In this document: positions 1-64,000 of the stretch, one piece after another
Position numbering within the stretch: the first letter of the stretch is position 1
Layout of the letters: each line of letters starts with the position of its first letter
Origin: Malacoraja senta
Taxonomy: Eukaryota
DNA: 64,000 nt
Assembly: GCA_038087875.1 (NCBI GenBank)
Contig: CM075989.1
Location: 21,206,001 to 21,270,000 of the forward strand
Reading direction: 5' to 3'
Program-made: the position numbers and the translations under genes
Notes under the pieces: generated by a model
Told to the model about the DNA's origin: nothing
Databases searched by the model: none
What the model saw: the letters and a program-made list of their open reading frames with translations, nothing else

Positions 1-127
1 GTTTTCTCCGAGATCTTCGGTTTCCTCTCACATCCCAAAGGCGTACAGGTTTGTAGGTTAATTGGCTTTTGTAAATTGTCCCGAGGGTGTAGGATAGTCT
101 TGGTGTACGGCATGATCGCTGGTCGGC
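1..127 (+). mobile_element. HE1-type V-SINE (partial, window edge)
   Basis: ggtttcctctcacatcccaaag V-domain. Confidence 0.75.
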
Positions 128-523
128 GTTGTGGCAATGGGAATTATAAAAAGTGAGGAGAATAACATGGAGAGATTAATGTAACAAAATGGGTACTTGA
201 AACTCTGCACAGACTCTGTGGGCTGATGGGCCTCGCTCTGCAGATTTGGTGATGCCTGGTAAGATAGTGACATTTAAGAGACTATTGTTTTGGCACATGG
301 ATATGCAGGGAATGGAGGGATGTGGATCATGTGCAGGCAGATAAGAGTTGGTCTTGCCATCATGTTCGGCATGGACATTGTGGGCCGAAGGGCCTGTTCC
401 TGTGCTGTTCTATTCTATGTTCTAACTCTATGATTAAATTATTTGATGACATCCAGTAGTCTGATATTACTGACATTTGTATATATTAGCCTATAATGGA
501 TTTGTTGTACTCAGTTAAAGAAG

Positions 524-810
524 GGGTGGCACTGTGGCTCAGTTGCTGCCTCACAGCGGCAGGGACCCGGGTTCGATCCTGACCGCGGGTGCTGCCTGCA
601 CAGAGTTTGTACGTTTTCCCTGTGACCGCGTGGGTTTTCATCGGGTGCTCCGGTTTCCTCCCACATTCCAGAGACGTGCAAGTTTGTAGGTTAATTGGCT
701 TCTGTAAATTATCCCCAGTGTGTACAATAGTGTTAAGTGTACGGGATGATGGCTGGTCAGCTCAGACTTGGTGGACCAAAGGGCCTGTTTCCACACTGCA
801 TCTCTAACTA
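524..810 (+). mobile_element. HE1-type V-SINE
   Basis: tRNA-like head with B box gggttcgatcc, V-domain, CR1-like tail. Confidence 0.88.
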
Positions 811-813
811 TAA

Positions 814-1186
814 AGCCCCTGTCCCACTTAGGAGACCTAAACAGCAACCTCTGGTGACCTTGCCCACCACCCAAAAAAAAAATCAAGGTCGAGGTGACCT
901 GGAACCTCCTACCACCTCCCACCCATATGTTGAAAACCTTCCTCGACTGTGAAGAAAACCGGCTTCGACTAGACCTGTGACTAAAATATTATCGATTTTT
1001 AAAACGGCAACCGGTTTTAATCCTGATGAAAAAATAGCAGCAACCTAGATGAAGCCTCGACCACGCGGAAACCACTTTTGACCATTAGGGAGAGTGACCA
1101 AAACCTACGGTGACCTCATGGAAACCTTGGGTGGCGGGCAAGGTCACCAGAGGTTGCTGTTTAGGTCTCCTAAGTGGGACAGGGGT
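814..1186. mobile_element. MITE (PIF/Harbinger-like), ~60-bp TIRs
   Basis: agcccctgtcccacttaggagacctaaacagcaacctctggtgaccttgccc and its reverse complement at the right end. Confidence 0.85.
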
Positions 1187-1530
1187 ACTTTTGACTTTTG
1201 CACTATTACTGTCTATTTAAAAAAATATATACTGAACTTTTTTCGTAGTCTATTCTGTATTTTACAGAGTACTATATTTGCCAATCCATTGTGCTGCTGC
1301 AAGTAAGAATTTCATTGTTCTGTTTCTGGACACATGACGACTCTTGACTCATGACTACCTGTAACTAATGAGATCAAATCTCTACAGCTCGGCTGCAATT
1401 CATGAATAAATACGTTGAATCAATGGAAGCAACAGGAAGGTGTGAATTTTGTATTCGGTTAATTACTAATTCAATCCTAATCTGCTCCCTCTCTCACCAT
1501 GTCTAACACCTTGTCACAGTTTACACAACT

Positions 1531-1839
1531 TGGTGGTCATGGTGGTGCAGCGGTAGAGTTGCTGCCTTACAGCGCTTGCAACGGTTCGATCCCGACTACA
1601 GGTGCTGTCTGTACGGAGTTTGTACGTTCTCCCCGTGACCTGCGTGAGTTTTCTCCAAGATCTTCGGTTTCCTCCTACACTCCAAAGATGTTCAGGTTTG
1701 TAGGCTAATAGGCTCGGTGTAAGTGTAAATTGTCCCTAGTGTGTGTCGGGTAGCGTTAGTGTGCGGGGATCGCTGGTCGGCACGGACTCGGTGGGCCGAA
1801 GGGCTTGTTTCCGCACTGTATCTCTAAACTAAATTAAAC
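1531..1839 (+). mobile_element. HE1-type V-SINE
   Basis: Full length, (taaac)n tail. Confidence 0.9.
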
Positions 1840-2130
1840 CATGCTAAACGAAAGCATCACTGAGATAGAATGTGAATGTTAAGCACATGCTCATAGTTTA
1901 TAGCAAGGAGTCACACATGCACTATAAAAAGATCAATACACAGTCAAACAGTACAATCTGTCTCTTAGTTCACTCACAAGAAAGACTTAGATAACTCACA
2001 TAAAACAGAAAGTTGATTACCTGGCTGATGGTATGTTATCATCCATTAAGTGTATCCTACTTCAATCTGTGATTTACGGCTCTCATCCGCTACAAACGTT
2101 AATCTTACGCAAAAGTATGTTTTTCATTTA

Positions 2131-2495
2131 AGATCATGATAAAATCATGAGAGGAATAGATGCACAGAGTCTCTTGCCCAGAGTAGGGGAATCGAGGACC
2201 GGAGGAAATACGTTTAAGGCGAAGGGGGAAAGATTTAATAGGAATCTGAGAGGTCACTTTTTCCACACAAAGGGTGATGGGTGTATGGAACAAGCTGCCA
2301 GAGAAGGTAGTTGAGGCTGGGACTATCCCAACGTTTCAGAAACAGTTAGACAGGTACATGGATAGTACAAGTTTGGAGGGATACGGATCAAATGTGGGCA
2401 GGTGTGACTAGTGTAGCTGGGACATGTTGGCCGGTGTGGGCAAGTTGAGCCAAAGGGCTTGTTTCCACGCTGTATCACTCTGTGATTTTATGACA
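2131..2495 (+). mobile_element. CR1/HER1-type LINE 3' fragment
   Basis: FFTQRVxGVWNKLP-type coding remnant plus 3' UTR. Confidence 0.85.
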
Positions 2496-2877
2496 CTATC
2501 GACTTTCTATGTATATTTTGTTGAGTGGCTGTATACAACCAGTGTAATTAAAAAGGCATTAAATAACTCGTATATATAGGCTAGTCGTTATCCACGCACT
2601 ATTTTCAGAGTGCTGTGTAATATATTTGCATAAATTCCTGGTTGTTGCAGTTTTAATCCAATCTATAATGTGTTTTAAATGGATTAACAATTGTATTTAA
2701 ACAATGCTCAGGCTTTTATGAATAGGTGTTAACCAGATGGCAAGCACAATAAACCTGTTCATTTTTTAATATATTTGTATCTTTTTCAGGTTTATATGTT
2801 AATAGTATGTGGGATCGCAAATGCACATTGTAAACTTGCATGTAATAGTGCAGATTTTCCTGTGGTATGTGCATTGG

Positions 2878-3195
2878 CTTTGAGCAATTTTGGGCACAAT
2901 ATCTGAGGAAGGATGTGCTGGCCCTGGAGAGGGTCCAGAGGAGGTTTACAAGAATGATCCCAGGAATGAGTGGGTTAACCTGTGATGAGCGTTTGTCGGC
3001 ACTGGGCCTGTACTCGCTGGAGTTTAGAAGAACGAGGGGAGGACCTCATTGAAACATACAGAATAGTGAAAGGCTTGGGTAGAGTGGATGCGGAGAGGAT
3101 GTTTCAACTAGCTGGAGTCTAGGACCAGAAGTCATAGCCTGAGAATTAAAGGACATTCTTTCGGGAAAGAGACGAGGAGAATTTTCTTTAGTCCG
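2878..3195 (+). mobile_element. CR1-type LINE ORF2 C-terminal fragment
   Basis: QFWAQYLRKDVLALERVQRRFTRMIPG. Confidence 0.9.
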
Positions 3196-3197
3196 AG

Positions 3198-3377
3198 GTT
3201 TTCTCCCACATTCCAAAGACGTACAGGTTTGTAGGTTAATTGTCTACTTGGTAAACATGTAAATCATCCCTTGTGTGTGTAGGACAATGTTAGTGTGCTG
3301 GGATCGCTGGTCGGTGCAGACTCGGTGGGCCGAAGGGCCTGTTTCTGCACTGTATCTCTACACTAAACTAAACTAAA
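3198..3377 (+). mobile_element. HE1-type V-SINE, 3' half
   Basis: Consensus match. Confidence 0.85.
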
Positions 3378-3459
3378 CAAAGGGCCGCTTTGTTTCTGGC
3401 GCCAACTTGTGTCCTTCAAGTGTCAATGTTTTTAACAGTACAGAGTCTTATCTTTGTCT

Positions 3460-3612
3460 TAGACAGACACAAAATGCTGGAGTAACTCAGCAGGATAGGG
3501 AGGATCTCTGGAGAGAAGGAATGGGTGACGTTTCAGGTCGAGACAATTCTCCATTCCATCTCTCCAGAGATGCTGCCTGTCCCGCTGAGTTGCTCCAGCA
3601 TTTTGTGTCTAT
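3460..3612. mobile_element. Inverted pLTR pair (palindromic)
   Basis: agacacaaaatgctggagtaactcagc ... gctgagttgctccagcattttgtgtct. Confidence 0.8.
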
Positions 3613-4020
3613 CCGAGGCGGGCGAGCCAGGCATGCTGTCGGGGATGTGTCCACGACTCACCTGGACCTTCTGTCTTATGTCGATATCTTCAGTGAAGGA
3701 ACCTCTAATGGTGGGATGGACTGAAGAACTAGAGGAGCAAATGGATTGCAATGTGAGTTGTGCCAAGCTGTATATTCCTGTGAGTCTGTTGATCCTCTCA
3801 CCAAAAAAAGACTTTAATTATGCTTCCACCTCTACAAAATTAAAATAAAAAGTGATTGGGACTTTTGGGATCTCTTGTGGAGGTTATGGGGCCAACAAGG
3901 TCTATCTATGGGGACAGTGCAGGAAATGGTGCTGAGGTGGAAGATCAGCCATCATCTTGATGAATGCAGAGCAGACCCGGGCCAAATCACTGCACTTGCT
4001 CCTATTGGTAATTGATTAAA

Positions 4021-4325
4021 TGACACAGCGTGGCAACAGGCCGCCGAGTCCACTCCAACCATGGCTCACACTAACGAGTTCCGTCTTATCCCACTTCCAC
4101 ATCCACTCCCTACGCACTAAGTGGCAATTTACAGAGGGCCGATTAAGCTACAAACCCGCGCGGCTTTGGTGATGTGCGATGAAACCGGAGCACTCGGAGG
4201 AAACCCACACAGTCACAGGGAGAACGTGCAAACTCCATACAGGGGGCATCCGAGGTCAGCATCGAACACGTGGTCTCGGGCCCGGTAAGGCAGCAGCTCT
4301 CCCAGCAGCGTCACTGTGGCGACCC
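4021..4325 (-). mobile_element. HE1-type V-SINE (diverged)
   Basis: Consensus match. Confidence 0.8.
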
Positions 4326-5069
4326 TTATGTTCCCGTGCTTTTAACAAAATAACCAAGTAAATAGATTTCAATAAATAGAGGCCAAATGAAAGAAATGAT
4401 GCATTTGATGATAGCGACCGGCATAATTACAACCTGTTTGCTTCCATTACTTCACCTGAAAATATTCCAAATGTTTATCATGCTCTAAATAAAGAATTAC
4501 TTCCTAATTGCTGTTCCAAATTTACTTTCCATTAATTTGCATTTATGTCCTGCAGTCCTATTAGTTAATTTGCTAATTATAAGATAATTTTTTTTTGCGG
4601 TCCCAGTGCTGAAGTGTTGAAAATGGTAGGCTTCGGGCTTTGGCTGAACGTAACCTGGAAGCACACAGCCTCGATATATCTCCTTAGGTACGTATGTTCA
4701 GCATTCAAGGTGAACTCTGAGTATGGATTAAGTCGATTGCTGAGAGCTCACCCCGGCTGGAAGAGGAGAGTGTCTTGTACAAGGGCTCAGGTTTAAACAG
4801 ATGCTCCAAATTAACAATAAATGGGTCTGGTCCCATGAGCCAGAAAATCAGCTGGTGTGAAATTGGACTTGGCAGCACCCGTTTTCGGACACTACGAGCT
4901 CTCTTACAGCTCACAAATGGAATCTGAGTTGTGTGCAAGCACATCCGAAACGGGTTTCTGGAGGCGCCATTTTGGTGAAGCATTCGCAAACAGAAATAGA
5001 ACCTCGGTTCGATCCTTACTATAGGTGCTGTCTGTATGGGGTTTGTACTTTCTCCTTGTGACTGCCTAG

Positions 5070-5195
5070 GGGGTGTGAGATTGCAACGTTCACGTGGTAT
5101 GCCCTGTTTCGACAAATCGCGTGCGCAATCAAATAAGATCAAGTAGAACAAATTGTCTTGCAACTTTAGGCTGTGCACGCCATACGCAAGAAGAA
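5070..5195 (+). mobile_element. Family 1 HDV-headed short retroposon (internal deletion in the P2 3' strand)
   Basis: TSD gtgactgcctag(g) starting at 5058 and 5196; tail ccatacgcaagaagaa; inserted in an HE1 SINE. Confidence 0.88.
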
Positions 5196-5355
5196 GTGAC
5201 TGCCTAGGTTGTCTCCAGGAGCTCTGGTTTCCTCCTGCAATCCAAAGTCATACAGGTTTATAGCTTATCAAAAATGTGGAAAATCGAAGGTAGACAAAAA
5301 TGTGGAAAATCGAAGGTTGTCCAGCATCTGCAGTTCCTTCTTAAACAAAGGTTTA

Positions 5356-5711
5356 TAATAATAATAATAATAATAATGGATGGGATTTATATAGCGCCTT
5401 TCTAATACTCAAGGCGCTTTACATCGCATTATTCATTCACTCCTCAGTCACACTCGGTGGTGGTGAGCTACTTCTGTAGCCACAGCTGCCCTGGGGCAGA
5501 CTGACGGAAGCGTGGCTGCTAATCTGCGCCTACGGCCCCTCCGACCACCACCAATCACTCACACACATTCACACACATTCACACGCAGGCAAAGGTGGGT
5601 GAAGTGTCTTGCCCAAGGACACAACGACAGTATGCACTCCAAGCGGGATTCGAACCGGCTACCTTCCGGTTGCCAGCCGAACACTTAGCCCATTGCGCCA
5701 TCTGTCGTCCC
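5356..5711 (-). mobile_element. tRNA-derived CORE-type SINE with L2-like tail
   Basis: A box TGGCGCAATGG, B box GGTTCGAATCC, CORE-like gtgtccttgggcaagacacttcaccc, tail gtaaagcgccttgag...aggcgctatataaat(att)n. Confidence 0.82.
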
Positions 5712-6074
5712 GATTATAGGTTAATTGGCTTCGGTAAAATTGTAAATTATCCCTCGTGTGTAAGTTAGTGCTAGTGTGCGGGAATCGTTGGTCGGTGTAG
5801 ACTTGGTGGACCAAAGGGCCTGTTTCCACGCTGTATCTCCAAAGTCTAAAGTCTCCCTTTAGATAATTCCTAGTGTCAGAGAACAGTAACGTTAGCTGAC
5901 CCTCAGACTGTGACATGTCTTCTGGACATGCCGCTGGTCATCATAATATTATAAAACATCAAGAGCAAAGTTCTGTAACAAAAACAATCCTGGTCCCAGG
6001 CATAAATAAAGTGTTTCAATGAAAATCTGATTCATAAAGCTCAGAATAAAAGATGATAGAAAAATAGATGACCA

Positions 6075-6702
6075 TTCAGAATAAGGGGTAGGCCATTTAG
6101 GACTGAGATGAGGAAAAACTTTTTCACCCAGAGAGTTGTGAATCTGTGGAATTCTCTGCCACAGAATGCAGTGGAGGCCAATTCACTGGATGTTTTCACG
6201 AGAGAGTTAGATATAGCTCTTAAAGCCCTGTCCCACGGTACGAGTTCATTCCAAGAGCTCTCCCGAGTTTAAAAAAATTAAACTCGTGGTAAGCACGTAG
6301 AATGAACGTAGCGGGTACGTCGGAGCTCGGGGACGTCTCTTAGCGGCTCGTAACGCTAACGGCAGGCACTCGGGAAGACTCGCTAACGGCAGGTAAGCTC
6401 GGGAAGACTCGTGAAGATTTTTCAACATGTTGAAAAATGTCCACGAGAGCCCCGAGTACCGACGAGCGGCCTTTACCGTAAATCTCCAAGTTCGAATCAG
6501 GGCAAACTCGGGAGAGCTCTTGGAATGAACTCGCACCATGGGACAGGGCTATTAGGGCTAACGGAATCAAGAGATATGGGGAGAAAGCAGGAACGTGGGT
6601 AATGATTGTGGATGATCAGCCGTAATCATATTGAATGGCGGTGCTGGCTCGAAGGGCTGAATGGCCTACTCCTACTATTTGCTATGTTTCTATGGTTCTA
6701 TA
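6075..6702 (+). mobile_element. CR1-type LINE 3' end (split by a MITE)
   Basis: FFTQRVVNLWNSLP coding remnant plus 3' UTR. Confidence 0.88.
6223..6551. mobile_element. MITE (PIF/Harbinger-like) inserted in a CR1 fragment
   Basis: TIR agccctgtccca...; TTA duplicated at 6220-6222 and 6552-6554. Confidence 0.88.
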
Positions 6703-7239
6703 TTTATAGTGAGCGGTGTCACAAGTACTTCAGCAACACCAATATCACTTTGATATTCCATTGACGCTTCCTCTTTTCTTTATTATAGGTATGGGCTTTG
6801 TAGTTGAATCCAGTTCAACAAATATGAGATTGGAAAGTGTGGTTCGCTTGTCGCATTTGCAAATAATACAAAAGAATGATTTACAATTATGTTTTTGCTG
6901 TTCACATTGTCAGGGTCTTCCGAAATCTTCACATTTTCATGTTCATAAGTGATAGGAGCAGAATTAGGCCATTTGACCCATCAAATCTTGGCTGATCTAT
7001 CTCTCTCTCCTTACCCCATTCCCCTGCCTTCTCCCCATAACATTTGAATGAATGAATGCATAGGTTTATGAATGAATAAGTTTATTTGGTCAAGTATTCA
7101 CATACAAGGAATTTGCCTTGGTGCTCCGCCCGCAAGTGACAACGTGACATACAGTGACAGTCAGGAATGACACATAAAACATTGGCTAATTAAATATGAT
7201 TGTGATTGTGATTGTGATTATGATAACCACAATTTGACA

Positions 7240-7495
7240 CCAGTCCTAATCACGAACCCATCAATGCCTTAAGTAAAGCCAATATCTTGGCCTCCACAGC
7301 CGTCTGAGGCAATAAATTCCATAGATTCGTCACCCTCTGGCTAAAGATATTCCTCCTCATCTCCATTCCAAAGATACGTCCTTTTATTCTGAGGCTGTGC
7401 CCTCTGGTCCTAGACTCTCCCATTACTTTAAACCCTCTCCACATCCAATCTAGGCCTTTCATTATTCGGTGGGTTTCAATGAGGACCCCCCTCGT
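7240..7495 (-). mobile_element. CR1-type LINE fragment
   Basis: GESRTRGHSLRIKG...SQRVTNLWNLLP. Confidence 0.85.
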
Positions 7496-7802
7496 CTTTC
7501 TTTACAGACAATGAAGTATCTTAATGATGGTGCATCTACTCCAATGTGGGGAAATTGTCCTCCAATTCGCAGATGGCAAGGCCACAGAGAAAGCAATTGC
7601 AAGATCGACCTCATAACATGAAGACACAAGATGCTGGAGCCTTGAGCAAAACACAACGTTCTGGAGGAACTCAGCGGGTCAGGCGACATCTTTGGAGGGA
7701 ATGAACGGATGATGTTTTGGGTCGGGATTCTTCTTCAGACTCTTCTTCTTCCTCTGAAGAAGCCTCAAATCCCAAAACATCGCCTGTGCCCATTGTCTCT
7801 GA

Positions 7803-8008
7803 AGGGGGCAGTAGAGGCCGGTTCTCGGGATACTTTCAAGAGAGAGCTAGATAGGGCTCTTACAGATAGCGGAGTCAGGGAATATGGGGAGAAGGCAGGA
7901 ATGGGGTACTGATTGGGGATGATCAGCCATGATCACATTGAATGGCGGTGCTGGCTCGAAGGCCAAATGGCCTACTCCTGCACCTATTGTCTATTGTCTA
8001 TTGTCTAT
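7803..8008 (+). mobile_element. CR1-type LINE 3' end
   Basis: FKRELDRAL...GY-stop; (ctattgt)n tail. Confidence 0.88.
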
Positions 8009-8643
8009 TAAGATGCTGCCTGACCCACTGAAACGCACTGAGTTCCTCCGATCACTATGTGTTTTGACCACATGATCTCCTTGAGTGGTGTTTGTTAAGG
8101 TTAGTCGCTCATTCCACTGAATATAACCACGATTCTTCTCATCAAAATTATGACTTGAGATGTTTCATATACAAATAATGACAAAGAAAGAATCTACACA
8201 AATCGCAATGGGATAACTGACCAGTTTGTAGATGGTGATGCTTCATAAGACTGACTTGATTCATCTATTGCATCTGCCTGATTAGGCCGGACCTTGTTCG
8301 ACTTTCTTTCATCTGTGGACACACAAGATGCTGGAGCCTTGAGCAAAAACACAAAAAAATTTCATCTGACACGCAGTACCTCTGACTTCCATTATTCCCC
8401 TCATTTTCCCCCAGTTCTGTGCTGAAGATGACAAACAACAGACAACTAGTACAATTAATTATGTCTGCCCTGCCAAGAAATATGAATGAATGTATATGAA
8501 TGAATTATGTATGTGAATGAATGTATAAATGTGTGCATATGTATATATATATATATATGAATGTACATGGATGGTGCATATGGATTAATGTATGTGTATA
8601 TATGTGTGTGTGTGTGAATGTATATGAATGAATTAGTGTAAAA

Positions 8644-8797
8644 GCTTCTCCATGGATTGTCACCTTGTCGTGGTGGAGAAGCTTGTGTGGTCCTGACGTC
8701 CTGAGATCCTGAGAGCGATGCCGTCTGGAGCTATGCTCCTGGTAGGGCCACCCATGGCGGTAAGGTCGAGGGGGAGGACTCTGACAAAGAGCAATCC
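8644..8797 (+). ncRNA. Candidate variant HDV-like ribozyme at the 5' end of the RTE-like element
   Basis: P1 (G)CUUCUCC/GGAGAAG(C), P2 GGAUUGUC/GA(G)CAAUCC, P3 ACC/GGU, L3 UUGUCGU, long P4, J4/2 CAAA (C8785). Confidence 0.6.
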
Positions 8798-9053
8798 AAC
8801 CAAGACCTCAACGGAGGAACAGGCGGAGGGCGATGGCTGACTTTAGTGGACCGTCACAACAGCTTGGAAGGCGGATGAAGGCTGCAGCAGAAAAGGGTCT
8901 CCGGTCGTCTTGGACTCCATGCCACTGGATCCTGACCCAGATCTGTCAAGGACCGTCGGGTGGCTGTCTGTGCACCAGTCTCCCCACGCACGCACAGGCG
9001 TCCTCCAACCGTGGAGACACCCATGGTCAGTCAAGACCGAAGGGGGCCTAAGA
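8644..9053 (+). mobile_element. RTE (Expander/Rex3/BovB-like) derived non-autonomous element
   Basis: 9-bp TSD agtgtaaaa at 8635-8643 and 9054-9062; 5' part (caccttgtcgtggtggag...ctggtagggccacccatggc...gacaaagagc) resembles RTE-clade 5' UTRs as I recall them; short taagaa tail. Confidence 0.75.
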
Positions 9054-9128
9054 AGTGTAAAAATAAACAAATGATACATGTGAATGAATGTATATTGATG
9101 AATGTATTGTATATGTTTCAAGAGAGAT

Positions 9129-9305
9129 GTTTCAAGAGAGAGCTAGATAGGGCTCTTAAAAATAGCGGCTTCAGGGGATATGGGGAGAAGGCAGGAACGG
9201 GGTACTGATTGGGGATGATCAGCCATGATCACATTGAATGGCGGTGCTGGCTCGAAGGGCCAAATGGGCTACTCCTGCACCTATTGTCTATTGTCTATTG
9301 TCTAT
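9129..9305 (+). mobile_element. CR1-type LINE 3' end
   Basis: Same as 7803-8008. Confidence 0.88.
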
Positions 9306-10265
9306 ATGCATCTATATGTGTGTGTGTATATATGAATGATGTATATGAATATATGTGCATGTATATATATATATATATATGTGTGTATATATGAATGATG
9401 TATATGAATGTATGTGCATGTATATATATATGAGTGTGTATATATGAATGATGTATATGAATGAATGGAATTGGATTTAGCAGCAGTTACAGGATGAGTG
9501 TCATTTTTCATTCTGCGTTAGGTTGGCGTAATTGTAACAATTGGCATCCTTTGTACAATAGCTCTTCAAATAACTTGCCATAATTATAGAAACTGGCACG
9601 GTTGTACAGTTGCTCTAGGTGACACAGCTGCTCCAATCCAAATTAAACCGTGGTTAGTCATGGCCTGACTCAGTCGGAACAAGAGCGATCATTAACAAAG
9701 GTAGGATCATTAAATGGGCACAGTTGGCGAGGTGGCAGCATCCCTGAAAACATCCACATCTGGCAGCAGTGAAAGGCAATGGCGAGGCCTACTGCTACGC
9801 CTGGTTTGTTCGACACAAATATTACATGTTGTCATCAGTAATATTGCATATTGTCAAGCTGGCATCCTTTATCCCGTGGGTGTTAGCAAAATAGGGGGAA
9901 AAAAATGCCGCGTAACTTCGTGTAATTGCGTTGGCATTCCAATAACTTTATAGGAAAGAAAGAAAGCAAGAATTACTGTATGTTAATGACCATATTTTCT
10001 GCCTACCTGACACCTAAATCTCCAATTTGTATTCTTTTTCGGGCTGTGATACGCTGAATATTGGCAATCTCCTGCATGGGATAATGCCATTCCTGGATAT
10101 TTAATTACTACTTTTTCGACAATCCATATGCCACATAAATAATGCATAGCACCTTGTAAAGTAAATGAGTGCAGGATTTCGGTTAGTCATTTTTTGTTGT
10201 TGTAGTAAAATGGCATTTCCCTGGCCTTTCTGGAGGCTGCACATAAAGGCTACTAATGTGCACGA

Positions 10266-10465
10266 AGGAACCGCAGATGCTGGCTTAAACCGAAGGTAGA
10301 CACTAAATGCTGGAGTAACTCAGCGGGACAGGTAGCATCTCTGGAGAAAAGGAATAGGTGAATAGACAGATGAAGGAGAAGTGTCTCGACCCGAAGCGTC
10401 ACCCATTCCTTATCTCCAAAGATGCTGTCTGACCCGCTGAGTTACTCCAGCTTCTTGAGTCTATT
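10266..10465. mobile_element. Inverted pLTR pair
   Basis: Head-to-head arms; spacer shared with 11265-11476. Confidence 0.75.
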
Positions 10466-10498
10466 GCGGGACAGGCAGCATCTCTGGAGAGAAGGAAT

Positions 10499-10533
10499 GG
10501 GTGACGTTTCGGGTCGAGACCCTTCTTCAGACT
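10499..10533 (-). ncRNA. Minimal hammerhead core in solo pLTR
   Basis: Same intact CUGAAGA...GAAACGUC core as 53281-53314. Confidence 0.6.
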
Positions 10534-11264
10534 GATGGCTACTAATGAATGGTATTTAGTTACAGCCTCCCCCCCTCCCCCCCCCACCACACACGCATGC
10601 TCCAGAAATTCTAATTTTGTACCAGAGAAGGGTTTAACTGTTGGGAAAAGCCTCTAGCCATGTTGACCTCTGAGGTGCCAGGGTGTCTGGTCTGAGGGCA
10701 GATGGCTTGATCCATCTGCAGGGATCCAACATAGCGGTGGCATATTACTGAAACTATTCTGGACCTTGGATAAGAAGTTATTGGCCTGTTGACAGGGAGC
10801 ACCTGCTAACATCAAGCCTCCTCTGCATTCTTTACATTCGCGGCAGTAAAGGATTATTTTCAGTTGTGCGAAATGATCTCTGTGGCAGTAGGTGACCCCA
10901 GGGGTCATATGCGCTGTGTGTCTCTTTAGAAGTTAAATGATCCATTAGAAACAAGCCAGTCCTTGCAAAATGCGGCCAGTATTGACACAGCTGATCGCTT
11001 GGTGATGAGACTCTCTCTGTTAAAGAAACAATTAATAGCAAATTACATCCATCCCACTAATTAGCCGGCGAATCAAAGGAATGTAACCTTCTATGCTTGT
11101 ACAATATTTATGATTTAAAATATATTGTTTTTGATGGCAATGGCATTCTTTTGTAAATGTTTAATGCAAGAAAAACTTAATAAATGTGCTGATATTATAC
11201 GGTTGGCTACACGTCCTGATATTATTGAACGCGCAATTACACCATTCTGCTATTCATTTTTAAT

Positions 11265-11476
11265 GTGTAGGAAGGAACTGCAGGTGCTAGGGTTTTTAAA
11301 CCGAAAGGAGACACAAAAAGCTGGAGTAACTCAGCGGGCCAGACAGCATCTCTGGAGTAAAGGAATAGGTGAATAGACAGACGAGGGGGAAGGGTCTCGA
11401 CCTGAAGCGTCACCCATTCCTTATCTCCAAAGATGCTGTCTGACCCGCTGAGTTACTCCAGCTTTTTGAGTCTATT
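11265..11476. mobile_element. Inverted pLTR pair
   Basis: Near copy of 10266-10465. Confidence 0.75.
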
Positions 11477-11988
11477 CATTTTTAATGGTTGATAATAGGC
11501 AGATTTTCTTTTGTGTATGTGTGGGGGTGGGAAAGGGGTGCCGGAGGTAGTGGGCCAACGTCTGAAAGAGGCAGTGCTCTCAGAGGCAAGAAAATACTTG
11601 CACGCACTTGCACGACATTAATTGACATTGCCCCAAACAGGTCAAAATGTCATTCTCTCTCGACATCAGAGCACAACACTCAAGTCTATTCTGCCTTCAG
11701 GGATTTGAAATTAGATTCTAAATTAGGAAACAGTAGTGGTCCCCCTTTGCTTGGTTTATAATAGGTTATCTTATATAAGCTGGATGTCAAATCATATGTG
11801 GAATATTGGCATAGTTATTTCGCAACTCAGCACAGGTGTTTGGGGTTAGAGTATCCCATTTATAAATGTCTTTGCAAGCATTAACTGCTCATACTTAGAA
11901 CAAAAGGAACGTCAGTGCCTAACAGCCGAGATTGCAGTTAATGAAATATGACCTAGTTCGGACCTGTATTTAAAGCATGCACACTCCA

Positions 11989-12270
11989 GAGTCATAGAGT
12001 CACAGTGTGATACAGTGTTGAATCAGGCCCTTCGGCCCAACTCGCCCACACCGGCCAACAATGTCCCAGCTACACTAATCCCACCTGCCCGCGTTTGACC
12101 CATATCTCTCTAAACCTGTCCTATCCATGTACCTGTCTGCTTCTTAAATGTTGGGATAGTTAGTCCCTGCCTCAACTACCTCCTCTGGCAACTTGTTCCA
12201 TACACCCACCACCCTTTGTGTAAAAAGGTTGCCCCTAAGATTCTTATTAAATCTTATCCCCTTCACCTTA
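11989..12270 (-). mobile_element. CR1-type LINE 3' end
   Basis: LFTQRVVGVWNKLPEEVVEAG. Confidence 0.85.
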
Positions 12271-12287
12271 GCCCTTGCAAAATATGA

Positions 12288-12468
12288 AGGAAGGAACTGC
12301 AGATGCTGGTTTACACCGAAGATAGACACAAAATGCTGGAGTAACTCAGCGGGACAGGCAGCATCTCTGGAGAGAAGGAATGGGTGATGTTTCGGGTCAA
12401 GACCCTTCTTTAGACTGGAAAAGGGTCATGACCCGAAAACTTCACGCATTCCTTCTTTCCAGAGATGT
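12288..12468. mobile_element. Inverted pLTR pair
   Basis: Full minus arm plus short plus arm. Confidence 0.75.
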
Positions 12469-12689
12469 CATAAGATCATAAGATCATGTGATAGGAGCAG
12501 AATTAGGCCATTCGGCCCATTGTCTACTCCATCATTCAATCATGTCTGATCTATCTCTCCCTTTTAACTACATTCTCCCGCCTACTCCCCATAACCTCTG
12601 ACACCATACTAATCAACAAAAAACTATATTAAAAAAACGATTTTGTTCTCAGACACAGCAGTTAGATATTTGCTCAGATTTCTTATTGT

Positions 12690-12809
12690 GTTGACATGTC
12701 GCGGGGTGACACCTGTATGGCCGTGAGTCGTCGCCCAAAGAGTCGTACCCTTTTTCTGGTCGCCGCTGGATTTTCAACATGAAAAAATCGCGTATTTGGG
12801 ACGGGCCCT
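12690..12809. mobile_element. Partial MITE related to 56350-56548
   Basis: One TIR (tgggacgggccct) plus internal homology. Confidence 0.7.
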
Positions 12810-13107
12810 TTAGTGTATTCCTGAATAACAACCTTGTATTGGGTCATGTGCGTCTATCAGGGCAACAAGCTAATGTCCTCCTCCTATTTCTCCTGAAGAT
12901 TGACAAAATGCTGGAGTACCTCGGTGGGAAAACCCACGCGGTCACAGGGGGGAGGTAAAAAACTCCATACAGACAGCACCCGTAGTCAGGATCGAACACG
13001 TGACATTAATAAATCAATGCCAATAGAGGGAGAGCAAAGAGGTCTCCTCAATAAGAAACTGAGTGAATAACTATCTGTTATGTCCCAGAATAAAATAGTT
13101 TTTTTGA

Positions 13108-13497
13108 GTATAGAAGTTGGGAGGTCATGTTGCACTTGTGTAAGACATTGGTGAGACCGCATTTTGAGTATTGTGTTCAGTTCTGGAAACATGTTACAGG
13201 AAAGATATTGTCAAGCTTGAAAGGGTTCAGAGAAGATTTGGTGTGAGAACTGGAGAGTCTGAGCTATAGGGAGAGGTTGAGCAGGCTGGTTCTCTATTCC
13301 TTGGAGCGCAGGAGGATGAGGAGTGATCTTATAGAGGTGTATAAAATCATGAGAGGAATAGATCATGTAGGTACACAGAATCTCTTGCTCAGAGTAGGGG
13401 AATCGAGGACCAGAGGACATAGGATCAAGGTGAAGGAGAAAAGATTTAATAGGAACCTGAGGGGTAACTTTTTCACAGAATGGGTGGTGGGTGTATG
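13108..13497 (+). mobile_element. CR1-type LINE fragment
   Basis: LVRPHFEYCVQFW...LYSLERRRMRSDLIEVYKIM. Confidence 0.88.
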
Positions 13498-13538
13498 ATT
13501 CAATGACAATGGAATAGTAAGAAGAGTGATTTACTTGT

Positions 13539-13672
13539 AGGTCTGAAGAAGGGTCCCTACCCCAAATGTCACCCATCCTTTTTCTCCAGAGATGCTGCCT
13601 GACCCGTTGAGTTACTCCGGCATTTTGTGTCTATCTTTGGAATAAATCGGCATCTGCAGTTCCTTCCTACAC
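13539..13672 (+). mobile_element. Penelope solo pLTR
   Basis: ctgaagaaggg...agagatgctgcctgacccgttgagttactcc...gcatctgcagttccttcc. Confidence 0.8.
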
Positions 13673-13700
13673 AATAGGAAAAAGGCATTGGAGGAAAATG

Positions 13701-14956
13701 GAATAAGGCGTCTGCATTGATGCTACCTCCTGAATCCATGCAGAACTCACCGACTTCATCAACTTCACCACTAATTTGCTTCCGGCACTCAAATTCACCT
13801 GGACCATCTCCGACATCTCCCTACCGTTTCTAGATCTCACCGTCTCCATCACAGGAGACAGACTATCGACCAACATCTACTACAAACCTACTGACTCCCA
13901 TAGCAATCTGGACTACAATTCTTGCTTCCTGTAAAGACTCTATCCCCTACTCCCAATTCCTCCGTCTACGCCGCATCTGCGCCCAGGATGAGGTGTTCCA
14001 CACCCGGGCATCGGAGATGTCCTCATTCTTTAGGGAACGGGGGTTCCCCTCTTCTATTATAGATGAGGCTCTCACTAGGGTCTCCTCAATCTCCCGCAGC
14101 TCCGCTCTTACTCCCCCTCCCCCTATTCGTAACAAGGACAGAATTCCCCTTGCCCTCACCTTCCACCCCATCAGCCGTCGCATACAGCATGTAATCCTCC
14201 AACATTTTCACCACCTCCAATGGGATCCCACTACTGGCCACATCTTCCGATCTCCACCCCTTTCAGCTTTCTGCAGAGACTGTTCCCTTCGAAACTCCCT
14301 GGTCAACTCATCCCTTCCCACCCAAACCACCCCCTCCCCGGGTACTTCCCCCTGCAACCACAGGAGATGCAACACCTGTCCCTTTACCTCCCCCCTCGAC
14401 TCCATCCAAGGACCCAAGCAGTCTTTCCAGGTGAGGCAGAGGTTCACTTGCACCTTCTCCAACCTCATCTATTGTACCCGCTGTTCCAGGTGTCAACTTC
14501 TCTCTACATCGACGAGACCAAGCGCAGGCTCGGCGATCGTTTCGCTGAACACCTCCGCTCAATCCGTCTTAACCTACCTGATCTCCCGGTGGCCCAGCAC
14601 TTCAACTCCCCCTCCCATTCCCAATCCGACCTTTCTATCCTGGGCCTCCTCCATTGTCAGAGTGAGGCCCAGCGCAAATTGGAGGAACAGCACCTCATAT
14701 TTCGCCTAGGTAGCTTACACCCAGTGGTATGAACCTTGACTTCTCTAACTTCAGATAGCCTTTGCTTTCCCTCTCCATCCCCTCCCCCTTCCCAGTTCTC
14801 CCACCAGTCCAACTGTCTCCGCCTACATTCTATCTTTGTCCCGCCCCCTCCCCTGACATCAGTCTGAGGAAGGATCTTGACCTGAAACATCACCCATTCC
14901 TTTTCTCCAGAGATGCTGCTTGACCCGCTGAGTTACTCCAGCATTTTGTGTCTACC
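13701..14956 (+). mobile_element. Penelope-like retroelement (probably Neptune-type), 5'-truncated, with 3' pLTR
   Basis: RT C-terminus (LPFLDL, YYKPTD, IPYSQFLRLRRIC), Cys linker CNHRRCNTC, GIY-YIG region (LIYC...LYIDETKRRLGDRFAEH); candidate TSD ttggaggaaaatg at 13688-13700 and 14957-14969. Confidence 0.92.
13712..14758 (+). pseudogene. Frameshifted Penelope RT C-terminus / GIY-YIG endonuclease ORF remnant
   Basis: ORFs 13993-14709 and 14220-14732 each carry part of the protein; ends MNLDFSNFR-stop. Confidence 0.9.
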
Positions 14957-15201
14957 TTGGAGGAAAATGTAGTGGCCGACATTGTGAAAAGCTACGAAAG
15001 GTTTAAGGCAAATGTTGCTGGACACTACATCATGAAGAATTAACAATCCTTCCCTGATGTCTGCAACCTCTAAACATCCAGAGATCATTGCCAAGGCTGT
15101 GAGGTTTGTCAGCCGCTGTAGTCCTTGCAGCGAGCCTGTCATACAGCGGAACGTGCATCTAATAAAAGTGCATCCACTGGCTTTTTGCATCGTTTCTTTT
15201 A

Positions 15202-15434
15202 AGGGCCTGCGCCAATTGACAATTTTTTTGGCGACTGCCAGCATCAGTGACTGACGTATCAGATCACTGAAAAATTTGCGGCGTGATACTGCGTGACGCG
15301 GCGTGGTGACGTGTTTTTTCAAGTGTCGCAACATTTTTGTTGTCGCTGCTGGATTTTGAAATGTTCAAAATCTTTTGGCGACACTGATATGACGCCGGCA
15401 GTCGCCGAAAAAATCGCCAAGTGGGACAGGCCCT
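15202..15434. mobile_element. MITE (agggcctgtcccactt TIR group)
   Basis: Terminal agggcctg / aagtgggacaggccct; TWA flanks. Confidence 0.8.
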
Positions 15435-15616
15435 TAAGGCCGTCTAGAATTCAGTTAGAGCTTGATAAACTGTTTGGTAACCTCTTCAGTGACTTCATTA
15501 GCATAATGCCAAAGGCTTTATCATTGTTGCATCCAAATAAAGAGAGATGTATTGCTAATGTCCTTGTTATAACATGTTGGAAAACAAATTGTATATATAC
15601 AAACACACCTACACAT

Positions 15617-15744
<128 letters not shown>

Positions 15745-15961
15745 TCACATATATGTATACACTCTTCTTCAGACCTAAAGAACCTCCAGCCTGAAGAAAG
15801 GTCTCAACCCGTTCCTCCTCTCCAGAGATGCTGCCTGTCCCGCTGAGTTACCCCAGCATTTTGTGTCCACCTTCAATTTAAACCAGCATCTGCAGTTCAT
15901 TCCTACCTATATAGGAAAGAACCAGCATCTGCAGTTCTTTCCTACCTATATAGGAATATTC

Positions 15962-16230
15962 TTTCCAACCGCGCCTTTGTGGTTGCAGCCCCTAGACTGT
16001 GTAACAGCATCCCCTTTCCCATCAGAACCGCCCCCTCCATCGACTCTTTTAAGTCAAGACTAAAGACTTATCTATAGTCCCAAGCCTTTCCTGACGTCCT
16101 CTGAGTGAGGGCTACATGTATATATGTATGTAGTTTGTTTGTTTATACTATTCTTATAACAAATGTAAAGCACTTTGGCCAACGAGAGTTGTTTTTTAAA
16201 TGTGCTATATAAATAAATGTGACTTGACGA
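15962..16230 (+). mobile_element. L2-clade LINE 3' end
   Basis: RAFVVAAPRLCNSIPFPIRTAPSIDSFKSRLKTYL; tail gtaaagcactttgg...gtgctatataaataaa. Confidence 0.8.
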
Positions 16231-17598
16231 CTATATACTCATATATATGAGTGTGTAAATACATATACAGACTTACTTATACACACACACACACATATTT
16301 ATATATACAGTATATATGTGTATTATATATGTATACACACATGTACACATGCATATATATACACACGTATTTCTATGAGTGTAAGTATGTGTGTATATAT
16401 ATATACTTATACACATGCATATACTCATAGAGGTGTAAGTATATCCCTCCAAGCTGATCCCTGAAAGATTAGGTTCGGTTGATTGAGTAATCCATTGATA
16501 TGATTGAGATACAAAGCAAAACAAAGGGCTGGATTTACAAAGGCGATTCTTACAGCCTCATGAGGGCAAGTCGATTCAAATGCACTTGTAATTGATCTGG
16601 ATGTGTTTGATGATCACAGAATCAGTTTTATTCACTATTAGTGAATTCTCTTAGTACCATTAACGCACACCTTACGCAATTGATAATCTTGCACAACACC
16701 ATATCTTACGGAATGAAATTAAAGGAAAATAATATAATATGGATATTTAGTTTTCTAAACAGAGGTTAATTTGATTTGAGCTCGTTCTGCTTTAGCCTCC
16801 GGGGTATGTAATGGTCATTGGTTGCAGTGAACACTCGCCCGGCAATCCTTATACTAATTGGACAGTAATGTATAGCGTTGGTCAGCAAATATCTCCTTAT
16901 GCAGCTTTCTTCTGAGAGTAATCAACACACTTTAGAAGACACATAGGCCTCAGAGACCTGAAACAACCTTGGTGGTGCTAGCCTTTTAGTGGAGAGGACA
17001 GCTAATTTACAGCAGACAGTACTTAAGTGCAGCTGTACATTGCTGAAGTCTCCATTTAAAGACCCCCTAAATCATTAAGGCAGTGACTTGAATATTTAAG
17101 TACACGTTCGCCAAAATAATTTATTTGTGCATAAAATACAATTGCATGCTTCCTCTTGGCTTCATTTATATAATTCAATAAGTACAGTTGCAGCCTTTTG
17201 GCCATGGTTTGATTGGAACCTCTTGGTGACTGAAAACAAGAAATACGAGGAAATCTTATACATCTTAAGCAGATTAGTTTGGATTTGATTTGTATGAATG
17301 ACTGATTACAACCGAGGACAGCATGATAGGGGTTTAACGGCGAGTCAGCTGAGTGTCTGTTAATCAATATATTGCTGTAGTCAACTAACATTTTCATAGA
17401 TAATTAAAAGGGAGAATAATTGTAAGGGCTTACCTTGCCTAATCAATTCTGTTTCTCAGGCCTTTCTTTGTTTGGCGGTTCAATTCTCTTTTCCAATTCA
17501 CTCCTGCAATTGGAAGCTTGCAATAAGATTAGCTGTGTTGAACAACCACCCAGATTGCAGGGATTATGGGCCAGTGGTGGGGCTAGTGTAGCTAGGAC

Positions 17599-17730
17599 AT
17601 GTGTAGGAAGGAACTGCAGATGCTGGTTTACACCGAAGATAGACACTAAATGGTGGAGTAGCCCAGCGGGTCAGGCAGCATCCCTGGATTGAAGGAATGG
17701 GTGACGTTTCGTGTCGAGACCCTTCTTCAG
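17599..17730 (-). mobile_element. Penelope solo pLTR
   Basis: gtaggaaggaactgcagatgctgg...gacccttcttcag. Confidence 0.8.
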
Positions 17731-18063
17731 GAACGTTGGGCGGTATGGGCAAGTTGGGTCGAAGGGCCTGTTTCCACGTTGTATGACTCTATGACTCTAA
17801 AAGTCTGCAATAAACCATAACATAGGCAGATGGCACGTTGCAATGTATCATGCAATGTCATCAGTCTAACCCATAATCTAGGTTACATATTCAAAGAAGT
17901 AATAGGTGAGTTTTGTACATTGCAATTTTTTAGGTTGAGTATTGAATGTATACACCAATTTTGAAGAAGGGTTCCGACCCAAAATGCCTCCCATCCTTTT
18001 TCTCCAGGGATGCTGCTATTTCCCGTTGAGTTACTTAAGCACTTTTTTCTGTATCTTCGGTAT

Positions 18064-18390
18064 GGGTGATCACGGTGGAGCAGCGGTAGAGTTGCTGCCT
18101 TACAGCGAATGCAGCGCCGGAGACCCGGGTTCGATCCTGACTACGGGTGCTGTCTGTACGGAGTTTATACGTTCTCCCCGTGACCTGCGTGGGTTTTCTC
18201 CGAGATCTTCGGTTTCCTCCCACACTCCAAAGACGTACAGGTTTGTAGGTTAATTGGCTTGGTAAATGTAAAAAATTGTCCCTTGTGTGTGTAGGCTAGT
18301 GTTAATGTGTGGGGATCGCTGGTCGGCACGGACCCGGTGGGCCGAAGAGACTGTTTCCGCGCTGTATCTCTAAACTAAACTAAACTAAAC
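18064..18390 (+). mobile_element. HE1-type V-SINE
   Basis: Full length. Confidence 0.92.
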
Positions 18391-18493
18391 CAGAATCTGC
18401 AGTTCCTTTCTATAGACCAATTCGCAGATGTATAATTTGTATTTTAGCTTGAAATAATAGCAATGTTGTTTGTACATAAATCTGCATTAATGA

Positions 18494-18728
18494 CAATAGA
18501 CAATAAACAATAGGTGCAGGAGCAGGCCATTCGCCCCTTCGAGCCAGCACCGCCATACAGTGATCATGGCTGATCATTCCCAATCAGTACCTCGTTCCTG
18601 CCTTCTCCCCATATCACCTGACTCCGCTATCTTTAAGAGCCCTATCTAGCTCTCTCTTGAAAGCATCCAGAGAACCGGCCACCACTGCCTTCTGAAGCAG
18701 AGAATTCCACAGACTCACAACTCTCTGT
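18494..18728 (-). mobile_element. CR1-type LINE 3' end
   Basis: Homology to 61200-61419. Confidence 0.85.
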
Positions 18729-18819
18729 TTTTTCACACAGAAGAGATTAATGGAGCTCTCACATTCTCTTATTCATTGAAGCTTTCTCATTAGGAGAGTC
18801 AGCCACACTATTGATATTT

Positions 18820-18920
18820 TGAAGATCGACACAAAAAGCCTGAGTAACTCAGCGGGTCAGGCAGCATCTCTGGAGAAAAGGAATGGGTGACGTTTCAGTT
18901 CGAGACCCTTCTTCAGACTG
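18820..18920 (-). mobile_element. Penelope solo pLTR
   Basis: Same consensus as other pLTRs. Confidence 0.75.
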
Positions 18921-19275
18921 GTATGAAACTGGAATGTCATGGATAAGTTGAAGTTTTAGTTTTAGGGTTAATGTTACTTTAGTTTAGGTCAGTTTAGTTT
19001 ATTGTCACGTCTACTGAGGTACAGTGAAAAGCTTTTGTTGTGTGCTAACCAGTCAGTGGAAAGACAATACATGATTACAACCGAACCATCCACAGTGTGT
19101 AGATATATGATAAGAGAATAACATTTGGTGTAAGAAGATTGGAAGGAAGATTGGGATTGTGAACATTAAGTGCAGTTTGGACAGAAGAGATTTGAGTTCA
19201 AACTGGTTCTTAACTCATCCTTGGTCATCCTTGATCTGGGCTGTGCCTTCATAACTCTGAAGAAATAGTATAGAA

Positions 19276-19588
19276 GGCCGCACGGTGGCGCAGCGGTAGA
19301 GTTGCTGCCTCACAGCGCCAGAGACCCGGGTTCCATCCTGACTACGGGTGCTGTCTGTACGGAGTTTGTACGTTCTCTCCGTGACCTGCGTGGGTTTTCT
19401 CCGGGTGCTCTGGTTTCCTCCCACACTCCAAAGACGTACAGGTTTGAAGATTAATTAGCTTGGTGTGAGTGTAAATTATCCCTGGATAATGTTAGTGTGC
19501 GGGGATCGCTGGTCGGCGCCTACTCGGTGTGGGCCGAAGGGCCTGTTTCCTTGCTGTATCTCTCAACTAAACTAAAACTAAACTAAAC
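19276..19588 (+). mobile_element. HE1-type V-SINE
   Basis: Full length; A box tggcgcagcgg. Confidence 0.92.
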
Positions 19589-19966
19589 GGGCTGGTGGTT
19601 TCTCGTTCAGAACGATGCAAAATATGTTATTTCCAGTGAGAGTGGAAAATGAGCCGCATGCAACAGGTGCATTGGTTTGACACCGGAGACGGAAAATGTA
19701 TGCAGCAACGCATGGGATGCATCTTATAATTGCAGTGACCCCGAGTCACCAGCTGGGATAAGCATGCTTCTATTTGACAACACTATGAGCATCGGAGAGC
19801 CTGCACATAAATCTGGTTTGAAAGAGGCTTCCCAGCTGTCAATGAGCAGAAGGCCATGGTTATATGTGTGTATCTCATAAACCTATTTATGTTGTAACAC
19901 AAGTCTTCTTCTATATGCTAAGAGCTTTGGGAGATGATTATGGTGGCTACAGATTTTGATCTATAA

Positions 19967-20166
19967 NNNNNNNNNNNNNNNNNNNNNNNNNNNNNNNNNN
20001 NNNNNNNNNNNNNNNNNNNNNNNNNNNNNNNNNNNNNNNNNNNNNNNNNNNNNNNNNNNNNNNNNNNNNNNNNNNNNNNNNNNNNNNNNNNNNNNNNNNN
20101 NNNNNNNNNNNNNNNNNNNNNNNNNNNNNNNNNNNNNNNNNNNNNNNNNNNNNNNNNNNNNNNNNN
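19967..20166. other. Assembly gap (200 N)
   Basis: Run of n characters. Confidence 1.
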
Positions 20167-20269
20167 CCTCACGACCATGAAGGCGACTGCCCGGTAACCA
20201 CCCGTGAACATGTGGCGACCATGTGGCGACCGCAGAGTCTCCTGCAGTAGCCTAAGTGGGACTGGCCCA
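20167..20269. mobile_element. Partial MITE at the gap edge
   Basis: Ends taagtgggactggccc. Confidence 0.6.
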
Positions 20270-20414
20270 TAAGCCATTATTACTTACCGGTTTGGAGGAG
20301 CTCTGCTCGCTCCAAACACCGGCACTTCGCTATGCGTCTGACGATATGACGCGTGTGCGGCTGGACGGGCTCTTCTTCACGTAGTCACTCACGTGACTCC
20401 GAAGTAAAATTACA

Positions 20415-20635
20415 GATTCTATGGAATTGTCTGCCTCAGAAGGCAGAGGAGGCCAATTCGTTGGATGTTTTCAAGAGAGAGTTAGATTTAGCTCTAAGGG
20501 CTAAGGAAATCAAGGGCTATTTGGAAAAAGCAGGAACGGGGAACTGATTCTAGATGGTCAGCCATGATCATATTGAATGGCGGTGCTGGCTCGAAGAGCC
20601 AAATGGCCTCCTCCTGCACCTGTTTTCTATGTTTC
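20415..20635 (+). mobile_element. CR1-type LINE 3' end
   Basis: LWNCLPQKAEEANSLDVFKRELD. Confidence 0.85.
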
Positions 20636-21207
20636 AATGGAAGGAAAGGGTACATTCACCTGGACATTGTGTACAGGTATTTTGTGGGGGGTTTTGTGCA
20701 GATTTCCCCCCCTTTTTCAGGTTAATTCGAGCATCTTGAGATCAAGGGATTCACACTTGGATTTGTCGGTCACCGTGTTCGCATGGCGATCGAGGATCGG
20801 CGCAGTATAGCGAGCAAGTCAAAATGTAGATCCGACCACTTATGGGAAAAATCGGGATCCATAAAGGTTTCATGTACTTTGTGTGAAATTCTGCATGCCG
20901 ATAGGTGTCAGAGGTGATTGGAGTTTAGGAACTGCAGTGGATGAAAGAATTTCGGTTAAAACAGTCACTACAAAGTGTACCAGACTATTTGATACCATCC
21001 CAGGCATCTGAGACAATGCAAGAATACCTGGGATACTGGGAGCTCCGGGGAAAATATTCTCAAGGTACATATTGAAGAGTTGAAGCAAATATAAGGTAGA
21101 AGGTAATGTTAGAATTAAAAGGTAAGGAAGAAAATATTCTGAATGGTGGAAGATCAAAACAGGGACTGCTGCAAAAGCTCAGCAGGTTTAATTAAATTAA
21201 GATGTTA

Positions 21208-21445
21208 AGTTTAGAGATACAGCATGGAAACAGGCCCTTCAGCCCACCGAGTCCATGCAGACCACAATCGCACTATCACTATCCTACACACTAGGGACAA
21301 TTTACAGAAGCCAATTAAACTGCAAACATGCACATCCTTGGAATGTGGGAGGAAACTGGAGCACTGTGATCCTGACTATGGGTGCTGTCTGTAGGGAGTT
21401 TGTACTTTCTCCCCGTGACCTGCGTGGGTTTTCTCTGGGTGAGAA
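21208..21445. mobile_element. Rearranged HE1 fragments (minus then plus)
   Basis: Consensus match. Confidence 0.75.
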
Positions 21446-21493
21446 CCAGGGAAGAAAGCACCCCAATGATTCTTCCGAGGTAAGTTTACTTCA

Positions 21494-21779
21494 ATTTAGT
21501 ACAGTGCAACAACGTGGAAACAAGCCCTTCAGCCCACCAAGTTGTCGTCGACCAGCGATCACCCATACTACCCTAGTTCTATCCCACACACACAGTGGGG
21601 ACAGTTCACAAGAGCCAATTAACCTCCAAACTTACACATCTTTGGAATGTGGTAGGAAACCCAGAGAAAACCCATGCAGTCACGGGGAGAACGTACAAAC
21701 TCCGTACAGACAGCACCCGTAGTCGGGATCGAACCCGGGTCTCTGGCGCAGTGAGGCAGCAACTCTACCGCTGCACCAT
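21494..21779 (-). mobile_element. HE1-type V-SINE
   Basis: Consensus match. Confidence 0.85.
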
Positions 21780-22142
21780 CATAAACTTAATCAATTTGGC
21801 AAGCTTTCTATGTTCCCCTGATTGGGCATTAAGGCTAAAAGAGGCACCTGATTAGAGAACCAAATGTGGATGAAGTCCAATTTCCAGGCAACAATCTGTT
21901 AAACAGCTTTCTCAGACTTCTTAATTGTGTTTGGTTCTCTAGTGTTGTTGCTATTTTTTGATCTGACTAATGTATGACATTCTGACTCAACTCACTGAGC
22001 AGCATAGACGGGAAATCAGCTCAGTGACGGGGATCAGGGAGGAGGCGTGAAAGGATGTCTTGGATGGGTCTGAAATGCAGAGTGGAGTTCCCCAGGGGTT
22101 GGTCCTTCAGACCTTGCTTTTTCTAAATGAAGTAGTGTGTCA

Positions 22143-22360
22143 AGGGCCTGTCCCACTTGCCGATTTTTTTCGGCAACTGCCGGCTTCATATCAGTGCCGC
22201 CAAAAGATTTTGAACATTTCAAAATCCAGCGGCGACAAAAATAATGTTGCGACACTTGAAAAAACATACGTCACCACCCCGCATCACGGCGCAAATTTTT
22301 CGGTGACCTGATATGTCAGTCAATGATGCTGGCAGTCGCCGAAAAAATTGCCAAGTGGGT
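22143..22360. mobile_element. MITE, inverted relative of 15202-15434
   Basis: agggcctgtcccacttgccg...ttgccaagtggg; right end decayed. Confidence 0.8.
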
Positions 22361-22574
22361 CCTGTACAAGCTGCAATTTAGTAAGAAGATCTGAACAGGG
22401 TAGTTAGTTTAGTTTAGTTTAGTTTAGTTTAGTTTAGTTTAGAGATACAGCACAAAAACAAGCCCTTTGGCGTATTTATGTCTCGTCTTTCCGCTGACTG
22501 GTTGGCACGCGACAAAAAGCTTTTCACTCCATTTCAGTATCCGTGACAATAAACTAAACTAAACTAATCTAAAC

Positions 22575-22896
22575 AGCACGGTGGCGCAGCGGTAGAGTTG
22601 CTACCTTACAGCACCAGAGCCCTGGGTTCGATCCCGACTACGGGTGCTGTCTGTACGGAGTTTGTACGTTCCCCCCGTGACCTGCGTGGGATTTATCCGA
22701 GATTTTCGGTTTCCTCCCACACTCAGGTTTGCAGGTTCACTGGCTTGGTATAAATGTAAATTGTCCTTCGTTGTTCCTAATGTGTGGAGCATACTGTTAA
22801 TATGCGGGGATTGCTGGCCGGCACGGACTCGGTGGGCCGAAGGGCCTGTTTTCGTGCCGCATCTCTAAACTATCTCTAAACAAAACTAAACTAAAC
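22575..22896 (+). mobile_element. HE1-type V-SINE
   Basis: Full length. Confidence 0.9.
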
Positions 22897-23308
22897 ATTG
22901 CCGTTACAATCCAACAAATTTGGAAAATTCTCTTCGACCTCGGGATCTTCCGCCGCCCCGCGGTCAAATTGCTGCGTCGAGGCGGTCGAGGATTCCGATG
23001 TTGAAGCCCCCGCCGGGCGATGAAAGGCCCCGCGAACGGGCTGATTGAAGCCCCATGATTCGGGGCGGACGAAGCTGCTGTTGCTGGAGTTTGGAGTCGG
23101 TCACCAACCAGGTCAGCTCCCGATGTTAACGTCCACGGGGCGCACGGCTGAAGCCTCCAAAGCCTCGCACACGTGCGTGTGAGTGTGTGTGCATGCGCGC
23201 GGCGCTAAGAAACTGTGTCCCCCCCATGTTTTGATAGCGATTTCCGCCCCCTGCTCCAATCATCATATACAGATTATACATTACTTGTAACAAGGATGTA
23301 TAGAGACA

Positions 23309-23528
23309 CAGTGTAGAAAGGAACTGCAGATGCTGGTTTATACTGAAGATGGACAGAAAGTGCAAGAGTAACTCAGCGGGTCAGGCAGCATCTCAGTAGA
23401 AAAATATATGGGTGACGTTTCAGGTTGGGTCGGGTCTGAAGAAGGGTCTTGACCCGAAAGGTCACCCATCCTTTTTCTCCAGATATGCTGCCTGGTTATT
23501 GAGTTACTCCTGCACTTTGTGTCCATCT
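23309..23528. mobile_element. Inverted pLTR pair
   Basis: Arms meet at the hammerhead region. Confidence 0.75.
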
Positions 23529-24184
23529 GCAAATAGACACACTTGTTTGTCTTTCTAATTTTGTTCATTATAGAGTCCCTGTGCCTGCATGTACTTCATA
23601 GTGGGTGAACCACAATCGACATATGTTCTTAAGTCACACCTATGATAATATCATTATGTTGCACACTCCTATTACAAAACATTCCGCGTTAATGAGATTA
23701 GGGGGCAGGCACACTGATTAACTGGATGCCTGAGTCCAATACTCAAGAATCTCGCTGTTAAATGTCATATATTTTGGAACCATAAAGAGAGCTCTTTGTT
23801 GGTCTCGTTTAGAGTTCAACAAGTTTCTTAAATCAAAGCCTAATGTCTACTACATCAATAAAAATTCTCATGCAAAGCAGCCCTTTAAATGCCTGGCTCA
23901 TTTGCCTGCCATGCTTATTTCCATTTAGTATGTAAAGCTGCACATTTTCTTGAACTGTGCCTATAAAAACTGAGCCTGAAGACGGGCCCTGACCCCAAAT
24001 GTCAAAAATTGTAAATTGTCCCGAGTGTGTCGTTTCGTGCTTGTGCATGGGGTGGTCGTTGGTCAGCGCGGACTCGGTGGGACAAATACCCTGTTTCCAC
24101 GTTGTATCTCTAAAGTCACTTAGACAAATACTGTCAAGCTGATATTATTTTGCCTCGGTGACACTATTTGTTCCTGACTTTGTT

Positions 24185-24590
24185 AGTGAGTTTGTTTAAT
24201 TTATTGTCACACGTACCGAGGTATCGAGGTTTTATTGCGTGCTAACCGGCCAGCGGAAAGACAAGACATGATTACAATCGAGCCATTCACAGTGTACAGA
24301 TACATGATAAAGGAATAACGTGAATAATGTTTAGTGCAAGGTAAAGCCAGTAAAGTCCGATCAAAGATAGTCCGAGGGTCTCCAATGAGGTAGATAGCAG
24401 TTCAGGACCGCTCTCTAGTTGTTGGTGGGATGGTTCAGTTGCCTGATAACAGCTGGGCAGAAACTGTCCCTGAATCTGGAGGCGTGTGTTTACAGAATTC
24501 TGTACCTCTTGCCCGATGGGAGAGTGGAGAAGAGGGAGTGGCCGGGGTGCGACTCGTCCTTGATTACGCTGCTGGCCTTGCCAAACCTGA
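24185..24590 (-). mobile_element. Rex1/Babar-type 3' fragment
   Basis: SHPGHSLFSTLPSGKRYR-type remnant on the minus strand plus 3' UTR. Confidence 0.82.
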
Positions 24591-24713
24591 TCACTGTATG
24601 CTACTCGTAGTAACTTAGTCATCAGCCACCAGGCTGTTCCCCCATCCCTGTCAATGAAGCTGGAGATCAACAACAGAATTTGCTTTCACTATCTCACTTC
24701 TCATCCTATTTTT

Positions 24714-25031
24714 ACTTTAGTTTAGTTTTAGAGATACAGCATGGAAACGGGCCCTTCGGCCCACCGAGTCCGCACCGACCAGCGATCCCCGCACATCAAC
24801 ACTACCCTGCACACACCAGGGACAATTCTACATTTATACCAAGCCGATTGACCTACAAACCTGTACGTCTTTGGAGTGTGGGAGGAAACTGGAGCACCCG
24901 GAGAAAACCCACGCAGGTCACAGGGGGAACGTGCAAACTCCGTTCAGACAAGCACCTGTGTAGTCAGGATCGAACCCGGGTCTCTGGCACTGTGAGGCAG
25001 CAACTCTACCGCTGCGCCACTGTGCTGCCCA
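24714..25031 (-). mobile_element. HE1-type V-SINE
   Basis: Full length. Confidence 0.92.
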
Positions 25032-25926
25032 CAGAGTACAGCTACGATAAGAGATTAACATTTAGCACAAGGTAAAGCCGCCTTCACTTTAACGTTTTTT
25101 TTGCGGTCCCCACCTGCTTTCTTCTCCGTAACTCCTTGCTTCTCTGCTCTGGTTGTTCGGCACGGAGTTATTTTCTCTTTTACTTTCAATGTTTCCCTTT
25201 CCCTCTGTGTTCCATTATGAGCATGCCAAAGTGAAATGAGTTAAATAATACATTTATGTTCAATGAAACAACAATAAAGCCACACAGATGTTATGAGATA
25301 TACATGATTTTCACGGTTAGACTTGAGCAAGTGTTTGAAATAGTTCCATATCCTGCACAGCAGCAAATGTCAGTATTAATCTACTTTAATAAAATCACAT
25401 TGGAATTGACTGCTCAATGTTACCTTTTGTTGATTTTGCGCTCGGAGTTTAACACTGACGGAGTTTTAAACTCTCTCTGTTATTCATCATGCCAATAATT
25501 CCTCTGAATTATATTTATCATCGGTTTAATTTATTCGCGACCGACAAATTTTTACCAATTGTCCAACGAAGGAAATTTAAAAGTGTCACTTTTTTATTCG
25601 AAGGAAAATACCTTTGGATTAGGGCTGACCTACACAGTTGGTAACGCTCTCTAAAAGAAATTGCCATTGATGGCAGCTGACAACTTAACATAAATAGCAG
25701 AGATGTTTATATAAACTGGAAAGTTAATTAATCGACTCAAACTTACTGTAGCCTGAAGGAAATACCAGTGTGTGTCTCCAGCTATGTAGGTCTTCAGCCA
25801 CTAGTGCTATTGAGTCTGAGCTATCATTCTATAGTTGAAGCATAATGATTTTATTCTCAATATAACTAATATTCTGTAATGAAAGTTGAATGTTACTTTT
25901 TTATATGGTTCTTTGATGGTAGCGCC

Positions 25927-26465
25927 TCCTATGAGGAAGGACATTATAGCCATAGAGGGAGTGCAGAGAAGGTTCACCAGACTGATTCCTGGGATGTCAG
26001 GACTTTCATATGAAGAAAGACTGGATAGACTTGGCTTATACTCGCTAGAATTTAGGAGATTGAGAGGGGATCTTATAGAAACGTACAAAATTCTTATGGG
26101 GTTGGACAGGCTAGATGCAGGAAGATTGTTCCCGATGTTGGGGAAGTCCAGGACAAGGGGTCACAGCTTAAGGATAAGGGGGAAATCCTTTAAGACCGAG
26201 ATGAGGAAAAACTTTTTCACACAGAGAGTGGTGAATCTCTGGAACTCTCTGCCACAGAGGGTAGTTGAGGCCAGTTCATTGGCTATATTTAAGAGGGAGT
26301 TAGATGTGGCCCTTGTGGCTAAAGGGATCAGGGGGTATGGAGAGAAGGCAGGTACGGGATACTGAGTTGGATGATCAGCCATGATCATATTGAATGGCGG
26401 TGCAGGCTCGAAGGGCCGAATGGCCTACTCCTGCACCTATTTTCTATGTATCTATGTATCTATAG
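25927..26465 (+). mobile_element. CR1-type LINE 3' fragment (young, open frame)
   Basis: RKDIIAIEGVQRRFTRLIPG...FFTQRVVNLWNSLP...GY-stop. Confidence 0.93.
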
Positions 26466-26618
26466 ATCCCTTCGATGGTGGGGAGGTCAGTACCCATGAT
26501 GGATCGGGCTATGTCCACCACTTTGTGTAGTGCCTTTCATACCTGGGCATTTGGATCAATATGCTCTCTACTGCACACCTGTAGAAGTCCAATATTCAAC
26601 ACACTGAATCTCCTCAAT

Positions 26619-26911
26619 GTTTTAGTTTTAGAGGTACAACGTGGAAACAGGCCCTTCGGCCCACCAAGTCCACGCTGACCAGCAACCCGCCCCCATATAC
26701 TAATTCTATCCTACGCACACTCGGGACAATTTACAGAAGCCAAATGGACCTGCAAACCTGCACGTCTTTGGAGTGTGGGTGGAAACCGGAGCACCCGGAG
26801 AAAACCCACGCGGTCACTGGGAGAATGTGTGCGGACAGCACCCCGTAGTCAGGATGGAACCCGGGTCTCTGGTGCTGTAAGGCATTAACTCTACCGCTGC
26901 ACCACTGTGCC
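26619..26911 (-). mobile_element. HE1-type V-SINE inside a Rex1 fragment
   Basis: Full length. Confidence 0.88.
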
Positions 26912-28391
26912 ATGATCTGAGGAAGTAGAGGCATTGATCAGCTTTCTTTGTGATTGCATCAATGTGCTGAGCCCAGGACAGATCTTCAGAGAAGTTTACG
27001 CATACAGTTTACAGGATGTTCCTCCCTAGAAGCTATCTGTTCTGTGTTACAACAGTGACTTAGTCGTAGAAACATAAAAACATAGAAAATAGGTGCAGGA
27101 GTTGGCCATTCGGCCCTTCCAGCCAGCACCACCATTCTATATGATCATGGCTGATCATCCAAAATCAGTACCCCATTTCTGTCCCTGCGTTTGGCCCATA
27201 TCCCTCCAAAGCCATCCTCTCCGTTCTCTCTGCAATGCGTAAGGGGTGCCTTAATTGTCACGCGACGTACCAGATAGGTGTAGGAAAGCTAAAAGCTATC
27301 CTTGTGTCTCGTTTAAGTTAATAGCACGTAAATACTAGACACTGGAAATAATGGATAAGAATATTGCTCCTCTGAAGTTGTCAGCTCGTGTGTTCTTGGT
27401 TATCACTTTATTTGGAATGTATCTTCAATCATTCTTGATTTCTTCCATAAAAACATATTTATCCTCATTATTGTCCCTTAAGGGAAGGGAGGAGGGGGAC
27501 CTTCGCAGCTGCATGAACATTTATCGCAAGAACAATATGTCTGTGGTTTGCGGAAGAAATGTGGCCTTTTCAGCCCAAGTTCATGAGAGTGAATCATCTG
27601 AGCAGAAATTCAAACTGACGATAAAGGAAAGTTTAAGAAGAGTTCATATCTTTTTTTAAATTTAATTAAGGAACCGAATTACTTTTCTCACCCTTAAAGC
27701 ATAGGATTTTTCCTCCTAATAGATAAATTTGACCAATTCACAACGAGTTGGTCTCCATTTGTCGTCTTTTTGGAATCATATGGTGCAACACAATTGTAAA
27801 AGCTAACTTGTGACTGGGCGAGGGATGGTCAAGATTATAAATAAGATCGCCTTACTTCTTATTTCTTTTTCTTCCTTTTTTTTCTTTTATTCTCTTTTTC
27901 CTATTTTCTACAATTTAACTTTCCTCTTTCACTCTCTATTTTTCTTCTCCACACACTATATATCTCACATTTTTCTATACTTCATCATCTAATTTCTTTT
28001 TCTTTTCTTCTTTATTATAATAAAAAAATAAGAAGCTGTACATAAAATGTATTATGAAAATATGATTGTATACAATTGTACTTCCTTCTAATAAAATTAA
28101 AATATTTAAAAAAAACAAAAAAACCCATAGGATTTAGAAAACTTATATATTTATGTTTGGCGCTGTGTTCATTTTAGACCTCTTGAAGCTATTTTAGCCT
28201 GGGTGTAATGTGCTGAGCGTTGTACGCTGTTGTGGTTCCTTGAGGCGGGGACCGTCACTTGAATTATCAGCTTTACTTTTTCCCAGTGAAATGTTATTAA
28301 GCTTTCAGAGGGACTTTTCCTCCTTTGAGTTATGACAGTAACTCTGGAGGTCTACATATTAAAGGCACGGATATGCTTGCTACATGGAAGT

Positions 28392-28421
28392 ACACACACA
28401 CACACGCACACACACACACAC

Positions 28422-28510
<89 letters not shown>
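28392..28510. repeat. (CA)n microsatellite
   Basis: Seen directly. Confidence 0.98.
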
Positions 28511-28513
<3 letters not shown>

Positions 28514-28772
28514 TTTCTTGTCGGTTTATTTTGTAGCTCCAAGGCAGGTTTTCAGGGTAACAATAAGGGTGAGAGAAATCGAGGCAGAATTACGCAACCT
28601 TATCTTCAGTCAGTTCTGAGACCCACTTCTTCCTCCCGCTGAAATAAAACAGATCGCTGCTGCGTTGATTCACGACTGGGCAATTTTGCGGCACGCTCTC
28701 ATTCAGTCTCAAGTCTACAGTGTTGTTCCTGTCCATTGGAATAACGTCACGCAAATAACTCGCCTATCTTTA

Positions 28773-29090
28773 TGGGCGGCACGGTGGCGCAGCGGTAGAG
28801 TTGCCGCCTCACAGCACCCGAGACCCGGGTTCGATCCTGACTACGGGTGCTCTCTGTACGGAGTTTGTACGTTCTCCCCGTGAGCTGCGTGGGTTTTCAC
28901 CGGGTGCTCCGGTTTCCTCCCACACTCCAAAGGCGTACAGGTTTGTAGGTTATTTTGGCTTCGGTAAAAAAAAAAGTAAACTGTTCATAATGTGTGTGTA
29001 GGGTGGTGCACAGGGATCGCTGGTCAGCCCGGACTCCGTGGGCCGAAGGGCCTGTTTCCGCGCTGTATCTCTAAACTAAACTAAACTAAA
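28773..29090 (+). mobile_element. HE1-type V-SINE
   Basis: Full length. Confidence 0.92.
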
Positions 29091-29169
29091 TTTTACGCAT
29101 TACCCAAACTGTGTAGAATGGAGTTGAAAGCTTAGAGCATGGCTGGGCTGTATGTTCCTCAGTGTTTTA

Positions 29170-29400
29170 CAGGCACCCACCACTCTCTGCGTGAAAAACA
29201 TGCACGCACATCTCCTTTGAACTTTGCCCCTCTTACCTTAAAGTTATGTCCTCTAGTCTTTGATATCTCACCCTGAGAAAAAGGTTCTGATTGTCTACCC
29301 TGTCTATGTCTCTCATAATTTTAGATATACTTCAATCAGGTCTCCCCTCAGCCTTCGATTCTCCAGAGAACTGAGGTTTGGCCAGCTTCTCCTTGTAGCT
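29170..29400 (-). mobile_element. CR1-type LINE fragment (diverged)
   Basis: Similarity to other CR1 copies. Confidence 0.7.
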
Positions 29401-30520
29401 AGACAGAAAATGCTGGAGTAACTCAGCGGGTGAGGCAGCATTTATGGAGAGAAGGAATGGGCGACGTTTCGGGTCTATCTTCGGTTTAAACCAGCATCTG
29501 CAGTTGTTCCCTAACCATTATCTGTCGCACTGGCTCAGTTTTTCTCTCTCCACTCTACTTCATTCCCTGCATGTGAGCATGTGTGCCTATCTAAAAGTCT
29601 CTCAAATGCATCTATCGTATCTCCCTCCGACGCCACTCCTGGTAGCGCGTTCCAGGCACCCACCACCCTCTGGGTAACAAAACCTGTGGGCTGAAGGGCC
29701 TGTTTCCATGTTGTACAGTTCTATGTTCTATAATTAAGCCTTGGTTGGTGTGGGACTCCAAGAGTAGCAACGCTAGCCAATATGGTAGCGGCCCGTGAGT
29801 GTTCCTTACAAGCCCTGATGGTAAAGTCAGAGAGGTCAGGACATCAGTCTTTTATTGCAGATTCACCACGCATTTTCCCTGCTGGAATTAAAGCATCAGC
29901 CCCTGCGTAAAATTATTAATAATGCAAAATATTAAAAATCCCTCAATCTTTTCATCCCGAATCTTATCTAAACCAAAACTCCAGCTTTTTAAACTTTGGA
30001 AATTGCATACGGATTCAAGGTTAGTCATACATCACATCAGAGCAGAGCCTTTAATATTTATTAAATCATGAATAATGTTATTGTCGAGTTTCCTGATTAA
30101 AGAAAATTGCATCTGTATGTTATGATTTAATCTGCATCATTTTGTGGTTCAATCTATCCGACATTTTAATGGACAATTGTATTCATGAAAATCACCTCAG
30201 GTTCCTGAATATAGAGGGAGCTCTCCGTACACTTACTGATACGTTTCAGACAGTTCCCTTGTTCATGCTTTTTTATTTCTGTGTACAGACTGTTGGGGGG
30301 GGGGTGGGGGGGGTCACAGTCTTGCCCCGAATCACCCACACAACCCCTAACCACACTCCCCCTCCCGATGATATCACTGCAGGAGAAGATTTGCGCTAGA
30401 CCACCGCTGCCAGGCTGGGTCCGGCCCAAAGTTTCTTCCACGTCTATTAATGCAAAATGGAAACAAGAGAGCGGGGCCTCTGGAGATCATGCCTGCGTCT
30501 CCCTTTGCGCCACAACCCCG

Positions 30521-30835
30521 GGGGCACAGTGGCGCAGCGTTAGAATTGCTGCCTCACAGCGCCAGAGACCCGGGTTCGATCCCAACTACGGGTGCTGTCT
30601 GTACAGAATTTGTACGTTCTCCCCGTGACCTGCGTGGGTTTTCTCCGAGATCTTCGGTTTCCTCCCGCACTCCAAAGGCGTACAGGATTGTAGGTTAATT
30701 GGCTTGGTATAAGTGTAAATTGTCCCTAGTGTGTGTAGGATAGTGTTAGTGTGCAGGGATCGCTGGTCGGCGCGGACTCGGTGGGCCGAAAGGGCCTGTT
30801 TCCGCGCTGTATCTCTAAAACTAAAAAACTAAAAA
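30521..30835 (+). mobile_element. HE1-type V-SINE
   Basis: Full length. Confidence 0.92.
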
Positions 30836-31001
30836 CACTTGGACACGTCTATGAGTAGATTGGCACATGGATATGCTAGGAATGAAAGGGTAAGGAGTAT
30901 GGTTAGGTAGATGAGTTTATTTTACCTTGGCATTAAGTTTGACATGGGCATTGAGGGCTGAAGGGCCTGTTGTTGTGTTGTTGTATTTTATATGTTTTGA
31001 G

Positions 31002-31262
31002 TTTTAGTTTTAGAGATACAGCATGGAAACAGGCCATTCGGCCCACCAACTCGCTGACCATCGATCGCCCGTTCTCACTTTATGCCACTTTTTTATCCAC
31101 TCCAGACACATAATGTTACAGAGGCCAATCATGCACGTCTTCGTGATATAGGAGCACAGAGAGAAGGTGCAAACACCACACAGACAGCACCTGTGGTCAC
31201 AATCGAACCAGGGTCTCTGGTGCTGTGAGGAAACAGCTCTACTAGCTCCACTGTGCCACCCT
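31002..31262 (-). mobile_element. HE1-type V-SINE (diverged)
   Basis: Consensus match. Confidence 0.8.
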
Positions 31263-33000
31263 GAATGTTCGAGTTCTCTAGGACAGAGAAGCCACACTTG
31301 CTGATGAGAAGCATGTCTGCAAAAAATCAACCCTTTCCTCAAAGATAGACACGAAATGCTGGAGTGACTCAGCGGGTCAGGCTGCATCTCCGGAGAAAAG
31401 GAATAGTTGACGTGTTGGGTTGGGTCTCTACCCGAAATGTCACCTATTCCCTTTCTCCAGGGATACCGTCGGGGTGTATGAGAAGAAGGCAGGAGAATGG
31501 GGTTCGGAAGAAGAGATATATCAGCCATGACTGATTGGCGGAGTAGACCTGAAGGGCCGAATGGCCTAATTCTGCTCCTATCACTTATGAACTCGTGAAC
31601 AAGCTTATGAACTATGCTGCCTGCCCCGGTGAGTTACTCCAGCATTTTGTGTCTATCTTCAGTGTAAACCAGCATCTGCAGTTCCTTCTTACACAACATT
31701 TTTCCTCCAAAGACTTATCATCTGCGCCATCTTGTAAGAATCGTCCCGAGACCGGCTTGGAGCCCACTCCAGCTACCATTTTATCTTTAATATTTCAAGT
31801 TGTACATAACGCAGTGTCACGAGATAATCAAATGTAGATTACAGCTGGGCGCCAATTGGAAATGCACTTTACAAGCGGCCTCACTTCCTCCCCGCAATGA
31901 ATTGATACATTGAAGTAAAACAAAAAGGCATTTGTGAGCGTTTCAGTTGAAACACCAAACACCTATCAAAACAAAGAATGTGAAGGCTGAACAACTAATG
32001 GGATCTGGGTGGTTAGGGAGAGTGGGTTAATGTTAAGTTTCCAAGCTCCGAGCCCTTTAGGCATACACCTGGTGTCAGGTCATGTTACAATGGCACTCCC
32101 AAGTCTACAGGTCAGGACCTGGTTGCTGACAGAACCCGAACTCTCAGCATGCCTCCAAACCACTGCTGTAAGACAGGCCTGTCAAACCCTGCTCCGATTT
32201 TTACAATTGCGTTTCGCCTACATGCTGGCATCTTTTTTTTTCTCTAATTGTGGAGGTGCAGAGGCAGCTTTCTTTACACCTCTCGCTGAAGATAGGACCT
32301 GTATGAATATGGTCAGGATTGCTTGTCGAAGAGCGTTTAACGAACAACAAAAAACAACTCGGGTATATGTTCCAATCAGTCACTATCTTCTCTTGCAGTG
32401 ACATTTATGGGAAATGTGTTCGGCAAAGTTTAGGGAGGGTTCAGCATTCCTGGCTGATTCCAGTCATTAACCATATCATTGCCGAATCCCCTCGCACGCT
32501 CGCAAAATGTCCGGGCAAACTGCATTTCACAAACAGGATAACAAGTGTTAGGGGGGTTATGGGGAAAAGGCAGGAGAATGGGGTTAGGAGGGAGAGATAG
32601 ATCAGGCTTGATGGGCCGAATGGTCTAATTCTCCTCCTATCACTTATGGCCGTATGAACTTATGAACACAGCTAAATTAGTTTAGTATTCTTTGTTGTCA
32701 CGTGTACCGAGGTACAGTGAAAACATTTGTTGTTGCGTGCTAACCAGCCAACGGAAAAACCTTACATGATTTCAATCAATCTGTCCACAGTGTACGGTTA
32801 CAGGATAAAGGGAATAAGGTTTAGTGCAAGATAAAGTCCAGTAAAGTCAGATTAAATTAGTTGTTGATATTATTATTATTATTAGACATTAGTTAATGTC
32901 TGAAGAAGGGTCCTGACACAAAAGGTCTCCTCTCCATGCTCTCCAGAGATGCTGCCTGACCTGCTGAGTAACTGCAGCACTTTGTATCCGAACAGTGTTA

Positions 33001-33632
33001 GGGTGGCACGGTGGTGCAGTGGTAGAGTTGATGCCTTACAGCGCCAGAGACACGGGTTCGATCTTGACTACGGGTGCTTGTCTGTACAAAATTTGTACAT
33101 TCCCCCCCGTGACCTGCGTGGGTTCTCTCCAGGATCCCCGGTTTCCTCCCACACTCCAAAGACGTACAAAAAGGTTTGTAGCTTAATTGGCTTGGTATAA
33201 TTGTAAATTGTCCCTCGTGTGTGGGATAGTGTCATAGCCCTGTCCCACTGTCCGAGTTCATTCAAGAGTTCTCCCGAGTTTCCCCTGATTCGAACTCGGA
33301 GATTTACGGTAATGGCCGCTCGTAGGTACTCGGGGCTCTTGTGGACATTTATCAACATGTTGAAAATTTTTCATGAGTCTTCCCGAGCTTACCGCGTTTC
33401 CCGAGTACCTGCCGTTAGCGTTACGAGCCGCTAAGAGACGTCCCAGAGCTCCGACGTACCCGCTACGTACATTCTACGTGCTTACCACGAGTTTGATTTT
33501 TTTTAAAACTCGGGAGAGCTCTTGAATTAGCTCGTACAGTGGGACAGGGCTATAAGTGTGCGGGGATCGCTGGTCGGCGTGGACTCGAAGGACCTGTTTC
33601 CCTGCTGTATCCCCAAACTAAAACTAAATTAA
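33001..33632 (+). mobile_element. HE1-type V-SINE split by a MITE
   Basis: Segments 33001-33234 and 33553-33632. Confidence 0.88.
33235..33552. mobile_element. MITE, same family as 6223-6551, opposite orientation, inside HE1
   Basis: TIR tagccctgtcccactgt / acagtgggacagggcta. Confidence 0.88.
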
Positions 33633-33951
33633 AGAGTTAACTCTCTGTCACATGCTCTCATCTCACAATGCCTATTAAAGTTCATGTACTTCCCCATTTC
33701 TGAAATTCATTTCTACTGAACTCAATAAAACTAAACTTTGGAGCCTATATAAAACGCAGATACACACCATTGTAAACACACTTATTTAACACTTGTTAAT
33801 GAAGGCAACTTTCTACATATATATAAAAACTTCCATCAAACATTAGTGGAAATTGGGATTTTCCCCAGAAAAGTTAGAAGGCGGAGTCCACATATTTGAC
33901 GATTTAAGTGCGCTGCATGTTGGATTTTGTTTCCTGGAAGATGTGGATGGT

Positions 33952-34230
33952 TCAGAGATATAGCAGGCAAACAGGCCCTTCGGCCCATCTAGTCCCCGCC
34001 AGCCGACCACACTAGTTCTGCGTGTTATCCCACTTTCTCATCCACTCCCTACACACTAGGGACAACTTTACAGAGGACAATTAACTTACAACCCCGCACG
34101 CCTTTAGGACGTGGGAGGAAACTGGGGAATCCGGTGAGAACGTGCAAACTCCACACAGACAACACCCGGGGTCGGGATTGAACCTGGGCCTCTGGTGCTG
34201 TGAGGCAGTGGCTCTACCAGCTTGTACCAC
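33952..34230 (-). mobile_element. HE1-type V-SINE (diverged)
   Basis: Consensus match. Confidence 0.8.
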
Positions 34231-34654
34231 CTTCACCGCCTAGATGAAGGGAGGAGGAGCTCTGCAGAAGATGTTCTAGAGTGTCAGGTCAGACTGGTGA
34301 TTATTTTATGACTGGCATTTTTAGCTAAATATAAGGTGACAATCATATCAACTCCAGCATGTGTATTGAAGCTTTTTAAATTGGCATTTTATTACAGAGT
34401 TGTGAGCAACATGTAACAAGTACAGGCAAATATGACTGCATTTCACACATGTATTGGTTTTGCTGGAAAGTATATAGATTGGCCAGGCACGGTGCCAAGG
34501 TGCACAGGGACCATTGAGAGCAATCAAAGCAGCTATCAGTTCAAGCCAGAAAGCTTTTCAACAGTATTCAGAGGAGTGCTGTTCAGTTCTGAGTGTTGGT
34601 CTTTGAGGGAACACAGCACAAATGTCCTCCTGATTCAATATTACTGATTGCATG

Positions 34655-34912
34655 TCGCGTTGACACCTTTCCCTCAGCAGACAATGAACCATTCTGCATT
34701 TCCTTATCAGCGTCTGCTTTGATCTGCCCTTTTCACACCTTACCCTTCCATATCTCTAGACTCCCTCTCCCCTGACTCTCAGTCGGAAGTAGGGTATTGA
34801 CCCGAAACATCACCCATTCCTTCTCTCCAGAGATGCTGCCCATCCCGCTGAGTTACTCCAGCAATTTGTGTCTGTCTTCAGTGTAAACCAGCATCTGCAG
34901 TTCCTTCCTACG
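34655..34912 (+). mobile_element. Penelope pLTR/3' UTR solo copy
   Basis: Matches the 3' ends of the other Penelope remnants. Confidence 0.75.
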
Positions 34913-35219
34913 CAAAATAGAACTCACAGAACCTAGCGAGTTAAGTTATTAGGAGTGTTCCGTGAATTTTGCCTTCTCGTCCCTTGAGTTTGGAGATGAA
35001 GGGTGATCAGATCAAGGCACCTGAAATGTTAAAAGGATTTTTGAAAAGATTGGTAAAGGAGAAATCAAGAACAAGGGCCTTTTCCCTTGAAGCAAGAGGT
35101 TGGGAATTCTTAGGGGAGAGCAGGAAATTTACAGAGATTATGGAAAATGGAGGGTTCTCCTTCAAAGTAACGGCACATCCTCCAAGGTTGAATTGTTTGA
35201 GGGAGAAAGACATTAGAGA

Positions 35220-35790
35220 TGCCACACTTGTCGCTTTACCTCCCCCCTTGACTCCATCCAAGGACCTAAACAGTCTTTTCAGGTACGACAGAGGTTCACC
35301 TGCACCTCCTCCAACCTCATCTATTGCATCTGCTGCTCTAGGTGTCAGCTGCTCTACATCGGTGAGACCAAGCGTAGGCTTGGCGATCGCTTCGCCCGAC
35401 ACCTCCGCTCGGTTCGCATTATCTAACCTGGTCTCCCGGTGGCTCAGCACTTCAACTCCCCCTCCCATTCCGTTCTGTCCTGGGCCTTCTCCATGGCCAG
35501 AGTGAGTCCCACCGTAAATTGGAGGAGCAGTACCTCATATTTTGCTTGGGTAGTCTACACCCCAGCGGTATGAACATTGACTTCTCCAATTTCAGGTAGT
35601 CCTTGCTTTCTCCCTCTTTCCCCTCCCCTTCCCAGCTCTCCCACTGCCTCCGCCTCTTCCTTTCTTCTTCCCGCCCCCCACACCCCCACATCAGTCTGAA
35701 GAAGGGTCTCCACCCGAAATGTCACCTATTCCTTCGCTCCATAGATGCTGCCTCACCCACTGAGTTTCTTCAGCATTTTTATTTACCTAG
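35220..35790 (+). mobile_element. Penelope-like 3' fragment (GIY-YIG remnant plus pLTR)
   Basis: Homologous to 14375-14956. Confidence 0.88.
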
Positions 35791-35812
35791 GAATTTTACC
35801 AGATAAGACACA

Positions 35813-36335
35813 AGTTCACACAAGTTGTAGGAGTAGAATTAGGCCATTTGGCCCATCGAGTCTACTCCGCCATTCAATCATGGCTGATCTCTGCCTCCTA
35901 ATCCCATTCTCCTGCCTTCTCCCCATAACCCTTCACACCCGTTCTAATCAAGAATTTGTCTATCTCTGCCTTAAAAATATCCACCATCTTGGCCTCCACA
36001 GCCCTCTGTGGCAATGAGTTCCACAGATTAACTACCCTCTGACTGAAGACGTTCCTCCACCTCCTTTCTAAAATAGCGCCCTTTAATTCTGAGGTTATGA
36101 CCTCTGGTCCTAGACTCTCCCACCAGTGGAAACATCCTCTCCACATCCACTCTATCTATGTCTTTCATTATTCTGTAAGTTTCAATGTGGTCCCCCCTCA
36201 ACCTTCTAAACACCAGCGAGTAGCGGCCCAGTGCTGTCAAACGCTCATCATACGCTTACCCACTCATTCCTGGGATCGTTCTTGTAAACCTTCTCTGGAC
36301 TCTTTCCAGAGCCAGCAAATCCTTCCCCAGATATG
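35813..36335 (-). mobile_element. CR1-type LINE 3' fragment
   Basis: YSLVFRRLRGDHIETYRIMK...SQRVVNLWNSLP. Confidence 0.9.
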
Positions 36336-36382
36336 TTCCTAGGGATATAAAAGAAAGGTGAGAGAATGGATTGAGAAATAGA

Positions 36383-36770
36383 GGCCGCAGTCTATCTGAG
36401 TGGCATCATCAAGGACCCACACCATCTTGGCCACACACTCATCTCCCCGCTGCCTTCAGGTAGAAGGTACGGGAGCCTAAAATCTGCAATATCCAGGTTC
36501 AGGAACAGCCACTTCCCCACAGCCATCAGACTATTAAACTCAACTGAAACAAAAATCTGAACTTTAATAGCCTATTGCACTGTATCTGGTTATTTATGTG
36601 TGTATATATATATTTTATGGTATATGGGCACACTGATCAGTTCTGTATTTATTTATGCCTATAATATTCTGTTGTGCTGAAGCAAAGCAAGAATTCCATC
36701 GTCCTATCTGGGACACATGACAATAAACTCTCTTGAATCTTGAATCTCTTGACTCTCTTGAATCTTGAAT
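36383..36770 (+). mobile_element. Rex1/Babar-type 3' fragment
   Basis: IIKDPHHLGHTLISPLPSGRRY; (ttgaatc)n tail. Confidence 0.82.
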
Positions 36771-36908
36771 CTTGGTAGGGCTTGCTCAGTGTGTCAAACA
36801 GGTTGTTCCTGTTTATATGTTCATAGCTCGAAGCCTACAAGGGTCATGTTTAAAATTTCACTCAGCAAAGCTTCAGGTCAAAATTATTTCAACAAAACTG
36901 TTCAGTTT

Positions 36909-37195
36909 ATGTTTAGTTTAAAGATACAGCATGGAAAGAGGCCCTTCGGCCCACCAAGTCCGCACCGACCAGCGATCCCCGCACATTAACGCTATCCTAC
37001 ACACACTAGGGACAATTTTACCAAGCCAATTAACCTACAAACCTGCACAGCTTTGGAGTGCGGGAGATCCCGGAGAAAACCCACGCGTGGCAGGGAGAAC
37101 GTACAAACTTCGTACAGACAGCACCCGTAGTCAGGATCGATCCGGGCCCCTGGCGCTGTAGGCAGCAACTCTACCGCTGTGCCACCGTGCCGCCC
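36909..37195 (-). mobile_element. HE1-type V-SINE
   Basis: Full length. Confidence 0.9.
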
Positions 37196-38234
37196 TAACT
37201 GACTATATTGTTCGGGAAGGGCCATATCACTTTCATACTTTATGTTGGGCTTTTAACTGATATAAAACCTTGCTTGTAACAAGTAGATTGACATAACTTT
37301 TAATCTCAGTCTGAAAGTACTTCGATGACAAGTTTTAACATGTTGCTTATTTGTAGATCACAATATTATTGTGTGGATCGGGGCCATTTCATGAAAGATT
37401 CCATCTAGAAAACATTTGCCCTGTTTCCAAGTTCCAGAAATATTAATATTCAGTTTCCTTGAAGAAGTATTTTGGATTTTTTTCAGTATTTGTAATTAAG
37501 TTACTTATTCCAATAAAACAGTCACTGATAATAATTTGCTTTTCAATAATGTGTGCAACGAGAGAAATAAAATGGACAAAGCATTTCGCAAAACGTGCTG
37601 AAAAGCAACATTTGACACTTGCCACATTAGGAGATAAGGGTTTGGTCAAAGAGATGTTTTTAAGGAGCTATCTAAAGATAAGTATCGATAGGGAATGTTT
37701 ACATTTTTATATAGTTCCTTTGCAAACGATGACGGTATTATTTAGCTCTTTTTCAACAGTCACAAAGATTTGTGGTGAATGCATTTCTATCATTAACAAA
37801 CAGCAGGATAGCACTGGTTTAAATAAAAGCTGGAAGGCATGGATGACAACCATAACAATGAACATTAAACTTTAATTATATGTCTTTTCTAAAATGATGA
37901 TACATCCATTCAGTTAAAGTTGAATACATTTTACAGCGTAAGGAACATTAGACACCTTTTGTGATGTTTGCGTCGCATAGATAGTTAAAGTTTGGACCAA
38001 TTCAAAATTGGTTGAGCAAAAAAGAAAAAAAATGATATAGAAATATTTCAATGTATGAGGAAGATCATTAATTCTTTCTCATCTTGTACACTGGTTAGTA
38101 CCTCTTTACTGATCTAAAGTCAGCACTGGACACTGTGTAGGAAGGAACTGCAGATGCTGATATTACACCGAAGATAGACACAAAATGCTGGAGTAACTCA
38201 GCAGAACAGGCAGCATCTCTGGAGAGAAGGAACG

Positions 38235-38268
38235 GGCGACGTTTCGGGTCGAGACCCTTCTTCAGACT
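38235..38268 (-). ncRNA. Minimal hammerhead core in solo pLTR (38135-38335)
   Basis: Intact CUGAAGAAGGGUCUCGACCCGAAACGUC. Confidence 0.6.
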
Positions 38269-40044
38269 GAGAGTCAGGGGAGAGGGAACCGAGAGTATGA
38301 AAAGGTACGTGGAACAAATTAGTGAAAGATATGAATCGCAGAGGAAGGGTGCTGCAGAACTCTCGTCAGATGCCGTGAGTTTGAGGTGTTTGAATGCACT
38401 TTCTGTACAGCAGGCATTTCTGGAAGTAAAAGGCCTACAGGCTAGCTGCTATCCACCAGGGGGAGTAAGCCCCAAGCACACAACCTCTGTGTCTTGTCAT
38501 GGTCTTCTCGATTAGCTATTTGTATATTTCCATTATGAAGCTCAAATATAATACTGGCAGCAGTTAATCTGAAGTCGAGAGTCTGGTACCACAATAGAAG
38601 TATCCTGTTTCCTGCTGTCCCTTATGCCCGATCTCTGGACAAAGGCATTCACCTGACGGATTTATGCATTTCCACAACACTGCGTAATTAACCCCTTGAG
38701 AAATATGGCAGCATCATGAACTGTAAATATCCAAGGTCAGGCTTTTTGTTGCTTACTCGATGGGCTGTGTAAACAACGGTCCGCGTTCTCTCTCCCTCGT
38801 CTTATAGGAGCACCAGGATTCGCAATTGAGGGCAAAACGGTTCTGTCTGCGCTGGAAAACATTTGAGTCATTTCAAAACTGCAGAGAAAATGAAATACTC
38901 ATAGGGATAGGATTGTGACTACATATAGATCAAAGCATGGGCCTAGTAAGTTACACACATATTGTTATCTGTAGGTTCTGGAGCTTGGATTGTTTCCCAG
39001 TTTTATGTTTATTGAGGTGAAAGGCAAGATGGGGGGAACAAAAAACCCTGGTATTATCACGGGGACAGATTTTGTGATGGCTACCAAATTTGCCATTGAT
39101 TGCCCAAATAAATGAGTTGCTTCATGAGAAACTCCACCACGGAAAGGGTTTTCAAGAAGGTTCTCATCTCTGGTCCATTGCCACAACTTTTGCCTTGCTG
39201 AAAACTACATTCACTTTGGAAAAGTCAGGCCACTTTCCCTGAGTTTGACCCCAGAACATCAGTCAGATAGATATAATAGACGGGGCTGTAGGTCATGCAG
39301 AGAGTCCAAGATTGGGATAACCATGATACCATTTAAAGCTGTGTTTACATTGGAATTTGTTTTACCTCATGATGTGGAAAATCTTTTAAAGTAGCTCACC
39401 GAGTCAGTACTGAAAAAAATATTTTTTCCCCCTCCGTATACTTGAAGGAAAAGTGATTTCCCACATCCCGTTAGGAATGTTGGACGGGTTTTGGGAGAAC
39501 AGGTGGCTTCAACGCTAAACGTTAGTTCCAATGGAAATATTCCACTGTGGTGTTTTCACTACATTTTTGTCAACAACCTCGAGTGGAAGAACGTTCCTTT
39601 TCAACGGTCTCCCGCCTTACACGTAAAATATGCCGGAGTTTTTAGCTCCCCTTCCCACACCGCTCCTCTCCAGTCCCACCCCAGAGATTACGAGCAAATT
39701 CGTTAACTGTGCGCAGACCTCAGACAACTCTTCATTACTATCAGGATTACTATTCATTCTTCCCCCGCACAATTAAAGCAGGGAAAAATCTCCACCCTAC
39801 TATAGTTACCCAACCAGATGCAATTAAATTTAAGGTAGCTCTTTCTTCTCAAAAACCCTTTCTGGCTTAAGTCCTCCCTCCACCACCTCCAGTTTAAATT
39901 CCATTTGGAATATTTTGGAGGACCAAGAAACCAAGAAACCAACAAGGATGATTTGACTGGGTAGCACGCAAAGATTTTCCCCGAATCTCGGTCCCCATAA
40001 CAGTAATATAATATTATAATATTAATAATAATAAAGCAATAATT

Positions 40045-40340
40045 AGGTGGCAGAGTGGCACAGCGGTAGAGTTGCAGTCTTACAGTGCCAGAGACCCAGG
40101 TTCGATCCTGACTACGGGTGCTGTCCATACGGTATTTGTACGTTCTCCTTGTGACCATGTGGCTTTTCTCCGGGTGCTCCGGTTTCCTCCCACACTCCAA
40201 AGACGTACAGGTTTATAGGTTAATTGGCCTGGTATAATTGTAAATTGTCCCTAGTGTGTATAGGACAGTGCGAATGTGTGGTGATCGCTGGTCGGCACGG
40301 ACTCGGTGGGCCGAAGGGCCTGTTTCCGCGCTGTATCTCT
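40045..40340 (+). mobile_element. HE1-type V-SINE
   Basis: Full length. Confidence 0.92.
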
Positions 40341-43300
40341 CGAAGCCACCAGTTCAGGCCAGCAAGAGTTAAATAATAAAATTACTTTCAAAAAAACGCA
40401 GAATGCTTCTCAACATGTAAACGGAGTTATCTTAAATTTTATAATCCTCTTTAAAAAGAAACAAGGGATGTATCATTGGAAATAAAATGTCTATTTATAA
40501 CATCAGGTAATATAAAATGAGACTAAAAATAAAATGATGTGTTACTTTACGGTACTGGCAACATCTGAGGTGTGCAATTGAGAGTTTATGCATTATACCG
40601 TCTTCAAGTGATAATTAAGGACTTTTTGTAACTTTGTCGGCACCAGAATTGTGGTGACTCTTTGTGTGCTGCCTGGTGTAAGATTTTACCACACGGTATG
40701 TCAAAATAACGAATTTCACTGTGCGTTGGTACAAGCAACGATAAAGTATCTTTGAATAAAGTATCTTTGAATAAAGTATCTTTGAATAATCGAATTGAAG
40801 GATGGGCCAGTCGCACTTTATTTTTTCAATGCGTTGTTAGATACTTGGGACATGTTTGGCAACAGGTTTTCTCTCATATTCCTCTTGCTTCTTGGAGCAC
40901 AGTTCCAATTCACAGCCGCCCTCCCCGCAGCACTTCAGACCCTTCCTCCTCAGCCAAGTTTCCCCAGAGGTCACACCAGTACACGGTGAGACTTGAAGCA
41001 TATGCTGCAAACCCCTCAGATCTGCTGTCCTCATCATTTCTCAATGGGCGCACTTGACAACCAGTTACTCAGGACGGCTCTGGTCGTGGGGGCCCTGCTC
41101 TGTTCATCTGTACCACCACTGACACACACAAAAAAAAAGAGAATGCCTTCTATACTCTTGTCTGTGCCTCATGCAGGCGGTTTGAGGGGCTATTTAACAG
41201 AATGATCGCATGTTAGCAGTCTGGTTACCTCATAAATCTTAGTTACTCCTCACAAACCTCTCTTTCACTGTCCTCTCTCTCTCTCTCTCTCGCTAAAGCC
41301 AGGACTACGAGGAAGTTGATGGAGGAATGGGGTTCCCTGACCAGGGTTCTGGTCTCTATGAATTATTTTTGAGTGATTTCACAGCCGGCTGTATCAGTGG
41401 AAGTTCTGCTTTCTTTCATTGCCTCCATCTATAGCCAAACAGTGAGTCATTGTTTCACAGCAATGGATTAAGTATGCTGACTGTTGGATTGACAGATGCT
41501 TTATATTATCAGTGAGAGATAAACATTTCAAGTTAGGCAAGCTCATGTGAAAAAGATGTCACTGCCCCCAACTTTCTCAGCAAAGATATTTTTAGTAATG
41601 GTATTCAGATGGGCGCTTATAATATTTGTTAGAGAACAAATTTTCTCTGATTGTTATGACTCTGCTTTTCCTAAAAGGCTGCAGTGTCTTCCTTCTCACT
41701 GATCCTCAGAAAGGACAATCCAAAACTCCCTTTAACACATCGTCTGGCCTCTAGCCATTCCACACATGGTGCTCAGCTTGTCGGGGCTTTTGCATTTCAC
41801 TCAAAAATCTCCCCCCCCTTGAATTTCACCTCACTATTTTACGATCCCTGTGACAAATCACAAGTGTGCTGGGCAGTGTTTACTTTTGCCGTTTGTAGGA
41901 TTTACAATTTTACCCGCACTTTCAGCTGGGCGGTGGGACTTAAATAACATAAGTCAGGATCGCCAGCGTGAATCAGGTTACAAATCCCTACATGGTCACA
42001 CTTGTAATTTTCAGGATTAACAAATTTAGCGCAGGTTTAAAAATTGAAGTATCAAATGGGACGAGTATTAACAGAGAACATGAACATCGGGATCATATTT
42101 TTTTTTTTTAGGGAATATATACAGGTTGATCAGAAATCACCACATCACTGGACAAGATGCAATATGAGAGCACAATCAATTCACAGAATAAATCCCGTTC
42201 TTTGATCTTTTGGACATCTCGACCGTTCCATCCCTACCGTTTAATACCGTTTGTCTTTTCACCAAAAGTCCATTTGTCCCTTTTCATCAGTCCGCAAAAG
42301 GAGCAAAATTAATTCTTCAATCAAAATTAGCAAGTAGGTACAAAAATGCTGGAGTAACTCAGCGGGACAGGCAGCATCTGTGGAGAGAAGTCGATTAGCA
42401 AGTGGATTTTATGCAGTGCTTGTTTCAGTGCAGTCCGCAGCTACTTTGAGTCCTTATTTGCCAACAACTTTATTTGCATTCCTTTTGAATTGTAACTTCT
42501 GACTCCTAAGTCATTTTCATTTTGCATTTACATTATAAGTGGAGGGAAGATTACTTTTACGAATCAGACACCAAACTCATTGATTCCATGAACTAAACCT
42601 TAGATTCAAAAGACATAGAACTTTAACCCCCCCCCCCCCCATCCACCAAACACCATCGGCCCCACCCCACTCCAGCCTCTGCCTAGATCTGACTTCTTGT
42701 CAATGGAAACTCATTATAATGAAAGGAATAGCGACTTATAAATGTTTGGTATCTCCAGTAAATCTGATAAACTAATAGTGTCGTAGAAAATCAGTAACTA
42801 GTTAATGTACTGTTTATTTCCAAGGCTAATTCACCAATGCAGGAAGTTGAGATTGACTAGTTTTCATATTCTCTGTCAGTGTTCAGGGTTTCACCCACTG
42901 AAGGTTCACCCCTTGCTTTAAAAGCCCTGGAAAAAAAGTCTCCCCAACTTGTTTTTCTCTCAGCCCAATCTGATAGTGACAGAGGATCCCAGATTTTGAT
43001 TCCGACTTGCGTTTTTCGTTCTTAAACAAAATAAAATCTGTGCCTAATCCCCTAGAAGTCTCCTTGCTACTCTTAATATGTAAAGTTACCCACGCTGACC
43101 CTAAGGGCAACAAGCCTTCATTACCCTCGCTACGATTAAAGGCAAGAAAAACAATGTTATTTGATTTTAGTCTAAATTTCCATTGGTATCATCAAATTTA
43201 TCAACCGCATCTTTCCACATTAAGCACTAGTTAAACATTTTAAAAGTGCATAGAATATGAAGTGATGGAATTTGCAGCTATTTACTTTCGAGCTCCAAAA

Positions 43301-45617
43301 ATATTAACCTGCGCCTTAATTGTTAGAAAGCACTCTTTGCTTTCCTTCATGTATTTCCAGCTTTATCGCCACGAGTTTAAAAATATAAAAGCTTCACGCT
43401 GACCTTGATGTAACTTAGATGCCGGTATCATCTTGTGTTTTGTTTTATTTGATCGTCTATAGGTTTCTTTTTATACGTTTCTAAGCATATTTTTTTTAGC
43501 TTCAGAGCCCAGGCCTTGATGAAAAGTAGATGCTAAATTCAGTGGCTGGGCCACACCTAATTAGTAAAATGGGCTTTTCCATTCTTTCTTTGCCTCCTTC
43601 TTAAGCATCTAGTCTCCAGAGAAGCATCCAATCCCTCAGCTGGGCTGTTTTGAAAACATTCCTTTGAATGCCTCTCCCTAATTCACAGCTTTGTTTTTAA
43701 GCCTTTGTGTTTGACTGTTTGACCATATAACATTATACATCTGGTCTATAGCATGTTTGTAGTTTCCTCTCCCAGGGAACCTACGCATTCCTTCAACTCC
43801 TCCTGTGCAAATTCCAACTGATCGTGTAACATAAAGAGGCTAAAGTGGAGCCAAGGCGCAATGAGTGAAACATGAAAAGAGTTGAAAAGAATTCTTTCAC
43901 TCCTCTTTTTTTCTCCCTCCCTCTCTCTCTCCCCACATTCTGCGCAACTTGGTGTCAACAGCAACAAGCCCAAATCATATAACTGTGGGAAAATGACATG
44001 TAGCTGAATGGGGGAACTCATTTAAATTCTCACTAGTAAACATTTCTTGGCCACTTAGTTAAAGCAGGCGACGCAAAATGTCCTGAGGTTTCATCCATTG
44101 CAGCAAGAGCATAATGCTGTAAGCGTCAGAGATCGGGTTAATTATGGGCAGGCTCCTTGTTTTGAGACCTTTTATATGTTTAGACGGCCAGTGCCTAGCT
44201 TAGAAATTAAAACCTCCTAAATAGCCCCTTGTAAGAGACGGCTGTGTACTGAAGCACTGGTATAGTCTGCTTCCACTCAGGCACAGGGCTGGAACAGCCA
44301 TGAAAGGTTAGTTCTTATATAATCCTCTTGAGGTGCAACTTGTCGAAGTGCAAAACCTGGTGCCCCTGTATGCGGTGTCAGTGGAGTATTTCTGTACCCT
44401 TTGACAATCACGGGATGTGTTTAGGCGCGGTGTTATTTTACTCGACTGCATGTAAGAAAATAATTTCACTAGTGCATTCATTTTAATTTAGTTTAGTTTA
44501 TTGTCACGTGTACCGAGCGAGGTACAGTGAAAAGCTTTGCATGTGTGACGGATAGATACCCCACTGAGTTGCAACCATTAGTTGCTTATTTTACTAAATA
44601 TTACTACAGTTTGGTCATCGTGACAGAATCTTGCAAGTGTCAATAAAAATTAATCAATAATTAAAATACATAAATTTATGCTGTATTTGTTTTTATATTC
44701 GAGGTATCCAGTCGGGCAATTAGAGTTTACGGTGAATTAGATTTCAATTGCGAGAGAAAAAAAAAAGATGATGGTTTGTCAAATTGCAAAGAAGGATTAA
44801 TTTTTTTTTAATTCTTTGTATTTGCAGCCAAAACCCTTTGGAAGTGAGCGTTTCTGAGTGTTTCTAAAGGCAGCCACTAACTAAGACAGCAAGTGAAGCT
44901 GAGGGATTAGGTTGTCAAGCTTGGCTTGTCATCATCAAAAAGGGCTGCTGTTTGTTACATCTTCACAGGGTCTGGCCACTGCTCCGACTTTGAAAGAAGA
45001 CATCCGCGACCTGCATTGATCATGTTGTCCTGCTTTTATACATTAGACGGCAGAGGGGCTGTAAAGCTAATCACATTTGTTGGGTATGAATCTCTCTAAA
45101 AGGGGGATTTCATGTGGAACCTCGAGGGTTAATGGAATGGATGGCTGCACATTCTAAGCGGGCGAGGAGGCTTCTTCTTCCAACTGGCTGTCAGAGGGCA
45201 TAATAGCGGTGAATGGGCTGTGCTCTGAGACAATATCTATCAGTTTGTAGGCTCCCTTCAGCGCTGACAAGGAGGCCAAGATACACATCACCTACCCTGA
45301 TATTGAAAACCCCCATTGTTTTCTCCCCTCACTTGTTCCTCCTGGTTTTGAATGAGGGTCTAGTTGGAGCTGATCTGCCCACTTTATCTCATTAGATGCA
45401 TCAGATAGAACACATTGATGTTCACCGGTTGGATTTGAACAAGGGCTCTTGCTGGGAGGGGGCACATGGGGAGGGGTGGGGACTTTGGTGGGTTGCTTTT
45501 GTAGTGCAGAGTTGAATGTGGCCAACACTATTATCGTTTGCCCTTTGGTTACAAACTCATTGCTCCCGAGAATTTACCGGCAGAAACTTTGCATTGAGTA
45601 GAAGTGCCATAAAGTCA

Positions 45618-45826
45618 TGTGCAGGAAGGAACTGCAGATGCTGGTTTACACCGAAGATAGGCACAAAAAGCTGGAGTAACTCAGTGGGACAGGCGGCATC
45701 TCTGGAGAGAAGGAATGGGTGATGTTTCGTGTCTGAAGAAGGGTCTCGACCCAAAACGTCACCCGTTCCTTCTCTCCAGAGATGCTGCCTGTCCCGCTGA
45801 GTTACTCCAGCTTTTTGTGTCTGTCT
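45618..45826. mobile_element. Inverted pLTR pair
   Basis: Arms meet at gtttcgt/gtctgaagaagg. Confidence 0.8.
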
Positions 45827-45829
45827 TTT

Positions 45830-46530
45830 GCCATGTCGCAGCTTTATAGGACATTAGTCAGGTCAGATTTGGAGTTTTACATGCAGTTATGGGGTTATGG
45901 GGAGAAGGTGGGAGAATGGGGTGAGGAGGGAGAGATAGATCAGCCATGGTTGAATGGTGGAGTAGATATTGATGGGCCGAATGGCATATTTTCTGCTCCT
46001 ATCACTTATTAACTTATGAACTTATGAACTTGCAGTTCTGCCTGCCCCATTACGGAGAGGGTCAGGAAGTTTTGGAAAGAGGTGTACCAGAATGTTGCCT
46101 GGCTCAGAGGTGTTAGCTACAAGGAGAGGCTGGATGAACTTGGATTGTATTTTTCTGGAATGCCGGAGGTTGAGAGAAGAATTATGAGAGCCACAGATAG
46201 AGTAGACATACAGAACCTTTTTCCCAGGGTGGAAATGTCAAAGGTGAGAGGGCATAGCTTTAAGATGAGAAGGGCAAAGTTTAAAGGGGAAGTTTTTTTC
46301 CACAGAGGGTGGGTGGTGTGTGCATGGAACGCGGTGGTGAAGGCAGGGACAACAGTGGTGTTTAAGAGGCTTGTGGATAGGCAGATGGATAGACAGGGAA
46401 GAGAGAGGTATGGATCACCTACAGGCAGCTGAGATGGGTGAAACTTGGCATCAAATTCGGCATACTTCGACATCGTGGATAGAGAGCTTGTTCCTGTGTT
46501 GTACTTTTAGAAGTTCCATGTTCTATGTTC
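45830..46530 (+). mobile_element. Old CR1-type fragment with a nested CR1 tail
   Basis: LYRTLVRSDLEFYMQ...SYKERLDELGL. Confidence 0.8.
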
Positions 46531-46982
46531 GATATTAAGGAATACATAGAATGAACCAAAGGCTCACGAACTTATGAACAACACTATATCTCCATATCCC
46601 AGCCATATCGTGTCTGTGTGAGGGGCCGCCAACACATCAAATGACCTTTTGAAGCACTTTGTAACTGCTGAACACACTGGAGCTTGAAGTCAGGAACTTG
46701 ATGGAAATTTAAAAATAAATTGTGATTTTTCCCAGGAGTTTTATGAGTCCAAGTTCAATCAAACTTGTGGGGACAGCCTCCCATTCAAACAAAAGCTTAG
46801 ATATGTTAAAAACATCAGCTAATACTATGTAGGATGCTTGCCACAATACATTATATGTTTTTTTGAGATTTTGTCCAGGAAAATCTTAAGCAAGAAGAAT
46901 GGAAATATTATTTGGATCTATTTTTCCCTCTTAACGTCATTGTCCTGCCTTCATCCCCTAATCGCTGACACCCGTACCAATC

Positions 46983-47122
46983 TTCTTCTTCTTGCGTATG
47001 GCGTGCACAGCTTAAAGCTGTAGGACAACTTGTTCTATTTGATCTTATTTGATTGTGCACGCCAGGTTGATTGCATTTGTCGAAACAGGGAGGACCACGT
47101 GAAGGTTGCAATCTCCCACCCA
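46983..47122 (-). mobile_element. Family 1 HDV-headed short retroposon (ribozyme fold 47069-47122, two P1 mismatches)
   Basis: 13-bp TSD acccgtaccaatc at 46970-46982 and 47123-47135; tail CCATACGCAAGAAGAAGAA; inside a CR1 fragment. Confidence 0.9.
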
Positions 47123-47275
47123 ACCCGTACCAATCAAGAATTTGACAATCTTGGCCTTAAAAATATCAATTGACTTGGACTCCACAGCCGTCCGTGGCAT
47201 TGAGTTCCACAGATTCACCACCCGCTGACTAAAGAATTCCTGGACCATTTATTACTTACATTACATTTTGAATCA

Positions 47276-47600
47276 TGGTGTCACGGTGGCGCAGCGGTAG
47301 AGTTGCTGCCTTACAGCCAATGCAGCGACAAAGACCCGGGTTCGATCCCGATTACGGGTGCTGTCTGTACGGAGTTTGTACGATCTCCCCGTGACCTGCG
47401 TGAGTTTTCTCCGAGATCTACGCTTTCCTCCCACACTCCAAAGACGTACAGGTTTGTAGGTTAATTGGCTTGGTAAATGTAAAAATTGTCCCTAGTGGGC
47501 GTAGGATAGTGTTACCGTGTGGGGATGGCTGGCCGGCGCGGACCCGGTGGGCCGAAGGGCCTGTTTCCGTGCTGTATCTCTAAACTAAACTAAACTAAAC
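47276..47600 (+). mobile_element. HE1-type V-SINE
   Basis: Full length. Confidence 0.92.
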
Positions 47601-47799
47601 TCAAATGTTTCACGAATTTATCATTGAAAATTCAATGAGCATTAAAAGAGCAGAAAACTTTACACTTTAGACCTTAGAGACATAGAGTGGAAACAGGCCC
47701 TTCGGCCCATTGAATCCACGCCAACCAGCAATCACCCCAGCAATAGCCCTATCCTACACACTGAGGACAATTTTCATCTAATCCATACTAATTTAATTG

Positions 47800-48130
47800 A
47801 GTTTATTTACTGTCACGTGTACCGAGGTACAGTGAAATGCTTTAGTTGCGTGCTAGCTAGTCAACGGAAAGACAATACATGATTACAACTGAGGTGTGCA
47901 GATACATGATAAAGGGAATCACGTGAATAACCATTTGGTGCAAGATATATCAGCAAAGTCTGATCAAAGATAGTCCGAGGGTCTCCAATGAGGTAGATAG
48001 TAGTTCAGGACCGTTCTCTAGTTGTGGGAGGATGGTTCAATTGCCTGGTAACAGCTGGGAAGAAACAGTTCCTGAATCTGGAGGTGTGTGTTTTCACACT
48101 TCTGTACCTTTTGCCCGATGGGAGAGGGGA
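47800..48130 (-). mobile_element. Rex1/Babar-type 3' fragment
   Basis: PLPSGKRYRSVKTHTSRFRNCFFP. Confidence 0.82.
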
Positions 48131-49109
48131 GTCCCTCGGACTCAAGGTCCCTCGGATCCCTGGCAGTGTCCGTCTCATCTGGCCAGAGCCCCTGTGATCC
48201 ATCCCAGTACCTTTCATATCTTGCCAGTGCATCGCTGTTCTCTGCCAGTGTCTCTCTGAACTGTGCCAGTGCACAGCAAACTCACTACTTTTTTCCAGAA
48301 GTTAAACACAAAATGCTGGAGTAACTCAGCGGGACCGGCAGCATCTCTGGAGAGAAGGAATGGGTGACGTTTAGGGTCAAGACCATTCGTCCTTCCTACT
48401 CACTATTCTTTCCAGTTTTCTGATTTTATTATGTATTTTTCCTTTCTCTTCTCCTTCGCAAACATCTCTATTTTCCTTTCGAAGTCATCCATGGCTGTTC
48501 CATGCACCGCCTTGTAACCACTCTCCAGGTAAGGACATTCATCTGCAGAATTACTTATTGAACTTCTTTGTGATTATTTTCCATTTTGTGACCCCCTCGT
48601 TTTTTAAGTCTCTCTCACAGCGAGGTCAAATAGCTGGAGGCAAATGACATTGAGGTGAAATGTTGCAAAAGACTGCAAGTGTAAAAATGTGGACTTTTTG
48701 TAACAGTCACAAATCAATTACAAATGTCGATCATTCTTAAGGAAAGACGGGCATAATGGAATTATCACATTGCTGTAAAAACTAAAGAAGATGTTTTAAA
48801 AAGTTAGACCTCTCCAATTGACTTCTTCTCTTTGTGTTGAAGTTGTTCATTAGAATTGACCTGAAAGTCGCTATTTGGCATTCTTGGTGTTAAACATATG
48901 CATCTGGACCAATCTCAAAGACCTGTTTTGCTCTTCAACATATCTGTTCGACATAGAAATTCACTTTTCACATGTGTTTGCTCAGAAGTTTTAAAAAGTA
49001 ATATATTAGCCTAGAATTTGGTCAACGGTTCTTTATTCGTCACATGTACCGAGGTACAGTGAAGTTCATTTTTGTGTACAGTTCAGTACAAGTATCACTG
49101 TACTTAAGC

Positions 49110-49290
49110 ACAAAATGCCGGAGCGGGACAGGCAGCATCTCTGGATAGGAATGGGTGACGTTTTGGGTCAAGTCCCTTCAAGGGTCTTGACCCGAAACGT
49201 CACCCATTCCTTCCATCCAGAGATGCTGACTGTCCCGCTGAGTACTCCAGCATTTTGTGTCGATCTTCGATATCTGCAGTTCCTTCCCAC
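49110..49290. mobile_element. Inverted pLTR pair
   Basis: gggtgacgttttgggtcaag...cttgacccgaaacgtcaccc. Confidence 0.75.
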
Positions 49291-50596
49291 AACAATACAT
49301 ACGCATTTTGATACATCGTAGGTAAGTGCAGGAAGAGAAATGTTCAAGGCCACAAGATAGGTTGGAAGATCGGGTGCACATTGAAGTTTATGGGATAGCA
49401 TTGTTCAGTAGACTGAAAATTAACATGACATGCCTGGAAATTTCTATCTCTTCCAAGGAATGCATGACTTCCTTGCAAAAACAAAATAGTACTAATTAAA
49501 TTAACCTTGCCAAAAGCTGTTCGTGAAAGATATGGTAGACTTCTATTTTGAAGGGACTTGCAATCTACTGCCTTCTGTACTAAAGCCATTAAGCAGCCTA
49601 CACAACCACTCATATTATAATATCCCCACATACGAAAAAAATTAAGGAACTAAAAGAATGGACTGTAATTAATTTTTCAAATCATTTTACAGAAAGCAAG
49701 AAAGATTAAGATTGGGGCACAATAGTTAATGTAAGAGCTGAAAAGGTATTAGCAAATTTTAAAACATTCAAGTAATTAAAAAACATTTTTTTTTACTCTC
49801 TACAAAAAAACTCTGTTGTGATTTCATCACAACACAGATGGAATGATACCACAATTTTATTTTTCTCGGGTCAGAGAGGTTGTTCCACAGTAATTATCGT
49901 TAAGTACTCCATTGACAATTCATTAATAGCTCATTCATTGCGGCTTAATATTTTAAGTCGAGTTTACAGCAGGAATGGAACATAAGATGTTGAGGTTCAC
50001 ATCAAGTCATTGTTTCTGTGTTGGTTACACCATAGAAGACCATTGGTAAGTTCTTAGGCTCTGCTTTTGACTGTCGATGTACTTAAGTTGGCATGCGCTT
50101 TACAGGGCACTGCTTGTGAGTCTCAATAACTCCACCATCGTTTCGACTTGAAATAGTAGGCCATTAAGTGCCAACAATTACATTATCTAATTAAGCCGAA
50201 AGATAGAAAATTATTTTTCATTTGGTAAAGTAACTGCAAATCATGTAAGTAGTATTGTTGCAATAATTAGTCTGAACAGTTTAATGCAATCTTTTGTACG
50301 TCTTACATGACTTCTGAAGCAAATTCGCCAAATCTCTGTCAGTTTTATGCACAGCATATAATTAAGTTCAAATGGCATGATGAGATTTGCTGCTCCCTTG
50401 ATTAGAAACAAGTTGTTAAAAAAAAAAATCAATGGATTAACCTTATTTTTTATAAAAGTTAATTAAAAAGGGAAACAGTCTTTTCACTTCTTTCTTTAGA
50501 CTTTAGACTTTAGAGAAACGGTCGTTTCAGCCAACCGAGTCTACGCCGACCAGCGATCACCCCATACACTAGCACTGTCTACCCCACCCCATACAC

Positions 50597-51197
50597 CAGT
50601 CAAAAAGGCACAACAGAGGATGTACTTCCTACGGCAGCTGAGGAAGCACAATCTGCCACAGAGGCAATGATGGTCCAATTCTACATGGCCGTCGTAGAGT
50701 CTGTCCTCACCTTCTCCATCATGGTCTGGTTTGGCTCAGCCACCAAGCACGACACCTGGAGCCTGCAGCGAATCGTCCGATCAGCAGAGAAGGTTATTGG
50801 CTGCAACCTTCCCTCCATTGATGAACTGTACACTGCAAGGGCCAGGAAGCGAGCGGGCAAGATCATCTCTGACCCCTCTCATCCTGGCCACAAACTCTTT
50901 GAATCACTTCCCTCTGGAAGGCGACTCCGGATTGTCAAAGCTGCCACAGCCAGACACAAAAACTGTTTTTATCCACGAGTAGTTGCTCTACTCAACAGCC
51001 TCCCTTTGATCTGGTATTTTGTTGGATCACATGCTTGATCAATGGTGTTTTATCATTAATGTTTTATTATTATTAATGTTTAGTGTTTTCTGAGTCATTC
51101 GTAACTGTCACTGTATGTCATGTTGTTACTTGTGGGCGGAGCACCAAGGCAAATTCCTTGTATGTGAATACTTGGCCAATAAACTTACTTACTTACT
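50597..51197 (+). mobile_element. Rex1/Babar-type LINE 3' fragment
   Basis: KKAQQRMYFLRQLRK...FYMAVVESVLTFSIMVWFG...DPSHPGHKLFESLPSGRRLR; (actt)n tail. Confidence 0.9.
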
Positions 51198-51433
51198 ATC
51201 CTACCCTATAGAGACAATTACACTGTTGTAATCATGTATTGTCTTTCTGCTGACTGGTTAGCACGGAAAAAAAGCTTTTCACTGCACATCGTTACATGTG
51301 ACAATAAATTAAACTCAAACTCACACCTGTATGTCTTTGGAGCACCCGGAGAAATCCCACATGGTCACAGGGAGAATGTACGAACTCTGTACAGACACCA
51401 CCCGTAGTCGGGATTGAACCCAAGGTCTCTGGC

Positions 51434-51639
51434 TTCTTCTTCTTGCGTTTGAGGCAGCAGAAGTCTGCAGCAGGGTGATGCCATCCGGTTCGACATCCGT
51501 AGGTGCCCGCCCTACAAAGGGCGCACGCTCCGGGTTGGCGCCAAGCTGCGGCGCATGCTGCTGTCTCTGTTTGTTGTCGTTCGCCTGACTGAGGTGAGTT
51601 GACAGGACTCACCACGGGGAGGTCGACAACATGAGCCCC
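51434..51639 (-). mobile_element. Short non-autonomous retroposon, family 2 (HDV-like ribozyme head, ACGC(AAG)n tail)
   Basis: 11-bp TSD aggtctctggc at 51423-51433 and 51640-51650; inserted in an HE1 SINE; CpG-rich; tail CTCAAACGCAAGAAGAAG. Confidence 0.9.
51573..51639 (-). ncRNA. HDV-like self-cleaving ribozyme, 67 nt
   Basis: Minus strand: P1 GGGGCUC/GAGUCCU, J1/2 AU, P2 GUUGUCG/CGACAAC, P3 ACC/GGU, L3 UCCCCGU, GU after P1, short weak P4, J4/2 CGAA (candidate catalytic C at 51583). Confidence 0.85.
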
Positions 51640-52124
51640 AGGTCTCTGGCAATGTAAGGCAGCAACTCTACCATTGTGTCACTGTGCCGACCGTTCTGGA
51701 GGAGTGTATCACAGATTCATCGAGTCGTACAGCACAGAAGCAGGACCTTCAGCCCAACTTATGAATGCCGACCAAAGTGCCCCATTTATACGTCCCATTT
51801 ACCTCCACTTGGCCCATACCCTTCTAAACCATTTCTATCCATTTACCTGTCTAAGTGTCTTTTAAGTGTTTTGCTGAATGTGTTTTCTGGGTCAGCAGCA
51901 GGGAGGATTGTTAGCCATGTATTCTGAAAGTGGGAAGCGTTATATCAAACATTTATTACTGTTCAACGCAGTTAATAATTTGTAGATATAATGACAACAG
52001 TGTAGCACTTTGGGAACGATCAGACTGATCTTCTATTTCTCTGTCTACTTCTTGTAGTATGAACTTTCCACTTTAATGGAGCTGGTTGGAAATCACAGGT
52101 GTTTGTGTGAATGAAAGAGATTAC

Positions 52125-52972
52125 ACCTCCAGCAGTGTGAACACTGACTTCTCTAACATCAAGTAACCCTTGCTTTCCCCCTCTCTCCATCCCTCCCCTT
52201 CCCAGTTCTCCGACCAGTCTGACTGTCTCCGACTACATTGTATCGCTGTTTGTTTTGTTCTCAACTTCACCCAGCTAAAGGGCCTGTCCCACTTGGGCGA
52301 CCTAATCCGCGAGTTTGCCCTCGACTCATACTCGCAGCATGGTCGACACGAGGTCGTAGGAGGTCTTCGTAACTCTCCTTCATGCTCGAGAGCGGTCTCC
52401 GCGTACTCGAGGCCTCAGCTAGGTCGCGGCGTTTTTTTCAACTTGTTAAAATAAACCCGCGAGTAAAAAAAGGTCGCCACGGAAAAAATCGATACTTTTT
52501 TTACTCATAGGTTTGGTCGTAGTAGGTCGTAGTAGGTCGGCATATTAGTCGTAGGTAATCGAGGGTAGTCGAAGGTAGTCGAAGGTAGTCGTAGATAGTC
52601 TTCAACATAGTCGAATAGAGGTCGAAGGGAGGTCGAAGGAGGTCGTCTTCACTCTCCACTATTCGGTGCCCAATTTTCCCGAAGTTAGTCGTAGTTAGTC
52701 TTCTACATAGTCGAAGGAGGTCTTCAACATGTCATTTTTTCAACCTCTTCTAAACTCGCCAATTAGGTCGTCCAAGTGGGACAGCCCCTTTACAATGGTC
52801 AATTCTACATTTTCCTTGATCGACATTCCCTTTGACCTATTTTCGCACTGGACACTTCCTTATCTATGTATCTCCCACTCCCCTGACATCGGTCTGAAGA
52901 AACGTCACCCATTCCTTCTCTCCAGAGATACTGCCTGTCCCACTGAGTTACTCCAGCACTTTGTGTCTATTT
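52125..52972 (+). mobile_element. Penelope-like 3' end/pLTR interrupted by a MITE
   Basis: Endonuclease C-terminal codons and pLTR sequence on both sides of MITE 52279-52789. Confidence 0.8.
52279..52789. mobile_element. MITE with internal tagtcg/gtcgaag short repeats
   Basis: agggcctgtcccacttgg / ccaagtgggacagcccct. Confidence 0.85.
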
Positions 52973-53224
52973 ACAGCTAAAACCCTTTCTGCTAGAGAGA
53001 GCAAATCCATTTTGATTAAATGAAAAATGTGATTTTGTGTCATTAAGACTCCACTAAAAAAACATTGCTTTGAAGAACAGCCTCCGGAAAAGGAATGTCA
53101 TTGGTATTTATGTAATTATGGAAAAATAAAAAAGTATTTTTGTATTTCTTTAAGTTTCCATCACAATTTAATTGTTGAAAGGCAGGCAATTCTTTCGTCT
53201 GCATTAATCCAGACTTTTGGATAG

Positions 53225-53738
53225 TTACAAAAAGCTGGAGTAACTCATCGGGACAGGCAGCATCTCTGGAGAGAAGGAATGGGTGACGTTTCGGGTCGAG
53301 ACCCTTCTTCAGACAGATGTCAGGGGAGTGGGCAATACAGAGAAAAAATGTAGTCAGAGACAGTAAGACTGGTGGAAGAACTGGGAAGGGTGAGGAGGGG
53401 ATGGAGGGAGAGGGCTACTTGAAGTTAGAGAAGTCAATGTTCGTACCGCTGGGGTGTAAGCTACCCAAGCAAAATATGAGGTGCTGTTCCTCCAATGTGC
53501 GCTGGGCCTCACTCTGACAATGGAGGAGGCCCAGGACAGAAAGGTGAGTGTGGGAATGGGAGGGGGAGTGTTTAGCAACCGGGATGTCAGGCGGGTTAAG
53601 TTGGACTGAGCGGAGGTGTTCAGCGAAACGATCGCCGAGCCTGCGCTTGGTCTCGCCGATATGCAGGAGTCCACACCTGGAACAGCGGATACAGTAGATG
53701 AGGTTGGAGGAGGTGCAAGTGAACCTCTGCCTCACCTT
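53225..53738 (-). mobile_element. Penelope-like 3' fragment with an intact hammerhead core in the pLTR
   Basis: ORF 53415-53756: CTSSNLIYCIRCSRCGLLHIGETKRRLGDRFAEH. Confidence 0.9.
53281..53314 (-). ncRNA. Minimal hammerhead ribozyme core in Penelope pLTR
   Basis: Minus strand GU-CUGAAGA-A-GGGU(CUCG)ACCC-GAAA-CG-UC-ACCC. Confidence 0.65.
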
Positions 53739-54462
53739 TTGGGTAGACACATGCAAAAACAGGGAACGGGGGGGGGATATGGATTACGTGCATGCAGATA
53801 AGGAATCAGCCAGGATCCAGGTACATGCGTGAACTGCCTACACTCACTCCCATGTCATATGTCCTGATGTTGAGTCATTTACACACCATTAAAATTGAAG
53901 TAAATCATTAAACAAAGTAAAGACCATTAATTTTTAAAAATACAAGCAACCTAATTAAAATGTGTAATAACTTTATGAATAATTAAAGATCACTAACAAT
54001 AAATAATTGAAATAAAATAGCTTATCTTCTTCAAGCAAAACTAAGAGCTGGAGGAACTCAGTGGGTCAGGCAGCATCTGTGGAGGGAATGGACGGACAAT
54101 GTTTTGAGTCGGGTAGGTTCTTCCTGTAGCATCTTCTGTCCATTCCCTCCACAGATGCTGCCTGACCCACTGAGTTCTCCATCACTTTGGTTTTTTTCCT
54201 CAAGGTTCCAGCATCTGCTATTTACAATACGATACAACACGATACGATAGAACTTTATTTATCGCAGGAGGGAAATTGATCTGCCAACAGTCATAAAAAC
54301 ACAAGATACATGAAACAAGAAATTAAAGTGACGAGTGGAAAGGATTGGGGATGTGCAAAGATTGGGGAGGGGGGGGGGGGAGTCAGTCTACCCCACGACA
54401 GAAGGGGGAGGCGTTGTACAGTTTGATAGCCACAGGGAAGAAGGATCTCTTGTTGCGATCTC

Positions 54463-54585
54463 TATCGGCGAGACCAAGCGCAGGCTCGACGACCGTTTCG
54501 CTGAACAACTCCGCTCAGTCCGCCTAAACCCTCCTGATCTCCCGGTTGCTCAACACTTTAACTCCCCCTCCCATTCCCACACTGT
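54463..54585 (+). mobile_element. Penelope GIY-YIG fragment
   Basis: IGETKRRLDDRFAEQLRSVRLNPPDLPVAQHFNSPSH. Confidence 0.85.
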
Positions 54586-54618
54586 CCTGCATGTTGGTGT
54601 TCCTGCTTGCAGAATAAC

Positions 54619-55171
54619 GGGCGGCACGGTGGCGCAGCGGTAGAATTGCTGCCTTACAGTGAATGCTGCGCCGGAGACTCGGGTTCGATCCCGACTACGG
54701 GTGCTGTCTGTTCGGAGTTTGTACGTTCTCCCCGTGACCTGCGTGGGTTTTCTCCAAGATCTTCGGTTTCCTCCCACACTCCAAAGACGCACAGGTTTGT
54801 AGGTTAATTGGCTCGGTAAATGTAAAAACTGTCCCTAGTGGGTGTAGGATGGTGTTAATGTGCGGGGATCGCTGGTCGGCGATCCCCGCACATTAACACC
54901 AGTAGAGTTGCTGCCGTACAGCACCAGAGATGTGGGATTGATCCTGACTACGGGTGCTGTCTGCACGGAGTTTGTACGTTCTCCCTGTGACAGCGTGGGT
55001 TTTCTCCGGGTGCTCTGGTTTCCTCCCACACTCAAAAGACGTGCAGGTTAATTGGCCCTCAGTAAATTGGCCCCAGGGTGTAGGATAATGCTAGTGTACG
55101 GGGTGATTGCTGGTCAGCGCGGACATGGTGAGCCGAAGGGCCTGTTTCCACGTTGTGTCTCTGAACTAAAC
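54619..55171 (+). mobile_element. Two tandem HE1-type V-SINEs joined by a fold-back
   Basis: Copies at 54619-54880 and 54901-55171. Confidence 0.88.
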
Positions 55172-55970
55172 CGACTCCACGCAGACCATTGATCACCCGT
55201 TCACACTAGTTTTATGTTACTCACCTTCTTATCCACTCTACACACAGAAGCCAATTAACCTACAAACCCGCGTGACATTGGGATGTGGAAGGAAACCGTA
55301 GCACTCGGAGGAAACCCATGTGGTCACAGGAAGAACATGCAAACTCCACACAAACAGCACCTGGCGCCATGAGTCAGTGGTTCTACCTGTCTCCACCGTG
55401 TCTCTGGCAAAAACAACATTATAGTTCCAATTTAAACAAGACAGTCAAAACGTTCTCAATCAAGGAGTATATAATACTAAAAATAAGGTAATATAAATGT
55501 ATTAACTAGTCATAAATATGCCATTAATATGCTCAGTCTTTGAGGGATATTCTGATATGTTAAATTAATTGGTTTCAATGTTTGCGAACTGGCAAAGTGC
55601 GCAAGTTAGTGCAATTTCCTGCAATTCACGGGTAAAAATAATGCTGATAATATTATGTCTCCTGCACTATATTTCCTTCAGACATTCACATCCTATCTTG
55701 CAGTTCCTGTATTGTGGCTCGATTATGTTTCAAACCTACTGCGTCTCAACAACAAGCCACAGCAATAGTGAGAAAAGTTAAAACTTCTGACCTCATGTTA
55801 TAACTCTAACTCTGCAGTTATTCTTCAGAATGGGGTTCACGTTATTGACATACATTTCTCAACCTTTATTTCCTGGTATAGGATAATATAATTTGAGTCA
55901 CACAATTGGATCCCAGCCCAGTATTTCACTGTGAGCTATCCATTATTATGGTGTGTGTTTTTATTTCCAT

Positions 55971-56262
55971 TTAGTTTAGTTTTAGTTTAGTTCAGTGATA
56001 TATCGCGGAAACAGGCCCTTCGGTCCACCGAGTCCGTGCCGCACATTGTCCCCATCCTGCATACACGAGGGACATTTTTTATATTTATACCGAGCCAATA
56101 AACCTACAAATTTGTACGTCTTTGGAGTGTGGGAGGAAACCGAAGATCTCGGAGAAAACCCACGCAGGTCACGGGGAGAACGTACAAACTCCGTATAGAC
56201 AGCACCCGTAGTCAGGATCGAACCCGGGTCTCTGGCTCTGGAAGTGCTGTAAGGCAGCAACT
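55971..56262 (-). mobile_element. HE1-type V-SINE
   Basis: Consensus match. Confidence 0.9.
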
Positions 56263-56349
56263 TGAAACCGTGATGCGTCCCAATAGGATGCTTTCTGGGG
56301 CGGCATCCCTGGAAATTGGTGAGAGTCATTTGAAACATGGCAAATTTAA

Positions 56350-56548
56350 AGGGCCTGTCCCACTTACGCGATTTTTTTCAACCTGTTGCAAAAACCAGCG
56401 GCGACCAGAAAAAGGTACGACTCTTTGGGCGACTACTCACGACCATACAGGCGTCACCCTGCGACATGTTGAACATTTTCGGGGACCTGCTGCGACTATG
56501 ACGGGTGCCGGCAGTCACCAAAAGAATCGCGTAAGTGGGACGGGCCCT
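56350..56548. mobile_element. MITE
   Basis: agggcctgtcccacttacgcga / tcgcgtaagtgggacgggccct. Confidence 0.85.
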
Positions 56549-56689
56549 TTAGGCTTCTGAGGAAGTAGAGGTGTTGGTGCCAAAGATAGACACAAAATGC
56601 TGGAGTCACTCAGCGGGTCAGGCAGCACCCCTTGGAGAACAGGGACAGGCGACGTTTTGGGTCAGTGTTTTTAGTATTTGGTTTTAATG

Positions 56690-56916
56690 CTCAGCATGGA
56701 AACAGGCCCTTCGGCCCAGCAAGCCCGTGTCGACTAGCAATCACCCCGTACATTAACACTGTCTAACACACCAGTGACAATTTACAGAGGGCAAACTAAG
56801 CGACAAACTTGCACGTCTTTGGAATGTGGGAGGAAACCGGAGTACGAGGAGAAAACCCACACGGTCACGGGGAGAACATAGAAACTCGTACAGACAGCAC
56901 CCCATTGTCAGGATCA
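56690..56916 (-). mobile_element. HE1-type V-SINE (5'-truncated)
   Basis: Consensus match. Confidence 0.82.
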
Positions 56917-56983
56917 TACCCAAATATATGTTTTGAAATTTTGAAATGCATTTACTGATTGCAGGAGCTGGCAACTATTCTAA

Positions 56984-57324
56984 AGGGCCTGTCCCACTTA
57001 CGTGTCGAAAATTGTTAAAAATTCAGCGGCAACCAGAAAGATGCAACGACTCTTTGGAGACCTCTCATGACCGTAGGAGACCTCTCACGACCATAAAGGC
57101 GACCCCTGGCGACATGTCGCGGGTGACGTCTCATGACCATAGGAGATCTCTCACGACCATGCAGCATGTGTGGTCGTGAGAGGTCTTGTATGATCGTGAG
57201 GGGTCGCCAAAGAGTCGTAGCGTCATTCTGGTAGCTGCTGACTTTTCAACATGTTCAAAATTTCGGCGACCTATCACGGGTGCCGGCAGTCGCCTGTAAA
57301 GGTCGCGTAAGTGGGACAGGCCCT
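56984..57324. mobile_element. MITE with TAA target-site duplication
   Basis: TAA at 56981-56983 and 57325-57327; TIR agggcctgtcccacttacg. Confidence 0.9.
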
Positions 57325-57374
57325 TAAGGTGCAAACACTGTTGAGAAATATTGGCAGACCGAACAAATCCTTGT

Positions 57375-57620
57375 AGATAGGCACAAAATGCTGGAGTAAC
57401 TCAGCCGGACAGGCAGCATCTCTGGAGAGAAGGAATGGGTGACGTTTTGGGTCGAGGCCCTTCTTCAGTCCTACACAGTTCAGTCTGAAGAAGGGTCTCG
57501 ACCCGAGACCTGAAACCTCACCGATTCCTTCTCTACAGAGATGCTTCTTGTCCTGCTAAGTTACTCCAGCTTTTTGTGTCTTTCTTCGATTTAAACCAGC
57601 ATCTGGGGTTCCTTCCAACC
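57375..57620. mobile_element. Inverted pLTR pair with two divergently oriented hammerhead-like cores
   Basis: ccttcttcagtc...cagtctgaagaagggtctcgacccga. Confidence 0.8.
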
Positions 57621-57734
57621 CAAATCCTTGTCGAGGCTCTTTTTCATGTGTTGACACAGGAATAAGGTCCAAACTCTCTTTTTCTCCGTCCTGGCGTTGT
57701 CCTCTACCGCTGCGCCACTGTGCCACCATATGTG

Positions 57735-57925
57735 TTGGTGTTTGCCATATTACCGATGAGGTTGTACCAGGTTAAATCGGTGATACTTCCTCCTCAGGAC
57801 ATGGAGCTCTCGACCATCTCCACATCCGCACCGTTGATGCTGTCTATGGAGTGTCCTTTATCCCACTTCCTGAAGCCGATGACCGGCCACTTTGTTTTGC
57901 TGACATTGAGGGAGAGATTGGCTCG
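57735..57925 (-). mobile_element. Rex1/Babar-type RT C-terminal fragment
   Basis: NLSLNVSKTK...IGFRK...INGADVEMVES. Confidence 0.75.
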
Positions 57926-58238
57926 TGAAATCCAGCGTTGATCGCTGCTGCTCCCACGATTTACTGCTGTAAGTGTCATCGGAGTGATTAAATAATTATT
58001 TCAACGGATGCAAACATCATTTTACAGTCTCCCCTTTCGCCCCTTTCCAACACACACGTTCTATTAAACCACTCGTCATCTCATTCAGCAACGGGATGTT
58101 CAACATTAAAGCTTTATTCAAGAATCCTGGAGCTAATTTAATTTTGAAATGCAACAAAAAAAAATATTCGCCTAAATAATTGTGTTGTGGTAGGAAAATT
58201 AAAATATATACCAATAGCAATAAAAATAAAGCTAATGA

Positions 58239-58545
58239 GGGTGGCACGGTGGTTCGGCGGTGGAGTTGCTGCCTCACGGCGCCAGAGACCCGGGTTCGAT
58301 CATGACTACAGGTGCTGTCTGTACGGAGTTTGTACGTTCTCCCCATAACCTGTGTGGGTTTTCTCCAGGAGCTCCGGTTTCCTCCCACACTCCAAAGACG
58401 TACAGATTTGTAGGCTAAGTGGCCGGTAAAATTGTAAATTGTCCCTTGTGCGTGTAGGATAGTGTTAGTGTGCGGGGATCTTTGGTCGGCGTGGACTTGC
58501 TGGGCCGAAGGGCCTGTTTCTGCGCTGTATATCTAAACTAAACTA
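58239..58545 (+). mobile_element. HE1-type V-SINE
   Basis: Full length. Confidence 0.92.
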
Positions 58546-59351
58546 ATTAGTAATGTATAGGAAGGAACTGCAGGTGCTGGTTTAAACGGAAGATAGACAC
58601 AAAAAGCTGGAGTAACTCAGCAGGTCAAACCGCATCTCTGGAGAAAAGGAATAGGTGATGATTCGGGTTGAGAGGCCAGAGTAATACACGAAAGGACTAA
58701 TTCATATGCCGAGTCCTACACAGATTTACTGTTGGATCAAACTGTTATTCAGAAACGCAATGGTAAAACAAATAATAATCACACTTATAACAAACATTCC
58801 AGCCTATCTTACGTTAACCTCGTGGGCAGAGATCAGGGCCTTATGTTTTAATCAGATCTGGGTCTACAATTAAAACTTTGGACATGATGGAACATTCATT
58901 ATGGGCGTAAGCAGTTAGTTGGAACATAATTGAATTAAATTTCAAAAACATGCTTAAAATGCACTCGGACTTACGAACTGCTGCTCCACGTCTCCAGACC
59001 CAAGAATACAAAAGATTCATGTATGGTAATGTTCTTTTTTTTGTGGAGATAATCAGATTTCTTACACAGGTTAATTCATCTATGTTCCATTATATGTACA
59101 GAAGCCATTATCATTCAGAGCTTACACCTTGTTTGAATATGCATCTTTTGTAAGTCACTTTTTGTCAGAAATATCAATTAGTTCTTCTCATTCTACAAAT
59201 CATTGTGATGGCATATCCTGGTGTCAGAGTGCATCAGTCTTCATTATCTCAATGGCTCCCCTTTACAGACGGAAAAAATATATATAAGACATTCCAGCAA
59301 ACAAATCAAAATTATTTTTGGAGTTTTTTTCAGTACAGAATAAAAGATGTA

Positions 59352-59640
59352 CTGAAGAAGGGTCTCGACCAGAAACGTCACCCATTCCTTCTCTCCAGAG
59401 ATGCTGCCTGTCCTGCTGAGTTACTCCAGCTTATTGTGTCTATCTTTGTTTAAATCAACATCTGCAGTTCCTTCCGACACATAGAAGATGTGCAGTTTGG
59501 TTTGGCAGCCCATGTTACGTTGTGGATCATGCTTAAAGCAAAGATAGACACAAAATGCTGGAGTAACTCAGCGGGGAAGACAGGCAGCATCTCTGGAGAG
59601 AAGGAAAGGGTGACGTTTCGGGGCGAGACCCTTCTTCAAA
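59352..59640. mobile_element. Two pLTRs, tail-to-tail
   Basis: Plus copy 59352-59481, minus copy 59541-59640. Confidence 0.75.
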
Positions 59641-59714
59641 CTTAAAGCAATCCGGGTTCATCAAAGGGCATTAGTTATCAGCAAATTAATGTGGTAATTT
59701 CTGATTCCGTTCAG

Positions 59715-59995
59715 AGGCGGAGCAACGGTAGAGTTGCTGCCTCACAGAGCCAGAGACCCGGCTTCGATCCTGACTACGGGTGCAGTCTGCACAGAGTTTG
59801 TACATTCTCCCCGTGACCGCGTGGATTCTCCCAGTGTGCTCCGGTTTCCTCCCACGCTCCAAAGACGTGCAGGTTGGTAGCTTAATTCAGCTTCGGGAAA
59901 GATTGTAAGAGCGTGTAGGATAGTGCTAGTGTACGGGGTCGGCGGGGACTTGGTGGGCCGAAGGGCCTGTTTCAACGCTGTATCTCTAAACTAAA
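59715..59995 (+). mobile_element. HE1-type V-SINE
   Basis: Near full length. Confidence 0.88.
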
Positions 59996-60811
59996 TAAAA
60001 AACTATAAAACAAATTCCCCCCCCCCCAAATTCTTTTAAAAGAAACGGCATTAGATTATCTTTCCCCGAAACAGGAATTGTTACTCTCTCTGCACTGGTA
60101 ATCCTCAAAGTCGGTAAATAATGATCACAAGGATTAGAGGCACCATTTAGCAGCAAATATAAGAAAGAGAAAGGAAAAACAACTCCACATCAGGAATCCA
60201 CAGCAGAGCAGAGTATTATGAATTAGTATCTGTCAGTATTACAATGTGTATTAATAGTCACACCTCTTTTAATGAGTTTTGCATTGACAGCTGAGAGGAA
60301 ATACAAGCCATCATCACTTTACTCATGTACACCCTTGATGGTAGAATCGGTCATAAATCTTCCGAACAGCACTCACCATAAATATGTATCACATACTGCA
60401 TCTGTTTAAGATTCAGCATATAAATCAGGCTCGCAGAATGGCAATGAATCAGGGAGTCGTTGGGTGATTTGATAACAAATCGGCTCGGATCAGAGATGGG
60501 AATTTACTGCTCTTGTTTCCTAAGATAACGAATCGATCCGACAGATTAACGGCAACCTGTGGGCGTGGCGGCATCCGCGCGTCGGAGGGAGGTCCAGGCG
60601 TGCAGCGTGCAGGTGAGCTCGCTAACATCTGGGATTAAACAGCTGGACAGGATCATGTGATCGCAACAGATGCTGCCGTTGAATCCTGCCTGCGATTTTT
60701 TTTTACTATTCACCATACGCAAAAAAGGTTTGGACTTTAGAGACCAACCCTTCGGCCCGCCCTTTGTTAAGTCTTAAGCCTAAGTTACCAAGTGACAGCT
60801 GATGCAGTCAC

Positions 60812-61419
60812 TTGGTCCTTCTGCAGTTGTACAGAGCACTAGTGAGACCACACCTGGAGTATTGTGTGCACTTTTGGTCCCCTAATTTGAGGAAGGACAT
60901 TCTTGCTATTGAGGGAGTGCAGCGTAGGTTTACAAGGTTAATTCCCGGGATGGCGGGACTGTCATATGCTGAGAGAATGGAGCAGCTGGGCTTGTACACT
61001 CTGGAGTTTAGAAGGATGAGAGGGGTTCTCATTGAAACATATAAGAGTGTTAAGGGCTTGGACACACTAAAGGCAGGAAACATGTTCCTGATGTTGGGGG
61101 AGTCCAGAACCAGGGGCCACAGTTTAAGAATAAGGAGTAAGCTATTTAGAACGGAGACGAGGAAACACTTTTTCTCACAGAGAGTGGTGAGTCCGTGGAA
61201 TTCTCTGCCTCAGAGGGCGGTGGAGGCAGGTTCTCTGGGTGTTTTCAAGAGAGAGCTAGATAGGGCTCTTAAAAATAGCGGAGTCAGGAGATATGGGGAG
61301 AAGGCAGGAACGGGGTACTGATTGGGGATGATCAGCCATGATCATATTGAATGGTGGTGCTGGCTCGAAGGGCCAAATGGCCTACTCCTGCACCTATTGT
61401 CTATTGTCTATTGTCTATT
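60812..61419 (+). mobile_element. CR1-type LINE 3' fragment (young, open frame)
   Basis: LYRALVRPHLEYCVHFWSPNLRKDILAIEGVQRRFTRLIPG. Confidence 0.94.
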
Positions 61420-61566
61420 GACAGTTGCCAACACGTTAGACAGTGCACCTCTCCACTGGGCTTTATCTTCGGACTTTTCAGTTTTGATTTGCCTGCATTA
61501 CAGTGTGGAGAGTTGTATCTCTTCGCCCTTCCTGCTCAGACTTGATAGGATCCGCTTTTATCGAAT

Positions 61567-62003
61567 TCAGTTTAGTTTAGAAATGCAGCATGGAAACAAG
61601 CCCTTTGGCCCATCAAGTCCACACCAGCCGTCGATCACCCGTTCGCCCGTTCTGAAGAAGGGTCTCGACCTGAAATGTCATCCATTCCTTTTCACCAGAG
61701 TCGCTGCCTGATCCGCTGAGTTACTCCAGCTTTTTGTGCCTACCCGTTCCACACTAGTTCTGCTATTCCACTTCCTCGTCCACTCCCAACACACTTGGGG
61801 GCAAATTACAGAAGGCCGATGAACTTACAAACCCGCACGTCTTTGTGATGCGGGAGGAAACCGGAGCTCCCGGAGGAAACCCACGCAGTCACAGGGAGAA
61901 CGTGCAAACTCCACACAGAGCCGAGATCACGATCGAACCCGGGTCTCTGGCGCTGTACGGCAGCAATTCTGCCGTCTCTACCAGCTGTGCCACTGTACCA
62001 CCA
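61567..62003 (-). mobile_element. HE1-type V-SINE with pLTR insertion (~61650-61742)
   Basis: Consensus match; cccgttc repeated around the insert. Confidence 0.85.
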
Positions 62004-62249
62004 TGAATTAAGATTCTCAACTGTGAAGAACAAAAGGAAAACAGCTGTTGTTAATTATTTGCTGTTAATTCTTTTCTTACTCACTTTAATGTTTTCAAAT
62101 ATTTCTTCACATTCTAATATTCCTTTAACTATTAGTCAGTGTGTTCTGTTGTTATTTGGGAGCAATTATAATAATTTTTAAGTATCAACTATTTTTGCAA
62201 AGCATAATAAAAATCAAACAGTCTTTGATTGGAAACATAGATCATAGAT

Positions 62250-62566
62250 CACGGTGGCGCAGCGGTAGAGTTGCTGCCTCACAGCGCCAGAGACCCGGGT
62301 TCAATCCTGACTACGGGTGCTGTCTGTACAGAGTTTGCATGTTCTCCCCGTGACCCGTGTGATTTTTCTCCGGGATCTCCGGTTTCCTCCCACCCTCCAA
62401 AGACGTGCAGGTTTGTAGGTTAATTGACTTGGTATAATTGTAAATTGTCCCTAGTGTTTGTAGGATAGTGTTAGTGTGCGGGGATCGCTGGTCGGTGCGG
62501 ACTCAGTGGGCAATGGGCCTGTTTGCACACTGTATCTCTAAACTAAACTAAACTAAACTAAACTAA
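62250..62566 (+). mobile_element. HE1-type V-SINE
   Basis: Full length. Confidence 0.92.
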
Positions 62567-62751
62567 AGAGTGCAATACAGGAACAGGTCCATTGGTCCAC
62601 AATACCAGTGCTGAACGTGATGCCTCTTGTCTGTTTGTACATCAGCGATATCCCTCTATCCTCCCATGTTGTTGACCTCTGGTAAAGACACTCACTGCCT
62701 AGGCAGCAGCATCCGGTGATAAAACTGATCCTTACAGGGAAATGCAAAGTC

Positions 62752-63175
62752 AATGGACAATAGACAATAGACAATAGGTGCAGGAGTAGGCCATTCGGCC
62801 CTTCGAGCCAGCACCGCCATTCAATGTGATCATGGCTGATCATCCCCAATCAGTACCCCGTTCCTGCCTTCTCCCCATACCCCCTGACTCTGCTATTTTT
62901 AAGAGCCCTATCTAGCTCTCTCTTGAAAGCATCCAAAGAACCTGCCTCCACCGCCCTCTAGGGCAGAGAATTCCACAGACTCACCACTCTCTGTAAGAAA
63001 AAGTGTTTCCTCGTCTCCGTTCTAAATGGCTTACTCCTTATTCTTAAACTCTGGCCCCTGGTTCTGGACTCCCCCAACATCGGGAACATGTTTCCTGCCT
63101 CTAGCGTGTCCAAACCCTTATCAATCTTATATGTCTCAATGAGATCCCCTCTCATCCTTCTAAACTCCAGAGTCC
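62752..63175 (-). mobile_element. CR1-type LINE 3' fragment
   Basis: LEFRRMRGDLIETYKI...QRVVSLWNSLP. Confidence 0.92.
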
Positions 63176-63283
63176 ACACGCCAGTTTATGTTGGGTCAGT
63201 AAATCAGCACCATCTTCCGTGTCTGGTTGGTGAGACATTTTGGTGTTTCAGATTTCAAGCAGAAATGACAGAGGAACCACGAC

Positions 63284-63533
63284 AGACACAAAGTGTTGGA
63301 ATAGCTCAGCGGGACAGGCAGCACATCTGGAGAGAAGGAAAGGGTTTCGTTTCAGGTCGGGACCCTTCTTGAGAATGAAAGTAGAGGGGAGGGAACGGTT
63401 TTAATTATGGTCCCGAATCAAAACGTTGTGCATCTTTTTTCTCCAGAGATGCTGCCAGATCCACTGAGTTACTCCAGCACTTTGAGTCTAGCTTTGGTAT
63501 AAACCAGCAAATCTGCAGTTCTTTGTTTCTACA
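63284..63533. mobile_element. Diverged inverted pLTR pair
   Basis: Homology to other pLTR arms. Confidence 0.7.
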
Positions 63534-63607
63534 GAGGAACTATGTTTGTGTTTGAACATTGAACATCGCAGCATAGGAACGGGCTCTACTGCCCACATGA
63601 TGCCAAG

Positions 63608-63752
63608 ATCCTCCTTTTTCTTGCATGTGGCGTGCACAGCCTAAAGTTGTAGGACAACTTGTTCTATTTGATCTTATTTGATTGTGCACGTTGGGTTGAT
63701 TGCATTCGTCGAAACAAGGCGGACCACGTGAAGGTCGCAATCTCCCCACCCC
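63608..63752 (-). mobile_element. Short non-autonomous retroposon, family 1 (HDV-like ribozyme head, degenerate AAG-type tail; possibly Ingi/Vingi-dependent)
   Basis: TSD atgccaag at 63600-63607 and 63753-63760; homologous to 46983-47122 and 5070-5195; inserted in a CR1-type tail. Confidence 0.9.
63698..63752 (-). ncRNA. Minimal (P4-less) HDV-like self-cleaving ribozyme, 55 nt
   Basis: Minus strand: P1 GGGGUGG/CCGCCUU (G1-U wobble), J1/2 GGA, P2 GAUUGCG/UGCAAUC, P3 ACC/GGU, L3 UUCACGU, GU after P1 (1-bp P1.1), UUCGA, J4/2 CGAA; G1 abuts the TSD. Confidence 0.85.
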
Positions 63753-63839
63753 ATGCCAAGCTAAACTAATCTCATTCAGCCTATAGATGATCCACATCCC
63801 TCCATCCCCTCATGAACACTCTTGATGCTAGATTATGGT

Positions 63840-63952
63840 CTCAGGGTGTCACTCAGGGTGTCACTCAGGGTGTCACTCAGGGTGTCACTCAGGGTGTCAC
63901 TCAGGGTGTCACTCAGGGTGTCACTCAGGGTGTCACTCAGGGTGTCACTCAG
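63840..63952. repeat. 12-bp minisatellite (CTCAGGGTGTCA) x ~9.4
   Basis: Perfect tandem units. Confidence 0.97.
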
Positions 63953-64000
63953 CTCCCTCCTCGCGTTTTCAACCTTTGGAAGCTTTTTTGACCCTCTGTT

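What the first reader, a model, noticed from the sequence alone, without database searches (positions are those of the whole stretch)
51434..51639. Second HDV-like ribozyme family heading a 206-bp CpG-rich retroposon
Seen on the minus strand: GGGGCUC-AU-GUUGUCG-ACC-UCCCCGU-GGU-GAGUCCU-GU-(18 nt)-CGAA-CGACAAC, with P1, P2 and P3 fully paired and an 11-bp TSD abutting G1. The body holds a further hairpin (GUGCGCCCU-UUGU-AGGGCGGGCAC). Caveat: the P4 region (ACUCACC) can pair 7 bp with GGUGAGU of the P3/P1 3' strands, a competing fold that could slow or switch cleavage. Retained CpGs and nesting in HE1 suggest it is young.
Basis: partly seen in the sequence, partly recalled or inferred. Interest (0 to 1): 0.85.

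Follow-up and report, generated by a model that had tools for sequence, protein, structure and literature searches.

The report
Ribozyme-headed mini-derivative of Vingi retrotransposon
This 206-base repeat is one of several hundred copies of a shortened retrotransposon, made of the two ends of a 3.3-kb element (likely of the Vingi clade) in the same genome, and it starts with a conserved hepatitis-delta-type RNA fold that likely cuts the element's RNA free; this is a known kind of element, and the "competing fold" is only mutational decay of this one copy.

Summary
In detail: helices, C51583, an 11-bp target-site duplication abutting G1, and an (AAG)n tail are all there. The element is not a stand-alone retroposon. 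It is a short internally deleted element (SIDE): the 5' end and first ~30 codons of a 3.27-kb endonuclease+RT LINE without RNase H (likely Vingi), joined to its last 31 bases. The fold is conserved across 7-8 LINE lineages, with double-sided changes in P1, P2, P3 and P1.1. Copies begin at G1 with unrelated upstream flanks. The proposed switch is not supported: two substitutions, found together only in this copy, break P4 and create the rival helix; the family majority lacks it. Cleavage is untested. Ribozyme-headed SIDEs are known from R2 and L1Tc/ingi. I found no paper stating a ribozyme for Vingi, but three key papers were not held. Side result: 4 of 26 LINE 3' fragments carry an inverted 5' ~90-104 bases ending at G1.

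The parts
51640..51650 (-). 5' copy of the 11-bp target-site duplication, abutting G1
   Evidence: sequence; single in empty host-SINE copies
51573..51639 (-). HDV-like ribozyme fold, 67 nt; predicted cut 5' of G1 (51639); predicted catalytic C57 at 51583; one-pair P1.1 C22-G37 (51618/51603)
   Evidence: cleavage not tested
51585..51598 (-). P4: CUGAC-CUCA-GUCAG in the family majority, broken here by G44C (51596)
   Evidence: the same stem with another loop in L148
51593..51613 (-). rival 7-bp helix of this copy, created by C33U (51607) plus G44C (51596)
   Evidence: pair probability 0.99 here, 0.00 in majority copy L002; both alleles together in 1 genomic match
51554..51572 (-). A/C-rich linker of the LINE 5' UTR; ends at a 47-nt deletion relative to the LINE that removes the ATG
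   Evidence: alignment to LINE copy L242
51465..51553 (-). first ~30 codons of the LINE ORF (..PQLGANPERAPFVGRAPTDVEPDGITLLQ), up to the start of the endonuclease domain
51503..51526 (-). hairpin inside the coding piece; its core recurs in several related LINE lineages; function untested
   Evidence: 5' arm missing in copies L108 and L112
51445..51464 (-). LINE 3' end: last A of the stop codon plus the 3' UTR; the deletion joint lies between 51465 and 51464
   Evidence: the joint L127 243/3266 in contigs of three runs
51434..51444 (-). (AAG)n tail, as in the LINE
51423..51433 (-). 3' copy of the target-site duplication
51338..51690 (-). older tRNA-headed SINE (HE1/V-SINE-like; name recalled) split by the insertion
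   Evidence: 20-30 related pieces in the window

Best explanation
The 206-bp element is the 5' end of a 3.27-kb endonuclease-plus-reverse-transcriptase LINE (likely Vingi clade) joined to that LINE's last 31 bases, and its first 67 bases form a conserved HDV-like fold that likely cuts the RNA just before G1, giving a defined RNA that the LINE protein likely copied into new sites. Steps: (1) a copy is transcribed from upstream host transcription (inferred); (2) the double pseudoknot folds and C57 drives cleavage 5' of G1, as in known HDV-like ribozymes (inferred from the family; fold shown by covariation); (3) the LINE protein recognises the shared 3' end and integrates the RNA by target-primed reverse transcription (inferred; 10-13-bp TSDs and (AAG)n tails shown); (4) inserted copies decay. 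This copy picked up C33U and G44C, which are predicted to trap it in a misfold, so it is likely slow or dead, not a switch.
For: Family: 865 first-look candidates; 201 exact matches to a 24-nt core and 350 to a 23-nt tail word, 0 for reversed controls. Parent: L127 matches element 1-174 at its 5' end and 175-202 at its 3' end, 3.27 kb apart; Pfam Exo_endo_phos and RVT_1, no RNase H hit in the 5 ORF pieces scanned; best relatives are ~1000-aa single-ORF proteins at up to 59% identity, which form a 100/100 branch apart from 8 RNase H-bearing relatives. Vingi is described as single-ORF, APE-type, RNase H-less, sister to Ingi (PMC13708176, passages). The printed Vingi-2_Gav 5' end folds the same way by eye (PMC5786205 supplement). 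Fold: 133 of 136 stem cells paired in 8 lineages; on a gap-free 38-column alignment of 8 rows, 97.7% paired, 8 of 11 pairs with double-sided change, including P1.1 C-G to U-A; 0 of 500 shuffles reach this, slid partners give 46-55%. L148, from another organism, keeps P1 and P4 and has two double-sided changes in P2. 5' end: of 72 unique full-length copies, 58 gave a TSD call; 51 end at G1 or within the starting G run, 5 at -1; 60 upstream flanks share no similarity; four inverted 5' pieces run to position 1-2. Precedent: R2 SIDEs self-cleave (PMC3414825); NARTc, RIME, SIDER (PMC4035085); Vingi-1_EE has many internally deleted derivatives (PMC5786205).
Against: No cleavage assay. RNA reads showed no pile-up of starts at G1 (one polyA run of another organism, about 6% read, depth 5-7 per strand on both strands). 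P1.1 has one pair only (C21 faces U38). J1/2 is 2 nt, and in another HDV-like ribozyme 0-1-nt spacers gave no or little cleavage (PMC4908430); all but one lineage parsed here share the 2-nt spacer. Rfam scores stay below the gathering threshold. 16 of 30 LINE upstream regions gave no hit; by eye several are decayed or rearranged. The parse was chosen by pairing, so paired counts lean in its favour; the tool's 'further pair types' measure was not above shuffles (217 of 500). No labelled Vingi protein was in the tree. Precise 5' ends would also result from an internal promoter.
Confidence: 0.85

Rival explanations
1. The fold is real but its main job is not cutting a co-transcript: the first ~70 bases act as an internal RNA polymerase II promoter, a protective 5' structure or a protein-binding site, and transcription itself starts at G1 (the dual promoter/ribozyme role described for Pr77 of L1Tc). 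Not exclusive of the best explanation.
For: Uniform 5' ends and no upstream carry-over fit an internal promoter equally. Pr77 is both promoter and ribozyme (PMC4035085). Kojima 2018 expects bipartite LINEs to be Pol II transcripts.
Against: The C and A of J4/2, U20 and G25 of L3 (G25 in 8 of 8 aligned rows) and the G1-U wobble are kept across lineages whose stems share little sequence. That pattern points to an active site rather than a DNA motif.
Confidence: 0.1
2. One reading: the GGUGAGU/ACUCACC helix is a built-in switch that slows or toggles cleavage in this family.
For: In this copy the helix is predicted with probability 0.99 and displaces P1, P3 and P4.
Against: Absent from the family majority and from LINE copies L127 and L242; both required alleles occur together in 1 genomic match against 201 for the majority core; P4 is conserved in L148.
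Confidence: 0.03
3. The parent LINE is an RTE-clade (or other) element rather than Vingi; RTE also has one ORF, no RNase H, 5' HDV-like ribozymes and bipartite derivatives.
For: RTE is the commonest source of bipartite elements and has predicted ribozymes (PMC5786205). No labelled reference was in my tree.
Against: The nearest outside relatives in the homolog search carry RNase H, as expected for a sister of Ingi; the C-terminus has a CxCG..H..C motif; the 5' layout matches Vingi-2_Gav (same 2-nt J1/2, 7-nt L3, GU after P1, CGAA).
Confidence: 0.08

Closest known systems
SIDEs / bipartite non-autonomous LINEs with a 5' HDV-like ribozyme: R2 SIDEs of Drosophila (Eickbush and Eickbush 2012, PMC3414825); NARTc, RIME and SIDER of trypanosomatids (PMC4035085)
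   Same: 5' ribozyme plus LINE 3' end, no ORF, mobilised in trans, TSDs, 5' junctions at the ribozyme's first base, further shortening over time.
   Different: Parent is an APE-type RNase H-less LINE in a vertebrate-size genome; dispersed, not rDNA-specific; the 3' part is only 31 nt; ~30 codons are retained; cleavage not assayed.
Vingi clade and its non-autonomous derivatives (Vingi-1_EE; Kojima 2011, not held; described in PMC5786205, PMC13708176)
   Same: Single ORF, APE + RT, no RNase H, ~3.1-3.3 kb, many internal-deletion derivatives; same 5' layout as the printed Vingi-2_Gav.
   Different: [quoted passage not shown]
HDV-like ribozymes (Rfam RF02682; HDV, CPEB3, L1TcRz, R2)
   Same: Order and size of P1, P2, P3, L3, P1.1, P4 and J4/2; G1-U wobble; C and A in J4/2; U and G in L3.
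   Different: 2-nt J1/2; single-pair P1.1 (CPEB3 also has one pair, recalled); below Rfam's gathering score.
Twin priming of L1 (Ostertag and Kazazian; recalled)
   Same: 5'-to-5' joined inverted piece inside one TSD, with microhomology at the outer end.
   Different: Here the inverted piece is always the first ~90-104 nt of the RNA, whatever the length of the 3' piece (4 loci).

Membership tests
HDV-like ribozyme | Nested double pseudoknot: P1, P2, P3 in the HDV order | tested here: met
   double-sided changes in 5 of 7 P1 pairs and 2 of 3 P3 pairs; several pair types at every P2 position
HDV-like ribozyme | P1.1 of one or two pairs | tested here: met
   C22-G37 in 7 rows, U-A in lineage B; a second pair possible only in L148 and L181
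HDV-like ribozyme | Catalytic C and constrained A in J4/2; U and G in L3 | tested here: met
   C57 at 51583; the scanner required C..A in J4/2 and U20, so only G25 (8 of 8) is an independent check; Rfam aligns the same positions
HDV-like ribozyme | P4 (dispensable in some members) | tested here: met
   5-bp P4 in the family majority (p 0.94); broken in this copy
HDV-like ribozyme | Rfam gathering threshold | tested here: not met
   32.8 and 24.5 bits against 44; the model is of a bacterial member
HDV-like ribozyme | Self-cleavage 5' of G1, lost on C-to-U | not testable with these tools
   indirect only: TSD ends and inversion ends at G1; no start pile-up in RNA reads
SIDE / bipartite non-autonomous LINE | Made of the 5' and 3' ends of an autonomous LINE of the same genome | tested here: met
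SIDE / bipartite non-autonomous LINE | Spread by retrotransposition: many loci, TSDs, LINE-type tail | tested here: met
SIDE / bipartite non-autonomous LINE | No Pol III small-RNA head | tested here: inconclusive
   all of the element is accounted for by LINE sequence; no promoter test was run
Vingi clade | Single ORF with APE endonuclease and RT | tested here: met
   (copies here are broken; intact relatives are ~1000 aa)
Vingi clade | No RNase H; sister to Ingi | tested here: met
   no RNase H hit; 100/100 split from RNase H-bearing relatives, which are not labelled as Ingi
Vingi clade | RT groups with named Vingi references | not testable with these tools
   no labelled Vingi protein available; 5' end compared by eye with Vingi-2_Gav

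The most novel reading that the evidence does not exclude
HDV-like ribozymes are a general, so far unstated 5' feature of the Vingi clade (at least 8 lineages here plus the printed Vingi-2_Gav). The Vingi protein would hold the cleaved 5' ~100 nt of its RNA at the upstream target end during integration. That would explain both the run-off inversions that always start at nt 90-104 and end at G1 (4 of 26 fragments) and why Vingi so readily throws off two-ended mini-elements needing only 31 nt of 3' end. It would bear on Vingi-1 gene-writer RNAs, which keep the native 5' UTR.
Probability: 0.35. Interest if true: 0.55.

Novelty: new member of a known kind. Interest (0 to 1): 0.33.

Why it matters
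As filed, it is an ordinary but well-resolved case: one more ribozyme-headed SIDE, here with its parent LINE, a deletion series and cross-lineage covariation that includes the P1.1 pseudoknot. Its value is in extending the ribozyme to the Vingi clade, which the papers I could search do not state. Vingi-1 is being developed for RNA-only gene insertion with its native UTRs (PMC13708176, passages), so a self-cleaving 5' UTR and a natural 205-nt minimal template are directly testable design facts. It also shows how two point mutations in one dead copy can look like a riboswitch.

Tried and rejected
Switch hypothesis: rejected. Covariation among genomic copies: uninformative, 1 double-sided cell in 72 copies; that call's second allele count used position 45 by mistake, so position 44 rests. 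RTE as parent: my first guess, dropped after the LINE was read. Looking for the LINE among ribozyme hits: 0 of 20 loci continued into it; it was found through the odd copy L075. Parent of the other short family: not found in 20 LINE loci or 30 tail-picked loci. A MAFFT alignment of whole ribozymes misplaced P2, so no covariance model was built. L188 passed the first scanner but not the second and was left out of the count; L181 was left out because of its longer J1/2. Expression: no RNA holder listed; the raw-read run gave low depth on both strands and only 2 reads across the joint, so it is not used as evidence of expression or cleavage. The host-versus-majority mismatch count printed is off by a one-base shift and is not used. 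The tool for contigs encoding a given protein was closed, so 5' ends of the closest intact relatives (P0001-P0004) were not seen. Papers not held: Ruminski 2011, Kojima 2011, Webb 2009, Ogiwara 2002; any of the first three may already report this ribozyme in elements now called Vingi. Repbase, Dfam and patents could not be searched. Literature searches; 'Vingi'+'ribozyme' gave 6 papers, and no passage seen assigns a ribozyme to Vingi; 'twin priming'+'Vingi' gave 0. Earlier scan notes: none on this DNA or genome; the 8 listed concern phage, viral and bacterial ribozymes and were not used.

Full report
Observation. On the minus strand the element runs from G1 at 51639 to 51434, between two copies of GCCAGAGACCT, inside an older tRNA-headed SINE. 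The first 67 nt parse as P1 (7 bp, G1-U wobble), AU, P2 (7 bp), P3 (3 bp), a 7-nt L3, GU, a P4 region and CGAA with C at 51583. A descriptor scan of the window found this and two copies of a second short family. Rfam has nothing at gathering level, but its HDV model RF02682 aligns end to end on these 67 nt below threshold.

The family. The window lies in a 1.94-Gb genome; a cartilaginous fish is my inference from the recalled HE1-like SINE, not a tool result. The element has 865 first-look candidates, 201 exact matches to a 24-nt core and 350 to a 23-nt tail word (shared with the LINE), so several hundred copies. The 30 best copies are 2.6% from their majority (biased); 11 copies picked by the tail are 5.1% away. 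CpG sites mutate three times as often as other sites (6.1% against 2.0%). Of 72 unique full-length copies, 58 gave a TSD call, mostly 10-13 bp; 51 end at G1 or inside the starting G run, 5 at -1, 2 further off; 14 gave none. Sixty upstream flanks share no similarity.

The competing fold is private decay. This copy differs from the majority at two ribozyme positions, C33U (51607) and G44C (51596). The majority has P1' GAGCCCU and a perfect P4. In ViennaRNA, which cannot model the pseudoknot, the rival helix has probability 0.99 here and 0.00 in majority copy L002; P1 and P4 go from 0.00 to 0.93 and 0.94. Six genomic places carry C44 in this context and only this one also has U33.

The parent. 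None of 20 ribozyme-picked loci ran on into a LINE, but one (L075) had a different middle. That middle is the 3' end of a LINE ORF. L127 is a full-length copy of 3.27 kb that starts with the same ribozyme and ends with the same tail. Its broken ORF has an APE endonuclease and an RT, no RNase H hit, and a C-terminal CxCG..H..C motif. The short element is LINE nt 1-85, then a 47-nt gap that removes the ATG, then about 30 codons, then the last 31 nt. Longer forms with other joints exist (L272, L119, L260/L097, L259/L102, L252), a deletion series that may be stepwise. The main joint also stands in contigs of three runs from three coded organisms, one of which may be the window's own species. Intact relatives are ~1000-aa single-ORF proteins, separated at 100/100 from eight RNase H-bearing relatives. 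This fits Vingi as described in PMC13708176 (passages). No named Vingi protein was available, so the clade is likely, not proven.

The fold is under selection between lineages. Upstream of related ORFs (metagenome loci, own-genome loci), a relaxed descriptor hit 14 of 30 regions (several copies per lineage), 0 of 30 reverse complements and 2 of 900 shuffles; 133 of 136 stem cells paired in 8 lineage representatives. On a gap-free alignment of the first 38 nt (8 rows: 7 lineages plus this copy), 8 of 11 pairs have double-sided changes, 0 of 500 shuffles reach that, and slid partners pair at 46-55% against 97.7%. The single P1.1 pair changes from C-G to U-A in lineage B. L148, from another organism, keeps P1 and P4 and swaps two P2 pairs. 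The Vingi-2_Gav 5' end printed in the supplement of PMC5786205 has the same layout by eye. Caveats: the parse was chosen by pairing; kin share sequence; one of five measures was not above shuffles.

Mechanism. Shown: structure conservation, 5' ends at G1, shared LINE termini, TSDs. Inferred from known HDV-like retrotransposon ribozymes (PMC6765202, PMC4035085, PMC3414825, PMC3774820; passages): release from a host co-transcript by cleavage 5' of G1, then trans-mobilisation by the LINE protein. An internal promoter would give the same ends and is not excluded. The 2-nt J1/2 could slow cleavage (PMC4908430, passages), though nearly all lineages here share it. RNA reads neither support nor refute cleavage. 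All LINE copies seen are broken, so the system is probably no longer active.

Two side results. First, 4 of 26 distinct LINE 3' fragments (one search gave 25 flank keys, one pooling two loci) carry an inverted piece covering nt 1-2 to 90-104, joined at G1 to 3' pieces of about 160 to 1400 nt, inside TSD candidates of 11-13 bp; in two the TSD end overlaps the inverted piece by 4-6 nt. This looks like twin priming anchored just behind the ribozyme and independently places the RNA 5' end at G1. Two short copies lack its 5' arm, and the 78-nt stretch in lineage A folds no better than shuffles, so its role is open.

Comparison and novelty. Ribozyme-headed short internally deleted elements are established (R2 SIDEs; NARTc, RIME, SIDER), and Vingi is known to produce internal-deletion derivatives (PMC5786205, whole text). 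That paper's list of ribozyme-bearing clades omits Vingi, and my searches found no statement of it, but Ruminski 2011, Kojima 2011 and Webb 2009 were not held, and Repbase and patents were out of reach. Also seen as passages only: PMC5753468, PMC4494074, PMC3391268, PMC5499810; they added background, and the last does not mention HE1 or Vingi. Verdict: a real feature, a new member of a known kind, interest 0.33.

Noticed in passing
window 47121-46981 (-), 63753-63611 (-), 5070-5196 (+); L031-L060, L278-L307: The other ribozyme-headed family (~142 nt) has the same layout with almost no P4, a 9-bp long hairpin in its body and the same ACGCAAGAAG tail; 2837 exact matches to a 25-nt tail word; 27 of 30 tail-picked copies reach the 5' end. 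Its parent LINE was not found.
   Followed up: partly
L086:1088-1573, L092:1315-1577, L138:199-1590, L139:206-638: LINE insertions with an inverted first ~90-104 nt joined at G1 to a 3' fragment, inside TSD candidates; twin-priming-like and always at the same RNA region.
   Followed up: partly
L223/L225/L227/L233, L231/L235, L229/L236: At least three more related LINE lineages in this genome, each with its own HDV-like 5' fold; lineage B has U-A in P1.1; lineage C seems to end in (TAAA)n rather than (AAG)n.
   Followed up: partly
L148:1089-1160: A metagenome contig carries a full-length relative whose ribozyme has an identical P1 and P4 stem and whose tail ends ACGCAAGAAG; closeness of this kind could reflect horizontal transfer, not tested.
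   Followed up: no
L237-L242 and similar hits on small contigs: Many near-full LINE copies on unplaced small contigs share the same stop patterns and 3' flanks, and L242 has two copies in tandem; likely amplified as part of a larger repeat, not by retrotransposition.
   Followed up: no
L073 (about 3800-4130, minus): A copy of the other short family is inserted inside a copy of this family.
   Followed up: no
L153, L154, L164, L197 (ORF start): In this lineage the 78 nt before the endonuclease motif fold into a three-way junction with z of -4.4 to -7.0.
   Followed up: no
window 63820-63950: Tandem array of a 12-nt unit (CTGAGTGACACC on the minus strand), about 9 copies.
   Followed up: no

What the first reader, a model, noticed from the sequence alone, without database searches (positions are those of the whole stretch)
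63698..63752. Intact 55-nt minimal (P4-less) HDV-like ribozyme at the exact 5' end of a short retroposon
Seen on the minus strand: GGGGUGG-GGA-GAUUGCG-ACC-UUCACGU-GGU-CCGCCUU-GU-UUCGA-CGAA-UGCAAUC. P1 has 7 bp with a G1-U wobble, P2 7 bp and P3 3 bp. L3 UUCACGU and the single-pair P1.1 match the CPEB3 ribozyme as I recall it, and J4/2 CGAA matches HDV. P4 is reduced to 5 nt. The predicted cleavage site coincides with the TSD boundary (63752/63753). A multi-copy, near-minimal HDV fold in a vertebrate genome looks unusual (inference).
Basis: partly seen in the sequence, partly recalled or inferred. Interest (0 to 1): 0.85.

Follow-up and report, generated by a model that had tools for sequence, protein, structure and literature searches.

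The report
Minimal self-cutting RNA heads fish retroposon
The first 55 bases of a 145-base jumping element, present in thousands of copies in what is likely a cartilaginous fish, have the layout of the smallest hepatitis-delta-type self-cutting RNAs, a form reported so far mainly from gut phages, and likely cut the element out of longer transcripts; related elements in the same genome also point to the likely source of the CPEB3 self-cutting RNA of mammals.

Summary
The fold is real. 63752-63698 (-) pairs as a P4-less HDV-like double pseudoknot with catalytic C at 63708, and G1 abuts an 8-bp TSD. This copy is slightly decayed, not 'intact' (three extra G·U pairs). It heads a 145-nt element with at least 5,225 copies, made of the 5' 78 nt and 3' ~45 nt of an autonomous Vingi-like LINE found here; the LINE has the same P4-less head with a better-paired P1. 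Of 60 consecutive copies, 56 keep the 5' strand and 47 have a TSD within 3 nt of G1. Six Vingi-like families carry the fold with different paired letters; shuffles give none. The core equals that of phage theta ribozymes. Cleavage is untested, Rfam misses it, and inserted copies show no selection on the catalytic C. Side result: one sister family scores 57-64 bits on Rfam's CPEB3 model, and published Vingi-2_Gav is nearly letter-identical to CPEB3, suggesting its origin. The scan earlier noted ribozyme-headed retroposons in fungi and a diatom, not this family. Verdict: new variant of a known kind.

The parts
63698..63752 (-). P4-less HDV-like ribozyme fold (G1 = 63752; predicted cut 63753/63752; catalytic C = 63708)
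63608..63752 (-). Whole short element (family A), 145 nt, no protein-coding frame
63675..63752 (-). 5' part: first 78 nt of the parent Vingi-like LINE (about 90% identical)
   Evidence: L182, L208, L213
63614..63657 (-). 3' part: last codons, stop and 3' UTR of the parent LINE (86-93% identical)
63611..63622 (-). Decayed (AAG)n tail
63753..63760 (-). Target-site duplication, 5' copy
63600..63607 (-). Target-site duplication, 3' copy
63560..63800 (-). Older LINE 3'-tail remnant into which the element inserted (both flanks match the uninterrupted copy at 317-407); CR1-type by recall
46982..47122 (-). Second family A copy, 13-bp TSD, P1 damaged
5070..5196 (+). Third family A copy, 12-13-bp TSD, P3 and P2 broken
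51433..51639 (-). Family B: independent short element with a canonical HDV-like head (51639-51572, P4 present), (AAG)n tail and 11-bp TSD; 5' part from another Vingi-like LINE

Best explanation
The 55 nt are the 5' end of a 145-nt internally deleted copy of a Vingi-like LINE and have the layout of a P4-less HDV-like ribozyme that likely cuts the element's RNA out of longer host transcripts exactly at its first base. Shown: the element is the LINE's 5' 78 nt joined to its 3' end and (AAG)n tail; copies start at G1 with 8-17-bp TSDs; the LINE has the same head. Inferred: a source copy is read through by RNA polymerase II; the nested pseudoknot folds, and C45 with Mg2+ cleaves before G1, leaving a 5'-OH end shielded by the fold; the LINE's endonuclease/reverse transcriptase binds the borrowed 3' end, primes at the tail and copies to G1, so each new copy is full length. 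After insertion copies decay neutrally; the window copy keeps every pair but is predicted to be slower or to misfold more often.
For: Parent found: L182 and relatives carry the head then an APE+RT frame and the same tail. Parent head has a fully Watson-Crick P1 but for G1·U, and CUAA in J4/2. 56 of 60 consecutive copies keep the P1 5' strand; 47 of those 56 have a TSD within 3 nt of G1 (41 within 1 nt); control with swapped flanks 2 of 60; 35 of 60 keep every pair and the C (sample picked on an exact 21-nt core). The descriptor recovers the fold 150-212 nt upstream of the endonuclease in 6 LINE families, each with different P1, P2 and P3 letters, J1/2+P2 always 9 nt and C always first in J4/2 (13 distinct hits from 99 regions; 0 in 293 kb shuffled). 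14 of 113 metagenome matches to the core pair in P1 and P2, 11 of the 14 within 1 nt of a tRNA end: theta ribozymes, of which four of four tested cleaved and died on C-to-U (PMC10879173, section 8); its supplement holds this P3-L3 core 410 times, the two rows shown with segment lengths 7/2/7/3/7/3/7/2/6/4/7. 8 of 14 parent loci mapped are 5'-inverted with the inversion running to within about 10 nt of G1.
Against: No cleavage assay. No Rfam hit for family A. No depletion of the catalytic C-to-T variant among copies: 212, against 181 for the C-to-T at the neighbouring loop CpG. A poly(A) RNA run of a related organism shows no pile of molecule starts at G1. The 5-nt loop can form a competing 2-4-bp hairpin that takes the catalytic C, and G-rich nt 5-8 can pair downstream of P2. 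The descriptor missed four other families (V2, V3, V4, V7), where only the P3/L3 core or a partial fold was seen by eye.
Confidence: 0.8

Rival explanations
1. The head is mainly an internal promoter that starts transcription at G1 (as Pr77 of trypanosome L1Tc also does), and the fold is secondary or no longer cleaves.
For: Pr77 is both promoter and ribozyme (PMC4035085, passages). Starts at G1 fit either cause.
Against: Across six families the letters change while pairing and the J4/2 C are kept, a signature of RNA structure, not of a DNA motif. By inspection the TTCGA loop misses the B-box consensus (recalled) at two of nine places and varies among copies.
Confidence: 0.1
2. The fold is kept as a structural cap or protein-binding module (protecting the 5' end, helping second-strand joining) and, having lost P4, no longer cuts.
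For: R2 ribozyme folds give cap-like protection (PMC13708176, passages). No selection on the C in inserted copies. Competing hairpin.
Against: P4-less phage ribozymes with the same core cleave. The parent-to-short-element change CUAA to CGAA spares the C. Something must still make the 5' end at G1.
Confidence: 0.08
3. The pairing is chance in a G-rich 5' end.
For: No Rfam hit; pseudoknot-free folding z about 0.5.
Against: 0 hits in 30 shuffled windows and in 879 kb shuffled on both strands; same fold at the same place in sister families, one scoring 57-64 bits on RF00622.
Confidence: 0.02

Closest known systems
Theta / minimal HDV-like ribozymes of gut phages (Kienbeck 2024, PMC10879173; drz-Mtgn-1, Riccitelli 2014, not read)
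   Same: No P4, 54-55 nt, same P3 (ACC/GGU), L3, short L4 and C-N-A-A; same segment lengths as rows in the paper's supplement.
   Different: Animal genome, head of a retrotransposon, no tRNA upstream. The paper reports nearly 99% of minimal ribozymes in Caudoviricetes and no theta hit in the human, mouse and protist genomes it searched.
L1Tc/NARTc, ingi/RIME and SIDER of trypanosomes (L1TcRz, Pr77); R2 SIDEs
   Same: LINE plus short internally deleted partner sharing a 5' HDV-like ribozyme and the 3' end (PMC4035085 passages; PMC5786205 parts 1-3).
   Different: Those ribozymes have P4; here P4 is absent, the host is an animal and the LINE is Vingi-like.
Vingi LINEs and their bipartite non-autonomous derivatives (Kojima 2011, not held; PMC5786205; PMC13708176)
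   Same: Single APE+RT frame without RNase H, about 3.1 kb, internal-deletion partners.
   Different: [quoted passage not shown]
Mammalian CPEB3 ribozyme (RF00622)
   Same: L3, J1/4 GU, one-pair P1.1, G1·U, J4/2 CGAA; J1/2+P2 of 9 nt.
   Different: CPEB3 has a 7-bp P4, another P3 and is single-copy and conserved. Family A does not hit RF00622; sister family V1 does.

Membership tests
HDV-like ribozymes | P1 of 7 bp starting with G1 wobble at the cut site | tested here: met
   three wobbles in this copy, one in the parent
HDV-like ribozymes | P2 and 3-bp P3 with 7-nt L3 (U...G for the reverse wobble) in nested order | tested here: met
   criteria from PMC4836649 passages
HDV-like ribozymes | P1.1 between L3 and J1/4 | tested here: met
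   one C-G and one U-U by sequence, as in CPEB3
HDV-like ribozymes | Catalytic C first in J4/2 | tested here: met
   63708; C in 52 of 60 copies as CGAA, CTAA, CAAA or CCAA and in all 13 LINE heads parsed
HDV-like ribozymes | Mg2+- and C-dependent self-cleavage before G1 | not testable with these tools
   needs in vitro assay; RNA reads uninformative
Rfam CPEB3 (RF00622) and other HDV models | Score above the gathering threshold | tested here: not met
   no hit for family A; tRNA-linked minimal ribozymes also stay below threshold (L381 22.8 bits; L310 none)
Minimal (P4-less) HDV-like ribozymes | P4 replaced by a short loop | tested here: met
   5-nt loop in copies and parent
Theta ribozymes in the strict sense | Phage location, usually at a tRNA 3' end | tested here: not met
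   upstream is a TSD in varied genomic flanks
Bipartite non-autonomous LINE | 5' and 3' ends of one autonomous LINE, coding region deleted, TSDs | tested here: met
   about 17-22 nt in the middle do not match the parent
Vingi clade (parent LINE) | Single APE+RT frame, no RNase H | tested here: met
   Pfam on sister frames V1, V2: RT and endonuclease only; parent frame aligns along V2 and ends after the CxC...C motif; parent itself is broken and was not scanned by Pfam
Vingi clade (parent LINE) | RT groups with named Vingi elements, apart from Ingi | tested here: inconclusive
   All ribozyme-headed families form one clade (100/99) apart from two I-group/Nimb-like, one L2-like and two CR1-like rows (labels recalled); parent joins V1, whose head matches published Vingi-2_Gav, at 93/91 on a long branch; no Ingi sequence in the tree

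The most novel reading that the evidence does not exclude
Vingi LINEs are a ribozyme-headed clade that spans the whole HDV-like size range: one lineage independently reached the same P4-less minimal form as phage theta ribozymes, stays catalytic and seeded about ten thousand self-cutting short elements in a vertebrate genome, while another lineage (Vingi-2-like) is the donor of the mammalian CPEB3 ribozyme, which would be a fossil LINE 5' end kept for about 160 million years.
Probability: 0.65. Interest if true: 0.8.

Novelty: new variant of a known kind. Interest (0 to 1): 0.68.

Why it matters
It gives minimal HDV-like ribozymes, so far a phage curiosity, a second home and a clear job in an animal genome, with thousands of natural variants as a ready mutational library. 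It adds a 5' ribozyme to Vingi, a clade now used for RNA-based gene insertion (PMC13708176), where the 5' UTR matters for full-length integration. And it offers a named source and outgroups for the CPEB3 ribozyme, which Bendixsen 2021 (PMC8233481, passages) says has not been found outside mammals; that makes its origin directly testable.

Tried and rejected
Rfam on the window end and on family A copies: no HDV-type hit. RTE as parent: first guess, dropped once the parent proved Vingi-like. The endonuclease family search returned two-ORF, RNase H-type LINEs with the same (AAG)n tail but no matching ends: not the parent. A guess that the element's middle is the start of the endonuclease gave 0 matches; it is the end of the frame. 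Selection test on the catalytic C: negative (212 vs 181); the G-to-A variants are more common at both CpGs (412, 664), which may be propagated subfamilies or strand bias; in the element body the bias is slight (30 vs 22). RNA reads (one poly(A) run of a related organism, about 6% read): element sequence is present on both strands, depth about 140-170 vs 230-310, no start pile; too weak to use. Host gene context: none of 150 of 360 unique-region frames hit Pfam, so intron or intergenic is unknown. No Vingi frame near any of 113 metagenome matches. Papers not held: Ruminski 2011, Webb 2009, Webb and Luptak 2011, Kojima 2011; they, patents or Rfam's full member lists may already note Vingi ribozymes. 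bioRxiv supplements were not seen; one scanned supplement file of PMC10879173 was unreadable.

Full report
Observation. A descriptor for the HDV nested pseudoknot found it and one other site in the window, and nothing in 30 shuffled windows. The catalytic-position C is at 63708 and an 8-bp TSD flanks 63752 and 63608. Both flanks match an uninterrupted LINE tail at 317-407, so the element is an insertion into an older repeat. The copy departs from its family at three places in the head: an extra G in J1/2, and two changes that turn Watson-Crick pairs into G·U in P1 and P2; P1 is about 2.6 kcal/mol weaker than in a typical copy. Reads and contigs of three related organisms confirm that these are minority letters (63717, 63736). 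Rfam does not detect the head, and pseudoknot-free folding is not informative.

The family. The 143-nt query had 952 candidates, 40 scored, 93-95% identical. An exact 21-nt core occurs 5,225 times, reversed control 0; with about 6% mean divergence I infer on the order of ten thousand copies. The window is denser than average: 480 kb of loci not chosen for the family held one fragment besides the parent. I took 60 of the first 61 listed places on contig C1 (one, a parent LINE copy already held, was skipped): 56 keep the P1 5' strand, 47 of these have an 8-17-bp TSD within 3 nt of G1, 41 within 1 nt, against 2 of 60 with swapped flanks; 35 of 60 keep all pairs and the C. The genome is 1.94 Gb; that it is a cartilaginous fish is my recognition of its SINEs and CR1 LINEs from memory.

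The parent. A recalled endonuclease motif gave 47 matches against 1 control and led to single-frame APE+RT LINEs of about 3.1 kb with (AAG)n tails and no RNase H. A protein search and 40 fetched stretches gave L182, which begins with the same P4-less head, continues into such a frame and ends with the element's 3' end. Its 5' region has 37 matches in the genome; full heads (L208, L213) have a Watson-Crick P1 except G1·U, and CUAA. The short element is nt 1-78 of the LINE, about 20 nt without match, and the last about 45 nt. A second short family in the window (51639-51433, 849 candidates) starts at G1 of a canonical fold with P4 and takes its 5' 175 nt from another LINE of the group; that LINE's 3' end was not recovered. 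In an RT tree all these families form one clade (100/99); the family A parent sits on a long branch (93/91) beside the group with V1 and an Anolis protein; no Ingi row was available. I call it Vingi-like.

Evidence for function. The fold was parsed 150-212 nt upstream of the endonuclease in six families, with different letters in P1, P2 and P3, J1/2+P2 always 9 nt and C always opening J4/2 (13 distinct hits from 99 regions, 0 in 293 kb shuffled); four families were missed. The descriptor demands pairing, so the non-circular part is the fixed position and the empty control. The same P3-L3-J1/4-short loop-CNAA core in metagenomes gave 113 stretches (scan truncated); 14 pair in P1 and P2 and 11 of these lie within 1 nt of a tRNA end, some redundant. 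These are theta ribozymes; Kienbeck 2024 (PMC10879173; sections 7 and 8 read, supplement searched) showed four of four to cleave and to need the C, found nearly 99% of minimal ribozymes in phages, and lists this core 410 times. I did not check whether the four tested ones have this exact core. 8 of 14 parent loci are 5'-inverted with the inversion reaching about G1, which fits a template RNA that starts there.

Evidence against or missing. Inserted copies show no protection of the catalytic C (212 C-to-T, control CpG 181; G-to-A 412 and 664): they decay neutrally, which is expected of dead-on-arrival copies but gives no support. One RNA run shows no starts at G1. Competing pairings exist. An internal promoter, as in Pr77, is not excluded.

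Mechanism. Shown: structure of the element, its parent, its boundaries. Inferred from R2 and L1Tc biology (PMC6765202 passages; PMC4035085 passages): read-through transcript, self-cleavage before G1, 5'-OH end protected by the fold, target-primed reverse transcription by the parent protein from the (AAG)n tail to G1. Confidence 0.8 for the family; about even odds that this copy still cuts efficiently.

The CPEB3 link. Heads of family V1 score 63.8, 59.7 and 57.1 bits on RF00622, threshold 35. The supplement of Kojima 2018 prints Vingi-2_Gav nt 2-74 and crocodilian SINE2-1_AMi; compared by eye with the Rfam consensus, Vingi-2_Gav matches 52 of 54 positions outside the distal P4, and the SINE also has CPEB3's P4 arms. 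That paper never mentions CPEB3. Bendixsen 2021 states the ribozyme is unknown outside mammals; reviews suggest domestication of ribozymes in general terms (PMC7761336 section 10; PMC8256844 passages). Searches for Vingi+ribozyme (6 papers), CPEB3 ribozyme+retrotranspos+origin (21), +ancestral+mammal+transpos (3), CPEB3+ribozyme+domesticat (4), minimal HDV-like (11), Vingi+non-LTR+shark (1), and searches showed no paper naming Vingi as ribozyme-headed, as CPEB3's source, or a P4-less form in an animal; most were seen as listings only, and four key papers were not held.

Verdict. Real feature; works like L1Tc/NARTc, with a theta-type minimal ribozyme; new variant of a known kind. Interest 0.68, higher if cleavage and the CPEB3 origin hold.

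Noticed in passing
L105:822-894, L107:808-880, L111:808-880; PMC5786205 supplement: Heads of Vingi-like family V1 pass Rfam's CPEB3 threshold (57-64 bits), and published Vingi-2_Gav and SINE2-1_AMi are nearly letter-identical to the CPEB3 consensus: likely source of the mammalian ribozyme.
   Followed up: partly
window 51433-51639 (-): Second ribozyme-headed short element (family B, canonical P4, at least 40 copies at 94-97%), from a different Vingi-like LINE, inserted in a tRNA-type SINE.
   Followed up: yes
L149:460-3417: Family V2 protein is 89% identical to teleost proteins (eel, cyprinid): probable horizontal transfer between fish lineages.
   Followed up: no
L194, L203, L207, L208, L214, L216, L217, L218: Parent LINE copies made of an inverted 170-470-nt 5' piece running to about G1, joined to a 60-750-nt 3' piece, with over 2 kb missing: twin-priming-like products that may show how bipartite elements arise.
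   Followed up: partly
L118, L122, L178 (V1 heads); L189: Some copies carry tandem repeats of the first 26 nt of the ribozyme at the 5' junction, suggesting repeated template jumps at the RNA's 5' end.
   Followed up: no
family A head, genome-wide: G-to-A exceeds C-to-T at both CpGs of the loop/J4/2 (664 vs 181; 412 vs 212); subfamilies or strand-biased deamination, unexplained.
   Followed up: partly
L166, L171-L176, L183, L184: The family B parent sits in near-identical context on many unplaced contigs, i.e. amplified as part of a larger repeat unit.
   Followed up: no
L051-L100: An abundant young two-ORF LINE with RNase H-like end (1277-aa frames, I/Nimb-like by recall) shares the (AAG)n tail but has no HDV-like head.
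   Followed up: partly
L182:3660-4470: An 800-bp element with terminal inverted repeats interrupts the parent LINE's 3' end.
   Followed up: no
window 63843-63950: Tandem 12-nt minisatellite that gives spurious miRNA hits in Rfam.
   Followed up: no
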